Part shown: piece by piece, positions 1-64,000 of the stretch
Layout of the letters: every line of letters starts with the position of its first letter
Position numbering within the stretch: position 1 is the first letter of the stretch
Source: an uncultured Bacillota bacterium
GTDB taxonomy: Bacteria; Bacillota; Clostridia; Christensenellales; UBA1242
Direction: 5' to 3'
DNA length: 64,000 nt
Assembly (NCBI GenBank): GCA_946495675.1
Contig: CAMMDQ010000003.1
Coordinates: forward strand, 67,023 to 131,022
Position numbers and translations under genes: made by a program
Notes under the pieces: generated by a model
Told to the model about the DNA's origin: nothing
The model's input: the letters and a program-made list of their open reading frames with translations, nothing else
Database searches by the model: none

Positions 1-3000
1 ATCTGCTGTCAAAATCTGTCCGTTAAAGTTTACCGTTTGATTTCTGCTTGGCAAATCATCAGCTTCAATAGGCTCGACATTTCTGTCAAGCAGTTGTAGA
101 TAGTTGTGTCCCAAAGCAGAAGGGTTTGATGCGGTTGTGTATTCAGGCAGAACATCATAAAGCTTGATATAGATTGTTCTTAAACTATTTTCTTGGTCAG
201 CATCTTCAACATCAAACAAGTTGATTCTGAAAATCAGATCGTAATTTGTGTTGACGCCCGTGAATGTGAGAGAGCGAATTGCATTTGTTGTTGATGAAGT
301 GAAGTTGGTTGACTCTCCCCAATCATTTGCAAAACTGTTCCACTCTTCAATTGTCGAGCTGTAAAGGGAAGTATTATAGGAGTAAGTTAAAGATTCGTTC
401 GCAAGATAGGTGGTTTGATTTCCACTTTCACTTATCGTGTAAACATAATCGCTTCCTGTGATTTCATTAAACTGAGCTTCATTCGCAATTTGAATCACTG
501 TGGTTTGGTTTCCGAAATTATCAGTGATAACATATCTCACCTTTGTGTTGGATGAAACATTGACTGTTATTCTTAAAGTTGTGCCAGTTGTAACAAAGCT
601 GACAGTATTATCGATGGAGCCTTGCCCTTGCAAATTCCAAGTGCCATAATTTTGTTCGGTTTGATTTGCCTGAAGTATTTCTTGCCAAGCATTGTTTTGG
701 AAGATATCAATTACAACATTTGTTGGATAGATATGTCCTGTGCTTGTTGATGCAATTTGAGCGGCTGTTGGCACAACAATGTCAAGAATGGCAGTGTTTT
801 GACCTTCATTTACCACATTTGTTGTCAAATTTGCATCCATGATTGTCAAGTATGTGTTGATTTGTTGTCCGTTTATGCTGTCAGCAAAGGTGATTGTGTG
901 CTTTTGCTCTGAAGAAGTGATTGATTGTGGAATGATTTGGCTTAAAGCAAAACTTGTTAAAACAACTTCGCTTGGAGTTGGGCGTGATATATTGTAAACA
1001 TAGCCGCTTTGAAGAGTTGGAGTTGACATATACCAGCCAATTGTTCCGTCGGCAAAAGTGATTCGGTAGATTGCCCATGGATTATTTTGGTAATTAAGGC
1101 TGGTCAATCTCATTCCCGTGTTTGAATAAATGTTTGCACCATTTGTTACACTTCCATTCAAAACTTGATACTCTCTGTTTAAACCATTTTCATCCAAATT
1201 GTTGTTTTGATATGTCAAAGCAACATCTTGAGATAAATCATCTTGGTCGCTTGAAAGGTCGTCAACATAATTAACAAGATAGGTTACCATATTGCCGGCA
1301 CTGTCAATTTCGACAATTTCATACACTCCAAAAGCTATCTCGCTTGGGTTTGTGTATGCATCTATTGCAGTAAAATTGTTTGCATTGAAAGTGTCTTTTG
1401 TTGTGGCAGAAGTAGAGATGAAGTTTGTCAAGTAGTTGTCGCTGTCGCCAACATGTCTTAAATATGCTTGTTGAGTGCCGGTTCTGTCAAAAGACGCGTT
1501 TTGAACTAGTGATTGCAGAGTGCTAAACAACTGCGAGCTTACTGTGTATGCAAAACCTCTTAAGTTTCCGCTGACAGGAGTGTAGCTATAGGCAATGTTT
1601 GCCAAAGTTGTTTCACTATTTTCGTTATAGTCAAAATTGTTTCTTGTGTTTTGCCATAAGAAGCTTGAAGAGAGTTGACTTCCAGTTGAATAAGCAAGGT
1701 TTTGAATCAAGTTGTTTAAAGATGTGGTAGGGGCTGCGGTGTCAAAATAGATTTCAATCACTACCTGATTGTAATATCTCTGGTCAAAACCTTCATATTG
1801 CATTGCAACTTCAAGTTTTGCTCCGTTTGCCCTTATTTGATCTCTCGTCAAGTTTACTGTGAAAGATCGTGTTGTGGTTGAGCCAGTGATTTTTCCAGTT
1901 TCTATTGACAGCATTCCATTGTCGTTTGAATAAATAATTGATATTGTTTCTTCATCAATTTGAGCGATATATTCGCTGCTAGGCACTGCCCATTCAAACC
2001 TTAAAGAGTCGCTGTTTGAATAGTACGTGGTGTTTTCCACAGCGGTTAAAATTTGACCGCTTAGTGCATTTACAACATCAACTTCTGGCTGTTGAGAAGT
2101 GATTTCAAACTTAAACTTATAAAATTTTCTGAAATCAGAACCAGCAGCTTCGTTGCTTGCTTGATAAAGAGTAACTGTATACTGTCCTGCTTGATAGAAA
2201 GCATTTACTGGTTGAGGATTTGCTCCAAGAGTTGGCAAAGCACCCATAGAGGAAGGAGCATTTGCTTGATAGAACTGTAAATATCCCGAATTTGAACCAA
2301 TCTCAGTGCCGTTTGTCATATAGTAAACTGGCGAAGAGGTTGGAGTTTGTCTATATTCAATCACTGCAAGTGTTTCATATTGTGTGATTGACATGTTTTC
2401 AATGTATTGCAAAGCATCGTTTTCATTTGCAAATTCTGCAACTGGAATGTTTTCGACATAAACGATGTATGCGGTTGGATTTTCAGGATCATTTGGCTGG
2501 ACGTGAGCGTTTCCGTAATATGAAAGATTGTTGTTTTCCTGCGTTGAAAATGAGTTGTCTTCGTTGTTATACAGCGCTTTTGTTGTGTATTTATAGGAAG
2601 GAATGTAAAGCATCATTGGCAGTTTGTTTCCGGAGACGGAAATTGTTTGAACTTCTTGATTTTCTCCTCCGGTTGTCCATTCTTGATTGTAGAAGCTGTC
2701 GTTTACAGGATTTCCCTCTTTGTCAAATGGGAAAGAAACTTGAAGTCCAGTTTGATTTGCACCGCTATACATGCTTAGCACAATTTCTCCGCCGATCACA
2801 CTCTCATACCAAGAAGAGCCATCTTTATTGCTCACATTTTGCACTTCTTCAATCATATTGTTTGGATCAATATCAATAGTAATGGTCCTTTGATAATAGT
2901 CATACTCGCTTGACATTGTGCCTTCTTGGTAAGTTCTTGTGATGACATATCTTCCTGGCTGGGCAAGACCGGTTGAGTCAAAGGTTAAATAAAAGACCTT

Positions 3001-6000
3001 AGTTTTTCCGGCAATAACACTTGCAGAATCTGTGCTTGAATAGATGGTTATAGTTCTGCTTGGAGAGTCTGCAACATCGTAATAAGCAATATAGCCTGAG
3101 TCTGTGACGATGGTGTAAGGATAGTATTCAAGTGTCAACTGAGCAATTTGATCGCCTTGCAATGAAAGCGGAAGGTAAGAAATGCGAATTGGATTGTTTG
3201 CTGTGGATGGAGTGTAGTAAGCAAATCTATAGTATCTGCCGGTTGCCGTCTTGAAGGTTTCATCTTGATAAGGCTGTGTTTCTCCCGAAGAATTTGCATA
3301 AAATTGTCCAGTTAAGCTGTAACCTGCCTGCCCCATGATTTGATAGTTGCCGTTTGAATCAGCGCGTTCAATCATGACAGCTGATGAATCTGATGTGATT
3401 GTAACTGACAGCATTCCGCTAGGATAAGTCAGAAGAGTGTTGAGTGTTCCTCCAGAAGTTTTGTTGTTTGACTGATCTCGAAGCAAAATCTGATAAGTGT
3501 TTTCATTTGCAGTTCCATCAGCGGTGAAAAGCTCCAGCTGATAACTGTTTCCTGTTTGTAAAGTAAACTGATCTTCGCTAGGAGTTTTTATTGCAAAGGA
3601 GTCCTCAATTTCAATTGCTAGATAATTGTTTGAATATTCTAGGTTGTCTTCAATGTTTCCTGTTGCAGGGGAAAGCTGACGAATAAAGCTGCGTTCTGCA
3701 CTGACAAAATTTGTCAAAAGTTGGTTAAGTTCATCCCGTGCAGAATAAGAATCAATCAAAGCATGTCTATTGTCAGGCGCAATACTGTTGTCTGTTATAT
3801 TTTGTGAATTTTGCAAGATTATCGCTTTATAGTCGCCCCAGCTTAAACTTACCTGAGCATTTTCGGTTACAGAAATTGTGTCTGAACCATTGACAACTTG
3901 ATAGCTTGTTCCAGTGTCAGTAATGGTTGTTTTTATAAATGTTGGGCTGGTGTTATCAAGCATAAACATTGCAAAGCCAACATTTCCAGCAGTGTCATAA
4001 ACTTCAAGCAAATACAGCCCCGCATCAGTTTTCACACTTGTTCCGTCAACAATGCTCTGACCATAGGTGTTTGAAATTGGGCTCCAGCTAGAACCATTTG
4101 CAAAATCGATTTTATAAGTAACAGGCAAAACCCCTTCAGCGAGAATGTTGTAAATTAAAGAAGGATTGGTTTGCGCAGCTGCATAGTAGTCAATTTGTTC
4201 TAATGGGAAAAATTTGACATAGCCATAAGTTTGTGCACCGCTTGCTTTTTCATTCCATCTGAAAGAGAATGGGGTGTTGGTTGTTGCAAAGATGCCGTTG
4301 TCCAAAGATGCTATTTCGCCTTGCAGGCTGTATCTTCCATTTGATATTTCATTTGCAATTATAGGGCTCAAGAAGTCAATTTCATTGGTGTCAATTGTGA
4401 AGGAATAACTGTTTGGATTTGTCATCGTTGAAAAGTAGCTAAGTGTGAACGCTCTGTTTGCACTGTTGCCGCTATATGAAATCAAAACAACTTCTTTGCC
4501 GTCCATTTTCTCAAGGGCTGAATTGCCACTTCCATACTCAGCATAACTCCAAGACTGATAGTAAGTGAAAGTTGTGCTGTCAAGAGAGGCAAGCTCTTGC
4601 AAAGTTCTTGTGATTGTTGTCCCAGAAGAGTAGTCTCGCATAGAAACATTGATTGTTACATCTGCGTTATATGGGCTGTCTGTTGACTCGTTGACAAGAT
4701 ATACTGATTTGTTTGTGTATCTTGTGGTGGAAAAACTATTTCCATCTTCGTCATACACCGAGACAGCTGGGGTTTCGTTTGTGATTTCAAAATAGAAGAT
4801 CTGATAATGATAATATCCGCTTTGTTGCACGCCGCCTTGTCCAAGATATTCATCGAAATTATACTCAAGAATATAAACATAAGTGCCAGGTGTTCTTTGA
4901 ATTTCATTGGTAAAGCTGGCTCGCTCAGTTAATGTAAGGTTGCCCTCGCTGCCAGAAACTGAATAGATTTTGCTTTGTACAGTTGCAGGAGATGTGGCAT
5001 TTGAAATAAAACTTACTGGCACCTGATTTGTTGTTACTGGTGTTGGGCTGTTTTCACTCCGCAAATATCCTTGCACTGCATTTTTTAAGTCAGAATAGGT
5101 TGTGTTTGTCGTTTGATTATCTGCTTCAATATTGATAACATTGCTGCTAGGTTGTGACAATGGAGGATTGTTGTCTTTGATAAATTCGCTAAATCCTGCG
5201 GTTATGTCGGCCGCTTGCGAGAAGGTTAAGCCGTCTTCAGAAATTGTTTTAAGCTCTCTTGAATATGGCTGATTGGTGCTTGGGTTGACAGGTTCGTTGA
5301 AGTTTGTATACATTGCTTGATAGCCATACACATAAAGTCTTTGAGCCTTATTGTATTGAAGCTGCAAGTTATCTGTTATGAATTGATCAAAAGGCAGTTC
5401 AAAGATTTCAGATTGACCATTTTCAACAACGCGGTATAGATATTCAAAAGAAATGTCATAGCTGCCAAGTTCGTTAAAAGTTATGTAAGCTTGACCATCT
5501 TGCATGCCAGTCATGATATAGGTCTGAGAAACTGGATCTCCGTTTTCATCCAAAATGTTGAAGTTGCTTCCGTCATACTCGACTTTAAGGTAGTGGTTTG
5601 TTTCGTTGTAATCAACAAAGTTGACTGTTATTTGATACACATAAGGGTCATAACTAAATTTTGGCAGTGAAGTGGAAGTATAGTTGTAGTAATAGAACAT
5701 TGAAAAGCCACTATTGTTTGTGAGTGCAACATCTGTGGTGTTTTCCATGGTGGCATTTTGAAGCCCTGAAGTATTGAAATAAGTGGTGGAATTGAATATC
5801 ATGAAAGTGTATTCTATTTGAGCATTTTCTGTAATTGTGTTGTAAGTCAAGCCACCATCAGTTGTGTGATAAACTGTCATAGGAATGACAAGAGTGTATA
5901 AGCCTTCTTCAACAGTTATTGTGTTTTGTGCTGAGCTGAAGCTATCGCCTGATTGAAAATATATGTTGAATTGTTGTGGTTTTTGCCCCAGGCCATCAAC

Positions 6001-6462
6001 TGTTGAGCCGTATGTGTTAGATGAGGCGAAATCGGAAATTTGACTATCTTGAAGCAGGTTGGTTGCTCCGTCCAAATTCTCAAGTTCTTGGTTTGTGATG
6101 TTTTGATAAAGTGAAAGCGCACTGGTGAAATTGAAAAGATAGTATTCATCTGGGTTGTTGTCATTTGGTTTATAGCCATGATTTGTATTGCCTCCCATAG
6201 TAATTGGGTCATCGCCGATTTGAAGGTGAAATGAATTTTGGCTTCCGTCAAGAAGGACTATGCTGTTATCTTGAGTTCTTGCAACGCCACCAGTAAAACC
6301 CAAATACTGCGGCAAGTTGTTTGTTATTTCAGTGTACTCGGTAAAAGCAGCATCAGTGCTTGGCAAAAAAGAATTGGCATTTGACAAGACAATTCCAAAA
6401 ATCGCCATAGCAGACAAAAGAAAACTTAAGAAAATTGAATTAAAAAGTTTTTTCGCTTTCAT
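1..6462 (-). CDS. Giant secreted/surface protein with repeated Ig-like beta-sandwich modules (at least 2154 aa; 3' end outside the window)
   Basis: ATG at 6462 with GGGAG RBS. Signal peptide MKAKKLFNSIFLSFLLSAMAIFGIVLS. Frame spot-checked as open to base 1, and no terminated ORF in this frame appears in the track. Ig-like motifs GLYLLEVYDTAGNVGFAMFMLDNTSP and GVYEIVEIDSAGN; rich in N/T/S/Y/D. Confidence 0.9.
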   Translation of the reverse strand, partial: MKAKKLFNSIFLSFLLSAMAIFGIVLSNANSFLPSTDAAFTEYTEITNNLPQYLGFTGGVARTQDNSIVLLDGSQNSFHLQIGDDPITMGGNTNHGYKPNDNNPDEYYLFNFTSALSLYQNITNQELENLDGATNLLQDSQISDFASSNTYGSTVDGLGQKPQQFNIYFQSGDSFSSAQNTITVEEGLYTLVIPMTVYHTTDGGLTYNTITENAQIEYTFMIFNSTTYFNTSGLQNATMENTTDVALTNNSGFSMFYYYNYTSTSLPKFSYDPYVYQITVNFVDYNETNHYLKVEYDGSNFNILDENGDPVSQTYIMTGMQDGQAYITFNELGSYDISFEYLYRVVENGQSEIFELPFDQFITDNLQLQYNKAQRLYVYGYQAMYTNFNEPVNPSTNQPYSRELKTISEDGLTFSQAADITAGFSEFIKDNNPPLSQPSSNVINIEADNQTTNTTYSDLKNAVQGYLRSENSPTPVTTNQVPVSFISNATSPATVQSKIYSVSGSEGNLTLTERASFTNEIQRTPGTYVYILEYNFDEYLGQGGVQQSGYYHYQIFYFEITNETPAVSVYDEDGNSFSTTRYTNKSVYLVNESTDSPYNADVTINVSMRDYSSGTTITRTLQELASLDSTTFTYYQSWSYAEYGSGNSALEKMDGKEVVLISYSGNSANRAFTLSYFSTMTNPNSYSFTIDTNEIDFLSPIIANEISNGRYSLQGEIASLDNGIFATTNTPFSFRWNEKASGAQTYGYVKFFPLEQIDYYAAAQTNPSLIYNILAEGVLPVTYKIDFANGSSWSPISNTYGQSIVDGTSVKTDAGLYLLEVYDTAGNVGFAMFMLDNTSPTFIKTTITDTGTSYQVVNGSDTISVTENAQVSLSWGDYKAIILQNSQNITDNSIAPDNRHALIDSYSARDELNQLLTNFVSAERSFIRQLSPATGNIEDNLEYSNNYLAIEIEDSFAIKTPSEDQFTLQTGNSYQLELFTADGTANENTYQILLRDQSNNKTSGGTLNTLLTYPSGMLSVTITSDSSAVMIERADSNGNYQIMGQAGYSLTGQFYANSSGETQPYQDETFKTATGRYYRFAYYTPSTANNPIRISYLPLSLQGDQIAQLTLEYYPYTIVTDSGYIAYYDVADSPSRTITIYSSTDSASVIAGKTKVFYLTFDSTGLAQPGRYVITRTYQEGTMSSEYDYYQRTITIDIDPNNMIEEVQNVSNKDGSSWYESVIGGEIVLSMYSGANQTGLQVSFPFDKEGNPVNDSFYNQEWTTGGENQEVQTISVSGNKLPMMLYIPSYKYTTKALYNNEDNSFSTQENNNLSYYGNAHVQPNDPENPTAYIVYVENIPVAEFANENDALQYIENMSITQYETLAVIEYRQTPTSSPVYYMTNGTEIGSNSGYLQFYQANAPSSMGALPTLGANPQPVNAFYQAGQYTVTLYQASNEAAGSDFRKFYKFKFEITSQQPEVDVVNALSGQILTAVENTTYYSNSDSLRFEWAVPSSEYIAQIDEETISIIYSNDNGMLSIETGKITGSTTTRSFTVNLTRDQIRANGAKLEVAMQYEGFDQRYYNQVVIEIYFDTAAPTTSLNNLIQNLAYSTGSQLSSSFLWQNTRNNFDYNENSETTLANIAYSYTPVSGNLRGFAYTVSSQLFSTLQSLVQNASFDRTGTQQAYLRHVGDSDNYLTNFISTSATTKDTFNANNFTAIDAYTNPSEIAFGVYEIVEIDSAGNMVTYLVNYVDDLSSDQDDLSQDVALTYQNNNLDENGLNREYQVLNGSVTNGANIYSNTGMRLTSLNYQNNPWAIYRITFADGTIGWYMSTPTLQSGYVYNISRPTPSEVVLTSFALSQIIPQSITSSEQKHTITFADSINGQQINTYLTIMDANLTTNVVNEGQNTAILDIVVPTAAQIASTSTGHIYPTNVVIDIFQNNAWQEILQANQTEQNYGTWNLQGQGSIDNTVSFVTTGTTLRITVNVSSNTKVRYVITDNFGNQTTVIQIANEAQFNEITGSDYVYTISESGNQTTYLANESLTYSYNTSLYSSTIEEWNSFANDWGESTNFTSSTTNAIRSLTFTGVNTNYDLIFRINLFDVEDADQENSLRTIYIKLYDVLPEYTTASNPSALGHNYLQLLDRNVEPIEADDLPSRNQTVNFNGQILTAD

Positions 6463-6478
6463 ACTTTTCACTCCCAAA

Positions 6479-6541
6479 TTCGACATAATTTTACAATTTG
6501 ATTTTATCACACGCTTGTTAAAATTCAAAATAATTTCGACA
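6479..6541 (-). promoter_or_regulatory. sigmaA-like promoter flanked by two Spo0A boxes (TGTCGAA)
   Basis: Minus strand TTGAAT-16-(TGn)TAAAAT at about 6501-6528; exact TGTCGAA at 6479-6485 and 6535-6541. Confidence 0.6.
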
Positions 6542-6748
6542 TATTTATTTATATAATAAAATTATTTTAATAAATAAATATCATAAAAAAATTGTTTGCA
6601 AAATTTCAATAAAAATGCAAATTTGAAATAATTATCAAAAAATTATGGAAAAATGATAAAAAAACAATAAAAAAATTGTTTTTTTTGATAATTATTTTAT
6701 TTTTAAGCCGAAAAATAAAGGAAAATAAAAAACAAGAGCAAAATTTTG

Positions 6749-7699
6749 TTATGCTCTTGTAAAATTTTTTAATTTGATTTTTTTCATGCTTTTTACTTGT
6801 TTATAAAATATTTTTAAAAATTTTTTTCGATTTATTGCAACTGCAAGTCTCACATTGCCTTGGTCTGAAAAATTCATATAAGTTTTTCCTGGCTCTAAAT
6901 TGCAGTCAACAACAACATTGCATCGGCGCACCTTGAAAAGCTTTGGATGTGTTATAAGATAGTAAGCACAGGTGTCATTTGTTGCATGGCGTAGGTCTGG
7001 ATAGCCTGGTTCCCAATAGCCCAAAGACATTTGATAGATGAAGTTGCCGGTATCGTTTAAAGACCTGAGTTTGCAAACAAATTCTTCGCTTAAATGGGCC
7101 ATTCTTCTGCCCATATCAGAAGGGATCATGTAAAGTGGAATATTGCTGTCAAGCACAATTTTGAAAGCTTCAGGATCAGTCGAAATGTTGAAGGATATGT
7201 GGTCAGTAAAGCCAGGTGCACCGTAAGGTGAACCGCCTTCAAAATATATACAAGGGATCTTTGGGATAATGTCAGGGTGCTTTTGTAGCAGTTTTCCGAT
7301 ATTTGTATGCGGGCTTAAAACGACAGGTATTATGTCGCCATCACCTTCTTTAATCACTCTGTACATTGCTTCAACAGCATCTTCTTTTATGCATTTATGC
7401 TGTGTGGTTTTTGGTGGAATATATCCTCCCAAACCTTCGCGTTGATGAATTTTTTCAGCTGTCGGAGATATTCTGTTTAAAGCGTGTTTTTCACCTTTTG
7501 CAACAGGAAGATCTTTATCAAAAAGATCAAGCAAATGCAGCATATTTCTTGTGCTTTTTTCAAGCGAAACATTGCCACGCAAAGTTGTGATCAGTTTTAT
7601 ATCAATGTTTTTGTCAAACATCATCAAAGCAAGACAGGTGGCATCATCAACACCTGGCTCGGTAGTTATTATCACTTTTACTGGTTTTTTATTTTTCAT
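6749..7699 (-). CDS. Inosine/uridine-preferring nucleoside hydrolase family protein (divergent active site)
   Basis: TTEPGVDD (cf. DxDPGxDD), GNV, FNISTDPEA. Likely start MKNKK at 7699 after AAGGA. Confidence 0.85.
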   Translation of the reverse strand: MKNKKPVKVIITTEPGVDDATCLALMMFDKNIDIKLITTLRGNVSLEKSTRNMLHLLDLFDKDLPVAKGEKHALNRISPTAEKIHQREGLGGYIPPKTTQHKCIKEDAVEAMYRVIKEGDGDIIPVVLSPHTNIGKLLQKHPDIIPKIPCIYFEGGSPYGAPGFTDHISFNISTDPEAFKIVLDSNIPLYMIPSDMGRRMAHLSEEFVCKLRSLNDTGNFIYQMSLGYWEPGYPDLRHATNDTCAYYLITHPKLFKVRRCNVVVDCNLEPGKTYMNFSDQGNVRLAVAINRKKFLKIFYKQVKSMKKIKLKNFTRA

Positions 7700-7914
7700 A
7701 GTTTCCTTACACCTAAGTATATACAAATTATAATAATTTTCAAAGCAAATTGTGAAAAAGAGTTAAATTAGTTTTTGCAGATTTTCAAAAACCAGCCATC
7801 CATTTTTGGCAGGGCTTTGGGCAATCACGATAAAGTTTGTGCTGCCTTTTTGCAAATAGCAACTTTTGCTAAGTTTGTGAAGGTTGTCTCTGCATAGAAT
7901 GCAAGAATTCAAAT

Positions 7915-8289
7915 TCATGCCCACATACCATGAAGATTGCAATAAGAATAAGCAGAGACAATCTTTTCATCATCAGCTAAAATAAAGTCTGCTGCAGGGG
8001 TTTGACCAGGCATAAGATTTTTCACCGCAAAACCTTTGCTTGTCTCAAGCACAATCATGCTGATATAGTGCTCTTCAGTCATAGGGTGATCAATTTGCCC
8101 AACTTTGACCTGCGCGGTTTTTCCGTCAGCAGTTATCACTGGTTTATGCTTTTCAACAGCAGCATCTGTGGAGTTCGGCTTGATTTCAGCCATAACTTGT
8201 CCGCAACAAAAAACTGGCACCTTGCTATCAACAAGTTTTACAACAACATTTCCGCAAATTTGACATTTATAAAAAACAAGTTTTTTCAT
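7915..8289 (-). CDS. dfx: Desulfoferrodoxin / superoxide reductase
   Basis: CxxC...CC desulforedoxin domain; EKH, HPMTEEHYI and CNLH centre II ligands. Confidence 0.95.
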   Translation of the reverse strand: MKKLVFYKCQICGNVVVKLVDSKVPVFCCGQVMAEIKPNSTDAAVEKHKPVITADGKTAQVKVGQIDHPMTEEHYISMIVLETSKGFAVKNLMPGQTPAADFILADDEKIVSAYSYCNLHGMWA

Positions 8290-8396
8290 TCTTCACCATC
8301 CTTTTGACAAATTATATCAAAATTTCTCTATTTTTCCAAATAATCGCGCGTGTTGCAGGGCAAGAATGTTTATAGGAGCAAAAATTGATCAAAAAG

Positions 8397-8512
8397 CTAG
8401 CACTCCAAGCTATAATATGCTTGCATTTAAAGATGCAAAGGGAGGTAAATTATGAAGTTCTTCCAAAGAAGAAAAGAAAATTGAAGGTTCAAACAGAATT
8501 GAAATCAAATAA
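8397..8512 (+). pseudogene. Internally deleted small heat-shock protein (Hsp20) remnant with CIRCE half-site
   Basis: CTAGCACTC next to TATAAT, GGAGGT RBS, ATG at 8452 (10-codon ORF). An out-of-frame tail KEEKKIEGSNRIEIK-stop resembles an sHSP C-terminal I-X-I motif. Confidence 0.55.
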
Positions 8513-8526
8513 CCTCTACTATAAAT

Positions 8527-8558
8527 AAAAAACGCATCTTTTTCAAGGTGCGTTTTTT
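8527..8558. terminator. Bidirectional intrinsic terminator
   Basis: AAAAAACGCATC...GGTGCGTTTTTT. Confidence 0.8.
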
Positions 8559-8564
8559 AAGTTA

Positions 8565-9029
8565 TTATTCATAATTAAACATGATTGGGCAACAATTTGG
8601 AACGCCTAAAAAAGGAGAAGCGGGACTTGGTTTTAGATTGAAAGATTTGATTATGAAACCTACGATATTTACGCCGCTTGTTACGCATATCACAATGTCG
8701 TCTTTTTGGTATTTTGCAATAATGTCATCCATGCAGTCGATAATTCTTGTTTGCAGTTGTGTCCAAGTTTCTGTCCTATTATCAAATTCGTTTAGTCTTT
8801 CATCTTCAATTATTTCTGTCTGCAGTGTTTTATTTATAATTTCTGCTGTTTTTCTGAATCTAAAATAAGGGGCGGTGTAAATAGCCCTTATGTTGCCTTT
8901 TATTTTTGTATCGTTGAAAAGTTCGGCAACCAAATTGCAATCTTTATACCCAATTTCTGTTAAATCATCATTTTGAGAAGGAGGATTGCTCTTTTTTCGA
9001 TTGCCATGATGGACATATATGATTTTCAA
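8565..9029 (-). CDS. Histidine phosphatase (phosphoglycerate mutase-like) family protein
   Basis: YVHHG (RHG-like), LTEIG, TAPYFRFRKTA, DERLNE; TTG start with AGGAGG. Confidence 0.8.
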   Translation of the reverse strand: MKIIYVHHGNRKKSNPPSQNDDLTEIGYKDCNLVAELFNDTKIKGNIRAIYTAPYFRFRKTAEIINKTLQTEIIEDERLNEFDNRTETWTQLQTRIIDCMDDIIAKYQKDDIVICVTSGVNIVGFIIKSFNLKPSPASPFLGVPNCCPIMFNYE

Positions 9030-9038
9030 ATTTTCCTC

Positions 9039-9152
9039 CTAATTTTCCATAAAGTTTATCTTTTTGCCTAACTTTTTGGCATATTCAATCTCTGATTTTG
9101 TGCTAGAGCCAACGTAACCATTTTTGTTGATAACAAAAATCTCGTCAGCCAT
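9039..9152 (-). pseudogene. C-terminal fragment of a nucleoside 2-deoxyribosyltransferase-like conserved protein
   Basis: MADEIFVINKNGYVGSSTKSEIEYAKKLGKKINFMEN*; no RBS and no N-terminal half upstream. Confidence 0.65.
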
Positions 9153-9237
9153 TTAGTATAAAATTATTTATGAATTAATGTAGATAATTTTATCATATGA
9201 ATACTTTTAAACTTATTTATTTTGTGTATATTCATAA

Positions 9238-9774
9238 CTATCTAATAAAATCTTCTTTTTTAAGTATTGTTTTTATTTCTTTAGTTTTGCCACCACGAGC
9301 AGGACAATTTCTTTCTCCAAGTTCTCCAGTTAATTTATAACCTAATTTTCTTTGCATTTTATAAGAAATTTCATTACCTTCCAAAAATCCATTAATCAAA
9401 TAAACTGCTTTTAATTGATCAAAACAGTAAACCGCCCTTCCTCTCATTGCCTCTGTCCCATAACCATGACCGTGATAATTAGCATTTATCCAAATACCAC
9501 CAGTTGCTATATTATTTTCATCAAGACAGATGTTTGTTCCGCCAATAACTTTTTCACTATTTTTTTCAACGATTGCAAAATAACTTTTTTGCTTTGTGTT
9601 TGGGTTTTCAATCCTTGTATTAATGAAACTTTTTGCATCTTCTATTGTATATGGAAATGGAATTGTTAAAAATTTCGCCACATTAAAATTGTTTAAACCA
9701 TCACATAATGCTTCAATATCATGAAGGCCCCATGGCCTCAAAATTAATCTTTCTGTTTCAATTTTATATTTCAT
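9238..9774 (-). CDS. GNAT N-acetyltransferase, RimJ/RimL family
   Basis: IETERLILRP, YHGHGYGTEA, NEISYKMQRKLGY. Confidence 0.9.
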   Translation of the reverse strand: MKYKIETERLILRPWGLHDIEALCDGLNNFNVAKFLTIPFPYTIEDAKSFINTRIENPNTKQKSYFAIVEKNSEKVIGGTNICLDENNIATGGIWINANYHGHGYGTEAMRGRAVYCFDQLKAVYLINGFLEGNEISYKMQRKLGYKLTGELGERNCPARGGKTKEIKTILKKEDFIR

Positions 9775-9994
9775 AGAGTCCCCTTAATAAATTTATTATA
9801 GCATATAATATAAAAGATATATAAAAATTTTTAAGTTTTATTTTTTAGTTAAAATTTTAAAAATTAAGATTTTTCTATAAAATTTCATCGGTAAAATGTT
9901 TATAAATGTTTAAACTTTATAAAATATTTAAATAAAAGCCAATTTGAAAATAAAGCAGAGCAATCTAGCCCAAAGGGTTCGGATTGCTCACAAT

Positions 9995-10085
9995 TGGCGG
10001 AGAGAGGGGGAGTCGAACCCCCGATACAACAAGGTTGTATAACGGATTTCGAATCCGTCTCATTCGGCCTCTCTGACATCTCTCC
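9995..10085 (-). tRNA. tRNA-Ser (CGA)
   Basis: GGAGAGA/TCTCTCC acceptor stem, ACGGA-TTCGAAA-TCCGT anticodon arm, long variable arm, GGTTCGACTCC T-arm, G-CCA end. Confidence 0.97.
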
Positions 10086-10210
10086 ATGCGCCGCGGATAT
10101 ATTATATCACAGTTTTGCAAGAATAAAAAGCAAATTTTGTTTTGTTTTTCCTCAATTTTTTTGTATAATGATTATGCAGATATAAATTCTGCAATAAAAG
10201 GAGATTTAAT

Positions 10211-10882
10211 ATGGAAAATTATCGTATGCCACTTATTGGCGACAAGGCACCAAGTTTTAGTGCAGTTACAACCCAAGGCACAATCAATTTCCCAAAAGAC
10301 TATAAAGGCAAATGGGTGATTTTGTTCTCGCACCCAGCAGATTTCACACCTGTTTGCACAACTGAATTTATGACATTCGGTTCAATGATGGATGAGTTTA
10401 AAGCGCTCAACACAGAGCTTGTGGGATTGTCAGTAGACTCACTCTATTCTCACATTGCATGGCTTCGAAAGATTCAAGAACTTGAATGGAAAGGCATGAA
10501 AAAAGTGGAAGTAAAATTTCCGCTGATTGAGGATATCAAAATGGAAATTGCCAACAAATATGGCATGATTCAGCCAGGTCAATCTTCAACGCAGGCAGTA
10601 AGGGCAGTGTTTATCATTGACCCAGAATCAACAATTCGCACAATTTTGTATTATCCAATTTCTACTGGACGAAATTTTGATGAAATCAAAAGAATCATCC
10701 AGGCTCTTCAAAAGGCTGATAAAGATGCTTGTGCAACTCCAGCTGACTGGCGTCCAGGTGATGACGTGATTGTGCCAACTGCTGGCTCTTGCGGAGTGGC
10801 AAAAGAGCGTGTGGAGAGCAAAGACGAAAATATGTATTGCCTTGATTGGTTCTTATGCTTTAGAAAAGAAAAGAAAAAATAA
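10211..10882 (+). CDS. Peroxiredoxin (Prx6-type)
   Basis: FSHPADFTPVCTTEF, GRNFDEI, TPADW. Confidence 0.95.
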   Translation: MENYRMPLIGDKAPSFSAVTTQGTINFPKDYKGKWVILFSHPADFTPVCTTEFMTFGSMMDEFKALNTELVGLSVDSLYSHIAWLRKIQELEWKGMKKVEVKFPLIEDIKMEIANKYGMIQPGQSSTQAVRAVFIIDPESTIRTILYYPISTGRNFDEIKRIIQALQKADKDACATPADWRPGDDVIVPTAGSCGVAKERVESKDENMYCLDWFLCFRKEKKK

Positions 10883-11168
10883 GTTTGATTGCAAAAATGT
10901 TTCCAGATGAAAAGCTGGATTCATTTTTTTATTAAGACAGCGTGCTCCACAAAAAGCAAGTGAAAATTTCGAAGAATATGCGATATAATGCAGCCAAGAA
11001 ATTTCATATCAGCAACAGTTAAGATTAAAATTTACTCAAAGGTTGTCTTTTGGCAAAACTGTCAACTTTTGAGAGATTGGCATATAATTTTTTGTGTGAT
11101 AATTATTATAATATAATTGACATTTTGCAAATTTAATGGTAAATTTAAATATATAAAAGGGGAAGGAT

Positions 11169-11585
11169 ATGAAAAAGAAAAATTTGATCACAAACGAAAC
11201 AGAAGAAAAGCAAGAAGTGGAAATGCCACAAAACATTGAAGAGGAAAAAGAGGAAAAAGTTGAGAAACCTTCAAAAAGTGAAAATTTCTTTAAAAAAGCA
11301 TTCAATTTTGAAAATATTTCACTTTCACTTTCAATAATTTCAATTTTCTTTAGCTTTTTTACAGCATTTTTGCCACTTGCAACATTCACACTAGCAACAC
11401 TTCAAGCTGCTGCAGCATTCTTCTTTTTGGCTTTCGGTTGCGCCTTTGCTGCACTTATCATTGAAGTTATCAAAATGATAAAAGGTGGCTATAAAGCAAA
11501 TGCTCAGCTTGTTGTTGTCGTTTTGGCTTTAGTGCTTGCGTGTGTTGTAATTCCAATGACGATGAACTTAAACACAATGTATTAA
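11169..11585 (+). CDS. Hypothetical membrane protein (about 3 TM helices, charged N-terminus)
   Basis: RBS GGGGAAGG, hydrophobic helices, downstream terminator. Confidence 0.75.
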   Translation: MKKKNLITNETEEKQEVEMPQNIEEEKEEKVEKPSKSENFFKKAFNFENISLSLSIISIFFSFFTAFLPLATFTLATLQAAAAFFFLAFGCAFAALIIEVIKMIKGGYKANAQLVVVVLALVLACVVIPMTMNLNTMY

Positions 11586-11588
11586 TAC

Positions 11589-11617
11589 AAAAAAACTGGC
11601 AAGACGCCAGTTTTTTT
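11589..11617. terminator. Bidirectional intrinsic terminator
   Basis: AAAAAAACTGGC-AAGAC-GCCAGTTTTTTT between convergent genes. Confidence 0.85.
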
Positions 11618-11628
11618 AAAGAAAATTT

Positions 11629-14037
11629 TTAAATTATCACGTTGCAAATGCGTTTTGGCACATAAATAAATTTTTTGACTGGGCTTTTCACAAATTCTTG
11701 AACAGCATCAAGAGCCAGTGCTTTGATTTCATCTTGGCTCATTGACGAGGTTACAACAATTTTTCCGCGCAGCTTTCCGTTGACTTGAACGGGAACTTCC
11801 GTTGAGTCTGTCACGAGTGCGTTTGGGTCAAACGTTGGCCATTTTTCGTAAGAAATGGTGCCGTTATGGCCAAGATTTTGCCAAAGCTCTTCTGTAATGA
11901 AAGGGCAGATAGGATTGAGAAGTTTGATAAAGCCTTCAGCATATTGTCTAGGCAGTTTGTTTTCTTTTGCCACTGCATTGATAAAAATCATCATTTGCGA
12001 AATGGCAGTGTTGAAGTTGAGAGATTCAAAATCCTCAGTCACTTTTTTAACGGTTTGATGATAAATTTGTTTCAAGTTGTCATTTTCAAAATCGCCAATT
12101 TCCTTTTCTTGATATATTTTCCAAATACGGTCAAGGAATTTTCTTGCTCCAGCCACGCCGTTATCATCCCAAGGTTTTGAAACTTCAAGTGGGCCCATAA
12201 ACATTTCATAAAGACGCAAAGTGTCAGCACCATATTTTGCGATAACATCATTTGGATCAACTATAAATTCTGGATAGCGCTTGCCCATTTTTATTCCATT
12301 TGCGCCCAGTATCATGCCGGGATGAACAAGTTTTTGGAAAGGTTCTTTAACTGGCACAATGCCTTCATCATAGAGAAAATTGTTCCACATTCTTGAGTAT
12401 AGCAGATGACCAGTTGTGTGCTCGGGACCGCCAACATAAAGGTCAACAGGAAGCCAGTGCTCAAGCAGTTTTTTGTTTGCAAGCTCTTGGTCGTTGTGTG
12501 GGTCAATGTATCTTAAGAAATACCAACTTGAGCCAGCAGAGCCAGGCATGGTTGAAGTTTCTCTCTTGCCTTTTTTGCCTTTGTATGTGATGTTTACCCA
12601 CTTTTCATCTTTAGCGAGTGGACTGCTGCCATCTTTTGCAGGTTTATAATCTTCAAGAATAGGCAAAACAAGAGGTAAATCGTTGTCGTCAAGAGCTGTT
12701 GTTGTTCCATCATCATTATGAATGATTGGTATTGGTTCTCCCCAGTAACGTTGCCTTGCAAAAATCCACTCGTGAAGGCGATAGTTGACAGTTTTGCGAG
12801 CCTTGCCCATTTTGACAAGTTTGCCAGTGATTGCAGTTTTTGCTTCCTCAACAGTCAGGCCAGAAAATTCTTCGCTGTTGATAAGGCGATAGCCCTTGCC
12901 AAGATAATCTTGTTTTTCAAAGGCTGATTTGCTTACATCTCTGCCGTCGATGACTTGAATCATATCAATTTTGTGCTCTATTGCATACTCAAAGTCGCGT
13001 TGGTCGTGAGATGGAACGGCCATAACAGCGCCAGTGCCGTAGCTTGCAAGCACAAAATCACCAACAAATACAGGCACTTTTTTGTTGTTGACAGGGTTGA
13101 TGGCAAAAACGCCTTCAAGTTTAACCCCGCTCTTGCCTTTGTTTAGCGAAGTTCTTTCAAGGTCGCTCAGTTTTGCCGTTTCTTTGCGGTATTTTTCCAC
13201 TTCATCCCAGTTTTTGATGCGGTCTTTAAGTTGGTCAACCAATTTTGCATCAGGGGCCAGAACCATGAAAGTGATGCCATAGATTGTTTCGATGCAGGTG
13301 GTAAAGATAGAAAATTTTCCGCCGCCCACAAGTTCAAAATCAACCTCAACGCCTTCCGACTTGCCAATCCAGTTTTTTTGCATGGTTTTGGTGCTTTCAG
13401 GCCAATTTATTTTCTCAAGCCCTTCAATAAGCCTGTCGGCATATTTTGCGATGTCAACAATCCATTGTTTCATATATTTTTTCACAACAGGATAGCCGCC
13501 GCGCTCGCTTTTTCCGTCAACAATTTCGTCGTTTGCAAGCACGCAACCCAGTTCTTCGCAGAAATTGACGGGCATTTCAACAAACTTTGCAAGACCTTTT
13601 TGATAGAGCTTTTTGAAAATCCACTGCGTCCATTTATAGTAGCTAGGCTCGCAAGTAGAAATTTCTCTGTCCCAATCGTAAGAAAAGCCCAAATTTTTCA
13701 ACTGGCTTGTGAAATATTCAATATTTTTTTTGGTGAATTGATATGGATGATTGCCGGTGTTGATGGCATATTGCTCAGCTGGCAGGCCAAAAGAATCAAA
13801 CCCCATCGGATGCAAAACGTTATAGCCCTGCATTTTTTTCATTCTGCTGACAATGTCAGTTGCTGTATAACCTTCTGGGTGCCCCACATGAAGCCCTGCG
13901 CCAGAAGGGTAAGGGAACATATCAAGAGCATAGAATTTTGGTTTTGAAAAGTCCCAAATGTCAGTTTTGAAGGTTTGGTGCTCTTGCCAATATTTTTTCC
14001 ATTTTTCTTCAATTTGTTTTGTGTTGTATTCTTTCAT
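11629..14037 (-). CDS. leuS: Leucine--tRNA ligase
   Basis: MFPYPSG, HVGH, RQRYWGEPIP, GTGAVMAVPSHDQRD, KMGKR (KMSKS equivalent), VQVNGKLR. Confidence 0.98.
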   Translation of the reverse strand: MKEYNTKQIEEKWKKYWQEHQTFKTDIWDFSKPKFYALDMFPYPSGAGLHVGHPEGYTATDIVSRMKKMQGYNVLHPMGFDSFGLPAEQYAINTGNHPYQFTKKNIEYFTSQLKNLGFSYDWDREISTCEPSYYKWTQWIFKKLYQKGLAKFVEMPVNFCEELGCVLANDEIVDGKSERGGYPVVKKYMKQWIVDIAKYADRLIEGLEKINWPESTKTMQKNWIGKSEGVEVDFELVGGGKFSIFTTCIETIYGITFMVLAPDAKLVDQLKDRIKNWDEVEKYRKETAKLSDLERTSLNKGKSGVKLEGVFAINPVNNKKVPVFVGDFVLASYGTGAVMAVPSHDQRDFEYAIEHKIDMIQVIDGRDVSKSAFEKQDYLGKGYRLINSEEFSGLTVEEAKTAITGKLVKMGKARKTVNYRLHEWIFARQRYWGEPIPIIHNDDGTTTALDDNDLPLVLPILEDYKPAKDGSSPLAKDEKWVNITYKGKKGKRETSTMPGSAGSSWYFLRYIDPHNDQELANKKLLEHWLPVDLYVGGPEHTTGHLLYSRMWNNFLYDEGIVPVKEPFQKLVHPGMILGANGIKMGKRYPEFIVDPNDVIAKYGADTLRLYEMFMGPLEVSKPWDDNGVAGARKFLDRIWKIYQEKEIGDFENDNLKQIYHQTVKKVTEDFESLNFNTAISQMMIFINAVAKENKLPRQYAEGFIKLLNPICPFITEELWQNLGHNGTISYEKWPTFDPNALVTDSTEVPVQVNGKLRGKIVVTSSMSQDEIKALALDAVQEFVKSPVKKFIYVPKRICNVII

Positions 14038-14048
14038 AAATTCTCCTT

Positions 14049-14207
14049 AAAAAACAAAAATAGCAACCTTGACTGGTTGCACTTAAAAAAATTTTTTTTA
14101 GCACAACCAAAACTTGTGCCACTATTGTGGACACCAAATCAAAGTAGTGCTAAAAGAATGTTTGTTTTCATGCTTTGATAATAGCATAATTGCCTTGCTT
14201 TTGTCAA
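14049..14207 (-). promoter_or_regulatory. leuS promoter and leader-peptide transcription attenuator
   Basis: TTGACA-18-TATTAT; mutually exclusive pairings; GCAACC/GGTTGC hairpin plus U-tract before the leuS RBS. Confidence 0.75.
14139..14171 (-). CDS. Leu-rich leader peptide MKTNILLALL
   Basis: ATG AAA ACA AAC ATT CTT TTA GCA CTA CTT TGA, starting 6 nt after the -10 box. Confidence 0.7.
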   Translation of the reverse strand: MKTNILLALL

Positions 14208-14293
14208 CAATTTTTTTGCGGCAGACAAAAAAAGTTGATGCAAAAGAGGCAAACAAAAAAGGGCGCAAGCCCTTTTCTGCTTTCAGACCAAAC

Positions 14294-15778
14294 TTAGCTT
14301 GTTGCGCTCAGTTTTTTGACCACCAGTGTTGCGTCTCCGTTTTCTGGTATGGTGATGGTTGCGCCGCCAGGGGCTGTTGTGGTGGTCAAAGCAAGGTCAA
14401 TCACATCGTTGGCAGCAAGCGTTACAATAACAGAGTTTGCAACATCAACAACAAATGTTCCGCCAGTTGCTGTTTCAAGAGCAGTTTGCTCTATGGTTGA
14501 AGAAGCAATTGGAGTTGTGTTGTTTCGTGCAGTAACATTAAATGTAAGCTCTGCTGTTGAGTTGATTTGCAGGTGGTAGGTTATTTCATAGTCTCCAGCT
14601 TGCAAAACAGTGATTTGATTGGTCGCAGTTGTCGTATTGAGAACAGGCATCTGAGTGTTAAGCTCAACAGGAACGTAAACATTTTCAGTTGTTATTGTTG
14701 GCGTTTGCTGCGCATTGTTGTATAGGCCGCCATAGGCTGCCAGCCCCGCTCCACTTGCTCCAGTCGGTCCAGTCGGGCCAGTTGCACCAACTGTTCCAGT
14801 CGCTCCAGCAGGTCCAGTTGGCCCAGTAGGACCAGTAGCGCCAGTCGCTCCAGCAGGGCCGGTTGGCCCAGTTGCACCGGTTGCGCCAGCAGTTCCTGTA
14901 GTTCCAGCAGGACCAGCAGGGCCGGTAGGACCAGTAGGACCAGTAGCGCCAGCAGTTCCTGTAGTTCCGGCAGGGCCAGTAGGACCGGTAGGGCCTGTAG
15001 CACCAGTAGGGCCTGTAGGACCAGTTGCACCTGTTCCAGCAGGCCCAGTAGGACCGGTAGGACCAGTAGCTCCAGTTCCAGCAGGGCCAGTAGGGCCGGT
15101 AGGACCAGTAGCGCCAGTCAAACCAGTAGGACCTGTAGGACCAGTTGCACCCGTTCCAGCAGGACCAGTAGGACCGGTAGGACCAGTAGCGCCGGTAGGA
15201 CCTGTAGGTCCAGTCGCACCCGTTCCAGCGGGGCCAGTAGGTCCAGTAGCTCCTGTAGCACCAGTAGGGCCTGTAGGACCAGTTGCACCCGTTCCAGCGG
15301 GGCCAGTAGGGCCGGTAGGGCCTGTAGCACCAGTAGGTCCGGTAGGACCAGTTGCACCCGTTCCAGCAGGACCAGTAGGGCCGGTAGGGCCTGTAGCTCC
15401 AGCTGTTCCAGCTGTTCCAGCAGGGCCGGTAGGGCCGGTAGGGCCAGTAGGACCAGTAGGTCCAGTGGCACCTTGAGGAATATTAAAAGTCAAATCAGCG
15501 GTTGAGCCAACTCCTGACTGAACGACAGACGCAGGACTGCCTGCGGCCAGTGTGTTGGTTGCGATAACTTCAACAGTTGTGATTGTAGCACCAGTAGGAC
15601 CGGTAGGACCTGTAGGGCCAGTGGCTCCAGCAGGACCGGTAGGACCAGTCGCGCCTTGTGGACCAGCAGGACCTATTGGACCTGTAGGGCCAGTGGCACC
15701 TGAAATAATCAGTGGTGGACGGCAAGGTCTAGGATTGCAACAAGTTGGTCTGTTATTTCCAAAAAAATTAATAGCCAT
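14294..15778 (-). CDS. Collagen-like exosporium protein (BclA-like)
   Basis: Long GPT/GAT/GPA triplet region; Cys/Pro-rich N-terminus; BclA/C1q-like C-terminal domain (AGDYEITY...LVVKKL); GAGGA RBS before MAINFF. Confidence 0.9.
14750..15700 (-). repeat. Collagen G-X-Y coding tandem repeats
   Basis: Degenerate 9-bp units such as GGTCCTACT/GGCCCTACC, organised into larger repeated blocks; local GC elevation. Confidence 0.9.
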
Positions 15779-15811
15779 GTTTTCCTCACTCGGAGTATTT
15801 GTACTCCAATC

Positions 15812-15840
15812 CATAATATGAAAAAAGTTTAAAAAGTGTA
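15812..15840 (-). promoter_or_regulatory. Putative sigmaK (mother-cell) promoter
   Basis: ACAC-15 nt-CATATTAT upstream of the collagen-like gene. Confidence 0.5.
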
Positions 15841-15905
15841 AATATGTTTAAAAATCATTTGAAAAAAAGATGCAAATAGTTTATCATATTTAAAAAGGAG
15901 AAATT

Positions 15906-16415
15906 ATGAACAAAGCAAAATCAATGATTGAAAAAACTTTGGGAGTTCTTGAAAACAAACAAGAAATTCTGAATTTGTTTTTTGAAGAATATAGTTATGA
16001 ACAGAAAATTAGAACGGCTCATCACTCAGATAGTGAAATTTTTGCACAAACATTGTTTAAAGGCAAAAAAGAACAAGACGAAATTTTTTTGAAGGCTCTT
16101 GAAAGAAATTTTGCACAGCTGCAAGAGAACTATTCTGATAACAAGATTATCGAGATTATTTCTTGGTTGCAAGAAGAGGGAACTTTAGATCAAAAAAAAG
16201 AAAAAGATATTTTCAATCTTTTAAATAGGCAGCCAAAACATAGCAAAAATTTTGTTGCCCAGCAGATTGCTGCTGACATTGAAAAAGAATTTTTGTTTAA
16301 ACAAGCAAAACTTGACTCACAAAAATATCAAGGGATATATGAAATTGTTTTAAAGATCAAAGATATGTATACAAGTCATCATAAACTTGGTTTTTTGGAT
16401 GAGGAGAAAATTTAA
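15906..16415 (+). CDS. Hypothetical protein
   Basis: AAGGAG RBS, 169 aa, helical/charged. Confidence 0.75.
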   Translation: MNKAKSMIEKTLGVLENKQEILNLFFEEYSYEQKIRTAHHSDSEIFAQTLFKGKKEQDEIFLKALERNFAQLQENYSDNKIIEIISWLQEEGTLDQKKEKDIFNLLNRQPKHSKNFVAQQIAADIEKEFLFKQAKLDSQKYQGIYEIVLKIKDMYTSHHKLGFLDEEKI

Positions 16416-16930
16416 GTCTGTGCTGGCGATGGCTGTTCTGAAGGAGTGGTTGTTGGTTGAAGGTGGTTTTCAGGCTGATTGTTTTGATTTGGGACAGGAG
16501 TTTGGCTTTTTTGAGCGGGCAGTGAATTAAAAAGATTTTGCAAATTCAAATTTATTATATTTGCTATGCGGTTTTCTTCTGGGATGTTGATTGTTTCGAT
16601 TAATATGGTCGAAAATTCGATTGCTTTATAAACAAGTTCTTTAAGCGTTTGGCTTGAAGAGCTTTTTTCTGGCAAATCAAGCGGGGAGGCGAAAAAAGAA
16701 TAATAAAGATTGCTTGTCAAAAGCTCAATTTTGCACAAAAGGTCAATTTGGGTGTCTGTGGTTGCCTTTTCTTTTGCAAGCACAACATAGTTATAAAGTG
16801 ATTGCATTGTTTCTTTTAAGTTTTGCATCGAATTTGAATTGTTTGAAAGGCTTTGACAAAAAACGGCTGATGTTCTGCCAACTTCATCTTTTTCAAGCAA
16901 AATGTTGTGTTTTAAAAAAAACTTGTGCAT
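16412..16930 (-). CDS. Hypothetical protein, possibly spore-associated
   Basis: AAGGAG RBS; CATATATAC sigmaE/K-like -10 upstream; P/Q/T-rich tail. Confidence 0.7.
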   Translation of the reverse strand: MHKFFLKHNILLEKDEVGRTSAVFCQSLSNNSNSMQNLKETMQSLYNYVVLAKEKATTDTQIDLLCKIELLTSNLYYSFFASPLDLPEKSSSSQTLKELVYKAIEFSTILIETINIPEENRIANIINLNLQNLFNSLPAQKSQTPVPNQNNQPENHLQPTTTPSEQPSPAQT

Positions 16931-16978
16931 AGGAATCTCCTTTTACACAAGTATATATGAAAGTTTTTGTCAAATGGT

Positions 16979-17290
16979 TTATGTTTCTGGCACGACAAGA
17001 TCAGGGTAGACTGCATGCAGAATTTCAGGGATTGCAATTGTGATAAACAGCACAAGCACCAACAGCACAACAACACCAATGATAGTGTTTTTGATGCGGT
17101 TTTGTGCGTTTTTTCTTTGATCTTCGCTTTCACTTTTTGCAAGATTGATGCCTAGGATTATGGCATACACCGTTCCTGCGCCGCCAATGGCTGCCAAAAT
17201 TGCATACAAAATATATGGCAAAGTTCCGTAAAGGTCGTTCAGCCAAGCAAGCGAGCCCAAATATTGATAGGCAAGAAGAGAAAAATTCAT
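16979..17290 (-). CDS. VirB2/TrbC-like T4SS pilin
   Basis: Two hydrophobic helices joined by a charged loop (GTVYAIILGINLAKSESEDQRKNAQNRIKNTIIG); AAGGAG RBS; own TTGCAT-17-TAAAAT promoter. Confidence 0.75.
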   Translation of the reverse strand: MNFSLLAYQYLGSLAWLNDLYGTLPYILYAILAAIGGAGTVYAIILGINLAKSESEDQRKNAQNRIKNTIIGVVVLLVLVLFITIAIPEILHAVYPDLVVPET

Positions 17291-17513
17291 CTTAAAATCT
17301 CCTTAATTTTTCTAAAAAAGATTTTAGCATATTTTTTTGCATTATGCAAGCATTCTTTGGCAATATTTTTATAGAAAAATTTTAAGCAATTTTCCCCCTT
17401 TAAAATTCATAGCAAAAATTTCCATAAGATTTTTTTAAAAATTGCAAACAGGGCGAAAAAATGACATAAAAGATATTAAAAAAAAATCAAAAAACTGCAA
17501 GAGAAAAAGCATA

Positions 17514-17542
17514 AAAAAATCTCACAAAATTGTGAGATTTTT
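17514..17542. terminator. Intrinsic terminator between the two pilin genes
   Basis: AAAAAATCTCACAA-AA-TTGTGAGATTTTT. Confidence 0.8.
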
Positions 17543-17581
17543 GCTTGATTGTTATAAGACTGCTTATATTCAACCTTGATT

Positions 17582-17986
17582 TCACTCCTTAGGAGGTGTT
17601 GTTCCTTCTCCACCAGGAATAACAGAGCCAGTTCCCTTTTCATCCAAACCAACTGCGCTCAAAATCATTGGCAGGAAGGTGTTGAAGAACAAAATCAAAA
17701 CAATGGTCACACCAACTGCGATTGCAACGGTGATAAGGTGTTTTTTTGCTTCATCACGTTTGCCTTGTTCGTCAGCCCTTGCAAGCTTCACGCCAAGATA
17801 GATGGCATAAATTGCACCAATCGCACCAACAAGACCAAGCACAACCCACAGCACAATGGAAAGAATGTTGAAAACATCGTTTAAAACTGTATAAATGCCA
17901 CCATTGTCACCCGTCGTGCTTAAATTTAAATTTTTAAAAAAGTCTGACCAACTTGCTGCAAGAGTCTTACCCAATAAACTAAACAT
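17582..17986 (-). CDS. VirB2/TrbC-like T4SS pilin (paralog)
   Basis: GAIYAIYLGVKLARADEQGKRDEAKKHLITVAI aligns by eye with the adjacent pilin; GGGAGG RBS. Confidence 0.75.
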   Translation of the reverse strand: MFSLLGKTLAASWSDFFKNLNLSTTGDNGGIYTVLNDVFNILSIVLWVVLGLVGAIGAIYAIYLGVKLARADEQGKRDEAKKHLITVAIAVGVTIVLILFFNTFLPMILSAVGLDEKGTGSVIPGGEGTTPPKE

Positions 17987-18211
17987 AAACTACCTCCCAA
18001 TGAGAAATATTTTTTATTTACAAGCCTATAATAGCATAAAAAAAATAAATTACAAAACGATTTTGACAAATTTTTTAAATTTTTTTAATTTTTTTTGAAT
18101 TTATTTTCAATTTAATTTTAAGCAGTTTTTTTAAAAATATTTATTGGCTTTCAATTTTTTAATTTAAGGCATAAAATTAATAAAAAATTGCCTGCAAGGG
18201 CAGACGAATTT

Positions 18212-18400
18212 TTAGAAAAAGAAAGAATTTCCATTATTTGGACAGGTGTTTTGCGTGCAACTGTTGCCATAGAAGTTCTGACCGTTCAGTGCCAGCAACA
18301 ATAGAAGCAGAAAGTTTGTGTTGGTGTTTAAGTTTGTGTCAGTTGCCGATGTTATGACAGATAGCAAAAGAACAAACAAAAGATTTTGTGTGCTATTCAT
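18212..18400 (-). CDS. Small Asn-rich hydrophobic hypothetical protein (62 aa)
   Basis: AGGGGG RBS, two Leu-rich segments, hairpin downstream. Confidence 0.6.
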   Translation of the reverse strand: MNSTQNLLFVLLLSVITSATDTNLNTNTNFLLLLLLALNGQNFYGNSCTQNTCPNNGNSFFF

Positions 18401-18556
18401 ATTTCCCCCTTTTTACAAAAATCTTGTTTTTTTGTCAAAAAAGAATAATTTTCTTTTTTGCGATTTCTTTTGTATTTGTCAAAATATAGATGCAGGCAAT
18501 TACATAAGTATTTATGTTTTCTGCTTTTAAATTGTGAACAAAAGGAAATGAAAAAT

Positions 18557-18889
18557 ATGAATAGATTTTTGCTTTTGACCGAGCGTAATCGCAGGGAAAT
18601 AGAAAATGCTCTTCCGCATGAAAACGCCACCAGAGCACTCGCTGATTATTTTTCCAACTTTGCCGACTCAACTCGCATCAAAATTTTGACCTGTCTTTCA
18701 ATGATGAATATGTGTGTCAATGACCTTTCAACCATCTTGGGCATCAATCAAACCACAATATCACATCAGCTTAAAACGCTTAAAGATCAAGGACTTGTTT
18801 CTTATCGCAGAGAAGGCAAAATTTTGGTTTACTTTCTGACAAGCTCTTCCGTCAATGACATCATGCTATACGCCGTGCAAGCACTTTAA
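18557..18889 (+). CDS. ArsR/SmtB family transcriptional regulator
   Basis: FADSTRIKIL, MCVNDL, ISHQLKTLK, RREGKILVY. Confidence 0.92.
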   Translation: MNRFLLLTERNRREIENALPHENATRALADYFSNFADSTRIKILTCLSMMNMCVNDLSTILGINQTTISHQLKTLKDQGLVSYRREGKILVYFLTSSSVNDIMLYAVQAL

Positions 18890-18943
18890 AGCTCTTGACA
18901 AAAATTCTTCATTTTGGCATAATAAGGTCAAAGGGATCAATAT

Positions 18944-19408
18944 ATGAAAAGGGTTTTTGACACTCTCAACCAAATGAGTTTTACTTTGCCGAAGGGTTAT
19001 CACTTGACAGATGACAAATACACCTTGCCAAATGGGCAAGGTTTTATCAACAAAGAAAATTATTTGTCAGACGATGGAGAGGTGATTTCTTTTTTCGAGT
19101 TGCACAGGTCTAAAGATGAATTTTTTGAAAGTTATGATAGTCTTTGCATAGATGCAAAAACTTTAAGTCAAAAATATGAACTTGAGAAAAACTTTTTAAT
19201 CAGATTGGGAGATTTTGTTTTTCCAGTTTATATCATTAAAGGATTCGACCAAAAACTGATTCATGTTGTGCAGATTTTTATTGATTGCGGTGATTGTATG
19301 GGGGTTTTGATGTTCAACATCAAAGATTCATCAGGCGATGTCAAAGAAATGATAGCAAACAATAAAATTTTTAAAGATGCAGTCAGCCTTCTTAGGAGTG
19401 TGAAATGA
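18944..19408 (+). CDS. Hypothetical protein
   Basis: TTGACA-17-CATAAT promoter upstream; overlaps the queH start (ATGA). Confidence 0.75.
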   Translation: MKRVFDTLNQMSFTLPKGYHLTDDKYTLPNGQGFINKENYLSDDGEVISFFELHRSKDEFFESYDSLCIDAKTLSQKYELEKNFLIRLGDFVFPVYIIKGFDQKLIHVVQIFIDCGDCMGVLMFNIKDSSGDVKEMIANNKIFKDAVSLLRSVK

Positions 19409-19935
19409 AAAAACTTCTGCTGCATTCATGTTGCGGACCTTGCTCAACACAAGTTATTGACTTTCTGAAAAATGATTATGATATAACAATATATTATTAT
19501 AACCCGAATATAGACACCGATGAAGAATACCAGCATAGACTCAGTGAGCAAAAACGCTATTGTCAAATCGTGGGCGTTCCGGTCATTGAAGATGGTTATA
19601 ACAGTGGCGATTTTCTTGAAAAAGTCAAAGGCTTTGAAAATGAAAGGGAGGGTGGTGCAAGATGTCCAATTTGTTTCAAATTAAGGCTGCAAAAAACTGC
19701 ACAAAAAGCAAAAACTCTTGGCTTTGACATTTTTGGAACAACACTCACAGTTTCTCCACACAAAAACGCAGAAATCATCAATGCAATAGGCAAAAGCGTT
19801 GGCTTTGATGAAGAGATTGAATTTTTAGAGGGGAATTATAAAAAACAAGATGGCTATAAGAAAAGCATTGAATTTTCAAAAAAATATAATCTTTACAGAC
19901 AGACATATTGCGGTTGTAAATTTTCAAGAAGATAA
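19405..19935 (+). CDS. queH: Epoxyqueuosine reductase QueH
   Basis: LLHSCCGPCS, YNPNI, RCPICF, YRQTYCGC. Confidence 0.93.
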   Translation: MKKLLLHSCCGPCSTQVIDFLKNDYDITIYYYNPNIDTDEEYQHRLSEQKRYCQIVGVPVIEDGYNSGDFLEKVKGFENEREGGARCPICFKLRLQKTAQKAKTLGFDIFGTTLTVSPHKNAEIINAIGKSVGFDEEIEFLEGNYKKQDGYKKSIEFSKKYNLYRQTYCGCKFSRR

Positions 19936-20003
19936 AAAAGTTGACTAAAATGCTTGGAAGAATTGGATAAAATATAGTAAAATATCCCACAAGGTGCAAA
20001 AAA

Positions 20004-20861
20004 TTGAGATTTCATTTTGACGAAAATAAAAAATATTTGTATTTTGAAGATGAAAGATGTGAAAAACTCACTCGAAAGTGTTTGAAAACGATTTACATCT
20101 GTTTTTCTGTTGCAGCATTTATCACAATCGCTTTATATATCTGGTTTTTTTCTGGCTATTATTTTATGACCATCTCTGGCAGATCAATGCAGTCAACGAT
20201 CAATCCAGATATCACTTTGCAAACCCAGTCGCAAGATTGTGCCATAGTTGACAAAGATGAGCCTTACACTTATGGAGATATTATTATCATCAACCACCCA
20301 GAGCATATTGAAGGCGAAACGATAATTAAAAGAGTTTTGGCTTTTGAAGGGGACAAAATTTCAATCATAAAAACAACAGGAGAAGATGGATTTTATTTTT
20401 ATCATCTTTTAAGAATAAAAGACGGCAGCCTAACCATTGAAGTGGTGCAAGAAGATTATATTTACCAAACAAACGGCATACCAGGATGGGAAAGAGAACC
20501 ATCTTATCCTTACAACAATGTGCTTTATGAAAAACAATTTTTTGATGCATACTTGAATCCTGTTGGCAGATTTTATCAAGCCGACCAGGTGGAAGAAATT
20601 GTCTTTGGCAGTCAAACAGTTTTATTTTATGAAGTGGGCGAAGGACAGATCTTCTATATGGGAGACAATCGAGCAAACAGTTCTGACGCAAGATATTTTG
20701 GGCCGGTCAATGCTGAAGAGATGGTTGTTGGCAAGGTGGTCAAACTTATAGAAAACGGCTCATACTCACAACTATTCTTCGTTCGAGGATATTATCAACT
20801 TAAAGGACTTTTTGAATACTTTATGCCAAAACTTCTTGATTATTTTGCCTGGACATACTAA
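20004..20861 (+). CDS. lepB: Signal peptidase I
   Basis: TM helix, SGRSM (catalytic Ser), IIKRV (Lys), MGDNRANSSDAR; exact start uncertain. Confidence 0.9.
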   Translation: MRFHFDENKKYLYFEDERCEKLTRKCLKTIYICFSVAAFITIALYIWFFSGYYFMTISGRSMQSTINPDITLQTQSQDCAIVDKDEPYTYGDIIIINHPEHIEGETIIKRVLAFEGDKISIIKTTGEDGFYFYHLLRIKDGSLTIEVVQEDYIYQTNGIPGWEREPSYPYNNVLYEKQFFDAYLNPVGRFYQADQVEEIVFGSQTVLFYEVGEGQIFYMGDNRANSSDARYFGPVNAEEMVVGKVVKLIENGSYSQLFFVRGYYQLKGLFEYFMPKLLDYFAWTY

Positions 20862-20943
20862 AATCGTTTGGATTTTTGGCTTAAATGTGCTAAAATAAAG
20901 CTAAGGTTAACACCTAAAAAAATAAAAAAGGAGAGATTGATAG

Positions 20944-21216
20944 ATGAACAAACAACAATTTATCAAAGCATTTGCAGAAAAAGCAAATTTCACTCAAAAA
21001 GATGCAGGAATTGCTTTTGACGCTATGGCATCAACTGTTATTGATGCACTCAAATCAGGAGAAAAAATCCAAATCGCAGGGTTCGGAACTTACGAACTTA
21101 AAAAACGTCCTGCAAGAGAAGGTATCAACCCTTCAACAAAACAAAAGGTTAAAATCCCAGCACAAAAAGTGCCTTCTTTCAAGTTTGGAAACAGCTTTAA
21201 AGGACTTTTCAACTAA
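20944..21216 (+). CDS. hup: DNA-binding protein HU
   Basis: MNKQQFI, GFGTYE, RPAREGINPST. Confidence 0.97.
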   Translation: MNKQQFIKAFAEKANFTQKDAGIAFDAMASTVIDALKSGEKIQIAGFGTYELKKRPAREGINPSTKQKVKIPAQKVPSFKFGNSFKGLFN

Positions 21217-21280
21217 GATAAACAAAACAAGCTTGCCAACAGTGCAAGCTTTTTTTATGCCATTTTGATTTTTTGATTTC

Positions 21281-21310
21281 ACATATTTTTTTTGCCTTTG
21301 AGTCATACTA
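21281..21310 (+). promoter_or_regulatory. Putative sigmaG promoter of the germinant receptor operon
   Basis: ACATA-18-CATACTA. Confidence 0.55.
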
Positions 21311-21330
21311 CTATCGAAAAAGGCGGAAAG

Positions 21331-22752
21331 ATGAAACAAAATGTTGAAAAATTTATTGAAAAACTAAAATCGCAGTTTCATGATGACAGCGACTTTGCAA
21401 GCCGCCTGTTTGTTTGTTCAAATGGCAAAATTGGATTTGTTTTTCTAAAGAGCATGTCTGATCCTGTTTTGTTTTCTCAAAGCATATATCTCCCTATTCA
21501 AAACTTTGAAGGGGAAATAAACAAACAACTGCTTATAGACAAAATCTTAAAAAACAACGGTGTTGAAAGCATTGAAGAAGAGAAAATCTTTGCTGACATT
21601 CTTGATGGGAAGGTTATTGTCTTTTCAGACTTTTTTGACGGCTTTATTTCTGTTGATATAACTAAATATCCTACCAGAACGCCTAGCGAGCCGCCAACTT
21701 CGCCAGTCATTCAAGGTCCAAGAGAGGGATTTGTCGAAGACTTTAAAACCAACATGACTTTACTAAGACGGCGAATTCACTCAAAAGATTTGGTTTTTAA
21801 AACACTGATTGTTGGGCAGCACACTCAAACAAAAGTTATCCTTTCTTACATTCATGGCGTTGCAGACAAAAGAGTGATAAAAGAGGTTGAAGAAAAAATC
21901 AAAAATATCAAGATTGATGGAGTGATTGATTCTTATTACATTTTATCATATCTTGAAAAACGACCGAATTCGCTTTTTAAGCAGATTGGAAATTCTGAGA
22001 AACCTGATGTCGTGGTTTCAAAAATGCTGGAAGGCAAAGTGGCAATCATTGTGGATAATTCGCCAATAGTTTTGACTGTGCCTTTTATTTTGATGGAAGA
22101 TATGCAGTCAAGCAACGATTATTATACAAATCATCATTATGCTTCAGTCGTGCGATTTATCAGAATGTGTGGGCTTTTGATCGCCATTGTTGCACCGGGT
22201 TTTTATCTTGCACTTCAGCTTTTCCATTATAATATTTTGCCGTTAAATTTTTTGATAACCATTGCTGACACAACACAAGGGCTGCCATTTACTCCATTTT
22301 TAGAAATTTTGTTTATATTTTTGCTGTTTCAAATTCTGTATGAAGTCAGTTTGCGTCTTCCAAGTTACTTAGGGCTTGCCACAAGTGTGGTTGGAGCTCT
22401 TATTTTGGGTGATACCGGAGTTAAAGCTGGGCTCATCTCTCCGCCAGGAGTGATCATCACTGCACTGGCAAAAATTGCTCTTTACACTGTGCCCGAGCAG
22501 CAATCACAAATCACTGTTTTGCAAATTGTTTTTATCATTCTTGGCGGCTCACTTGGCGTGCTTGGCATTATCACAGGATTTGTTTATGTAGTCAATTATC
22601 TCAACACTCTTGACGACTACAAAACGCCTTATCTTGCTCCTTATGCTCCGAGAGTTAAGGAAGATTTGGCTGATGCACTGCTTAAGTCTTCAATAAACGA
22701 TCATCACGCTCCGCCAAAATCCTTCCCCACAGGCAAAGGAGGGGCGAAATGA
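21331..22752 (+). CDS. Spore germination receptor, GerA subunit
   Basis: GPREGFVE, SEKPDVV, EGKVAIIVDNSP, PYLAPYAP. Confidence 0.93.
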   Translation: MKQNVEKFIEKLKSQFHDDSDFASRLFVCSNGKIGFVFLKSMSDPVLFSQSIYLPIQNFEGEINKQLLIDKILKNNGVESIEEEKIFADILDGKVIVFSDFFDGFISVDITKYPTRTPSEPPTSPVIQGPREGFVEDFKTNMTLLRRRIHSKDLVFKTLIVGQHTQTKVILSYIHGVADKRVIKEVEEKIKNIKIDGVIDSYYILSYLEKRPNSLFKQIGNSEKPDVVVSKMLEGKVAIIVDNSPIVLTVPFILMEDMQSSNDYYTNHHYASVVRFIRMCGLLIAIVAPGFYLALQLFHYNILPLNFLITIADTTQGLPFTPFLEILFIFLLFQILYEVSLRLPSYLGLATSVVGALILGDTGVKAGLISPPGVIITALAKIALYTVPEQQSQITVLQIVFIILGGSLGVLGIITGFVYVVNYLNTLDDYKTPYLAPYAPRVKEDLADALLKSSINDHHAPPKSFPTGKGGAK

Positions 22753-23837
22753 AAACAATCAGTGCAAGACAAACGGGAATCATCGTTTTTTTGACCATTT
22801 TGGCAAATAAAATTTTGGTTTTGCCTTCTGTTATGTATGAGCAATCCAAAGCAGATTCAATCTTTGCTCTTATTGCCATTTTCAGCTTTGAACTTTTGGT
22901 TTTGACAATTTTTTTGCAGGTAAAAAAAGCTCACCCAGACCAGAATTTAAAAGAGATCTTAAAACAAAAGGTGGGAGCTGTTGTTGCCAAAATTGTGATT
23001 TTTGCTTTCCTCGTCTTTTTTCTGTTTAAAACCATGCTCACATATTCAGTGCTTTATATTTATTTAAAAGACCTTGTTTATCAAGACGAATTTGGTTTTT
23101 TGGCTCTTGTATGTCTTTTTCCCGTTGTAAATCATGCAGTTGTTTGTGGCTTAAGGGCAATGGGGCGCACTTTTGAGCTGTTCTATTATATAGTTTTAGT
23201 TGGAGTGCTTTTCTGTCTTGGTATTGCTTTTTTTACAGATATATCAATGCCAAATTTCTTTGTTGCTTCCCCAACTGAGATTTTAAATTCTGGTTTTACT
23301 CATATTTTTGCCTTTGGCGACTATCTGGCATTATTTTTGTTTATTGACAAAATCAAACTTAGAAAAGGGGAAGGGAAAAAGATATTTTTCTTTGCTTTTG
23401 TTGGCATTTTTCTTGTGCTGTCAATCTTTGTGGTTTTTTATTCAAAATATCAGGTTACTGCTTTCATGCACAACAATGCTTTGGCAGATTTATTGATATT
23501 TTCTGTTCAATTCAATGCGATTGGCAGGCTTGATATTATCGCAATGTTGACAATCATGACACTGGGGCTGTTTCAACTTGAAATTTTTCAAGCAGCTTTT
23601 TGCGAAAGCTTTGTGCAAGTTTTCGAAAAATTATCTATCAAATATGCCGTTGCGGTGTTTGATGTTTTGTTTTTCGTCATTTATCTTGTAATCATCAAAA
23701 AATATGAAATAATGCTTAGTTTTGCAACCGATTATCTTATATATTTGGCCATTTTGACAAATGTGGTCTTGCCAATTTTAATCTATGCTTTAGGGCATAA
23801 GCATAAAAAGGAGCTAAGCAATGAAAAAAGTGATTAA
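22749..23837 (+). CDS. Spore germination receptor, GerB (APC-fold) subunit
   Basis: Multi-TM protein, ISARQ start, GRLD motif; overlaps GerA and GerC. Confidence 0.88.
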   Translation: MKTISARQTGIIVFLTILANKILVLPSVMYEQSKADSIFALIAIFSFELLVLTIFLQVKKAHPDQNLKEILKQKVGAVVAKIVIFAFLVFFLFKTMLTYSVLYIYLKDLVYQDEFGFLALVCLFPVVNHAVVCGLRAMGRTFELFYYIVLVGVLFCLGIAFFTDISMPNFFVASPTEILNSGFTHIFAFGDYLALFLFIDKIKLRKGEGKKIFFFAFVGIFLVLSIFVVFYSKYQVTAFMHNNALADLLIFSVQFNAIGRLDIIAMLTIMTLGLFQLEIFQAAFCESFVQVFEKLSIKYAVAVFDVLFFVIYLVIIKKYEIMLSFATDYLIYLAILTNVVLPILIYALGHKHKKELSNEKSD

Positions 23838-25170
23838 TGCAATAAAAAAATATCCTTTTATTTTGATTTTAGTGCTAATTTTGGTTGTTTTTACGCCTTA
23901 TTCATTGTTTTCACCAGGGCAGAGCCGTAAAAGAGCTGTCGTTATTGCAATCGGTCTTGATAAAATTGAAAATGAATACGAAATTTCTTTTTTAACATTT
24001 ATTCCTTCGCCAAATCAAGAATTTCAGCAATCAAATTCAGTTGTTTCTGGCAAAGGCTCATCAGTTTCTGAAGCTGTGCTAGATGCACAGCTGACTCTTG
24101 GCAAAGACATTGGTCTTTCACATGCAAAAACAACTGTTGTCAATGAAAGGATGCTTGAAGAAGACATTTCTTCTTCACTTGACTATTTAATGCGAGTTGT
24201 TTCTTTGCCAGAAAACACTGTTTTCGTATGCACAAACACTACTGCTAAAGAATTATTGATGGCAACCGACTCGCTTGAGCAAAATCTAGGTTTAAAGCTT
24301 GATCAGTTGGTGTCTTACAACGCAAACGAAGTTTATATCACAGACACTTCTCTTGAAGCTTTTTATAAAGGCTATTACAGCCCAACCAAATCATCATTGA
24401 TTGGTTATATCGAACATGTCAAAGAGGACGGCTCTCAATCAGAGCAAGGAGGAGGACAAAATCAGTCGGGCTCGCAAAGCTCTGGATGTTCTCAAGAAAC
24501 CTCACAAAGCACATCTTCTCAAGGCGGACAACAGGGAGGGGCTGGCTCTTCAGAACAAAATTCATCAGCTGGAAGCTCAGGGCAGAGCGAAAATGAAAAA
24601 CAGCGAGGATCACTGCAGGGGCAAAGCCAAATTTTAAACAAGGGTGATGCTGTCTTGCTGCGTGATGGACAAAAGGTGGCCCTTCTTGATGTTGACAATC
24701 TTAACAGTATAAATTTGCTTAGCACAAAAAGGTCTCTCGACAGCATTACAATATCTGACGTGCAAACTGAAGATGAAAAAAATGTTGATATGACCTTTTT
24801 GGTGAAGAACAAAGTGGTTTCGATCAAGACCGATTTTCAAAACAATATTCCGCTTTTTGTTGCAAACATAAATCTTGGAGTGCAGCTAAGCGAAATTGAC
24901 ACCAAGGCTCAAAAGGTCAAACAGAATGTTCAAAACACTCAAATCACTGAAGAAATCGCAAAAAAACTTGAGCAGAAAATCAAGTCAGAGTTTTCGCAGA
25001 TGCTGCAAATCATACGAGAAAATAAGGCTGATGTTATAGGGGTATATGACTCGTTTTTTACCCATAATCGAAAAGAATTTTTAAAGTTTTTGTCTTCCTT
25101 AGATGACAGAGAAAACTTTTTAAATCATGTGGTTTTTATGCTTAACCTAAAAATTCAGCAGGATGGCTGA
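23821..25170 (+). CDS. Spore germination receptor, GerC subunit
   Basis: RAVVIAIGLDK, GKGSSVSEA, ADVIG; third gene of the operon. Confidence 0.85.
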   Translation: MKKVINAIKKYPFILILVLILVVFTPYSLFSPGQSRKRAVVIAIGLDKIENEYEISFLTFIPSPNQEFQQSNSVVSGKGSSVSEAVLDAQLTLGKDIGLSHAKTTVVNERMLEEDISSSLDYLMRVVSLPENTVFVCTNTTAKELLMATDSLEQNLGLKLDQLVSYNANEVYITDTSLEAFYKGYYSPTKSSLIGYIEHVKEDGSQSEQGGGQNQSGSQSSGCSQETSQSTSSQGGQQGGAGSSEQNSSAGSSGQSENEKQRGSLQGQSQILNKGDAVLLRDGQKVALLDVDNLNSINLLSTKRSLDSITISDVQTEDEKNVDMTFLVKNKVVSIKTDFQNNIPLFVANINLGVQLSEIDTKAQKVKQNVQNTQITEEIAKKLEQKIKSEFSQMLQIIRENKADVIGVYDSFFTHNRKEFLKFLSSLDDRENFLNHVVFMLNLKIQQDG

Positions 25171-25300
25171 AAATCTTGTCAGGTTATGTCTGCTGCAAAA
25201 AAATGTTAAAAAAACTTGAAAAAAATCCTTCTATTATTTGTGTAAAAATAATTTTTATGATAGAATACAATATGATTAATTATGATAGGAGGCAAACACT

Positions 25301-27550
25301 TTGAACGAGACAAATAATCAAAAACCAAAGTTTAGATATTCATATCTATTTTTGTTGCTGATTGCAATAATATTGATAATTCTTATTTTCACAAACACAG
25401 GCTACTCGGGACAAAAACTTGAAAACTTTAATGATGTTTACGAGCTTGTTGATGGCACATATGTTGATTCAACCAGTGGCGAGGCACAGCAAGCTGTGGC
25501 GATGTATCGAACTGATGATACCATCTATTTTTTGGTAGAGGGGTCAAGATATGCAGATGCTTTTCCTGATTATAGCGATTATTATATCAACTATAAGTAT
25601 TACGACGGGCAAATTGAAAGACTACTAGCTTATATCGATGAAAACGACATTCAAATAAAGGATATACCTTCAGTTGCTGGAGTAAATTTCTGGGATATTT
25701 TGTATCCAATCCTTTACCTTGGTTTTGGAATATTTATCATTTGGATGATTTTCAGACTTATCAATTCTTCAAATAAAGGAGCGATGAGTTTTGGCAAAAG
25801 CAAAGCAAGATCTTATCAAAACAATCCTGTCAGATTCTCAGATGTTGCTGGTGCGGATGAAGAAAAAGAAGAGCTTGCTGAAATTGTTGAATTCTTAAAA
25901 AATCCATCAAATTTCACACAGCTTGGGGCAAGAATACCAAAAGGAGTGCTGCTTGTTGGGCCTCCTGGAACAGGAAAAACTTTGCTGGCACGAGCTGTTG
26001 CTGGTGAGGCAAATGTTCCATTCGTATTTATCAGCGGTTCTGATTTTGTTGAAATGTTTGTGGGCGTTGGTGCTTCAAGAGTGAGAGATCTTTTTGACCA
26101 AGCCAAGAAAAATAAACCTTGCATTGTTTTTATTGATGAAATTGATGCTGTTGGTCGCCAGCGTGGTGCCGGTCTTGGTGGCGGAAATGATGAAAGAGAG
26201 CAAACCCTCAATCAACTTCTTGTTGAAATGGATGGTTTTGAGCCAAATGAAGGGATAATCGTTTTGGCAGCAACCAACCGTGCGGATGTTCTTGATCCAG
26301 CACTTTTGAGGCCTGGCAGGTTTGACAGACAGGTGTACGTCAATGTTCCAGATGTTCGTGGCAGAGAAGGAATTTTGAAAATTCATGCTCGCAACAAGCC
26401 GCTTGATGACAATGTTGATTTCAAAGTTCTTGCAAAAATAACAGTTGGCTTTACTGGTGCAGATATTGAAAACATGCTCAATGAAGCTGCAATCCTGGCG
26501 GCAAGAGCGGGCAGACCAAAAATCACAATGACAGACATTCAAGAAGGCATCAACAAAGTTACTATGGGACCTCAAAAGAAGAGCAGAATGGTTACCGAAA
26601 AAGACAGGCAGATCACAGCTTATCACGAGTCCGGGCATGCCATTCTTGGCAAGATGCTTAAGCACACTGATGAAATTCAAGAAGTTTCAATCATTCCTCG
26701 AGGAATGGCTGGAGGCTACACAATGCAGCGTCCAGAAAATGACAACTCATTTATATCATACAATCATTTGATGGATGAAATTGCAATGTGTATGGGCGGA
26801 AGAATTGCTGAAGAAATTGTATTCAAAGATATCACAACAGGTGCTTCAAGTGATATAAATCAAGCAACAAAACTTGCTCACAAAATGGTATACAACTGGG
26901 GTATGAGCAAAAATCTTGGATTTCTTGGTTTATCAAATGATCAACAAGTGTTTATTGGCAGAGATTATCAAACACGCTCAGATTTTTCTGAAAAACTTGC
27001 AGCAGAAGCAGATGATGAAATCAGGCAAATTTTGGATTATAACTATAAAAGAGCCAAGAAAATTCTTTCTGACAACAGAAATCTTCTTGACCAAATGGCA
27101 AAACTTTTGCTTAGTCATGAAACGATCAATAAAGATGAGATTGATTTGCTTATGCAAGGCAAAACAGCTGAAGAAGTTGCGCAGATCATGGACATAAGAG
27201 AGATGGAGCAACGCAAGAAGGAAGAGGAGTATCGCAAACAGCTTGAAAAAGAAAGAAAAGCAAAAGCTATTGAAGAGAAATTGAAAGAAGGACAAAAACT
27301 TTTGCAGAGTGGTGTTATCACCCAAGAAGAATATGATATGATCAAAAAAACATATTCAAAACAAGAAGATAATGCGATCACAAAAAACGCAAAAACACTT
27401 GACAAAAGTGAGCAAGAAAAGGATAATGTGAAAGAGAAGACGGCTCAAAAGAAAAATGATTCTTCTGAAATTGAAGAAAAAGCCAAAAAGACCGTCAAGA
27501 ACAAAGAAACCGACAAAAAATCGGGGAAAGATAGTGATAAAAAAGACTGA
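25301..27550 (+). CDS. ftsH: ATP-dependent zinc metalloprotease FtsH
   Basis: Two TM helices, [27 protein letters not shown]; TTG start after AGGAGG. Confidence 0.98.
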
Positions 27551-27563
27551 TTAAGGAGCTTTC

Positions 27564-28229
27564 ATGGCAGAGACAAAACAAGTTAAAGCTATTGATGATA
27601 TTTATGTGGCAAAAGTGCGAAAGAGAAGAATTATTGTAAATTCGATAATTCTTTCGCTCTGCCTTTTGCTTGCCAGTGCTATAATTATTTTAGCAGTTTT
27701 GCGAATTGACTTAAAACCAAGATTTGACGCAACCCCTGATTATGTCTATATCAAAGTTGACACAAACAGCGAGGAAAAAAATTTTGCAAAGAGTGATGAA
27801 ATTTACAGCCAATTTATGAATGTTTACAACAATTCGCTCAGCACTTCAGTTTTAACTTCAATTTTTACGGGCAATGTTTATGGCTATGTTGTTCAGTGGT
27901 CAGATAATTCCTTCTATCAAACATATTCAAATGGTGTTGGACGGGGAATGAGCAGTTCTCTTTCAACAAGTTTAGGTTCAAATTACGTTCACTTCTATTT
28001 CACTCAACCACAAAGCATATACCTTTCAAATGGTGAAATTTTGGACGGAAGATATGATGGGAAAGAGATAACTTATCATGACTGTTATTTCTCAATCTCT
28101 AGTGACGAAAACCTGGCTCAAGTGGATTTCTACTTTGGAGTTCTTGATTACAAATCTGCTCCCATAACAGTTAAAATTTCAGTAGAAGCACAATCCTTTG
28201 AGTTATATGAGTTTGCTCAAGATTTATAA
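27564..28229 (+). CDS. Hypothetical membrane-anchored protein
   Basis: AAGGAG RBS, single N-terminal TM helix. Confidence 0.8.
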   Translation: MAETKQVKAIDDIYVAKVRKRRIIVNSIILSLCLLLASAIIILAVLRIDLKPRFDATPDYVYIKVDTNSEEKNFAKSDEIYSQFMNVYNNSLSTSVLTSIFTGNVYGYVVQWSDNSFYQTYSNGVGRGMSSSLSTSLGSNYVHFYFTQPQSIYLSNGEILDGRYDGKEITYHDCYFSISSDENLAQVDFYFGVLDYKSAPITVKISVEAQSFELYEFAQDL

Positions 28230-28260
28230 AAAAACTGCACTTAAATAGTGCAGTTTTTTT
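28228..28260. terminator. Bidirectional intrinsic terminator
   Basis: AAAAAACTGCACT...AGTGCAGTTTTTT. Confidence 0.85.
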
Positions 28261-28278
28261 GTATTAATTTTTTTGTAA

Positions 28279-30885
28279 TCAGCCGTTTTCAATATCATCG
28301 CGTTGCAAAAGTTTTATGATTTTATCTCGCAAAATCTCTATTCGTTTTTTGTTGAGCTTTATTAAGATTATAATTATTATTGAAACAAGCATGATTGCAA
28401 AGAATGTCATCAAAACGGTAAATGTTGATTCTGTGATTGAAAACAGCTTTGGTATTGCACAGACTAGTGCAGTGACTCCAACAAAGGAAATTCCCATCGC
28501 AAAACCTCGCACAAGTGTGAGTGGAATGCAAAGAGTTACAAGATTTAGGAAACCAGTGTATGTGAGAACCAATACGCAAAGTGTTTTGTATTCAGTTGCT
28601 GACATAACAATGTCACCCTGAGTGTAAAACAAAATCATTACAATAAAAATGTTTAGTAGCATCAAAAGTGCTCGTGGCACAGCTCGTTTGAACACCTGTG
28701 GAATAAAATTGCCGACAATCTTTTTTGTGTTTGGCTCAAAAGTGAGCACAAATGAAGGGATTCCAATCACAAATGATTCAAGCAGAAGCATATCTTTTGG
28801 TGTAAAAGGGTAGGATAGTTGAAGGAATAGAGTGATCACAGTCAGCACAATTGCAAACAGGGTTTTCATCAAGAAGACTGATGACGAGTTTTGCACATTG
28901 TTTATCACTTGCCGTCCTTCTTTGACAACATTTGGAAGAGATGAGAAATTCGATTTTAAAAGCACTAGTTTGGATATGTTTCTTGCAACTTCACTGCCAT
29001 CAGCCATGGCGATTGAGCAATCAGCTTCTTTTAGAGCCAAAGTGTCGTTGACACCATCACCAGTCATTGCGACCACTTTCCCTTTGTTTTTCAAAGCCTT
29101 GATTATAGTGTATTTTTGTTCTGGTGTAACTCTGCCAAAAACAGTAAATTTATCAGCCATTTGCTCAACTTCCTTTGTAGAAAGTCCTTCAAGCGAGACA
29201 TATTTGTCGCTGTTTTCAACACCCACTCTCTGAGCAATTTTTGAAACCGTTGCTGGCGAGTCGCCGGAAATGATTTTTATTTCAACTCCATTGTCTTTAA
29301 ACCACTGAATTGTTTCAATTGCATCTTCTCGTATATGCTCTTCAATTATGATAAACGCAAGAAGTGTTGATTTTTCGCCAGTGACATTTTTGCTAAATTC
29401 GCCTTCATATTCACTGAGTGCAATCACACGCAGGCCTTTGTTTTGACATTCTTCAATCAGCTGTGTTTGCTGTTCATTAAGAGAGCAACCAATTTTTGTT
29501 ACAGCCCCAAGAAAATATATTTTTTTACTTTCAAATTGAGTTACAGAATACTTTCGTTCAGAGGAGAATTCAAGCACATTTTTAACTTTCCATTCGCCAT
29601 TTTTACCAAATTCTTCTATCATTGCATTTGATGTTGAATTGGATGTTTTTTGTGCATTTAATATATTTGACAAAATCTTTTTTATTGAAGATGTTCTTCT
29701 TTTTGAAAATGTGATAAAATCAACAACTTTCATCGTTCCATCTGTGATGGTGCCTGTTTTGTCAAGGCATAAAACATTTGTTCTTGCAAGCATCTCAATA
29801 GAATACAGGTCTCGCACTAAAGTGTTTTTCTTTGCCAGTTTGACAACACCAACTGCAAGAGCAATAGTTATGAGCAAAAACATTCCAGCAGGGATCATGC
29901 TCGTCAAGGCCCCAGATGTATTTGTAATTTGCTGCTCAATTGTGCTGTCCAAAGAATATTCCTTCAAAAAAGTTAAGATCCCGATTGGCACAAGTGCAAT
30001 GCCGATATATTTGATCAATCTGTTCAAATCTTTAAACAGGTTTGAAGCTGGAGCTTTAAATTCCTTTGCTTTTTGGGCCATCTGTTCAATATAATTGTCT
30101 TTTCCAACTCGATCAACTTTTGCATAACACTGACCAGAGACTATAAAACTGCCAGAAAACAGGTGAGCATCCTTGTTTTTTTCTATAGAATTTGACTCGC
30201 CAGTCAACAGACTTTCATTGACTTCAACGGTTCCATCCAAAATGATGCAATCTGTTGGGATTTGGTTGCCGCTCTCAAGAATGATAATGTCATCTAAAAC
30301 AAGTTTATCGGCACTGATGAGAATTGTTTTTCCATTTCGCAGTGTTTTGATTTGTGGGAGAGTGATCATGGAAAGTTTTTCAACAGCAATTTTTGCTCGA
30401 ATCTCTTGAATTATTGCAATAGCGGTGTTTGCCACAATTACAAACAAAAATAGGAGGTCGCTGTATGAGCCAACGCACAACAGAGCGATCGCAATAAGCA
30501 GCCATAACATATTGAAAAAGGTAAAAATATTTTTAACAAAAATTGACAGATAGGTTTTTGAAGCTTTGACTTTTGTGTGGTTTGTCAATTTGTCTTGCTC
30601 TCGGCTTTTGACTTCGTCATCGCTCAACCCTTGATCTACACTTGGATTAAATCTTATGATCGGTTTTTGAATGACATTTTTTTTCTTGAAAAACACTCTT
30701 GTTATTCTTTCAAACATTGAGGGAGTCTCTTTATTTTGCAAGCGTCGAAATTTAAGAATATCAACCTTTGCCCTTGCAAGTTTTGATTGTGATTTTAATA
30801 AATTTTTGCTTTCACGAAAAATGCTGGCAGTTTTTGGCTGCCAAGATGTGATTTTATTATCTTTTTTTTCGTTTACAGTTTTCAT
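28279..30885 (-). CDS. Cation-transporting P-type ATPase (CtpE-like)
   Basis: ESLLTGES, DKTGT, ISGD, TGDGVND. Confidence 0.95.
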   Translation of the reverse strand: MKTVNEKKDNKITSWQPKTASIFRESKNLLKSQSKLARAKVDILKFRRLQNKETPSMFERITRVFFKKKNVIQKPIIRFNPSVDQGLSDDEVKSREQDKLTNHTKVKASKTYLSIFVKNIFTFFNMLWLLIAIALLCVGSYSDLLFLFVIVANTAIAIIQEIRAKIAVEKLSMITLPQIKTLRNGKTILISADKLVLDDIIILESGNQIPTDCIILDGTVEVNESLLTGESNSIEKNKDAHLFSGSFIVSGQCYAKVDRVGKDNYIEQMAQKAKEFKAPASNLFKDLNRLIKYIGIALVPIGILTFLKEYSLDSTIEQQITNTSGALTSMIPAGMFLLITIALAVGVVKLAKKNTLVRDLYSIEMLARTNVLCLDKTGTITDGTMKVVDFITFSKRRTSSIKKILSNILNAQKTSNSTSNAMIEEFGKNGEWKVKNVLEFSSERKYSVTQFESKKIYFLGAVTKIGCSLNEQQTQLIEECQNKGLRVIALSEYEGEFSKNVTGEKSTLLAFIIIEEHIREDAIETIQWFKDNGVEIKIISGDSPATVSKIAQRVGVENSDKYVSLEGLSTKEVEQMADKFTVFGRVTPEQKYTIIKALKNKGKVVAMTGDGVNDTLALKEADCSIAMADGSEVARNISKLVLLKSNFSSLPNVVKEGRQVINNVQNSSSVFLMKTLFAIVLTVITLFLQLSYPFTPKDMLLLESFVIGIPSFVLTFEPNTKKIVGNFIPQVFKRAVPRALLMLLNIFIVMILFYTQGDIVMSATEYKTLCVLVLTYTGFLNLVTLCIPLTLVRGFAMGISFVGVTALVCAIPKLFSITESTFTVLMTFFAIMLVSIIIIILIKLNKKRIEILRDKIIKLLQRDDIENG

Positions 30886-31018
30886 ATAATCCTTTATAAA
30901 ATATGATAAATTCTATATTTTGATTATATAATTCTTACCTAAAAATGTCAACTTTATTTGCAATAGATTTGACTTTTGTGCTCTAAAACATTTATTATAA
31001 AGATAAGGAGAAATTGCC

Positions 31019-32257
31019 ATGCTGCTAAACATTCCAAAATCGCTTACAGAGCTTGCAAAATTGCTGCCATGCCAACTTTATGTTGTAGGTGGATTTATAC
31101 GCAATTCAATTCTTGGAATAAAAGGAGACGACATTGATATTTGCGGAGCTATTCAAGTTGAAGAACTTGCAAAGATTTTAGAGAAAAGCAAATTCGATGT
31201 GAAGATAAAAAACAAATTTGTTGGAACTGCGTTGATCTCAACAGGTGAAACAAAATTTGAATTTTCTTCTTTTAGAAGAGAGTTTTATAAAGAGGGTGGA
31301 GCTCATACTCCCGAGCGTGTTGAATTTATTGATAGTTTAGAAGAAGATGCCAAAAGAAGAGATTTCACTTGCAACAGCATTTATTATGATATTGAAAATG
31401 ACAAATTTATAGATATTTATGGTGGCATACAAGATTGCCAAAACAAAATTTTGAAAACTATTGAAACACCAGACTTTGTGTTTGCTCATGATGGGCTGAG
31501 AATACTTAGATTGTTTAGGTTTGAATGCGAACTAAATTTTAAAATTGACAAGGCAACTTTGGCTGGGGCAATCAAATATTCTTCAAATGTTAGAGACATT
31601 GCTGGCGAAAGAGTGATTTATGAAATCACATGTATTTTGCATAGCAGCAGAAGATATCCTGGTTATTCTGAGCCAAAAGCATACCTAAAAGTTTTCAAGC
31701 AATTCAACAAATTTAAGCTTTGGCCGGTTTTTGGCATAGATTGTGCAAAAATAAGGCTGAATATGGTGAAAAAAGTTGAACACAAGTCGCAAGGCTTTTT
31801 GATTGATCTTATCGACACCGTCAAGCCGATTTCAATCTCTTACTATCTTAATTTAATTTTGACAAATTCTTTTGGTCTCAACAAAAAAATGGCTTCTGCA
31901 TACATCAATATCTTGTCCGGGTATTATGATGCGCTTAATAGGTTGCAAAATAAAGAATATTTTTTCAAGTATTTTGATAATTTTCCTCTTATTTACAAAC
32001 TTTTGGTGCATAAGTCAAAATATTTAGCAAACAAATATGACTTTTTTTACAGATATATCATTTCACACAAGCTCATCATAACAGTCAAAGATTTGAAAGT
32101 TAATGGAGAAGATATACGCAAAAATTATCCAACAGTCAAGCCTTATCGATACAATGCGATTTTGGAAAGCTTACTGTCAGATGTTTTTGAAGGGAAACTT
32201 GAAAACGACAAAAACATACTGGTTAAAGCCATTGAACAAAAGTTGAAGTATTTATAA
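31019..32257 (+). CDS. tRNA nucleotidyltransferase (CCA-adding / poly(A) polymerase family)
   Basis: VVGGFIRN, DDIDI, DAKRRDFTCN, DGLRILR. Confidence 0.9.
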   Translation: MLLNIPKSLTELAKLLPCQLYVVGGFIRNSILGIKGDDIDICGAIQVEELAKILEKSKFDVKIKNKFVGTALISTGETKFEFSSFRREFYKEGGAHTPERVEFIDSLEEDAKRRDFTCNSIYYDIENDKFIDIYGGIQDCQNKILKTIETPDFVFAHDGLRILRLFRFECELNFKIDKATLAGAIKYSSNVRDIAGERVIYEITCILHSSRRYPGYSEPKAYLKVFKQFNKFKLWPVFGIDCAKIRLNMVKKVEHKSQGFLIDLIDTVKPISISYYLNLILTNSFGLNKKMASAYINILSGYYDALNRLQNKEYFFKYFDNFPLIYKLLVHKSKYLANKYDFFYRYIISHKLIITVKDLKVNGEDIRKNYPTVKPYRYNAILESLLSDVFEGKLENDKNILVKAIEQKLKYL

Positions 32258-32298
32258 TTTTATCTTTATAAAAAAAGCGAGATAACGCTCGCTTTTTT

Positions 32299-33813
32299 TT
32301 AAACATTTTTTTGAGGAGGAATAAATTTAACGCCATTGGCAGGCAAACTCATTCCTTCTTCTAAACTTTCGGTGCCTTCAATAATTATTCCCATTTGAGG
32401 TTGGTAGTGGTCATGGCGAATTTCTTTTTCTTCGACAAGTTTTCCATCTTCAAAATATTGCAAATAGCCTTTGCTTTCGTAACCTTGTTTTGGATATTTT
32501 AATCTGTAATATTCGCCTTTGTATAAAACTTGATTTGAATATTTACCTTCTTTGTCGCTTATGATCTTGTCTCCAGAGTGTGGAATGATGCGCACAAGTT
32601 CGGAGCGGGTTTTGATTTCTTTTCCTTCTTCGAGGTTTTTCCCATAAATTTCGACGGTTGCAGTTTTTTCATCACAAATGGTTTTGATAAAAATAGGGCA
32701 ATCAGAATTGTTTTTGAACACTAAGTCTGCGTAACCTTCGCTTACCATGGCATCAAAGGAAAGTGGAACATAGGATGCGGGTAGTGAGTGGTGGCAAACA
32801 CTTTCAATTTCTATATCTGCAAGAAGCAGGGCGTTGTAAAGGGTGGTTGAAGCTTGGCATACTCCGCCACCTGTGCCTGAAACATAATTTCCGCCAACAA
32901 TAATGTTTGCGTTTTCATAACCATTTTCTTTTGTTCTGGGGCCAGTAGTTTGATTGAAAGAAATTTCTTCGCCTGGCAAAATAGTCATCCCATTGAAACA
33001 AGCAAGAGCTTTTTTTATGTTGTTTTTGCGTTTTGTTGAACTCGAGGCATAGGAAGTTGTAAACTGGCTTCTTTTGCCAATTTGTTTTAAAAGTTCTTCA
33101 TTATCGCTCTCTGGAACTATCTCAGTCAAAGGAATTTCAATTTCGCTAGCATTTTTTGAAGAGATTGCTTTGTCAAGAGCGGTATTCAATTTTTCTCTGT
33201 CAACCACTTTTCCAACTTGACCTTTTGACAAACTGAACATTTGTGTTTTGTTTGGATCAAAGTCAATTTGGCAGGCCCGACAAGACTTTTCAACTTCTTG
33301 GCATATTTCATTGACCTTTTCTTGCATTCCCCCAAAAAGATTTTCGTAAGGGATCTCAACTTTAAGTCCTTCTGACTTGATTTTATTTTCTATTTTTTTC
33401 TTTTCAAAAATGTTTCCTTCTCTGCCATAGCTTAAAAGTTCTGTCAATGGATTTTCGATATTGCCAACATATTCAAAATCTTCGCCGCTCAACAGCCAAG
33501 ACTGATCTTTATTTGTCAAGATGATTTTTGTTTCAGACATTTCTTTTGCCAAAGTGGTGCCAACAAGGTCGACAGCTTGCTGTTTTGTAAGACCCGATAT
33601 ATCAATGCCATTGACTGTTGTATTTTGATAATAAGTTGTTTCTTCGCTGATTGGATCGCCAAAATATAACTGGCAAAACACGAGCAAACCAACTGCAATA
33701 AATGCCACCGCAAAAAGCCAAATGACAGAGGCTTTTTTGTTTTGTTTTTTTGCCTGAACAACAGAAGTTTCTTGCAAATTTGTAGAAGTTTGATTGATTT
33801 TGTCTTTCTTCAC
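32299..33813 (-). CDS. VanW family protein with PG-binding domain (YoaR-like)
   Basis: N-terminal TM, ISFNQTTGPR, GGGVCQASTTLYNA; GTG start after GGGAGA. Confidence 0.9.
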   Translation of the reverse strand: MKKDKINQTSTNLQETSVVQAKKQNKKASVIWLFAVAFIAVGLLVFCQLYFGDPISEETTYYQNTTVNGIDISGLTKQQAVDLVGTTLAKEMSETKIILTNKDQSWLLSGEDFEYVGNIENPLTELLSYGREGNIFEKKKIENKIKSEGLKVEIPYENLFGGMQEKVNEICQEVEKSCRACQIDFDPNKTQMFSLSKGQVGKVVDREKLNTALDKAISSKNASEIEIPLTEIVPESDNEELLKQIGKRSQFTTSYASSSTKRKNNIKKALACFNGMTILPGEEISFNQTTGPRTKENGYENANIIVGGNYVSGTGGGVCQASTTLYNALLLADIEIESVCHHSLPASYVPLSFDAMVSEGYADLVFKNNSDCPIFIKTICDEKTATVEIYGKNLEEGKEIKTRSELVRIIPHSGDKIISDKEGKYSNQVLYKGEYYRLKYPKQGYESKGYLQYFEDGKLVEEKEIRHDHYQPQMGIIIEGTESLEEGMSLPANGVKFIPPQKNV

Positions 33814-33904
33814 ATTTTTCTCCCTTTTTTGTATTATTTGTGTAAAAAACAAAAATATGCTTTTTAAGCAGCATATATTTTTCTTTGAGTGTTATTATAA
33901 AGTT

Positions 33905-34639
33905 ATGGGAGCAAAAACAAAAACCGCTTTAAAAATTTTGCTGGTACTTTTGGTGGCTATGATATTTTTTTTTGCAATCTATCTTATTTTGTATTATACA
34001 GGTTGGTGGGAAAAACTAAATTCAGTTGACAAACTCAAGAAAGAAATTCTAGACCTGGGCATTTGGGGTAGGTCGTTTTTTGTGTTGTTGCAGTTTTTGC
34101 AGGTTACTTTTATACCAATTCCATCGCCCTTTGTTGTGATAGCGGGAAGTCTGATTTATGGACCTTTGCAAGCATCCCTTCTTTCGCTGGCGGGAATACT
34201 TCTTGGCAGTGCTGTTGCCTTTGCCATTGGCAGAATTTTTGGCAAAAAAATTGTGGTATTTATCGTAGGCAAAGAAACCGAGAAAAAATGGTCAAATTTT
34301 TTAAGCAATGCCAAGTATAGTTTTGTGCTTATGATGCTTTTGCCTCTTTTCCCAGATGATGTTTTGTGCATGATTGCAGGATTGACTGATATGAGTTGGA
34401 CATTTTTTATGGTAACACAAATTTTTACTCGAACCATCGGAGTTTTTACCATGAGTTATCTGTCAGGAGGGGACATCATTCCATATAGTGGATGGGGGTT
34501 GTATGTCTGGGGACTTATTGCGATAGTATCAGTTTTAGCGATCTATTTTTCAACAAAATATAACAAGCAAATCGAAACCTTTATTTACAAAATTTTTAAG
34601 AAAAAGACGGTTAAAAAAGAAAAACAAAAAGAAAGGTAG
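33905..34639 (+). CDS. DedA/VTT (TVP38/TMEM64) membrane protein
   Basis: LQVTFIPIPS, LLPLFPDD; ATG 6 nt after TATTAT. Confidence 0.9.
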   Translation: MGAKTKTALKILLVLLVAMIFFFAIYLILYYTGWWEKLNSVDKLKKEILDLGIWGRSFFVLLQFLQVTFIPIPSPFVVIAGSLIYGPLQASLLSLAGILLGSAVAFAIGRIFGKKIVVFIVGKETEKKWSNFLSNAKYSFVLMMLLPLFPDDVLCMIAGLTDMSWTFFMVTQIFTRTIGVFTMSYLSGGDIIPYSGWGLYVWGLIAIVSVLAIYFSTKYNKQIETFIYKIFKKKTVKKEKQKER

Positions 34640-34864
34640 AGTATATCTAATCAAGAAATAAAACGGCTCCTTTTTTAACATCTTTTGGCAAAATTTCATT
34701 TTTTATCAAAATGCTGACAACATTTTTGCCGCATTTTTGTGCAATTTGATCAATGTTTTCCTTATCCTTGACAACATAAAAAATGTTGTAGTTTTTTTTC
34801 ATAAATACCCCCTAGTGATAATAATTTTTTTGCTCTTTTAATATTTATATGAACAAGGAGTAAT

Positions 34865-36400
34865 ATGAAATCACTTTTTAAAACAGTGGCACTTATAACA
34901 TTTTTTTCTGTCATCACAAGGGTGGTTGGCTTTCTTTTTAGAATTTATCTTTCTCGAACGGTGGGGGCGGAAGCTCTTGGAATGTATCAAGTGGCCTTTT
35001 CTATATTTATGGTTTTGCTTACAATCATCTCTAGTGGACTTCCACTTGTCATTTCTCGGATGAACTCGTCTTTTATGATAAATAGTGATAAGAAGAAAGA
35101 GGGGGCTTTGGTCAACACCGCACTTTTGTATGCTCTTTCGCTGGCTGTCATTTTGTGTGTTATTGTTCTTGTCTTTCGTAATGTTTTTGCCCATTTTTTC
35201 ACTGATGAGCGTTGCCTGCAAATTTTGATCATAATGCTTCCAAGTTTGATTTTTTCTGCTGTTTACAGCGTTTTTCGTGGCGCAATGTGGGGCAGAGATA
35301 ACTATTTTGCACTTTGTTCAAGCGAGCTTTACGAGCAAATTGTGCGTATTTTAATTTGTGTGATTTTGCTAAGCGGCACGGGAACAGCGATAGAAAAAGC
35401 TTTTGATGTTGCTTGGTCTTTGAATGTTGCCTGTCTTTTTTCAATGCTATTTGTTGTTTTGCTGTATTTCTACTATGGTTCAAAACTTTCAAAGCCTCAA
35501 AAGCAAATTTTTAAACCTCTTTTAAAGCAGTCATCGCCAATAACTGGAATAAGAGTGGCTGGCAGCTTTATTCAACCTCTTGTTGCTTTGATTTTGCCAG
35601 CAAAACTTATAGAACTTGGCTATACTTCAGCACAAGCACTCAGTTTGTATGGCATTGCTGTTGGAATGACGCTGCCACTTCTGTTTGTCCCGACAACTTT
35701 GATTGGTTCGCTTTCCACCGCACTTATTCCTGACATGTCAAAGGCACTGGCTCAAAACGATAAAGCCCACATTGAAAATCGTGTTCGCTCATCAATCCTA
35801 TTTTCTTTGATCACTTCTTCACTTTTTATTCCGCTCTATCTAGGCATGGGCGAACTGGCAGGCATTTTTCTTTATGACAACATTATGAGTGGCACCCTTT
35901 TGCAAGAAGCAAGTTTTGTTTTGTTGCCTTTGGGACTTACAAACATAACATCTTCACTACTCAATTCTCTTGGCTATGAGGTCAAATCTTTTAAAAACTT
36001 TATCTGCGGAACATTGGTAATGTTTTTAGCAATATATTTTCTGCCGCAACTTGTTGGGATCAATGCTTTCATTTGGGGTATGGGGGCAAGTTATTTGGTT
36101 ACCGGATTGTTAAACCTTATTATGCTGAAAAAGAAAACTGGAATTAAGTTAAAACTTGGCAAAACTGTTTTTATTTTGCTTTTGATTGTTTTGCCTTGCG
36201 GGGCAGTTACCGCTTTTACAGTTTCTATTGCAAACCATTTCTTACCTTTGTTCTTCACCTTAGTTTTAGGCGCTGGAATTGGCACAGTTTGTTTTGCCCT
36301 GCTGTGTGGCGTGTTTGGCTTAGTCGATGTTAAAGCTTTTGTTGTAAAAGCCGCAGATTATGCGAAAGGTTTTGTGAAAAGAAAAACAAAAAAGGCTTAG
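34865..36400 (+). CDS. spoVB: SpoVB-like MOP-family flippase
   Basis: Multi-TM protein, GFLFRIYLSRTVGAEALGMYQ, SGLP. Confidence 0.8.
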   Translation: MKSLFKTVALITFFSVITRVVGFLFRIYLSRTVGAEALGMYQVAFSIFMVLLTIISSGLPLVISRMNSSFMINSDKKKEGALVNTALLYALSLAVILCVIVLVFRNVFAHFFTDERCLQILIIMLPSLIFSAVYSVFRGAMWGRDNYFALCSSELYEQIVRILICVILLSGTGTAIEKAFDVAWSLNVACLFSMLFVVLLYFYYGSKLSKPQKQIFKPLLKQSSPITGIRVAGSFIQPLVALILPAKLIELGYTSAQALSLYGIAVGMTLPLLFVPTTLIGSLSTALIPDMSKALAQNDKAHIENRVRSSILFSLITSSLFIPLYLGMGELAGIFLYDNIMSGTLLQEASFVLLPLGLTNITSSLLNSLGYEVKSFKNFICGTLVMFLAIYFLPQLVGINAFIWGMGASYLVTGLLNLIMLKKKTGIKLKLGKTVFILLLIVLPCGAVTAFTVSIANHFLPLFFTLVLGAGIGTVCFALLCGVFGLVDVKAFVVKAADYAKGFVKRKTKKA

Positions 36401-36456
36401 AATATAAAATTTTTTGCCTTTTTTAGTAATTTTGCGATTTATGCTTATAATAAAGC

Positions 36457-37170
36457 ATGCTTACCATTATAGTTAGGTCAGTTTTAATATATTGTATTGT
36501 GCTTTTGGTATTTCGGCTTATGGGGAAAAGGCAGATTGGTCAAATGCAGCCTTTCGAGCTTGTGCTTACACTTATCATTGCAGACCTTGCAACAATCCCA
36601 ATGGCAGATATTTCCATACCTGTTTTGCATGGCATAATTCCTTTATTGACGCTTGTTGTGTTGCATTTTATGTTGACAATGATAACTCGGCTAAGCGTCA
36701 AACTGAGCAGTTTTCTTTCGGGCAAGCCAGTGATTTTGATAAATCCAGATGGTATAGATTACAAGGCTATGAAAAAATTGAATATGACGATAGATGACAT
36801 ATTTGCATGCCTTAGAGACAAAGGCTTTTTTTCAGTTGCGCAAGTGCAATATGCTATAGTGGAAACCAGTGGTAAAATTTCAGTAATGCCCAAAGCCGAA
36901 TTTGCACCTGCAACTTGCCAAGATCTTGACCTAAAACCTGACGAAAGTTTTGTGCCAATCACACTTGTTTGTGAAGGCAAAATTTTAAAAGACAATATGG
37001 CGCTTGCTGGCTTAGATGAACACAGAGTTGTGGAAGTTGTAAAAAAAGAGACCGATGCAAAAGTTAAGGATGTGCTTGTTTTGACAATTGAAAAGTCGGG
37101 GCGGGGATATATACAGCTAAAAAAAGATAAAGGCAAATCTTTTCAAACAAAAAGGTTGGGTAGTGTATGA
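36457..37170 (+). CDS. DUF421 (YetF/YrbG) membrane protein
   Basis: RLMGKRQIGQM, AIVETSGKISV. Confidence 0.92.
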   Translation: MLTIIVRSVLIYCIVLLVFRLMGKRQIGQMQPFELVLTLIIADLATIPMADISIPVLHGIIPLLTLVVLHFMLTMITRLSVKLSSFLSGKPVILINPDGIDYKAMKKLNMTIDDIFACLRDKGFFSVAQVQYAIVETSGKISVMPKAEFAPATCQDLDLKPDESFVPITLVCEGKILKDNMALAGLDEHRVVEVVKKETDAKVKDVLVLTIEKSGRGYIQLKKDKGKSFQTKRLGSV

Positions 37171-37562
37171 AAGTGTTTCATTACATAAATTTTTTAATTA
37201 TTTTTTTGTTTTTAATTGCCATCTGCATTGTTGAAGAGCTGCTTGTTTCTTCTGCTCTTGAAAATGTGCAGAATTATTGTTTTGAAATTGAGAATTACAT
37301 TTCAGACAAAGAAAGCCTAAAAGAAAATCAAATCGTTTTGATGGTTGACAATTTGGAGTTTGATTGGACTGAAGATGAATCAAAGCTGTGCTATCTTGTC
37401 AATCACATTTCAATCAAAGAATTGAGCTATGAAATCTCACATCTGAAGGCTTATATTTCAAATGATGATATCGTCGAATTTAAAGCGGCTCTTGATGCAA
37501 TCGTTATGTATTGCCATAGTTATTTGCATTTTATGGGAGCCAATGTGTACAATATTTTATAG
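37167..37562 (+). CDS. DUF4363-like protein
   Basis: N-terminal TM, W...LVNH, NIL C-terminus; usual position after DUF421. Confidence 0.7.
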   Translation: MKVFHYINFLIIFLFLIAICIVEELLVSSALENVQNYCFEIENYISDKESLKENQIVLMVDNLEFDWTEDESKLCYLVNHISIKELSYEISHLKAYISNDDIVEFKAALDAIVMYCHSYLHFMGANVYNIL

Positions 37563-37600
37563 CAGTGCAAATAAAAAAATTAGCAAATATGCTAATTTTT

Positions 37601-38680
37601 TTACCATACTTTTTCTTTTCTCACACTGATAACAATCACAACGATGACGATGGCAAGAACTGCAATGCTGACGCCAACCACAACCCAAACTATTGTCGAA
37701 GGTTGAATAACATCTCCAGTCATAACAGATTGTTCTTGAGTTGAAGTGATGTTTACTCCGTTGTAATCATCTTGGTAAACGCAGTAAACATTCCAATTTC
37801 CAGCATGACCATTATCATCAAAATAGAATGTCTCTCCACGGCGGTCTATTGCATTATCTTGGAACAAGCCTTGGTAACCTGCAAATTCACCCGTTGCATC
37901 ATTTTCGGTCAAAACATAGTTGTTGTCTGCAAAATCTTGTCCGTAAACATACCAAACGAAACAATCCTTGTTGACATACTTAAAATCTGTGTCGGCACCA
38001 ATAACATAAAAATTGAAAGCGTTATGTCCTGAAGTGGTGTAAGCATCTTCATAAGCGATGTCAAAGCTGACATCATTTGTAAGGTGGTCTGGATCAACTG
38101 CAAAATAATTTGAGGTTGACTGAGCGCCATTTATGTCGATTGTAAATCGATAGATTCCCCAGCCTTGCGTGCTGATTTCAACTTGTCCTTCTGAGAGAAG
38201 CTCAAATGTATCTGTAAGGAAATTGTCAACATTAAAAGTGATTGAAGGCAAGTTGGTATAGTTGTCAGCTGAAACTGAAGCAACATTTTCATAGAGGATA
38301 AAATCATCATTTAAATCACTTTCATCTTCAGGAATTGACGATGATAAACCAGCATAATAACCAACATGAAGAGTCATAGTGTATTTTCCGTCTGCGGCAA
38401 GCGGTGGTGTTTGACCTTCTGCAAGTGCCGTTTCATCAAATGAAATTTTAAAACCTTGAAGTTGTCGCCACAGATAGATGGCGGTGTTTCCATCATGATC
38501 TTGAGAAAGGTTTTCATTTTCTCTGGCAATAGCCTCAACTTTGATTGTGTTTTCGATAGATAAATCAGATGTTGCTTTTGATGAGATGGACGGCGGGCTG
38601 GTCAAGAGCAAGCCTATAATCAGAAAAACTGTGCACAATAATGCAATCATCATTTTGCTAAAAGATTTAACTTTTTTCAT
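37601..38680 (-). CDS. Secreted acidic protein with C-terminal TM anchor
   Basis: Signal peptide, acidic beta-rich body, TM helix plus RKEKVW tail; AAGGAG RBS. Confidence 0.8.
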   Translation of the reverse strand: MKKVKSFSKMMIALLCTVFLIIGLLLTSPPSISSKATSDLSIENTIKVEAIARENENLSQDHDGNTAIYLWRQLQGFKISFDETALAEGQTPPLAADGKYTMTLHVGYYAGLSSSIPEDESDLNDDFILYENVASVSADNYTNLPSITFNVDNFLTDTFELLSEGQVEISTQGWGIYRFTIDINGAQSTSNYFAVDPDHLTNDVSFDIAYEDAYTTSGHNAFNFYVIGADTDFKYVNKDCFVWYVYGQDFADNNYVLTENDATGEFAGYQGLFQDNAIDRRGETFYFDDNGHAGNWNVYCVYQDDYNGVNITSTQEQSVMTGDVIQPSTIVWVVVGVSIAVLAIVIVVIVISVRKEKVW

Positions 38681-38817
38681 CTCAAGCTCCTTTTTAGTAT
38701 ATTCTAACACAAAAAGAAGATTATTAAAAACATTTTAAAAAGTTTTTTATCTTTTTTTATCTTTTTTCTTTTTCCAAATAAGTTGACAAAATCGGCAGTA
38801 AAATTTATACTAAAACT

Positions 38818-39660
38818 ATGGAAACACAAATTGATCTTGAAATTGCAAAAAATCAAATATCGTTTGATTTTGATCATCTTGAAATGGAAGAAGAAAGTTC
38901 AACTCTTTCTCTTGTAAACGCAAAAAATATTGATTGGGTTGCAGATGAAGTGCTTTTTGTGCTAGTCAAGGCAAAGCATGATGATTTTATCAAGAATTTG
39001 CCTGATTTTAAACTTTTTGGCAAAAGCATGTTAGAATGGGTTATGATGGCTGGCAATCATTGTCAAACGCTTGTGATTGATCAGCAGGAAAATATGCTTG
39101 AAAAACTTAAGTGCATTCAAACTGACAAAAAGATTATGGCGGTTTTTTATAGCGATACGCCGCTGCTTGACAAAACTTTATTCAACGAAATTTTAAATTA
39201 TTTTGCAGTCAAAGGATACAATGCGCTTAAGCTTGTTCGTGGCGAAATTTTTAAAGTGGATTATCTTAAAAGTTTGACTGAATTTGCACAAAGCCCAAAT
39301 TCAAAATTTTCTACCCTTGCACTTGAACCTGTTGATAGCGGCAAAATGCTTGCCTTTTGCTATAGAGAGCTTAAAAGAAAGATACAAAATTATCATATCA
39401 AGAATGGTGTTGTGATCTTTGACGATGCTGCCTGCATTGATGCAGATGCTGAAATAGAAAGGGGAGTCATCATCTATGGGGATAGTCGCATAGAAGGTCA
39501 AAGTGTGATTTGCAGCGGGACGGTTTTGAGAGATGCAATTATAAAGGACAGCATAATTGGCAGAAACTGTTTGCTCGAAAATTCTTATGTTGCAAAAAGT
39601 AAAATCTCTGATAATAAAACTATTTCAGCTTTTGAAAAAATTGAGAATATGTCGATATGA
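38818..39660 (+). CDS. Degenerate GlmU-like protein
   Basis: GKSMLEWV, SDTPLL, KNGVVIFD and hexapeptide repeats; located upstream of pth-mfd; lacks the AAGxGTRM motif. Confidence 0.75.
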   Translation: METQIDLEIAKNQISFDFDHLEMEEESSTLSLVNAKNIDWVADEVLFVLVKAKHDDFIKNLPDFKLFGKSMLEWVMMAGNHCQTLVIDQQENMLEKLKCIQTDKKIMAVFYSDTPLLDKTLFNEILNYFAVKGYNALKLVRGEIFKVDYLKSLTEFAQSPNSKFSTLALEPVDSGKMLAFCYRELKRKIQNYHIKNGVVIFDDAACIDADAEIERGVIIYGDSRIEGQSVICSGTVLRDAIIKDSIIGRNCLLENSYVAKSKISDNKTISAFEKIENMSI

Positions 39661-40163
39661 TCATCGTTGTTGGACTGGGAAATATAGGCAGTGAATATGA
39701 AAATACCTATCATAACATTGGTTTTATGGTGGTTGACAAATTGGCTCAAATTTTGTCGACAAGTTTTTCGCTTTCAAAAGACAAGTGTATGGTTGCAAAA
39801 AGTTTTTACAAAGGACAAAGCATTATTCTTGCAAAGCCAATCACATATATGAACAATAGCGGTCAAGCCCTTGCACTCTTAAAAAAACGATACCATGATG
39901 GCAAATTTATAGTGGTGGTTGACGATATTGATCTGCCGCAAGGCAAAATCCGTTATCGTGAGCATGGCAGTGCTGGCACGCACAATGGCTTAAGATCAAT
40001 CGTTTCTTTCATTGGCCAAGATTTTGCACGGGTTAAGGTGGGCATTGGCAGAGATGAAAGTTTGGATCTTGCTGATTTTGTGCTTTCAAAAATTAAAGAT
40101 AAACAGCTGTTTGAAAATATTGTCAAGCAGGCGGCAGAAATGGTGCTGGAGAAGATATGCTAG
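39657..40163 (+). CDS. pth: Peptidyl-tRNA hydrolase
   Basis: VGLGN, HNIGF, TYMNNSG, GTHNGL. Confidence 0.97.
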   Translation: MIIVVGLGNIGSEYENTYHNIGFMVVDKLAQILSTSFSLSKDKCMVAKSFYKGQSIILAKPITYMNNSGQALALLKKRYHDGKFIVVVDDIDLPQGKIRYREHGSAGTHNGLRSIVSFIGQDFARVKVGIGRDESLDLADFVLSKIKDKQLFENIVKQAAEMVLEKIC

Positions 40164-43100
40164 AAAATTTGTTTCAAGATGTCAAACATTTGCTAGGCTA
40201 CAAAAAAATCTCAGGTGGTGGGGACGGCGAAAAGGCGATTTTAACTTTGCTTCAAGGCCCATCAATTTTTTTGTCTGACAATTTTGCGAGTGCTGGAAAA
40301 CTGCGTAGAGCTCTGCTTTTGATGGGTAAAACTGCAGAAATCATTTCTTCTGCTGTTGACAGAGAAGAAGGTGAAAGCAATATGCAGCCGTTTGTGGAGA
40401 ATGTTTGCAAGTTTTTAAACGGACAGCTTGACTATCTGATTGTTTTGCCATGCTCAGCAATAGTCAAATTTGACAAAAACGCATTGACATCTTTTGCAAT
40501 CTCTTGCAATGAAAGTTTGGATTTAACAAAACTAAGTCAAAAACTTTCGAGCATCGGTTACGAAAGGGTGGAGCTTGTTTCGCAAAAGGGGCAATTTGCT
40601 TTGCGAGGCGAGATTCTGGATATCTTTCCAGTTACTGAAGAAAATCCGGTCAGAATTGAGTTTTTTGATGATTTGGTGGAAGAAATTCATTTTTTTGACC
40701 TTGAAGGCATGAAAAACATTAAAACCATCGAAAAGATCTCTATAAATCCATGCTCTCTCGTTGACGGCAATGATTGTATTGTTGACTTAAGTGAAAATGT
40801 CTTTTTGGATCAAAGTTTGAATTTTAAAAAAGAAATTGAACTTTTAATGCAAAGTTATAGTGTTTTATCATATTTTGATGAAAAAAACTATGCAACTTTC
40901 GATTATATTTATCAAAATAGCAAAGTGGTTTTTGACAGCCTTGATGATGTTTCCGCTCAGTATAAAATTTCTTCTTTGCCTTCAAGAACCTATTTGACAA
41001 ATTTTTTGGCTTTAAAAAATGATATTTTATCCTATCACAAGATGGGCATGAAAATTGTTCTTTTTGCAGGCAATGAACGATTTAAGCAAAAATTGGAAGA
41101 ATTTTGCAATGAGAATATGCTTACATGGCAAGATTTTGACCTAAAAGAGGATTTTGTGCCGGCTTTGTATATTTCGAAGCTTGATTTTCCCTACCAAATT
41201 TCTTTTCTTGAGAACAAGATAGTTTGTATTGGCTCTGACAGCCTTTTTAAGCATCCGACTACAAATTTTTCAAAATCAAAACATTCAGTTTTCTATCTGC
41301 CAAAGCTTGGCGATTATGTTGTGCATTCCTTCCATGGCATAGGAAAGTGCATAAAAATTGAAAGATTGAAAATTGCCGATATCGAAAAAGATTATTTTGT
41401 TATTGAATATAAAAATGGCGGCATTTTATATCTTCCGAGTGAAGAAGCAAATTCTCTTTCAGCTTATGTTGGCACAGAAGAAAGCCCAAAATTGTCTTCA
41501 CTTGGCGGGGCTGAATTTGCAAGACTTAAAGAAAGGGTTCGCTCAAGCGTTAAAGAAATGGCTTTTTCGCTTGCTAAAATCTACAAAGAAAGGCAGGACA
41601 AAAAAGGCTTTAAATTTGCTAGAGACGAATTTTTGGAAAAACAATTTGCTGATGCTTTTGCTTATCAACTTTCAGCCGATCAAGAAAAAGCAATCATGGA
41701 TATTGACTATGATATGGAAAACGGCAAAGTTATGGACAGGCTTATTTGTGGGGATGTTGGCTTTGGCAAAACTGAAGTTGCCATGCGAGCAATTTTCAAA
41801 TGCGTCTATAATGGTTTGCAGGCAGCCCTTCTTTGCCCAACAACGATTTTATCTCAGCAGCATTTTGAAACACTTTCAAAAAGGTTTGAAGGATTTGGTG
41901 TGAAAGTGCAGGTTGTCAATAGGTTTAAATCTGCAAGCCAAGTTAAGCAAATTTTGCAGGATGTCAAGGATGGAAAAGTTGATGTTTTGATTGGCACTCA
42001 TAGGCTGCTTTCAAATGATGTTTCTTTCAAAAAACTAGGGCTTTTAGTTTTGGATGAAGAGCAGCGATTTGGGGTTGAACATAAAGAGAAGATCAAAAAC
42101 AATTTCACTTTGGTTGATGTTTTGACACTTTCAGCAACACCCATTCCACGAACGCTGAACATGTCTTTATCAGGCATCCGAGATATTTCAGTTATTGAAA
42201 CGCCGCCTAAAGACAGGCTGCCTATTCAAACTTATGTGACCGCTTTTGACGACCAACTCCTAAAAGATGTTTTGCTGCGAGAAAAAGCAAGGGGTGGAAT
42301 TTCTTTTGTGATTTACAATCGTGTTGAAAATATTGATGCTTTTGCTGCGCATCTTTCTATGTTGCTGCCTGATTGCAAGATTGGCTTTGCTCATGGTCAA
42401 ATGCAAGAGCATCATCTTGAAAAGGTTATTGAAAATCTTTACGCTGGGCATTACGACATTCTTGTTTCAACAACTTTAATTGAAAATGGGGTTGACATGG
42501 CAAAAGCAAACACAATGGTGGTTGTTGATGCTGACAGGCTGGGACTTAGCACACTTTATCAGTTGCGTGGCCGAATTGGTCGAAGTGATAAGCTCAGCTA
42601 TGCATATTTGACATATACAAAAGATAAAGTTTTGACAGAGCAGTCAATAAAAAGGTTGGAAGCGTTGAAAGAGTTTTCAACGCTAGGAAGTGGTTTTAAA
42701 ATTGCCATGCGAGATTTAGAAATTCGAGGAGCGGGGAATATTTTTGGCAAACAGCAACATGGTCATATTGCAAAAGTGGGCTACGACATGTATGTGAAGA
42801 TTTTGGATGAAGAAGTCAAAAACCTTAAAGGCGAAAAAATCGAAGATAAAAATGATGTCAAACTTGAGGTTGCGATTGATGCATTTATTGACCAAAATTA
42901 CATTTCTTCCAGTCAAGAACGCATTGTTTACTACACTCGCATAAGTGAAATTGAAAATCAAAGCGACAAACAAAGTGTTATCACAAGTCTGCAAGATGCT
43001 TTTGGGGCTGTTCCTCAAGAAATCATCAACCTTTGCAATTTGGCACATTTACGCAACCTGGCAGGTCGATTTATGATTGAAAAAATCAAAATCAACAATG

Positions 43101-43291
43101 CTGTGAGTGAAATTTATCTTAAAAAGCAAGAACAAATTGTTGATAAACCTCTAGCTGAAAAATTGTCTGCCTTTGGTGGCAAACTCGTTTACGGCACAGC
43201 CCTTAAAATTTCTTTCAATTTTGTCGGGAATGTGGCAAAAAAGCTTGAAAAAATGTTGGAATTTTTGATTGAAACAACAAAAAATGATTAA
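40157..43291 (+). CDS. mfd: Transcription-repair coupling factor
   Basis: RID domain (VVHSFHGIG), GDVGFGKT, DEEQRFG, QLRGRIGR, TRCF C-terminus. Confidence 0.97.
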   Translation: MLENLFQDVKHLLGYKKISGGGDGEKAILTLLQGPSIFLSDNFASAGKLRRALLLMGKTAEIISSAVDREEGESNMQPFVENVCKFLNGQLDYLIVLPCSAIVKFDKNALTSFAISCNESLDLTKLSQKLSSIGYERVELVSQKGQFALRGEILDIFPVTEENPVRIEFFDDLVEEIHFFDLEGMKNIKTIEKISINPCSLVDGNDCIVDLSENVFLDQSLNFKKEIELLMQSYSVLSYFDEKNYATFDYIYQNSKVVFDSLDDVSAQYKISSLPSRTYLTNFLALKNDILSYHKMGMKIVLFAGNERFKQKLEEFCNENMLTWQDFDLKEDFVPALYISKLDFPYQISFLENKIVCIGSDSLFKHPTTNFSKSKHSVFYLPKLGDYVVHSFHGIGKCIKIERLKIADIEKDYFVIEYKNGGILYLPSEEANSLSAYVGTEESPKLSSLGGAEFARLKERVRSSVKEMAFSLAKIYKERQDKKGFKFARDEFLEKQFADAFAYQLSADQEKAIMDIDYDMENGKVMDRLICGDVGFGKTEVAMRAIFKCVYNGLQAALLCPTTILSQQHFETLSKRFEGFGVKVQVVNRFKSASQVKQILQDVKDGKVDVLIGTHRLLSNDVSFKKLGLLVLDEEQRFGVEHKEKIKNNFTLVDVLTLSATPIPRTLNMSLSGIRDISVIETPPKDRLPIQTYVTAFDDQLLKDVLLREKARGGISFVIYNRVENIDAFAAHLSMLLPDCKIGFAHGQMQEHHLEKVIENLYAGHYDILVSTTLIENGVDMAKANTMVVVDADRLGLSTLYQLRGRIGRSDKLSYAYLTYTKDKVLTEQSIKRLEALKEFSTLGSGFKIAMRDLEIRGAGNIFGKQQHGHIAKVGYDMYVKILDEEVKNLKGEKIEDKNDVKLEVAIDAFIDQNYISSSQERIVYYTRISEIENQSDKQSVITSLQDAFGAVPQEIINLCNLAHLRNLAGRFMIEKIKINNAVSEIYLKKQEQIVDKPLAEKLSAFGGKLVYGTALKISFNFVGNVAKKLEKMLEFLIETTKND

Positions 43292-43427
43292 AAAAGCTCT
43301 GGGATGCAATAATTTTAGTAATTTAAAAAAGATATATAAATTTGCTTGAAATTTTCATGCCATTTGTGCTAAACTTTAATGTGTGATTTTAAATTAAGTA
43401 AATTTATCCACTTGCTATGGAGAATAT

Positions 43428-45221
43428 ATGAAAAAAAGATTTTTAGGGCTACTGTTATGTTTTACTCTTTTTAGCATGTCAATTTTGACAGGTTGTTCTT
43501 TGTTCACGCAAAACACCGAATTATATTACAACACCATCGTTGCAACGCTTGTGAAAGATGATCGTACAATCGAAATCACCAAGCAAGAGTTGATTGAAAT
43601 GTATATGAGCTATGGTTCTATGTATGAGCAATATTATGGCTATTCAACTGAAGAGGCTTATCAAATGTCTCTCACCTTGGTTGAAAACAATAAAATAAGC
43701 ATAGTTGAAGGCGAAAAAATTGTTCAAGAAAGGGGCGGACTGACGAAAAAAGAGAAGTCTTATATTTGGCAGGAAACAATGGATGCCTTACTAGACAATT
43801 TTGACAGATACTATCAACAAATCATTGAGGCGGAAGATGAAAGCGAGTCTGATGATATAACTTTTGAAGGTTACCAAAAAACTGCTAAAATTGAAAATGG
43901 TCAAATCGTTCGAGAAAATGTTCCTACAAAAGTGATTGATGAATATGATTATGACGAAAGTAATGCTCACGATTATTCAAATGAAGAAGATAAAAAATTG
44001 ATTTATACAAATCTTATTGGTCATGTGACAAGCGGAGATGAAAATTATCGAGAAGCATTTGAAGATTATAAGCAAGCTCTTATTTCATCAGAACAGGGAT
44101 TAAACCTTTCCACGGATACTCCAAGCCTTTTTGAAAGGGAAATTGAAAGGCTGAGCAAACTTATGTATGAAACCTATATGTCAACAGTTTACTCAGAACA
44201 ATTTGAAACTTATGACGAAGCTTCTTATGTGACAATGAGTGATATTCTTGCTCTTTATTCTAGCAAAGTTCGACGAGATTATGTTCAGTATCAAATTGAA
44301 GACAGCTCAGAATACGACAGCACAATTCAAAGCAATGCAGCAGGTGTTTATTACTACAAAAATGGCGAAGAAGACACAAAATACTTCACTGTTGCAAACA
44401 TTTTGATTATGTTTGATGAAACGCAACAGGAGAAATACAACGAAATTTATGAAAGATTTTATGGTCAATCTCCTGACGAAGGCGATCCGCCAGAAGAACT
44501 TGTGAATAGTGATGTAAGCTATGATGGCAGCTATTCAAGAACTGATTTTGAAAATGATTTGACAGCGCTTTACAATCAACTTAAGCCTGTTGTAAGACAG
44601 AAAGAAGGAGAGTCAAACATCTATAAAGAAGTCGAGTCTAATTTGACCCAAGATACTCTTTTGCAAAACATAAAAACTCAACTTTCAAACGAGTCTAATT
44701 TGAATAATAAAGCAGACCTAATAAACCAGTATATTTATATGTATAATGAAGATGAAGGAATGTTTAATGCTGAATCTTGTTATGTTGTTGGTGTTGATTC
44801 AAATGGAGAAGGTGTGTCAAGCTTCGTTCAATCATTTGAAGATGCAGCTATTGCTCTTTACAACAATGGGCAGGGGAAATTTGGTGATGTGTCACCAAAT
44901 TATGTAAGATCGAATTATGGTTTGCACATCATTATTTACACAGGCCCTGCACAAAATGAAAATATCGCAAAACTTTTGACTACTGCTAATGAAAATTTCA
45001 CTTTGAGTTACTCTCAAGGTGACGAAAATGACCCAGACAGCGCGATTTACACACTTTATCACACAAGAGTAAATCCACTTGTTGACAAAACATATTTTGA
45101 TGTGCTATATGATGAAATTTATCAAGATGATGCTGCAAATTTGCAATCATTAGATATAGAAGAGCTGCGTAATGAATATGCTATAACACATTTTGTTGAT
45201 CGCTATTCTGATTTGTTTTAA
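43428..45221 (+). CDS. Large PrsA/SurA-like foldase lipoprotein
   Basis: Lipobox LTGC; VANILI, FEDAAIAL and VRSNYGLHII parvulin-like motifs; position after mfd. Confidence 0.7.
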   Translation: MKKRFLGLLLCFTLFSMSILTGCSLFTQNTELYYNTIVATLVKDDRTIEITKQELIEMYMSYGSMYEQYYGYSTEEAYQMSLTLVENNKISIVEGEKIVQERGGLTKKEKSYIWQETMDALLDNFDRYYQQIIEAEDESESDDITFEGYQKTAKIENGQIVRENVPTKVIDEYDYDESNAHDYSNEEDKKLIYTNLIGHVTSGDENYREAFEDYKQALISSEQGLNLSTDTPSLFEREIERLSKLMYETYMSTVYSEQFETYDEASYVTMSDILALYSSKVRRDYVQYQIEDSSEYDSTIQSNAAGVYYYKNGEEDTKYFTVANILIMFDETQQEKYNEIYERFYGQSPDEGDPPEELVNSDVSYDGSYSRTDFENDLTALYNQLKPVVRQKEGESNIYKEVESNLTQDTLLQNIKTQLSNESNLNNKADLINQYIYMYNEDEGMFNAESCYVVGVDSNGEGVSSFVQSFEDAAIALYNNGQGKFGDVSPNYVRSNYGLHIIIYTGPAQNENIAKLLTTANENFTLSYSQGDENDPDSAIYTLYHTRVNPLVDKTYFDVLYDEIYQDDAANLQSLDIEELRNEYAITHFVDRYSDLF

Positions 45222-45293
45222 TTAAATCAAACATAAGTTATAAAATGTTCTTGTTAAGTTGACAAGAACATTTTTATTTGTTAAACTAGGTCT

Positions 45294-46793
45294 ATGCAAA
45301 ACTCTGACAATCAGCAAAATGAAAAAAAAGCATTGCAGCTTTCGATTGACGGAACAGCTGTAGACAAAGTCGCTCAAAATTTGGAAGAAGAGGCGGCTGG
45401 CATTGCTGATGAAAATGATTTATCACATTTTAAAGGTAAAGTTTTTTATCCGGTGGGTAGGTCCAAACTGGTTTTTAATAATAAAAGTTTGCTCAAAAAA
45501 AAGGAAAATCAAACAAAAGAAAATTTCCTTAGTGTGATTAAAAGAAAACTTGGTTTTCAACAGCTCAGACTTAAAGCAGAAAGTGCTTTTGCAAAACCTA
45601 TGAGCGAGCAGGAACAAAAAGAAAAACTCGCAGAAGCTGAGAAGTCTGTTTCGAAAAAAAGCAGCAAAAAAAGCAAGCTGAAAAATTTGATTTTTTTCTT
45701 CATCAACATTGCTATTGTTGCAGGAATTTTGACTTACCAACTGACACAAGAAGAATTTGCACCTCTTTCAGGATTAAGATTTGATTGGACTGCTCTTTTG
45801 GTTGTGATAGCTTTATACTGTGGATTGCTGTTTGCAGAAACCTTGACAATGGGCTATCTGATGAAAATTTCGACAAACAAATGGGCTCTTGGTTTTTCTT
45901 TCAAATTGACTTATATCGGCAGATATTATGACAATGTTACACCGATGTCAACAGGTGGGCAGCCTTTTCAAATTGCCTATTCCAAATCGCATGGATTGCC
46001 AATGCATACTTCATTGTCGATTCCATTTGGAAAGTATATCTTTGGACAAATCGCATGGTTTATTCTTAGTGTGATATGCCTTATTTACAGCTTTGCTGTT
46101 ATGAATATGAATGTTTTTGTTATGACAACAAGTATAATTGGGTTTGTTTTAGGTTCAGTTGTGCTTGTGGTTACTGTCTTTTTGTGCATTTGCAAAACTG
46201 TTGGGAAAAAATTGGTTGTTAAAGTTTTAAAACTACTTTACAAAATGAAAATAATCAAAAATTATGACAAGCAGTATGAAAAAATCACTAAATATATCAG
46301 TGATTTCCAAGATGTTATGCAGCAATATGCAAAAAGTCCAAAAGATTTTCTGTTTCTTGTTGGAATGAGCTTGCTTAGGATGGTTTTCCATTATTCAATC
46401 CCATTTTTTATCATTTACTTTTTCAATGGTGGGATTGACGGCTCCATGTTTATACCTGTTTTTGTAATGTGTAATTTGGTAGATATGGCCTCATCCTTCT
46501 TCCCGTTGCCTGGTGGTTCAGGCATGAATGAAATTTCATTTGCTGCAGCCTTTGGCTCTATTGTTGGGCAAAACAATATTCTTGTGTGGGTGTTGCTTGG
46601 ATGGCGTTTCTTCTCATACTACATTTATCTATTGCAAGGCATTATAATTCTATCCTACGATGTCAGCTATGGCAACAGAAAGTATCGTTGGAATGTTTGC
46701 CGTCAAAATTTGATTGAAGAAAGCAACCAATTTAAGCAGATTCAAATTGACAATTTCAGATTAGCCCGTTCTCGTAGAAGAAAAAAGGTGTAA
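45294..46793 (+). CDS. Lysylphosphatidylglycerol synthase TM-domain / YbhN family protein
   Basis: YDNVTPMSTGGQP, PLPGGSG, WRFFSYY. Confidence 0.88.
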   Translation: MQNSDNQQNEKKALQLSIDGTAVDKVAQNLEEEAAGIADENDLSHFKGKVFYPVGRSKLVFNNKSLLKKKENQTKENFLSVIKRKLGFQQLRLKAESAFAKPMSEQEQKEKLAEAEKSVSKKSSKKSKLKNLIFFFINIAIVAGILTYQLTQEEFAPLSGLRFDWTALLVVIALYCGLLFAETLTMGYLMKISTNKWALGFSFKLTYIGRYYDNVTPMSTGGQPFQIAYSKSHGLPMHTSLSIPFGKYIFGQIAWFILSVICLIYSFAVMNMNVFVMTTSIIGFVLGSVVLVVTVFLCICKTVGKKLVVKVLKLLYKMKIIKNYDKQYEKITKYISDFQDVMQQYAKSPKDFLFLVGMSLLRMVFHYSIPFFIIYFFNGGIDGSMFIPVFVMCNLVDMASSFFPLPGGSGMNEISFAAAFGSIVGQNNILVWVLLGWRFFSYYIYLLQGIIILSYDVSYGNRKYRWNVCRQNLIEESNQFKQIQIDNFRLARSRRRKKV

Positions 46794-46845
46794 CTTGTTG
46801 TTTAGTTAGTGAATAAAATCGTTTTGAGCCGACCAAAATATTTGT

Positions 46846-47403
46846 ATGAAAATCGACAAATCAAATTTTGGTTGGCTTTTTGCATGTATCGGGCTTGTTT
46901 TGCTTTTGGTCCTAAGTGTTTATCTTGGCAAAAGCGGCTTTTTTTTCACAACAGAAAATACCTATACAACTGATTTGATTTTGGGACAGAGTATCGAGTG
47001 TGGTTTGCAAAAAAATCAATCAACCAGTGCATCTTTAAATTTTTCAGGTGGATTTTTGCCAGATGAAAGATTACCTCAAGTTGTTGCTGTCAAAAATATG
47101 GATGGTGAAGCCTCTTTGTATTTAAGAGCCAAGGTTTTTGTTTATTCTTCACAAAATCAAATTTTGGATGTTGATATAGTTGAAAATAGTAATTGGGTCA
47201 AAAATGATGATGGATATTTTTATTACAACGACCTGATTCAGCCAAACGAGAAGGTGAGTTTGTGCTCGCATGTTATTCTTGGAAGTCAAGATTTTCAACC
47301 TGTAAGCTGGAAAAAATATATTTTGACTTTTGTATTTGAAACCCTAGACAGCAATCTTGATGTTCAAACAATTTGGGGCAGCCAAGCGGGTGAAAATGTT
47401 TGA
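46846..47403 (+). CDS. Secreted or membrane-anchored protein, loosely TasA/camelysin-like
   Basis: N-terminal TM, VKN...LYLRAKV, NWVKNDDGYFYY. Confidence 0.6.
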   Translation: MKIDKSNFGWLFACIGLVLLLVLSVYLGKSGFFFTTENTYTTDLILGQSIECGLQKNQSTSASLNFSGGFLPDERLPQVVAVKNMDGEASLYLRAKVFVYSSQNQILDVDIVENSNWVKNDDGYFYYNDLIQPNEKVSLCSHVILGSQDFQPVSWKKYILTFVFETLDSNLDVQTIWGSQAGENV

Positions 47404-47448
47404 CAAAATTTAAAATATTCAATTATAATATTTTCAAAGGAGTTTAGC

Positions 47449-47637
47449 ATGCCATTTGTTCCACCACCACCGCCACCAAATTTTAAAAAACCAGAGTATA
47501 ACACTGAAAAGCAAACTATCGGCACAGAAGATAAACGAGATACAAGAGAAAAGGGCAGAAAAATTTTATTTTCAGCACTAGCAGTGCTTTGTTTTGTTGT
47601 TGCCATTGTTATGTTCACTTTAATGACAGTTTTATAA
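47449..47637 (+). CDS. Small membrane protein with N-terminal hexaproline
   Basis: AAGGAG RBS, TTGACA/TATAAT promoter, C-terminal TM helix. Confidence 0.7.
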   Translation: MPFVPPPPPPNFKKPEYNTEKQTIGTEDKRDTREKGRKILFSALAVLCFVVAIVMFTLMTVL

Positions 47638-47692
47638 CAAAATTCTGCAAAAAAAGTTTATTATAGATTTTTAAATAGGCAATCATTTTTTT

Positions 47693-48136
47693 ATGAAAAA
47701 TTTGGTTGCTTTTTTATTTTTATCGATATTGCTGTTTGTATTTTGTTATTTCGATTTTTCTCCATCGCTGCCGTTTTCTTCAGCAGTGAGAGCAAGTTTT
47801 GTGCTAAAGCAGCAGGTTGAAGGTTATGATTATGTGCAAAATGGTGATGAATATATAGTCGAGGTTTACAGCGATATTGAAAGTTTTTATCAAAAATATT
47901 CAGACAAAATCAAAGGATTTAATTTGTATTTTTCTGAGAATGCTGAGCAAATAATTCAAACTTTATCAGGTCAAATTTATAGATCGCAAGATGTTGAAGG
48001 TATGAAAATTTATTATGGTTACACAAATTTATATAATGATTTTCGTTATGTGTCAGGCAAAAAAATAAATGTTCAGATTGCAGAGCAAGAAAATCAGGTG
48101 ATTGTCGGATTTCCGCTCATTTTGACGGGCTTTTAG
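47693..48136 (+). CDS. YwmB-like protein
   Basis: KKINVQIA...IVGFPLI C-terminus; located near spoIIQ/spoIIID. Confidence 0.7.
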   Translation: MKNLVAFLFLSILLFVFCYFDFSPSLPFSSAVRASFVLKQQVEGYDYVQNGDEYIVEVYSDIESFYQKYSDKIKGFNLYFSENAEQIIQTLSGQIYRSQDVEGMKIYYGYTNLYNDFRYVSGKKINVQIAEQENQVIVGFPLILTGF

Positions 48137-48209
48137 CAAAAAGTTATTCTAGTGAAAAATTATGTATAAAATAATTTCTTCTGGCAATAAACTTGGCAGG
48201 AGGTAAGAA

Positions 48210-48770
48210 ATGGAAATCACAAAGAAAAACAAATTTGTCGAGTTTTTCAAAAACTACTGGATGTATGTTGCTGTTGGAGTTGTTGTGATTGTTGTTGCAA
48301 TCACAGTTGGCCTTCTTGCAGGCAGAGGGAGCGTTCCAACAACATCGCCAAGCCTTGAATTTTCATTGCCTATGAGCGAGGCAAGCATTGTGAAAGACTT
48401 TTCATCCACAGAGCTTCAAGAAAACACGACATTAAATCAATGGGAGGCTCATCTTTCTGTTGATTTCACTTCAGATAATGCTGATGTGTTTGCTGTTCTT
48501 GACGGAACCGTAACAGATGTAAGCTACGATATACTTAACGGATACAAGGTTGAAATCACTCACGATGGCGGCTTTGTAAGCACCTATAGTTCTTTGGCAG
48601 AAGAACCTGTAGTGCAAGAAGGAGATTCAGTTGCTTCTGGCGAAAAGATTGGCTCAATCAGCAGCACTGCAACCTTTGAATCCGATCTTGGTGATCACCT
48701 TCATTTTACTCTATATCTGAATGAAGAGCCTGTTGATCCAAACAATTATCTTGATTTGCAAAACAAATAA
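48210..48770 (+). CDS. M23/LytM peptidase, SpoIIQ-like
   Basis: TM helix, HLSVD (HxxxD), HLHF, VDP; sigmaF-like GTATA-14-GGCAATAAA upstream; upstream of spoIIID. Confidence 0.85.
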   Translation: MEITKKNKFVEFFKNYWMYVAVGVVVIVVAITVGLLAGRGSVPTTSPSLEFSLPMSEASIVKDFSSTELQENTTLNQWEAHLSVDFTSDNADVFAVLDGTVTDVSYDILNGYKVEITHDGGFVSTYSSLAEEPVVQEGDSVASGEKIGSISSTATFESDLGDHLHFTLYLNEEPVDPNNYLDLQNK

Positions 48771-48836
48771 GCAGATTTTCTGCTTATTTTGTTTTGTATA
48801 TTTGCTTAATTGTGATATAATGCACTTGGAGGATTT

Positions 48837-49073
48837 ATGAAAACAATCGACAAAGTAAAACAGATAATTGCAGAACAACTTTGCATTTCAACTGATGATA
48901 TTTCTGATACAGCAAATGTTGTAGAAGATTTGGGGGCAGACTCTTTGGATATCGTCGAAATGCTTATGACTTTTGAAGACGAATTTAATGTTTCAATCCC
49001 TGATGAACAACTGAAACAGCTTAGCGACATACCTTCAATTGTCAATTTGATTGAACAATATACAAAAAAATAA
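48837..49073 (+). CDS. acpP: Acyl carrier protein
   Basis: DLGADSLDIVE phosphopantetheine site. Confidence 0.95.
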   Translation: MKTIDKVKQIIAEQLCISTDDISDTANVVEDLGADSLDIVEMLMTFEDEFNVSIPDEQLKQLSDIPSIVNLIEQYTKK

Positions 49074-49203
49074 GATTTAATCTTAAAATTCAGCCAACTT
49101 ATTTATAAAAATTTAATCAAAAGCTCTCAAACTTGAGAGCTTTCGTCATTTTTTGACATATTTTTCAAGTTTTGGTCATAGGTTATGCCATGGAGGCATA
49201 GCT

Positions 49204-49521
49204 ATGAATAATGAAAAACTTGATCGAGTTACAATGCTTGCAAATCATATTCTTTCCACCCATGACACGATAAGAAAAACTGCAAAAATTTTTTCTTTAA
49301 GTAAAAGCACAGTGCACAATGATGTTTCAAAAAGGCTTTATAAAATTGATAAAGTGCTTTATTTGAAAGTGCAAAAAATTTTAGACGAGCATTTTAGAGA
49401 AAAGCATATTCGTGGCGGTGAAGCGACAAGAAAAAAATATCAGGATTTACTTGAGAACTTAAACAAAAAGCTTGAACAACAATTATGCTATGATGATGAA
49501 AGTGACGAAGAGAAAGAATAA
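49204..49521 (+). CDS. spoIIID: Stage III sporulation protein D
   Basis: TIRKTAKIFSLSKSTVHNDV, HIRGGEATRKKY; GGAGG RBS. Confidence 0.95.
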   Translation: MNNEKLDRVTMLANHILSTHDTIRKTAKIFSLSKSTVHNDVSKRLYKIDKVLYLKVQKILDEHFREKHIRGGEATRKKYQDLLENLNKKLEQQLCYDDESDEEKE

Positions 49522-49543
49522 AAAACAGCCATCAAAGGCTGTT

Positions 49544-50464
49544 TTATTTTTTGCCAGCGGAGAAAAGTACTTTTTGCATTTTTAAAGATAAAAGCTGTGC
49601 AGCCTTGTCTCTTCCTTTTCCAAGATAATTTCGAGGATCAAACTCTTTTTTGTTTTCGCTTAAAACCTTGCGAATCTCTGATGAAAAAGCAAGTCTTATA
49701 TCAGAATCAGTGTTTATTTTGACAATATTATGCTCTTTGACAGCTTTTATCAGCAGCTCTTCGCTGACACCCTTAGCTTTATCAAGTTTGCCCCCAAAAT
49801 TTTTAAAGGTTTCAATAAGGTCTTCATCGACTGTAGAAGCTCCATGCAAAACCAAAGGCGTTTGTGGCAGCAAATTTTCAATCTGTTGCAAAATATCTAA
49901 TCGTAAAGAAGGTTCTTTTACAAATTTATTAACTCCGTGGCTTGTGCCTATTGCCACCGCAAGCATGTCAACTTTTGTGTTTTTGACAAATTCTGCGGCT
50001 TGCTCTGGATTTGTATAACTTGTCTTTGAAATATCGAGATTATCTTCTATACCCTTTATTTGACCGATTTCGCCTTCAACCAATATTCCTTTTTTATGAG
50101 CATAATCGGTGACTTTTTTTGTAAGACAAATATTCTCTGCAAAAGGCAGAGCGCTACCATCAATCATTACGCTGTCAAATCCAAGATCAACCGCTTTTTT
50201 GCACATCTCAAAACTTTTTCCATGATCAAGGTGGAGAAATAGGGCGGGATTAAGTTTTTTTGCAGTTTTTGCAAGATTTATTACAAAATCTTCACCTATG
50301 TATTTAAAAGAACTTTCTGTAACTGAGATAAAAGCCGGGCTGTTTGTTTTTGCACTGGCATTTATTATTGCCTGCAAACTTTCCAAATTGGTAAAATTGA
50401 AAGCCCCCAACGCAAAATGATTTTTGAGCGCTTTGTTTAGATAAAACTTCAAGTTGTTTTTCAT
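49544..50464 (-). CDS. fba: Class II fructose-bisphosphate aldolase
   Basis: LHLDHG, SVMIDGS, AIGTSHG, LVLHGAS, KINTDSD. Confidence 0.95.
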   Translation of the reverse strand: MKNNLKFYLNKALKNHFALGAFNFTNLESLQAIINASAKTNSPAFISVTESSFKYIGEDFVINLAKTAKKLNPALFLHLDHGKSFEMCKKAVDLGFDSVMIDGSALPFAENICLTKKVTDYAHKKGILVEGEIGQIKGIEDNLDISKTSYTNPEQAAEFVKNTKVDMLAVAIGTSHGVNKFVKEPSLRLDILQQIENLLPQTPLVLHGASTVDEDLIETFKNFGGKLDKAKGVSEELLIKAVKEHNIVKINTDSDIRLAFSSEIRKVLSENKKEFDPRNYLGKGRDKAAQLLSLKMQKVLFSAGKK

Positions 50465-50535
50465 TTTTCCCTCGTAAGAATATTTTAACACATTTTTGCA
50501 AACTTTCAAACATAATTTATAGCGATGGAGGTTGT

Positions 50536-51198
50536 ATGAAAAAGTTTTTTGCTGTTGGCATGATGCTGTTGCTTCCGCTTATGCTGGTTGGTTGTGGAAG
50601 AAGTGATTTTAATCTTAAAAATTATATGAGTGAAATTACAACGGTATATTTTCAGGGTCAAGGTCAAGGGGTTAATGCAAGCTTGAGTGTTGGTCAACGA
50701 GAAATTGATTATAAAGTTGATGGAAAACATGGTCCAACATGTGATTTTTCGCTTATTGAAATCAAATTTGATAATGTCAGAGAGGAAGAGGTTTTGCAGG
50801 TTGAGATTATCATCAATGGTCAAAGTCAAAATTTTAGTCTTGAGTTAAATCCGGTAAATCATGTGTATATGGGAGATCTTGGATATGCTGTCAAAGGTGA
50901 TGATTCAATCGTCATTGTTGTTGATGGACAAAGAATTGAGTTGACAAACATAACAGGTGATTTTGTTGTGAATGCCGATGAAGCTTTGGAAATGGCAAGA
51001 ATTGCTCTTATCGACCAAATTGCTGCTTGCTACAATGAAGGACGCTTTTGTGGAGAAGGATATTTGAAATTATTGCATGAAGAAGGGGGCTCATTTAGCC
51101 AATTGTTTTGGAGTTTTAGACTTGTTTGTGAACAGGGTGTGAAATATGATGTGGTCATCAATGCTCAAACAGGTGAGCTTGTAGGAGTAAATTTATAA
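50536..51198 (+). CDS. Hypothetical lipoprotein with PepSY-like C-terminus
   Basis: Lipobox LVGC; VVINAQTGELV. Confidence 0.75.
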   Translation: MKKFFAVGMMLLLPLMLVGCGRSDFNLKNYMSEITTVYFQGQGQGVNASLSVGQREIDYKVDGKHGPTCDFSLIEIKFDNVREEEVLQVEIIINGQSQNFSLELNPVNHVYMGDLGYAVKGDDSIVIVVDGQRIELTNITGDFVVNADEALEMARIALIDQIAACYNEGRFCGEGYLKLLHEEGGSFSQLFWSFRLVCEQGVKYDVVINAQTGELVGVNL

Positions 51199-51240
51199 AA
51201 TAAAGTTGCATAGTTTGCTCTAAAATGTTATAATAAAACT

Positions 51241-52341
51241 ATGAAAACTGTGCAAGAGAAAAACCAAGAGAATGCTATCACTATTGTTGTTTGCTCAAAA
51301 AAATCAGACAATAAAGTGCGAAAAACTGATGAAATCGAAAAATTGGCCACAACGGCGGGATTGAATGTTGTGGATAGTTTTTATCAAAATGTTAAGGATT
51401 TCAACCGCTCAACAGTGATAGGAACTGGCAAAGTTGAAGAAATCAAAAATTATATTGAAAATTGTAAAGAAGTGATTGATGTTGCAGTTGTTGATTATCC
51501 TCTCACAGGCTCTCAAGTCAAAAATCTTGAAGATGCTTTTGGAGTCAAGGTGATTGACAGGGTAGGGCTTATCATTGACATTTTTGCTCAAGGAGCACAA
51601 AGTCGAGAGGCAAAATTGCAGGTCAAACTTGCACAAGATCTTTATTTGCTGCCAAGGCTTTCACAATTTCAAGGCTCAAGCGGACGCTTTGGTGGTGTTG
51701 GTGTGGGCATGCGGGGGCCGGGAGAGAGCAAACTTGAATTAAACAGACGCGTGCTTGAAAAAGAAATAGATTCACTCAAAAAACAAATTGCCAAAATCAA
51801 AAGCCAAAGGCAAATTTCAAGGCGGGAGAGGCTGGAGTCAAGATTGCCAAAAATTGCCCTAGTTGGCTATACAAACTCAGGCAAAAGTTCTTTGCTAAAT
51901 TTGCTGACAAAAGACAATATTTATGCAGATGACAAATACTTTGCCACTCTTGACACAACAAGCAGAAAACTTTTTTTGGGAGAGGGCGAGTATGCTCTTT
52001 TGACCGATACTGTTGGTTTTATCTCTGATCTGCCGCATCAACTGGTTGACGCCTTTTCTTCAACTTTGGAAGAAGCTGCAGACGCAGACCTTCTGCTTCA
52101 TGTGGTGGACGTTTCCTTGCAAAAGCGAGATGGGGACAAACGAGAATTTGAAGTCAATATTGATATAACAAACAAACTTCTTGATGAGCTTGGTGCCACA
52201 AAAAATAGAATTGTTGTGTTAAACAAAAGTGACAAACTTGCCGGGCCTGTCGAAATAAAAAATCATCAAATTTTGGTTTCAACTAAAACTGGAGCGGGCA
52301 TTGATAAACTTTTGGATGCAATAAAACTTTTGTTGAATTAA
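51241..52341 (+). CDS. hflX: GTPase HflX
   Basis: RGPGESKLE, GYTNSGKS, FATLD, DTVGF, NKSD. Confidence 0.97.
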   Translation: MKTVQEKNQENAITIVVCSKKSDNKVRKTDEIEKLATTAGLNVVDSFYQNVKDFNRSTVIGTGKVEEIKNYIENCKEVIDVAVVDYPLTGSQVKNLEDAFGVKVIDRVGLIIDIFAQGAQSREAKLQVKLAQDLYLLPRLSQFQGSSGRFGGVGVGMRGPGESKLELNRRVLEKEIDSLKKQIAKIKSQRQISRRERLESRLPKIALVGYTNSGKSSLLNLLTKDNIYADDKYFATLDTTSRKLFLGEGEYALLTDTVGFISDLPHQLVDAFSSTLEEAADADLLLHVVDVSLQKRDGDKREFEVNIDITNKLLDELGATKNRIVVLNKSDKLAGPVEIKNHQILVSTKTGAGIDKLLDAIKLLLN

Positions 52342-52368
52342 AAAAACAGCAATAAATTTGCTGTTTTT

Positions 52369-52596
52369 TTATTTGCTTTGCGAAAGGTTCTCGTTAAGCT
52401 TTTCAAGTAGAAAATCAACATCTATACCATGAGCCATTGCGGCCTGCTCAACTGTTTCATCATCTGCAATATGACAAAGCACGCAAAACATTCCAAAACC
52501 CATTAAAACATCGGCAAGGGTTTCGTCAAGCTCCAAAAGTTGTTTAATAGTCATATTTTTGTCAATTTTTTTGTTGTCTTTTTTTTCTTTTTTCAT
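52369..52596 (-). CDS. DUF1858 domain protein
   Basis: GMFCVLC...ETVEQAAMAHGID; GGAG RBS. Confidence 0.88.
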   Translation of the reverse strand: MKKEKKDNKKIDKNMTIKQLLELDETLADVLMGFGMFCVLCHIADDETVEQAAMAHGIDVDFLLEKLNENLSQSK

Positions 52597-52715
52597 CTTT
52601 TTCTCCACATAAAATATAATTTGTTTAAAAGTTTTTGTCAAGTATTGGAAGAAAATATTTTGTCTAATTTTGTCTTTCATGCATTATCTTGTCAAAGGAA
52701 AAATAGATTTATACC

Positions 52716-53432
52716 ATGGAAAAGTTAAGTGAAATTATTTCAAAAAAAGTTGTTGCTCTTGCAGAAGGCGAAGAAGTCGGCTACATTTTAAGCCCAGTTT
52801 TTTATGCGGATGGTTCAGAGCTTTTGGGCTTTGTTATTTGTGATGGCGAAAGCGAAGTTGAAAAGTTTTTAGACATTGGTGATGTTGTCTCTCTTAGCGG
52901 TGAACAAATTTTTATTACTTCAATTTCATCAATGCAAAATCTTGAAATAGATCAGTTGTCAAACCCACTTGGCAAGCTTGTCTATGATGAAAATGGAGTG
53001 AATCTTGGTCGAGTTGAAGAGTGCGAACTTGAGAAAAATAGAATAAAAAAATTGCTGACTGACAGGTGTGAAATTATGCAGAAAAATATTGAATGCATTG
53101 GAAAAGATTTTGTTATTTTCAAAAAAAATAAAAAAAATAATAAAAAAATTGCAAAAAATAATAAAAAATTAATTAATTTTTCAAAAATTTCGCCAAAAGT
53201 GGAAATTTTAAATCAAATCAATTTGCAAAATCAGCAATTAAATTTTTCTTCTTCTCTGCCAATAAAAGTTACTGCAAATAAATCAAAGCTTCTGGGGAAA
53301 ACGCTAACGAAAAGCATTTTTGGATATAATAATGAAATAATTGGGAAAAAAGATGAAAAAATCACTGAGAAAATAATAAATCGTGCAACAAAGCATAACA
53401 AAATGAATTTTTTGTTTTTTTTCAGCAAATAA
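52716..53432 (+). CDS. PRC-barrel domain protein
   Basis: Two PRC-like repeats (EGEEVGYI; GKLVYDENGVNLGRV). Confidence 0.75.
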   Translation: MEKLSEIISKKVVALAEGEEVGYILSPVFYADGSELLGFVICDGESEVEKFLDIGDVVSLSGEQIFITSISSMQNLEIDQLSNPLGKLVYDENGVNLGRVEECELEKNRIKKLLTDRCEIMQKNIECIGKDFVIFKKNKKNNKKIAKNNKKLINFSKISPKVEILNQINLQNQQLNFSSSLPIKVTANKSKLLGKTLTKSIFGYNNEIIGKKDEKITEKIINRATKHNKMNFLFFFSK

Positions 53433-53540
53433 TTTCAATTTGAAAATTTGTTTTAAAAAATGGCAAAAAAAATATATTTTTATATTAAAAATATTTTTGC
53501 GAAAAATAGGTAAAATCTTGTTTAATCGTTTGTATTTTTG

Positions 53541-53569
53541 TCGCTAATTGTAGTAAAATAAATTAGCGA
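53541..53569. promoter_or_regulatory. Inverted repeat over the promoter/RBS of the VirB4-like gene
   Basis: TCGCTAATT-11-AATTAGCGA enclosing TAAAAT. Confidence 0.5.
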
Positions 53570-53576
53570 GGTAGAA

Positions 53577-56252
53577 GTGGTAAGAATTATTCCAAGAAGA
53601 ACAAAAGTTAAACTTGAATTTATGCGAGGTTTTACCGCAATTGATTTGGTGCTTGCAGTTATTGCTGCTGCCATTTTGATTGTTTTGATCACTTCAAATT
53701 TTGAAGGTCATATTTGGGTGGCTATAGTTTGGGCGATTTTTGGGATTTCGCTTTTCTTTAAAATTTCTGATAGCGATAGGCTTTACATAACTTACACGCA
53801 TATAATTCGTTATTCAATGCAAAAAAAGCTTTATGAGAAGTTTCCAAAAAACAATAAACCAAACATAAAAAATATCGTTCCTTTTGAAAGTATATATCAA
53901 GATCGTTTCATCTCATTCGGAGATTATTATGCGCAGGTTCTTGAGGTTAAACCAATTTTGTTTGGTCTGCTCAATGAATACAATCAAAACAATGTTATTG
54001 ATGTTGGTTTTGGCAATGCTCTTCGCAGGCTTGAAGAAAGTCAAGTTTGTGAAATTGTCAAAATTAATAAAGCTATGGTGCTTGATAATTATGCTTACAA
54101 CGAAAACAAAAAGTTTGACAGACTTCTTGAGCAAGTTTATGAAAAACAGATGACGCAGGAAGAACTTGATGCAAGAGAACCTGTTTTTCAAGAAAGGCTA
54201 GCATTTATTGAAAGCAGAAACAGAAAAGAAAAAATTTACAAAGATTATTTCTATCTTGTGGTTTTAGGCAAAGATATTGAAGCACTCGAAAACACCGTCA
54301 ATGGGATGACGAGTGCGCTTGCAACATCTCTTGTGCCAGTTTCAACAAAAAGATTGACTGGCAGCGAACTTGCTGTTTTTATAAAAGCCAACTACAATCG
54401 TGAATTTGATGAAAGGGAAGTTGATTCAATACCTTACAGCGAATACATAAATTGGGCGACACCAAACAAAATCAAATTCCGTTCGGCAAAATATAGTGTT
54501 GACGACAAGTTTTACAGAACTTTTGCTATAAATGAATACCCTTTGCAAGTGGGTAATGCTTGGGGATCTTCCTTCTTCTTGCTTGACAGAACAAAAGTTG
54601 TTATGAAATTTAAAAAAGCTCCAAAATACGAAAGTGAGCGCAAAATTGACAAAGCTATTATGGATATGGAGTCAAAACTTTACAGAACGGGCAAAAGCAG
54701 CACGCAGATTGAACTTAGCACCCATCTTGACACCTTGAGAGATCTCTTGACTCAGCTTAAGAACAACAATCAACAACTTTTTGATGTAAACACTTTTATA
54801 ACTTGTGAAGACACTGCCAGAAAAGATGTCAAAGCGGTGCTCAAGCAAGAGGGGTTTAGATTCTCTGAACTTTACGCAAGACAGATTGATGGATTCATCT
54901 CTTCTAATATTTCAATGAGAGATAATTTTGAAGAATTGCAGCGAGGTTTTCCAACTTACACTTTGGCAGGAGTTTTTCCATTTGTTTCTAGTGAGCTTCA
55001 AGATGACAATGGAATTTACATCGGCGACAATATGTATCCTGTTTTCGTTGATTTCTTCCAGCGAGATAGTCAAAGAGTAAACTCGAACATGATGGTTATT
55101 GGAAAATCGGGTTCAGGAAAATCTTATGCAGTCAAAATGCTTTTGGCAAACTTTGCAGCCGACAACACAAAAATTTTCATCTGCGACCCAGAAAAAGAAT
55201 ATTACAAACTTACAGAAAGCTTGAAGGGAAAACTTATTGATGTGGGTTCATCTTTGCAGGGTATTATAAATCCGTTCCATGTCATCAGAGCTCTTGATAA
55301 ATCAGATGATGAAGATGATTATGCATCAAAATCAGATTATTTCAAAGTTGAAGCAAAAGATGATTCTTTCAATCAGCATTTGCAATTCTTAGAGCAGTTT
55401 TTCCGAACAGTGCTTGAAGGCATTTCTTCTGATGCCTTTGAAATTGTAAACTCACTTATTTTGAAAATGTATAACGAGAAAAACATTGACGAAAACACCG
55501 ACCTTACCAAACTTAAACCAGAAGATTATCCTATTTTTGATGATCTCTACAGACTTATTCAAAAGGAGCTTAAAGCTTCAAAAGACGAATTTTATTCAAA
55601 GAATTTGCGAATAGTTGAAGCCTATATCAGAAAATTTGCCAAAGGCGGAAGAAACTCTAATCTTTGGAATGGTCCTACGTCAATTGAAACAAATGAAAAC
55701 TTTGTATGTTTCAATTTTCAATCACTTATTGCTGGCAATAACGATATGCTTACCAATGCGCAAATGCTTTTGGTTTTCAAATATCTTGAAAACGAGATTA
55801 TAAACAATAAAGACTATAACACTCTTCACAATACCAACAGAAAAATCATTATAGCAGTTGATGAAGCGCACACCTTCATCAACACAAAATTTCCAATTGC
55901 ACTCAACTTTATGATGGCGATGGCAAAGCGTATTCGTAAGTATGGTGGAATGCAGATTGTCATCACGCAAAACATCAATGACTTTGTTGGCTCTGAAGAG
56001 ATAAAAAGACAATCGACGGCAATCATCAATGCTTGTCAATACTCGATCATCTTTTCGCTGTCTCCTAGCGATGTCAACGACCTTATAGATCTTTACAAAA
56101 ATTCTGGTGGTATCAACAAGGAAGAACAAAACTCAATTGTTACCGCTCAACTTGGACAGGCATTTATTATAACCTCTCCAACTTCAAGAACCATGGTTCA
56201 TATCAGGTCTCTTGAATATGTTGAAAACATGTATGAAGAGAAAAGAAAATAA
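53577..56252 (+). CDS. VirB4/TraE-family T4SS ATPase with fused N-terminal PrgI/VirB3-like membrane domain
   Basis: GKSGSGKS, DPEKEY, INPF, IAVDEAH, KRIRKYGG...ITQ; two N-terminal TM helices; GTG start after GAGGT. Confidence 0.92.
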   Translation: MVRIIPRRTKVKLEFMRGFTAIDLVLAVIAAAILIVLITSNFEGHIWVAIVWAIFGISLFFKISDSDRLYITYTHIIRYSMQKKLYEKFPKNNKPNIKNIVPFESIYQDRFISFGDYYAQVLEVKPILFGLLNEYNQNNVIDVGFGNALRRLEESQVCEIVKINKAMVLDNYAYNENKKFDRLLEQVYEKQMTQEELDAREPVFQERLAFIESRNRKEKIYKDYFYLVVLGKDIEALENTVNGMTSALATSLVPVSTKRLTGSELAVFIKANYNREFDEREVDSIPYSEYINWATPNKIKFRSAKYSVDDKFYRTFAINEYPLQVGNAWGSSFFLLDRTKVVMKFKKAPKYESERKIDKAIMDMESKLYRTGKSSTQIELSTHLDTLRDLLTQLKNNNQQLFDVNTFITCEDTARKDVKAVLKQEGFRFSELYARQIDGFISSNISMRDNFEELQRGFPTYTLAGVFPFVSSELQDDNGIYIGDNMYPVFVDFFQRDSQRVNSNMMVIGKSGSGKSYAVKMLLANFAADNTKIFICDPEKEYYKLTESLKGKLIDVGSSLQGIINPFHVIRALDKSDDEDDYASKSDYFKVEAKDDSFNQHLQFLEQFFRTVLEGISSDAFEIVNSLILKMYNEKNIDENTDLTKLKPEDYPIFDDLYRLIQKELKASKDEFYSKNLRIVEAYIRKFAKGGRNSNLWNGPTSIETNENFVCFNFQSLIAGNNDMLTNAQMLLVFKYLENEIINNKDYNTLHNTNRKIIIAVDEAHTFINTKFPIALNFMMAMAKRIRKYGGMQIVITQNINDFVGSEEIKRQSTAIINACQYSIIFSLSPSDVNDLIDLYKNSGGINKEEQNSIVTAQLGQAFIITSPTSRTMVHIRSLEYVENMYEEKRK

Positions 56253-56271
56253 TTGAAAAGGAGGCTTTGCT

Positions 56272-59200
56272 TTGACAAAAACAAAAAAAATAAACTTGTT
56301 AATATGCAGTTTGTTAGTTTTGCTGGCAAGCCTGTTTTTTGCTTCATGTGGACCAAAAGATTACAGTAATGTAAGTTTGACAAGCTCAGTCTCTTCGCTT
56401 AGCCTTGATGTGGGTGGAGAAGCTGATATTGTGTTTACAATCAACAATATGCTTGAGGATATGGATAATGCATTGTCTTTTTCATATTCAACCGAAGGTG
56501 TGGTAACTGAAGAAGTTGTGTCGCAAAATGGCAATCACATCACAGTTCAATTAACAGCTGTTTATCCAGGCACAACAACTATGACAGTTACAACAGTGGA
56601 CGGCAACAAAAGTTGTGATGTTGTCATTCAAGTAAACAAATATTCAAGTTACATACGACCAGGTCAAAACACACTTTATGTTTCATCTCAATCGCTCTTA
56701 CAACCGAGCGCAAACGATTTTGTTTTTGAAAATGAAACAAGCGAAAGAGATGTTGACTTCTATTTTTATGGAATCAACAATGGCTACACTTTAAGTTTAA
56801 ACAATGTTTCCACCTTGGTTTCAGGCTCTGATGGAACGCAAGTTCGCGATTTTTATAATAATTTTGTATCAGTGAAACTGATAACGGTGCAGAGAGAAAC
56901 TGAAGAACTTAGTTATTTGATTTTTACTGATAAACAGGGGAATGAATTTACCCTTGATAGTGGCTATGCGGACTTATCTTTAAGCGGAAATACAAAATAT
57001 AATTTTTTGCCTGTTGAAAACATAGATGGGCAGTATTATATACCTGAGCAAGCATTTTCGGTTGGTTTTGGTGACGATTTTGCCTTTGTAGCAAACTATC
57101 AAAATGCAAATGGAGAAGAAATTTACACGCAAAGAGATTTCGTCGTTTTAAAAGACATTGATCAAAATGCAATTTCTTCAGAATATGAGTATGTGATCTT
57201 CAACACAAACAATGGCGAAATTTCTGATGAAGGCTATTTTATTGAGGGCTTTTCCCAAGAAAAAATTACGCTTGTTCCAAACTATACCATCGATTACCAA
57301 AGAGATCTGCAAGTTGACTTCAAAAGAGTTAAATTGCAAATCACCATAGATGGTGCCAGCCAACTTTTGCAAAGCCGTTTTTCAAGCTCAAATTCGCTTA
57401 ATGTCACCCAAGAGCGAGTTACTGGTGCCGATCAAACAGTTTTTGTTTTTACAATCTCTGCAAACACTCAAGTTGAACAAGATATAAATTTTGAGGTAAG
57501 TTTCTTTTACGAAGGTTTTTATGGCTCGGATGATCAAAATGTAAGTTATACCTTTAGCATGCCAATTTCAATAAAGAACAAGCCAGACAGCATTGTGATA
57601 AGCGGGGCAGATTTTTCAAACACTCCTGTTTCGAGCCAGACATTCACATTCTATAATCATTATATAGAAAGCAACAATGTTGGTTGGCAAAGATTTTATT
57701 TCAATGTTTTGCCTATTGATAGCCAATTTGATAATCTGACAATCCGTCTGCAAGAGGACGATGGATTGATTGTAAAATATGCAGGGCAAGAATACACCAG
57801 TGGAGACATTGTTGTTGACAACCTTAACAGCTTTGTTGAATTTAAAGGTCGAGACAATGCAGCAGCTACGACAAATGGACAGATTGAAATTGTTTTGAAT
57901 TTCAATTTGCTTTATCAAGACAGTCTGACCACAACATTCAATTATCAAATTTTGCAAGGCTCGACAACAATTTCATATGACGAAGATTTTGCTTCCTTTG
58001 CCGAAAATGGTTTTGCTCTTTCGCTCAACAATGATGCTCAGGGAGTCAACTTTTCTGACAAAATTTACACTGATGCTGCTTTTGGGGATTTTGCAGTTCA
58101 ACTTATCTCGGGCTTAAATGTTGTGAATTTTCTAAAAGCTGAGCAGATTTATCAAGAAATAAATGGCCGCTATTATTTAAATTTTAATCTTATTCCAACT
58201 GCAACAGGAAACGGAGTTTATTCCATTACTTTGCCAAATGGTTTTTCTATCGCATTACAAGTCAGAGTAGTTGAAAGTTTGAACAGTCTTTCCATTCAAA
58301 CAACAAATCATAATGCCAACATGAGCATTGTTAATTTTGATGAAAATGGCGCTTTGGTTTATGCAAGAAACAACACTCAGTCAATTGGGGACCGCAATAA
58401 TTTTGACCTTGAAATCATTGCCAATGCAAATGAAAACTCGACTGCAATGCGTCAACTTTTGATGACTGTCGATCAAGATGGGCAAGTCATAACTTTTGCA
58501 AATAGAAACGAGTTTTATTTTGAAGTCAACTTAAACAGCACAGGAATTGCAATCATTACTGTCACAATAACAGGCTATAATGTTGAAAATTTTGTAATAG
58601 ATGACAATTATCAGTTGACATATACCATCACGGTTATAAGTTATGAATATATTGATAATTTTTCGGTAAACAAACTCCGTGACGGGCAGGGATCTTATCA
58701 AACCGAACAGACTCCAGACGGGGCAAGCGCAAGGTATGTATATATTTATAACAACAATGCAAACTCTGTCACAAGAAAGCAGGCTCAACTGCAAATTGAT
58801 GTAAGCAGTTTTAATGAGCAATCGCCAGCTTTTCTGTTTAGAAATCCTCAAGATTCTTCTTATGTGGCAGAAACTTTCAGCAACAAGTTTATTGCTTGGA
58901 CCGTTCCTGGTTACAGACTGCTTTACAATGGTCAAACTGTCAACAGTATGTATTTGAGAGAAAATGAAAGTTCAATCTATCAAATCGCAAACAGTTTGAC
59001 GGGCGCAATCATTGCGACATTTGATGTGCAGGAGTTGTTGTTGACACTGGCTGCAGATGCTGGAGGTGAAAATTCATTTAGTTTGGTTGGCAGCATTGAT
59101 CAATATGACACTCCAAGAAGATCCTTCACAATCAATGTTAATGTGCTAAATTACAACGCAGTTGAAAGCTTATCTTCACTTTCTCCAATAAGTTCGCTTG

Positions 59201-62200
59201 AATTTTCAAGTTTGCAAATGCAGCATCAAATCAATTTGCGAGTGCTTCAAAACACAGCAATAAACAAGGATGTTGTGGTGTCAATTTCTGGGGCGAGTGT
59301 TGTTTATAACGGCACAACATACAGACTTTTTGGCGAAAATAATCAAGGAATCGAAATTGTCCAAGCTGAAAATAATGGCAATATCGTAAGCATAACTTTG
59401 ACTGCAGATGAAGACTTTGTTCAGGCAGCAATGCGGGAAGATTTTTTTGCCAATTCAACCTTTCAAGCAACGCTTACAATCGCAGCAGCAGATTGGTATG
59501 ACGACTCGGGGATCTTTATTGAAGAAAATAGAAACAGATTGATCACAATTCCAATCACATATGCAAACGGCACAGAAGAAAACAGATTTACCATTGACAG
59601 CAGTGAAGATTTGGCGGCAATTGGGCAAAACTTGGCAGCACACTATCAGGTTACAACAACCATCAGCGCTGAGGGTATAGATATGCCACTTGGTAAGCTT
59701 TCAGGTTCTATTGTTGGCACAAATGATTACGCTATAATAAACGGAGTTAATATAAACTCTTTAAGTGGTGACTTCGGTGGGCTCTTTAGCAGCATTGTAG
59801 AAGGGGCATACATTGAAAACTTGACTTTTGTTGGCAGCATCAATATTGATCAAACTATTGGAAATCAACAAAATATTTATATTGGCTTGATTGCTGGCGA
59901 AAATCGTGGCAGACTTCAAAATATTTCTGTCAGACTTGATCAATCGCAAATTTCAATTAATGATGTTGCTCAAGATGAAATTTCAAGTGCCTATATTGGT
60001 GGTCTTGTTGGTGCAAATTATGGCGAAATCACACAAGATTTTTCTGAAAGTCGAGATTACCGCCTTTATAGCTATATGCTGTTCTCAAATGACTTCTTAA
60101 ACATTGATTATAGCTATGTAAATGTCTATGCAGGTGGCATTGCAGGTTATAGCGATGGGCAGATAAAGAAGATTGATGGACAACCCTTTGGGGGTTATGC
60201 AAATTATCTTGCTTATGCTTTGATAAACACAAATTTGACTCAAGAAGGCGGTCGGTCGCAGAGTTATGTTGGAGCGGTTGCCGGCAAAGTTGTCTCAGAT
60301 AAAAATGGACATGGCGTGATTGGTTATAATGAAGCAGCGGCATATACAGCAGAGAATTACTCGGCTGGCAAAGGCGTTGTTGTTGGCGGGCAGGTCAGCG
60401 GTCTCAACTATGTCGGCGGAGCTATCGGTCAGCTTGAGATCGCTGACGGAATAACAACTCAACCTCTTGCTGGTCTGACTACAAGAACATTTGTTAGAGC
60501 GCTTTCTGGTATGACAAATGCTGGTTTGTTTACAGGTGAAATTGTAAACAGCAGCACTGGGCTTACAATCGCTCCAAGTCTTTATGCACAAACAGTTGAT
60601 GATGGCAAGACAGGCGAGGCTTCTTCAATGCTGGTTGTCTATCTGACAGAATCCAATATTTCTGGTCAAGGCATCACAACTTTAGAGGATGTAACTTTCA
60701 GCGAAATTGCATTTGGGGTTCAAGGCTATAACGGAACGACTTTTGAAAATGCTAAAGACCACTTTATTTCATATCTAAGAAGAAATTATAATGAAGTTGC
60801 AGATGAGCCGCTAAACATTATTGAAGATGATTCTTCATTATATTATGGTGAAGTTTGTCTTGTCCGTGAAAATCAGGTTGTTGACAATATTAAATTTGCA
60901 ACAAAAGGCACCGAAGCTGATCTTGCAATAACTGAAAATTTTTACAATCAAATGACATCGACAGAAACTGAACTTGATGCCTTCTTTGCATATTATTTTA
61001 ATGCCATTTCTGCACAATCTGAAAGTGATGAAGCTTCGCTTGCAGACATTCAACAGCTTTTAAATCAAAATTTCAACACTCTTTCAATGGATAGTGAGCT
61101 TTATCCTATAGACATAAAAGGAGAAATCACTCTTAGATCACTCAACACCAATATTTTGGAAATCGATCAAAATGGCAGAATGACAATGAAAGGCACGGGT
61201 TGGGTGCAAGTTTCAGGCAGCAGCATTTTGAATATAAATGACGGTGTAAGTTTTTATATCTTTATAACCAACTACTTTAATAATGACGCAGAGATTTCAA
61301 CAATCTATCCAACTGCTTCTGCAAATGCAGAACCGATTGATGATTTTACCATCACAATGTATGCAAACCAAAGTGCAATGCTGTATATCAGACCAGATTA
61401 TTCATTTGACTCGCAATTGTTGCATATCGACCAAACTGGGCTTGCCAACTTAAACAATTTCTATTTCAACATGGCGCCAAACACTGACATGAGCGCGGAG
61501 ATTGATGTTTCAGAGCGAGGAGTAAGTGAGCCAAGCGGAGATTTTGATGTCAGTGTAAGCGGACAAACCATTGTCATAACTTCAAACAACAACGGCAATT
61601 TGGCTCAAAAATATGATGTCAAGATTGTTCCAATCATAAAAGGACAGAATCAAAACAACAAATTTGTTGCAGAGGTCAACAAAGGGCGAGAAAATAGTAT
61701 AGATGGCACAATTGATTACAGACGGGGGGCTCTTGGCATTGGCGCAAGCAGATATGACGATGTTGTGATTTCGTCTGGCAGTCAAATCAATGAAACAATT
61801 GTTGTGCGCTCAACTGCTGACCTTGCGACTGGAGGTGCTGAAGGGGAAGGTCTTCAATATTACTTAACTTTCAACAATCAAGTGATTAAGTCAACCTATG
61901 ATCGTGCCAGTGTAGAAAATGAATCGATGGAGGATTTGTTTGTTGTCGAGATTGGTGCTGGCTCACCAGCTAGTAGCAGCGGAGAAATTGTCAAAACTTA
62001 CAATTTCCCTTTAAATGTTTCAATCAACAGAGACAGCACTGCTTACCAAAACAGATTTAATCAAAACATTTATGGCGAATACAAACTTGTGGTTCTTTCA
62101 AAAACAAATTCGGATTATTATGTAGTCATCAACATAATTTTTGAAAACCTGCCATTGCAGAGTATTTTGATTGACAATTACAACAATCAAGATCAAATGA

Positions 62201-64000
62201 CTTCTGAAATTGGTATGGAAAGTGATTATACATATCCTGGCAACAACTCGCTTTTGACGGTCAATTTGCTGCCAGATGATAGCGATTTTGATTATTTGAC
62301 TATTGAAAATGCAACTGAAAACTATAACTATGGCAGTGGTGTTGCAACATTTGCTCTTGCTGGAAGAAAGACAAGCCCCGAAGAAGATGAAAACTTGTTT
62401 GAATCTTCAAAGATCACAGGCTCAGCAACAGCGCGAGGGTTTCTTGTAACCAAAGATGAAATTTTAAATCTTTATCAAAATGAATATCAAACTTACAATG
62501 GAGTGCTTTACTTTATTTATAACATTGGCAATTCCGGAATTGTTGAAAACAATATTTCACGATTTATTGTAAGAGTGTATGATGACGGACGGGTGATTCA
62601 AGAGCAGTATATTGATTTGACCCTTCGTCTTGAAGAATATGTTTCAATTTCAATCGAAGGCAAAGAACCAGAAGTAGGAACAAACACTTATTATGTTGCT
62701 CGCGGGCTTCGTTATAGGCTGCTTATTGACTCTTATGGGTTCAATGAGCAAGACATTGAAATGCCTATTGTTACTGCAGGTTCTGAGTATGGCACTATTG
62801 TTGAAGAAAACGGTGAGTATTATCTTCAAATCACAAGTGCTGACATTGGCACTAATGCCGGAGAGATGAAGATTTCTGTTTCAGCAACCAGAGAAGACGA
62901 TTTGATTTCTGCAAGCCATACAATCACGCTTATCATTATGCAATACGTTGTTGACAGCTCTTTGGGAGACCAAAATGACGAGGATGGCAACAAAGATATA
63001 ATTTCAGGCATGGTTGACGGTGTGATCACAATGCCTATTGGTTCAAGCCGAGCACTGAGCATTGATATATTTGACTATATAGAATATGACAACACAAACC
63101 AAGCTGTTGTAACAATGGTTGAAAATTTTGTCAGAGATCTTACTGCTAATGGAAATTGGTCATATTTCACAAATATTATTCCTGGACAATCTGTTCCTGG
63201 CATTGATGCAGGGCAGGCAAGTTATGAATACGATTTGCCAGTAAATGGTAGCGGAGAAAATTATTATTTCCGATATAACAATCTTGCTATCGTTATGCTG
63301 CGAATCAACGATGCAGATGCAAATCTTTATAATGTCAAATACGAAGGCGGTTTTGTAAGAAATGGCAGCGTTTATCAGGTTGCTACAACTGATAACTCCA
63401 CAACAATCACCACCACAGTGAGATTTGAAGTGTTTGTTTCAAGCAGTGAAGAGTCGCCAATACCTATATTTGACTATCAAGACTTCCTTGATATGCACCA
63501 AGGCGGGCACTATATCTTGCTTAACGATATAATCTTGCCATCTCAGGAATATGTGGAGAATGTTGATGATTCTGTTGAAGTTTACACTCCACAGGCTGCA
63601 ACTTTTGCTTCGCTTGACGGCAATGGGCACTCAATCATCTGGGATGGAACATATGATATGGGATCGTCTTTAGAGCTTGGAGTGTTCACAAGTTTGGCTT
63701 CGGGCAGCATTATTCGCAATGTGAATGTCAGAGTTTTGTCTTCTTATGATGTGGGAAATGCTGACTATGGCGTTGTTTTTGCAACAACGGGCGCCGAGCA
63801 TAGAACAGGACTTCTTGTTGGACGAAACTATGGCAGCATCACAAACTGCAAAGTTTACTCACCAACAAACACTATCTTCACTGTCAACTGTGCTTTAGCT
63901 GACATTGAATCGGCTTATGTTGGCGGTCTTGTTGGAGAAAACAGCGGATTTGTTACAAACTGCACATCTTCAATAAATATCTATGGTTCATTCAATATTG
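56272..64000 (+). CDS. Giant lipoprotein with Ig-like and GLUG/beta-helix modules (at least 2576 aa; 3' end outside the window)
   Basis: AGGAGG plus TTG at 56272; lipobox FASC; Big_2-like AVYPGTTTMTVTTVDGNKS; GLUG-like YIGGLVGANYG, YAGGIAG, YVGGLVGENSG. Frame spot-checked as open to the window end. Confidence 0.92.
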   Translation, partial: MTKTKKINLLICSLLVLLASLFFASCGPKDYSNVSLTSSVSSLSLDVGGEADIVFTINNMLEDMDNALSFSYSTEGVVTEEVVSQNGNHITVQLTAVYPGTTTMTVTTVDGNKSCDVVIQVNKYSSYIRPGQNTLYVSSQSLLQPSANDFVFENETSERDVDFYFYGINNGYTLSLNNVSTLVSGSDGTQVRDFYNNFVSVKLITVQRETEELSYLIFTDKQGNEFTLDSGYADLSLSGNTKYNFLPVENIDGQYYIPEQAFSVGFGDDFAFVANYQNANGEEIYTQRDFVVLKDIDQNAISSEYEYVIFNTNNGEISDEGYFIEGFSQEKITLVPNYTIDYQRDLQVDFKRVKLQITIDGASQLLQSRFSSSNSLNVTQERVTGADQTVFVFTISANTQVEQDINFEVSFFYEGFYGSDDQNVSYTFSMPISIKNKPDSIVISGADFSNTPVSSQTFTFYNHYIESNNVGWQRFYFNVLPIDSQFDNLTIRLQEDDGLIVKYAGQEYTSGDIVVDNLNSFVEFKGRDNAAATTNGQIEIVLNFNLLYQDSLTTTFNYQILQGSTTISYDEDFASFAENGFALSLNNDAQGVNFSDKIYTDAAFGDFAVQLISGLNVVNFLKAEQIYQEINGRYYLNFNLIPTATGNGVYSITLPNGFSIALQVRVVESLNSLSIQTTNHNANMSIVNFDENGALVYARNNTQSIGDRNNFDLEIIANANENSTAMRQLLMTVDQDGQVITFANRNEFYFEVNLNSTGIAIITVTITGYNVENFVIDDNYQLTYTITVISYEYIDNFSVNKLRDGQGSYQTEQTPDGASARYVYIYNNNANSVTRKQAQLQIDVSSFNEQSPAFLFRNPQDSSYVAETFSNKFIAWTVPGYRLLYNGQTVNSMYLRENESSIYQIANSLTGAIIATFDVQELLLTLAADAGGENSFSLVGSIDQYDTPRRSFTINVNVLNYNAVESLSSLSPISSLEFSSLQMQHQINLRVLQNTAINKDVVVSISGASVVYNGTTYRLFGENNQGIEIVQAENNGNIVSITLTADEDFVQAAMREDFFANSTFQATLTIAAADWYDDSGIFIEENRNRLITIPITYANGTEENRFTIDSSEDLAAIGQNLAAHYQVTTTISAEGIDMPLGKLSGSIVGTNDYAIINGVNINSLSGDFGGLFSSIVEGAYIENLTFVGSINIDQTIGNQQNIYIGLIAGENRGRLQNISVRLDQSQISINDVAQDEISSAYIGGLVGANYGEITQDFSESRDYRLYSYMLFSNDFLNIDYSYVNVYAGGIAGYSDGQIKKIDGQPFGGYANYLAYALINTNLTQEGGRSQSYVGAVAGKVVSDKNGHGVIGYNEAAAYTAENYSAGKGVVVGGQVSGLNYVGGAIGQLEIADGITTQPLAGLTTRTFVRALSGMTNAGLFTGEIVNSSTGLTIAPSLYAQTVDDGKTGEASSMLVVYLTESNISGQGITTLEDVTFSEIAFGVQGYNGTTFENAKDHFISYLRRNYNEVADEPLNIIEDDSSLYYGEVCLVRENQVVDNIKFATKGTEADLAITENFYNQMTSTETELDAFFAYYFNAISAQSESDEASLADIQQLLNQNFNTLSMDSELYPIDIKGEITLRSLNTNILEIDQNGRMTMKGTGWVQVSGSSILNINDGVSFYIFITNYFNNDAEISTIYPTASANAEPIDDFTITMYANQSAMLYIRPDYSFDSQLLHIDQTGLANLNNFYFNMAPNTDMSAEIDVSERGVSEPSGDFDVSVSGQTIVITSNNNGNLAQKYDVKIVPIIKGQNQNNKFVAEVNKGRENSIDGTIDYRRGALGIGASRYDDVVISSGSQINETIVVRSTADLATGGAEGEGLQYYLTFNNQVIKSTYDRASVENESMEDLFVVEIGAGSPASSSGEIVKTYNFPLNVSINRDSTAYQNRFNQNIYGEYKLVVLSKTNSDYYVVINIIFENLPLQSILIDNYNNQDQMTSEIGMESDYTYPGNNSLLTVNLLPDDSDFDYLTIENATENYNYGSGVATFALAGRKTSPEEDENLFESSKITGSATARGFLVTKDEILNLYQNEYQTYNGVLYFIYNIGNSGIVENNISRFIVRVYDDGRVIQEQYIDLTLRLEEYVSISIEGKEPEVGTNTYYVARGLRYRLLIDSYGFNEQDIEMPIVTAGSEYGTIVEENGEYYLQITSADIGTNAGEMKISVSATREDDLISASHTITLIIMQYVVDSSLGDQNDEDGNKDIISGMVDGVITMPIGSSRALSIDIFDYIEYDNTNQAVVTMVENFVRDLTANGNWSYFTNIIPGQSVPGIDAGQASYEYDLPVNGSGENYYFRYNNLAIVMLRINDADANLYNVKYEGGFVRNGSVYQVATTDNSTTITTTVRFEVFVSSSEESPIPIFDYQDFLDMHQGGHYILLNDIILPSQEYVENVDDSVEVYTPQAATFASLDGNGHSIIWDGTYDMGSSLELGVFTSLASGSIIRNVNVRVLSSYDVGNADYGVVFATTGAEHRTGLLVGRNYGSITNCKVYSPTNTIFTVNCALADIESAYVGGLVGENSGFVTNCTSSINIYGSFNI

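Follow-up and report, generated by a model that had tools for sequence, protein, structure and literature searches.

In Firmicutes, T-boxes are the textbook control of aminoacyl-tRNA synthetase genes. The leuS gene of an uncultured Clostridia bacterium raises the question of how such a gene is controlled when no T-box precedes it and its leader opens with a tiny reading frame that ends in leucine codons. The gene lies on the minus strand of the window, which denotes here the whole 64,000-nt stretch of DNA analyzed. The first-pass annotation had proposed that stalling of a ribosome within this frame lets an antiterminator form in place of a terminator ahead of leuS, and that attenuation of this kind has replaced the T-box in the lineage.

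The features of the leader are collected in Table 1. The promoter had been read as TTGACA-18-TATTAT, and every one of its coordinates was confirmed on the minus strand. The reading frame likewise stands as first described: it lacks a Shine-Dalgarno sequence, starts after a gap of 6 nt from the -10 box (14177-14172) and runs ATG AAA ACA AAC ATT CTT TTA GCA CTA CTT TGA. Segments 1, 2, and 3 with their pairings were found where they had been placed, and the same holds for the terminator and its T-run just ahead of the leuS ribosome-binding site, the identity of leuS being given by the TIGR00396 match. The promoter scores 11 of 12 consensus matches with the TG present, and the terminator is also detected by the consensus scan. 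Between 13800 and 14500 there are four promoter-like sites versus 1.0 +/- 1.1 in shuffled sequences and two terminator-like sites versus 0.6 +/- 0.9.

Table 1. Features of the leuS leader region, in window coordinates.
Feature	Position	Strand	Remarks
-35 hexamer TTGACA	14202..14207	-	consensus scan; found in 11/11 species copies
Extended -10: TG (14186-14185) and TATTAT (14183-14178)	14178..14186	-	18-nt spacer to -35
Leader ORF MKTNILLALL-stop, 10 codons, without Shine-Dalgarno	14139..14171	-	ATG at 14171-14169
Segment 1, TTTTAGCAC	14155-14147	-	inside Leu codons 6-9
Segment 2, GTGCTAAAA	14104-14096	-	complementary to segment 1, TTTTAGCAC
Anti-antiterminator hairpin P1 (segments 1:2)	14096..14155	-	inner stem-loop 14134-14116; centroid fold
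Antiterminator 5' strand, TGGTTGTGCT	14109-14100	-	overlaps segment 2
Segment 3, AGTGCAACCA	14083-14074	-	partner of TGGTTGTGCT
Antiterminator, GGTTGTGCT (14108-14100) with AGTGCAACC (14083-14075)	14075..14108	-	two G-U pairs
Intrinsic terminator GCAACC/GGTTGC (14080-14063) and T-run TATTTTTGTTTTTT (14062-14049)	14049..14080	-	-9.2 kcal/mol
leuS Shine-Dalgarno AGGAG	14047-14043	-	
leuS	11629..14037	-	ATG at 14037; TIGR00396 leuS_bact, 983.5 bits (cut-off 548)

The helix between TGGTTGTGCT and AGTGCAACCA comprises 10 bp, two of them G-U. The 5' arm of the terminator lies inside segment 3; its stem is 6 bp long, and the 26 nt that separate the stem from the leuS ATG contain no further promoter. 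On the other side of the leader, the upstream gene (14294-15814) ends with a terminator of its own at 14282-14251. When folded as a whole, the 143-nt leader reaches -37.5 kcal/mol versus -26.2 +/- 3.4 kcal/mol for its shuffled versions (z = -3.34), with one shuffle in 200 being equally stable, and the centroid structure consists of the 1:2 hairpin and the terminator.

It had been expected that a search for a T-box would give nothing at this locus, and this proved correct at both levels of stringency. At the gathering scores of Rfam, the window gives a single match, to a tRNA, and no T-box. When the threshold is relaxed to E<=10 for the region 13900-14400, 30 weak matches of chance level appear, none of them to a T-box or a Leu leader; a match to Phe_leader in this region, whose 17.8 bits fall short of the gathering score of 55, is also at the level of chance. 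The genome to which the window belongs (731 kb, 82% complete) does possess this type of control: the T-box model (RF00230) finds five T-boxes there, before pheS, tyrS, thrS, ileS, and glyS, in agreement with the general statement of the first-pass annotation that Firmicute synthetases are typically T-box-controlled.

The distribution of the leader was established by a DNA search covering all 154 species genomes of a single genus of uncultured Clostridia, together with a covariance model for which the copies found served as input (2.38 effective sequences). The leader is present upstream of leuS in 11 of the 154 species genomes (G000, G085, G024, G077, G087, G071, G078, G113, G108, G076, and G072), in all of them directly before leuS and in no other place. 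According to the covariance model, the window's own genome has a single copy, and 150 other genomes of the order have none. A match of the model in G092 (35 bits, E 0.009) turned out to be the terminator of an unrelated gene. Scans with the core pattern of the leader returned eight stretches from metagenomes and 14 from species genomes; one metagenome contig, a one-base variant of the G113 copy, and seven contigs of MAGs labeled "uncultured Clostridia" belong to known lineages, and the remaining 14 stretches were set aside as chance matches from unrelated taxa, with no promoter, ORF, or leuS.

LeuS was also searched for in 40 relatives, and the regions upstream of 11 leuS genes were read in addition to that of the window. 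The leader occurs in only one of them, that of the closest relative, G024; most of the others consist of a promoter and a short 5' UTR, while G038 has a weak T-box. The LeuS proteins of the nine carriers tested are 82.7-98% identical to that of the window over the N-terminal 338-502 residues, and G015, the next species in the full-length comparison with 69% identity, has a leuS without the leader. Since the carriers are so close to one another and G015 lacks the element, on sequence comparison it is young and clade-specific.

The reading frame itself was followed through 12 sequences, namely the 11 species copies and one metagenome variant, with 10 distinct sequences among the species. All 12 have the promoter, with TTGACA, a spacer of 17-18 nt, and TAnnAT, and in all 12 the ATG stands exactly 6 nt past the -10 box and opens a frame of exactly 10 codons, although the leaders range in length from 124 to 137 nt. 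All 12 sequences are open in frame 0, none in frame 1, and seven in frame 2. The encoded peptides are MKTNILLALL, MIKSNLLALF, MKNFKILALL, MKYSKNLALL, MKNFKTLALL, MENQKNLALL, MKKNIFKALL, MKNQNLALLL, MKNKYLALLL, and MSNTKFLALL. As a pattern they end in (L)ALL-stop, with synonymous changes in both the Leu and the Ala codons, and two to four of the last five codons specify Leu in each of the 12 sequences. Thus, the ORF and its Leu codons, whose conservation at leuS orthologs had been named as a check on the proposal, are kept in 11/11 species copies.

The C-terminal end is where conservation is concentrated, codons 2-6 being free to drift. Codon 9 is Leu in all 10 distinct sequences (CTA, CTG, or CTT), and codon 10 in nine of them (CTT, CTA, TTG, or TTA), with Phe in G024. 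At both codons, base 2 is invariably T, base 1 is C or T, and base 3 is A, G, or T, as is typical of codons for Leu. The Ala at codon 8 is spelled GCA, GCC, or GCG, and either TGA or TAA serves as the stop. G108 and G076 have the TTG-GCA-C block shifted by exactly one codon toward the ATG, and a further Leu codon has been added behind it, with the frame and the length maintained. In G113, Leu at codon 7 is changed to Lys together with a compensating change in segment 2. In G077, the synonymous codons GCC and CTT break pairs of the P1 hairpin, which argues that coding, besides structure, would matter in this part of the leader. Two considerations weaken the argument from conservation. Since the 5' strand of P1 contains the Leu codons, their conservation is confounded with that of the structure, and owing to the close kinship of the 11 species and the 2.38 effective sequences, the constancy of the ATG, stop, and Leu codons may in part reflect shared ancestry.

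The alternative helices were examined in the same set of sequences. In the antiterminator (2:3), 96.7% of 90 cells are paired versus 28-48% in slid controls. Its changes include one double change from G-C to A-U (G108), and at three pairs just one side varies, in two cases solely by G-U/G-C or U-G/U-A switches. The covariation score of this helix was reached by 49 of 500 shuffles, which makes for a weak shuffle control. For P1 and the terminator, 85.4% of 357 cells are paired versus 36-45% in slid controls, and ten pairs change on both sides, a number matched in none of 500 shuffles; the alignment used here was fitted to the model, which favors the structure. The outer helix of P1 shows compensatory changes in G113, G108, G076, and G072. 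The run that follows segment 2 reads AAAAAAAA, TGAAAAT, TAAATTTT, AAATAG, or ATAAATTT, and each version is complementary to codons 5-7 of its own leader. Realignment by the model left segment 1 of G108 and G076 out of register, with 70.8% of the outer P1 paired, and owing to this misregistration, folds of the individual sequences were used instead. On the whole, the covariation that had been called for exists: compensatory changes back the 1:2, 2:3, and 3:4 helices.

The individual folds assign to P1, whose 5' strand begins in codons 5-7, energies from -21.8 to -25.8 kcal/mol in 12/12 sequences, and in each copy segment 1 falls within the Leu codons and is matched by segment 2. With the pieces folded alone, the antiterminator has -11.7 to -14.8 kcal/mol and the terminator -7.1 to -12.9 kcal/mol; the former is at least as stable as the latter in all 12 sequences, the difference being 0.1-5.3 kcal/mol. 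A stem followed by a T-run is found in 12/12 sequences, and everywhere the antiterminator and the 5' arm of the terminator share bases, i.e., they are mutually exclusive. Among the relatives, the terminator comes in three designs. Those of G078/G072, G108, and G076 differ in register from that of G000: in these sequences, CAACC is located in the terminator loop and the bases upstream of it form the 5' arm. Every design overlaps segment 3.

Whole leaders fold as P1 plus the terminator in eight of 10 cases. The first-pass annotation had suggested folding with segment 1 masked, and the outcome agrees with its scheme in part. When the first 40 nt are masked, the antiterminator is formed in six of 10 leaders, and a seventh joins them at 46 nt; in the other three (G078, G113, and G076), the thermodynamic optimum retains the terminator when the first 40-46 nt are masked.

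The start of the leader transcript bears on how the frame could be translated. From the spacing to the promoter, we infer that transcription begins with the A of the ATG at 14171, 7 nt past the -10 box. In the window's own genome, nine ATGs follow strong promoters at a spacing of 6 nt, versus zero to five at every other spacing from 0 to 15, and six of the nine open long ORFs. Position 1 of the respective protein profiles aligns with residue 3 of Der, residue 1 of RuvC, and residue 2 of a SufC-like ATPase. Leaderless translation in this genome is made plausible by the fact that der and ruvC start at the same 6-nt spacing. Four RNA libraries from chicken gut were consulted as assembled contigs, which show neither starts, ends, nor levels. 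One contig (X7, record 13; depth 3.4) covers 13902-14132 and thus runs from leuS across the terminator, with DNA carry-over being possible; another, X2 (depth 27), covers 13300-14060; and no contig of the four libraries covers 14155-14268.

Taken together, these data make it likely that the element is a ribosome-mediated transcription attenuator of leuS that senses charged tRNA-Leu. Each structural element of the architecture first proposed for it is backed by comparative evidence. With transcription starting at the ATG of 14171, the leader ORF would be translated from a leaderless 5' end. When charged tRNA is ample, the ribosome would clear the 10-codon ORF and segments 1 and 2 would form P1, as they would also do if no ribosome were loaded; segment 3 would then be free to pair with segment 4 as the terminator, at which RNA polymerase would halt ahead of leuS. 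When Leu-tRNA-Leu is scarce, the ribosome would stall with a Leu codon in the A site and cover segment 1, so that segment 2 could pair with segment 3 once the latter has been made, no terminator would be formed, and leuS would be transcribed. The leader stop codon is located about 35 nt upstream of segment 2, and hence the off state would depend on P1 re-forming after release of the ribosome. In the trp leader, a ribosome at the stop codon masks segment 2, whereas no such masking is predicted for the leuS leader.

The attenuator reading is favored by the fact that the controlled enzyme charges the very amino acid coded at the presumed stall site; among the points against it is that the Leu codons are few (two to four) and non-consecutive. 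In the window's own genome, 4.8% of the Leu codons are CTA, which is the most frequent choice at codon 9 of the leaders, and the tRNA-Leu genes have the anticodons AAG, UAA, and UAG. The kept Leu codons are TTA, CTA, and CTT in seven of the 12 sequences. This set would call on all three tRNA-Leu, and the switch might therefore provide a read-out of LeuRS activity rather than of one isoacceptor.

Among the other explanations, the one that survives best supposes an RNA switch with a sensor other than the ribosome, be it a protein such as LeuRS, a tRNA, or a small molecule, with the ORF as a by-product of P1. The overlap of the Leu codons with the P1 stem, which would let their conservation be structural, speaks in its favor, as does the fact that the most conserved stretch of the leader is GTGGCACAAGTTTTGGTTGTGCT; the conservation of segment 2 is, however, explained by its two pairing partners. 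The UGGU of segment 2 could in principle pair with the ACCA 3' end of a tRNA, but it lies within the antiterminator helix and is not bulged as in a T-box, and no T-box or other Rfam family matches at E<=10; a T-box-like reading with UGGU as the acceptor site was rejected on these grounds. The loop of the inner hairpin varies in both sequence and length, which is at odds with a tRNA-like or protein operator, and a tRNA-mimicking operator for LeuRS was discarded for this lack of conservation. A sensor of this kind would also leave unexplained the ATG at 6 nt and the fixed 10 codons despite the shift of segment 1, as well as the base pattern of codons 9 and 10 and the P1-breaking synonymous changes in G077. 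For these reasons, such a sensor appears unlikely, and the ribosome is preferred in this role.

It is also conceivable that a translated ORF serves a switch responding to the general capacity for translation, or to the coupling of the ribosome with RNA polymerase, and not to leucine. A pause of any ribosome within codons 6-10 would suffice to open P1, and just two to four Leu codons are present, with Lys in G113 and Phe in G024. Against this stand the synonymous retention of Leu at codon 9 (10/10) and codon 10 (9/10) while codons 2-6 drift, the match between the kept codons and the amino acid that the controlled enzyme charges, and the finding that a similar leader precedes no other gene of the window's own genome. 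The last point comes from two scans of that genome, one for a promoter, an ATG, a short ORF, a terminator, and a gene in succession (four matches) and the other for leader terminators (12 matches); among the matches of both, the leuS leader alone has a cognate-rich ORF. The ORF MKVEVSTSHHSIIALNW at C2:85714, which precedes an ORF resembling IF3 by eye, was not taken as an amino-acid sensor. The first-pass annotation had proposed a check for cognate ORFs before other synthetase genes; none was found in this genome, where tyrS and ileS have T-boxes. A sensor of general translation is accordingly judged very unlikely, and attenuation in response to leucyl-tRNA remains the preferred reading.

Slimmer still is the chance that nothing is regulated here and that leuS is expressed by read-through from a constitutive 5' UTR with stabilizing hairpins, or from behind a small RNA ending at a leaky terminator: the terminator is modest (6 bp, -9.2 kcal/mol), leuS is essential with no other promoter in the 26 nt after the terminator stem, and contig X7 does span the terminator up to 14132, but antiterminator complementarity is kept through changes on both strands, three terminator designs overlap it, and most relatives manage with a promoter directly before leuS.

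As to the origin of the attenuator, the claim that it has replaced a T-box is true in no more than a loose sense. A permissive T-box scan was applied to 12 leuS loci, including nine that represent other families within the order. In two of these nine, from two families, a T-box is located directly upstream of leuS (G025, 119 bits; G038, 61 bits); at the leuS locus of G031, the same scan detects a T-box in the opposite orientation. At the gathering score, 20 of the leuS loci from the relatives searched yield zero T-boxes. Because the leuS genes of the genus read outside the clade have no leader beyond a promoter and a short 5' UTR, the attenuator probably arose after the T-box had already been lost. 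A fuller scenario can be offered tentatively, as a possibility more doubtful than probable, namely that the attenuator was born de novo in a genus of gut Clostridia with reduced genomes, at a leuS that had neither a T-box nor any regulation, and that it reads LeuRS activity.

The locus is of interest for several reasons. One lineage of Clostridia would rely on T-boxes for five of its synthetase genes and, for leuS, on a Leu leader peptide with a leaderless start. With 11 close carriers and nearest relatives that have a bare promoter, it offers a rare, datable case of the origin of a switch. The leader may also serve as a compact natural part (about 120 nt) for control responsive to leucine or LeuRS. 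The understanding of the attenuation mechanism itself is left unchanged by it.

Compared with known systems, the leader performs the same job as the T-box leaders (RF00230), i.e., antitermination at a synthetase gene in response to uncharged cognate tRNA. It differs from them in having no match to the model, no specifier stem, and no bulge for the tRNA acceptor end, and the sensor would be the ribosome. In the leader of the enterobacterial leu operon, stalling at Leu codons, including the rare CTA, picks the terminator or the antiterminator; this leader controls biosynthetic genes and not a synthetase, and no Rfam leader family matches the sequence described here. The pheM leader ORF, unlike a leaderless frame, is preceded by a Shine-Dalgarno sequence. 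The pheST attenuator of γ-proteobacteria, of which it is part, similarly places a synthetase gene under a cognate-rich leader peptide and a terminator; it responds to Phe instead of Leu and belongs to Proteobacteria.

A 2005 survey, which names the pheST attenuator, stated that Firmicute synthetase genes use T-boxes and that none of them was known to use classical attenuation (PMC1262725). In the literature searched, with most subscription journals lying outside it, no leader-peptide attenuator of leuS was found for Firmicutes. His leader-peptide attenuators have been predicted in several Firmicutes, including Eubacteriales (PMC9413887), and leaderless poly-Cys short ORFs of mycobacteria have been described as Cys-responsive attenuators (bioRxiv 10.1101/834739). 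Both concern other amino acids, and their targets are biosynthesis or transport rather than a synthetase.

The nearest parallel in design is provided by Streptomyces. In S. lividans TK24, leuS is reported to be preceded by the leaderless LeuL2, a peptide of 12 aa with three Leu, behind which come a hairpin and a U-run; other synthetase genes, too, are reported to have leaderless leaders (PMC8079986). For S. coelicolor and S. avermitilis, classical attenuators with antiterminator/terminator alternatives have been predicted before leuS and likened to pheST of γ-proteobacteria (PMC1262725). Judged by these published descriptions, the likeness is one of design only: in both cases a short Leu ORF, leaderless in LeuL2 and presumably so here, a hairpin, and a U-run precede leuS. 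The phylum and the base composition differ, and so does the peptide, with 12 aa in LeuL2 versus 10 codons here. The Clostridia leader is further distinguished by having its Leu codons last before the stop and a 60-nt anti-antiterminator hairpin between the ORF and the antiterminator. Both the mechanism and the leaderless Leu/leuS design are already described from Streptomyces, and the leader reported here is probably an independently arisen instance of them in a phylum where this control of a synthetase gene is unexpected.

Apart from the short leader ORF of leuS, the genome from which the window derives (731 kb, 82% complete) carries six long ORFs whose ATG lies exactly 6 nt past a strong -10 box and is not preceded by a Shine-Dalgarno sequence. 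Among them are der, lgt, ruvC, a gene for a sufC-like ATPase, and an exonuclease-domain gene, so that, judging from the sequence, this reduced genome seems to use leaderless mRNAs regularly. The same genome contains a second short-ORF leader, locus L089, in which a strong promoter is followed at 6 nt by the ATG of a 17-codon ORF (MKVEVSTSHHSIIALNW). Behind this ORF come a long terminator hairpin and a further ORF. By eye, the latter looks like translation initiation factor IF3, and L089 is a candidate L20-type leader of an infC operon.

The upstream neighbour of the leuS leader encodes a 506-aa collagen-like protein, which the adhesin models Lcl and Scl match only in part, in every case under the model cut-off. 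In X2, one of four chicken-gut RNA libraries, the summed contig depth was ~558 for this gene versus 27 for leuS, contig depth being a poor proxy for expression; contigs of this library stop at 14281-14312, close to the terminator of the collagen-like gene. The window has a single tRNA gene (Table).

The ribosomal protein L10 leader was detected (62-75 bits) in the leuS loci of six genus relatives, taken with ~1.5 kb of flank; thus, the L10 (rplJ) operon is often a neighbour of leuS in these relatives, an arrangement that the window does not share. A T-box is located directly 5′ of leuS in two other families of the order; in a third family, a T-box adjoins leuS in the opposite orientation.

Table. 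Positions of the features discussed (C1 and C2, contigs of the window's source genome; L-numbers, single loci)
Feature	Location	Strand	Detail
Collagen-like-repeat protein gene	window 14294-15814	-	506 aa
tRNA-Ser (CGA) gene	window 9995-10085	-	
Second short-ORF leader, L089	C2:85714-85865	+	promoter, short ORF, terminator
Leaderless-type long ORFs	C1:131147, C1:195358, C2:65375	+	-10-to-ATG spacing 6 nt
Leaderless-type long ORFs	C2:167714, C2:103313, C2:42732	-	-10-to-ATG spacing 6 nt
leuS loci with L10 leader	L008, L012, L015, L017, L021, L024		RF00557
T-box before leuS, genome G025	L028 4006-4235		119 bits
T-box before leuS, genome G038	L014 1226-1417		61 bits
T-box adjoining leuS, genome G031	L009 1179-1357		opposite orientation
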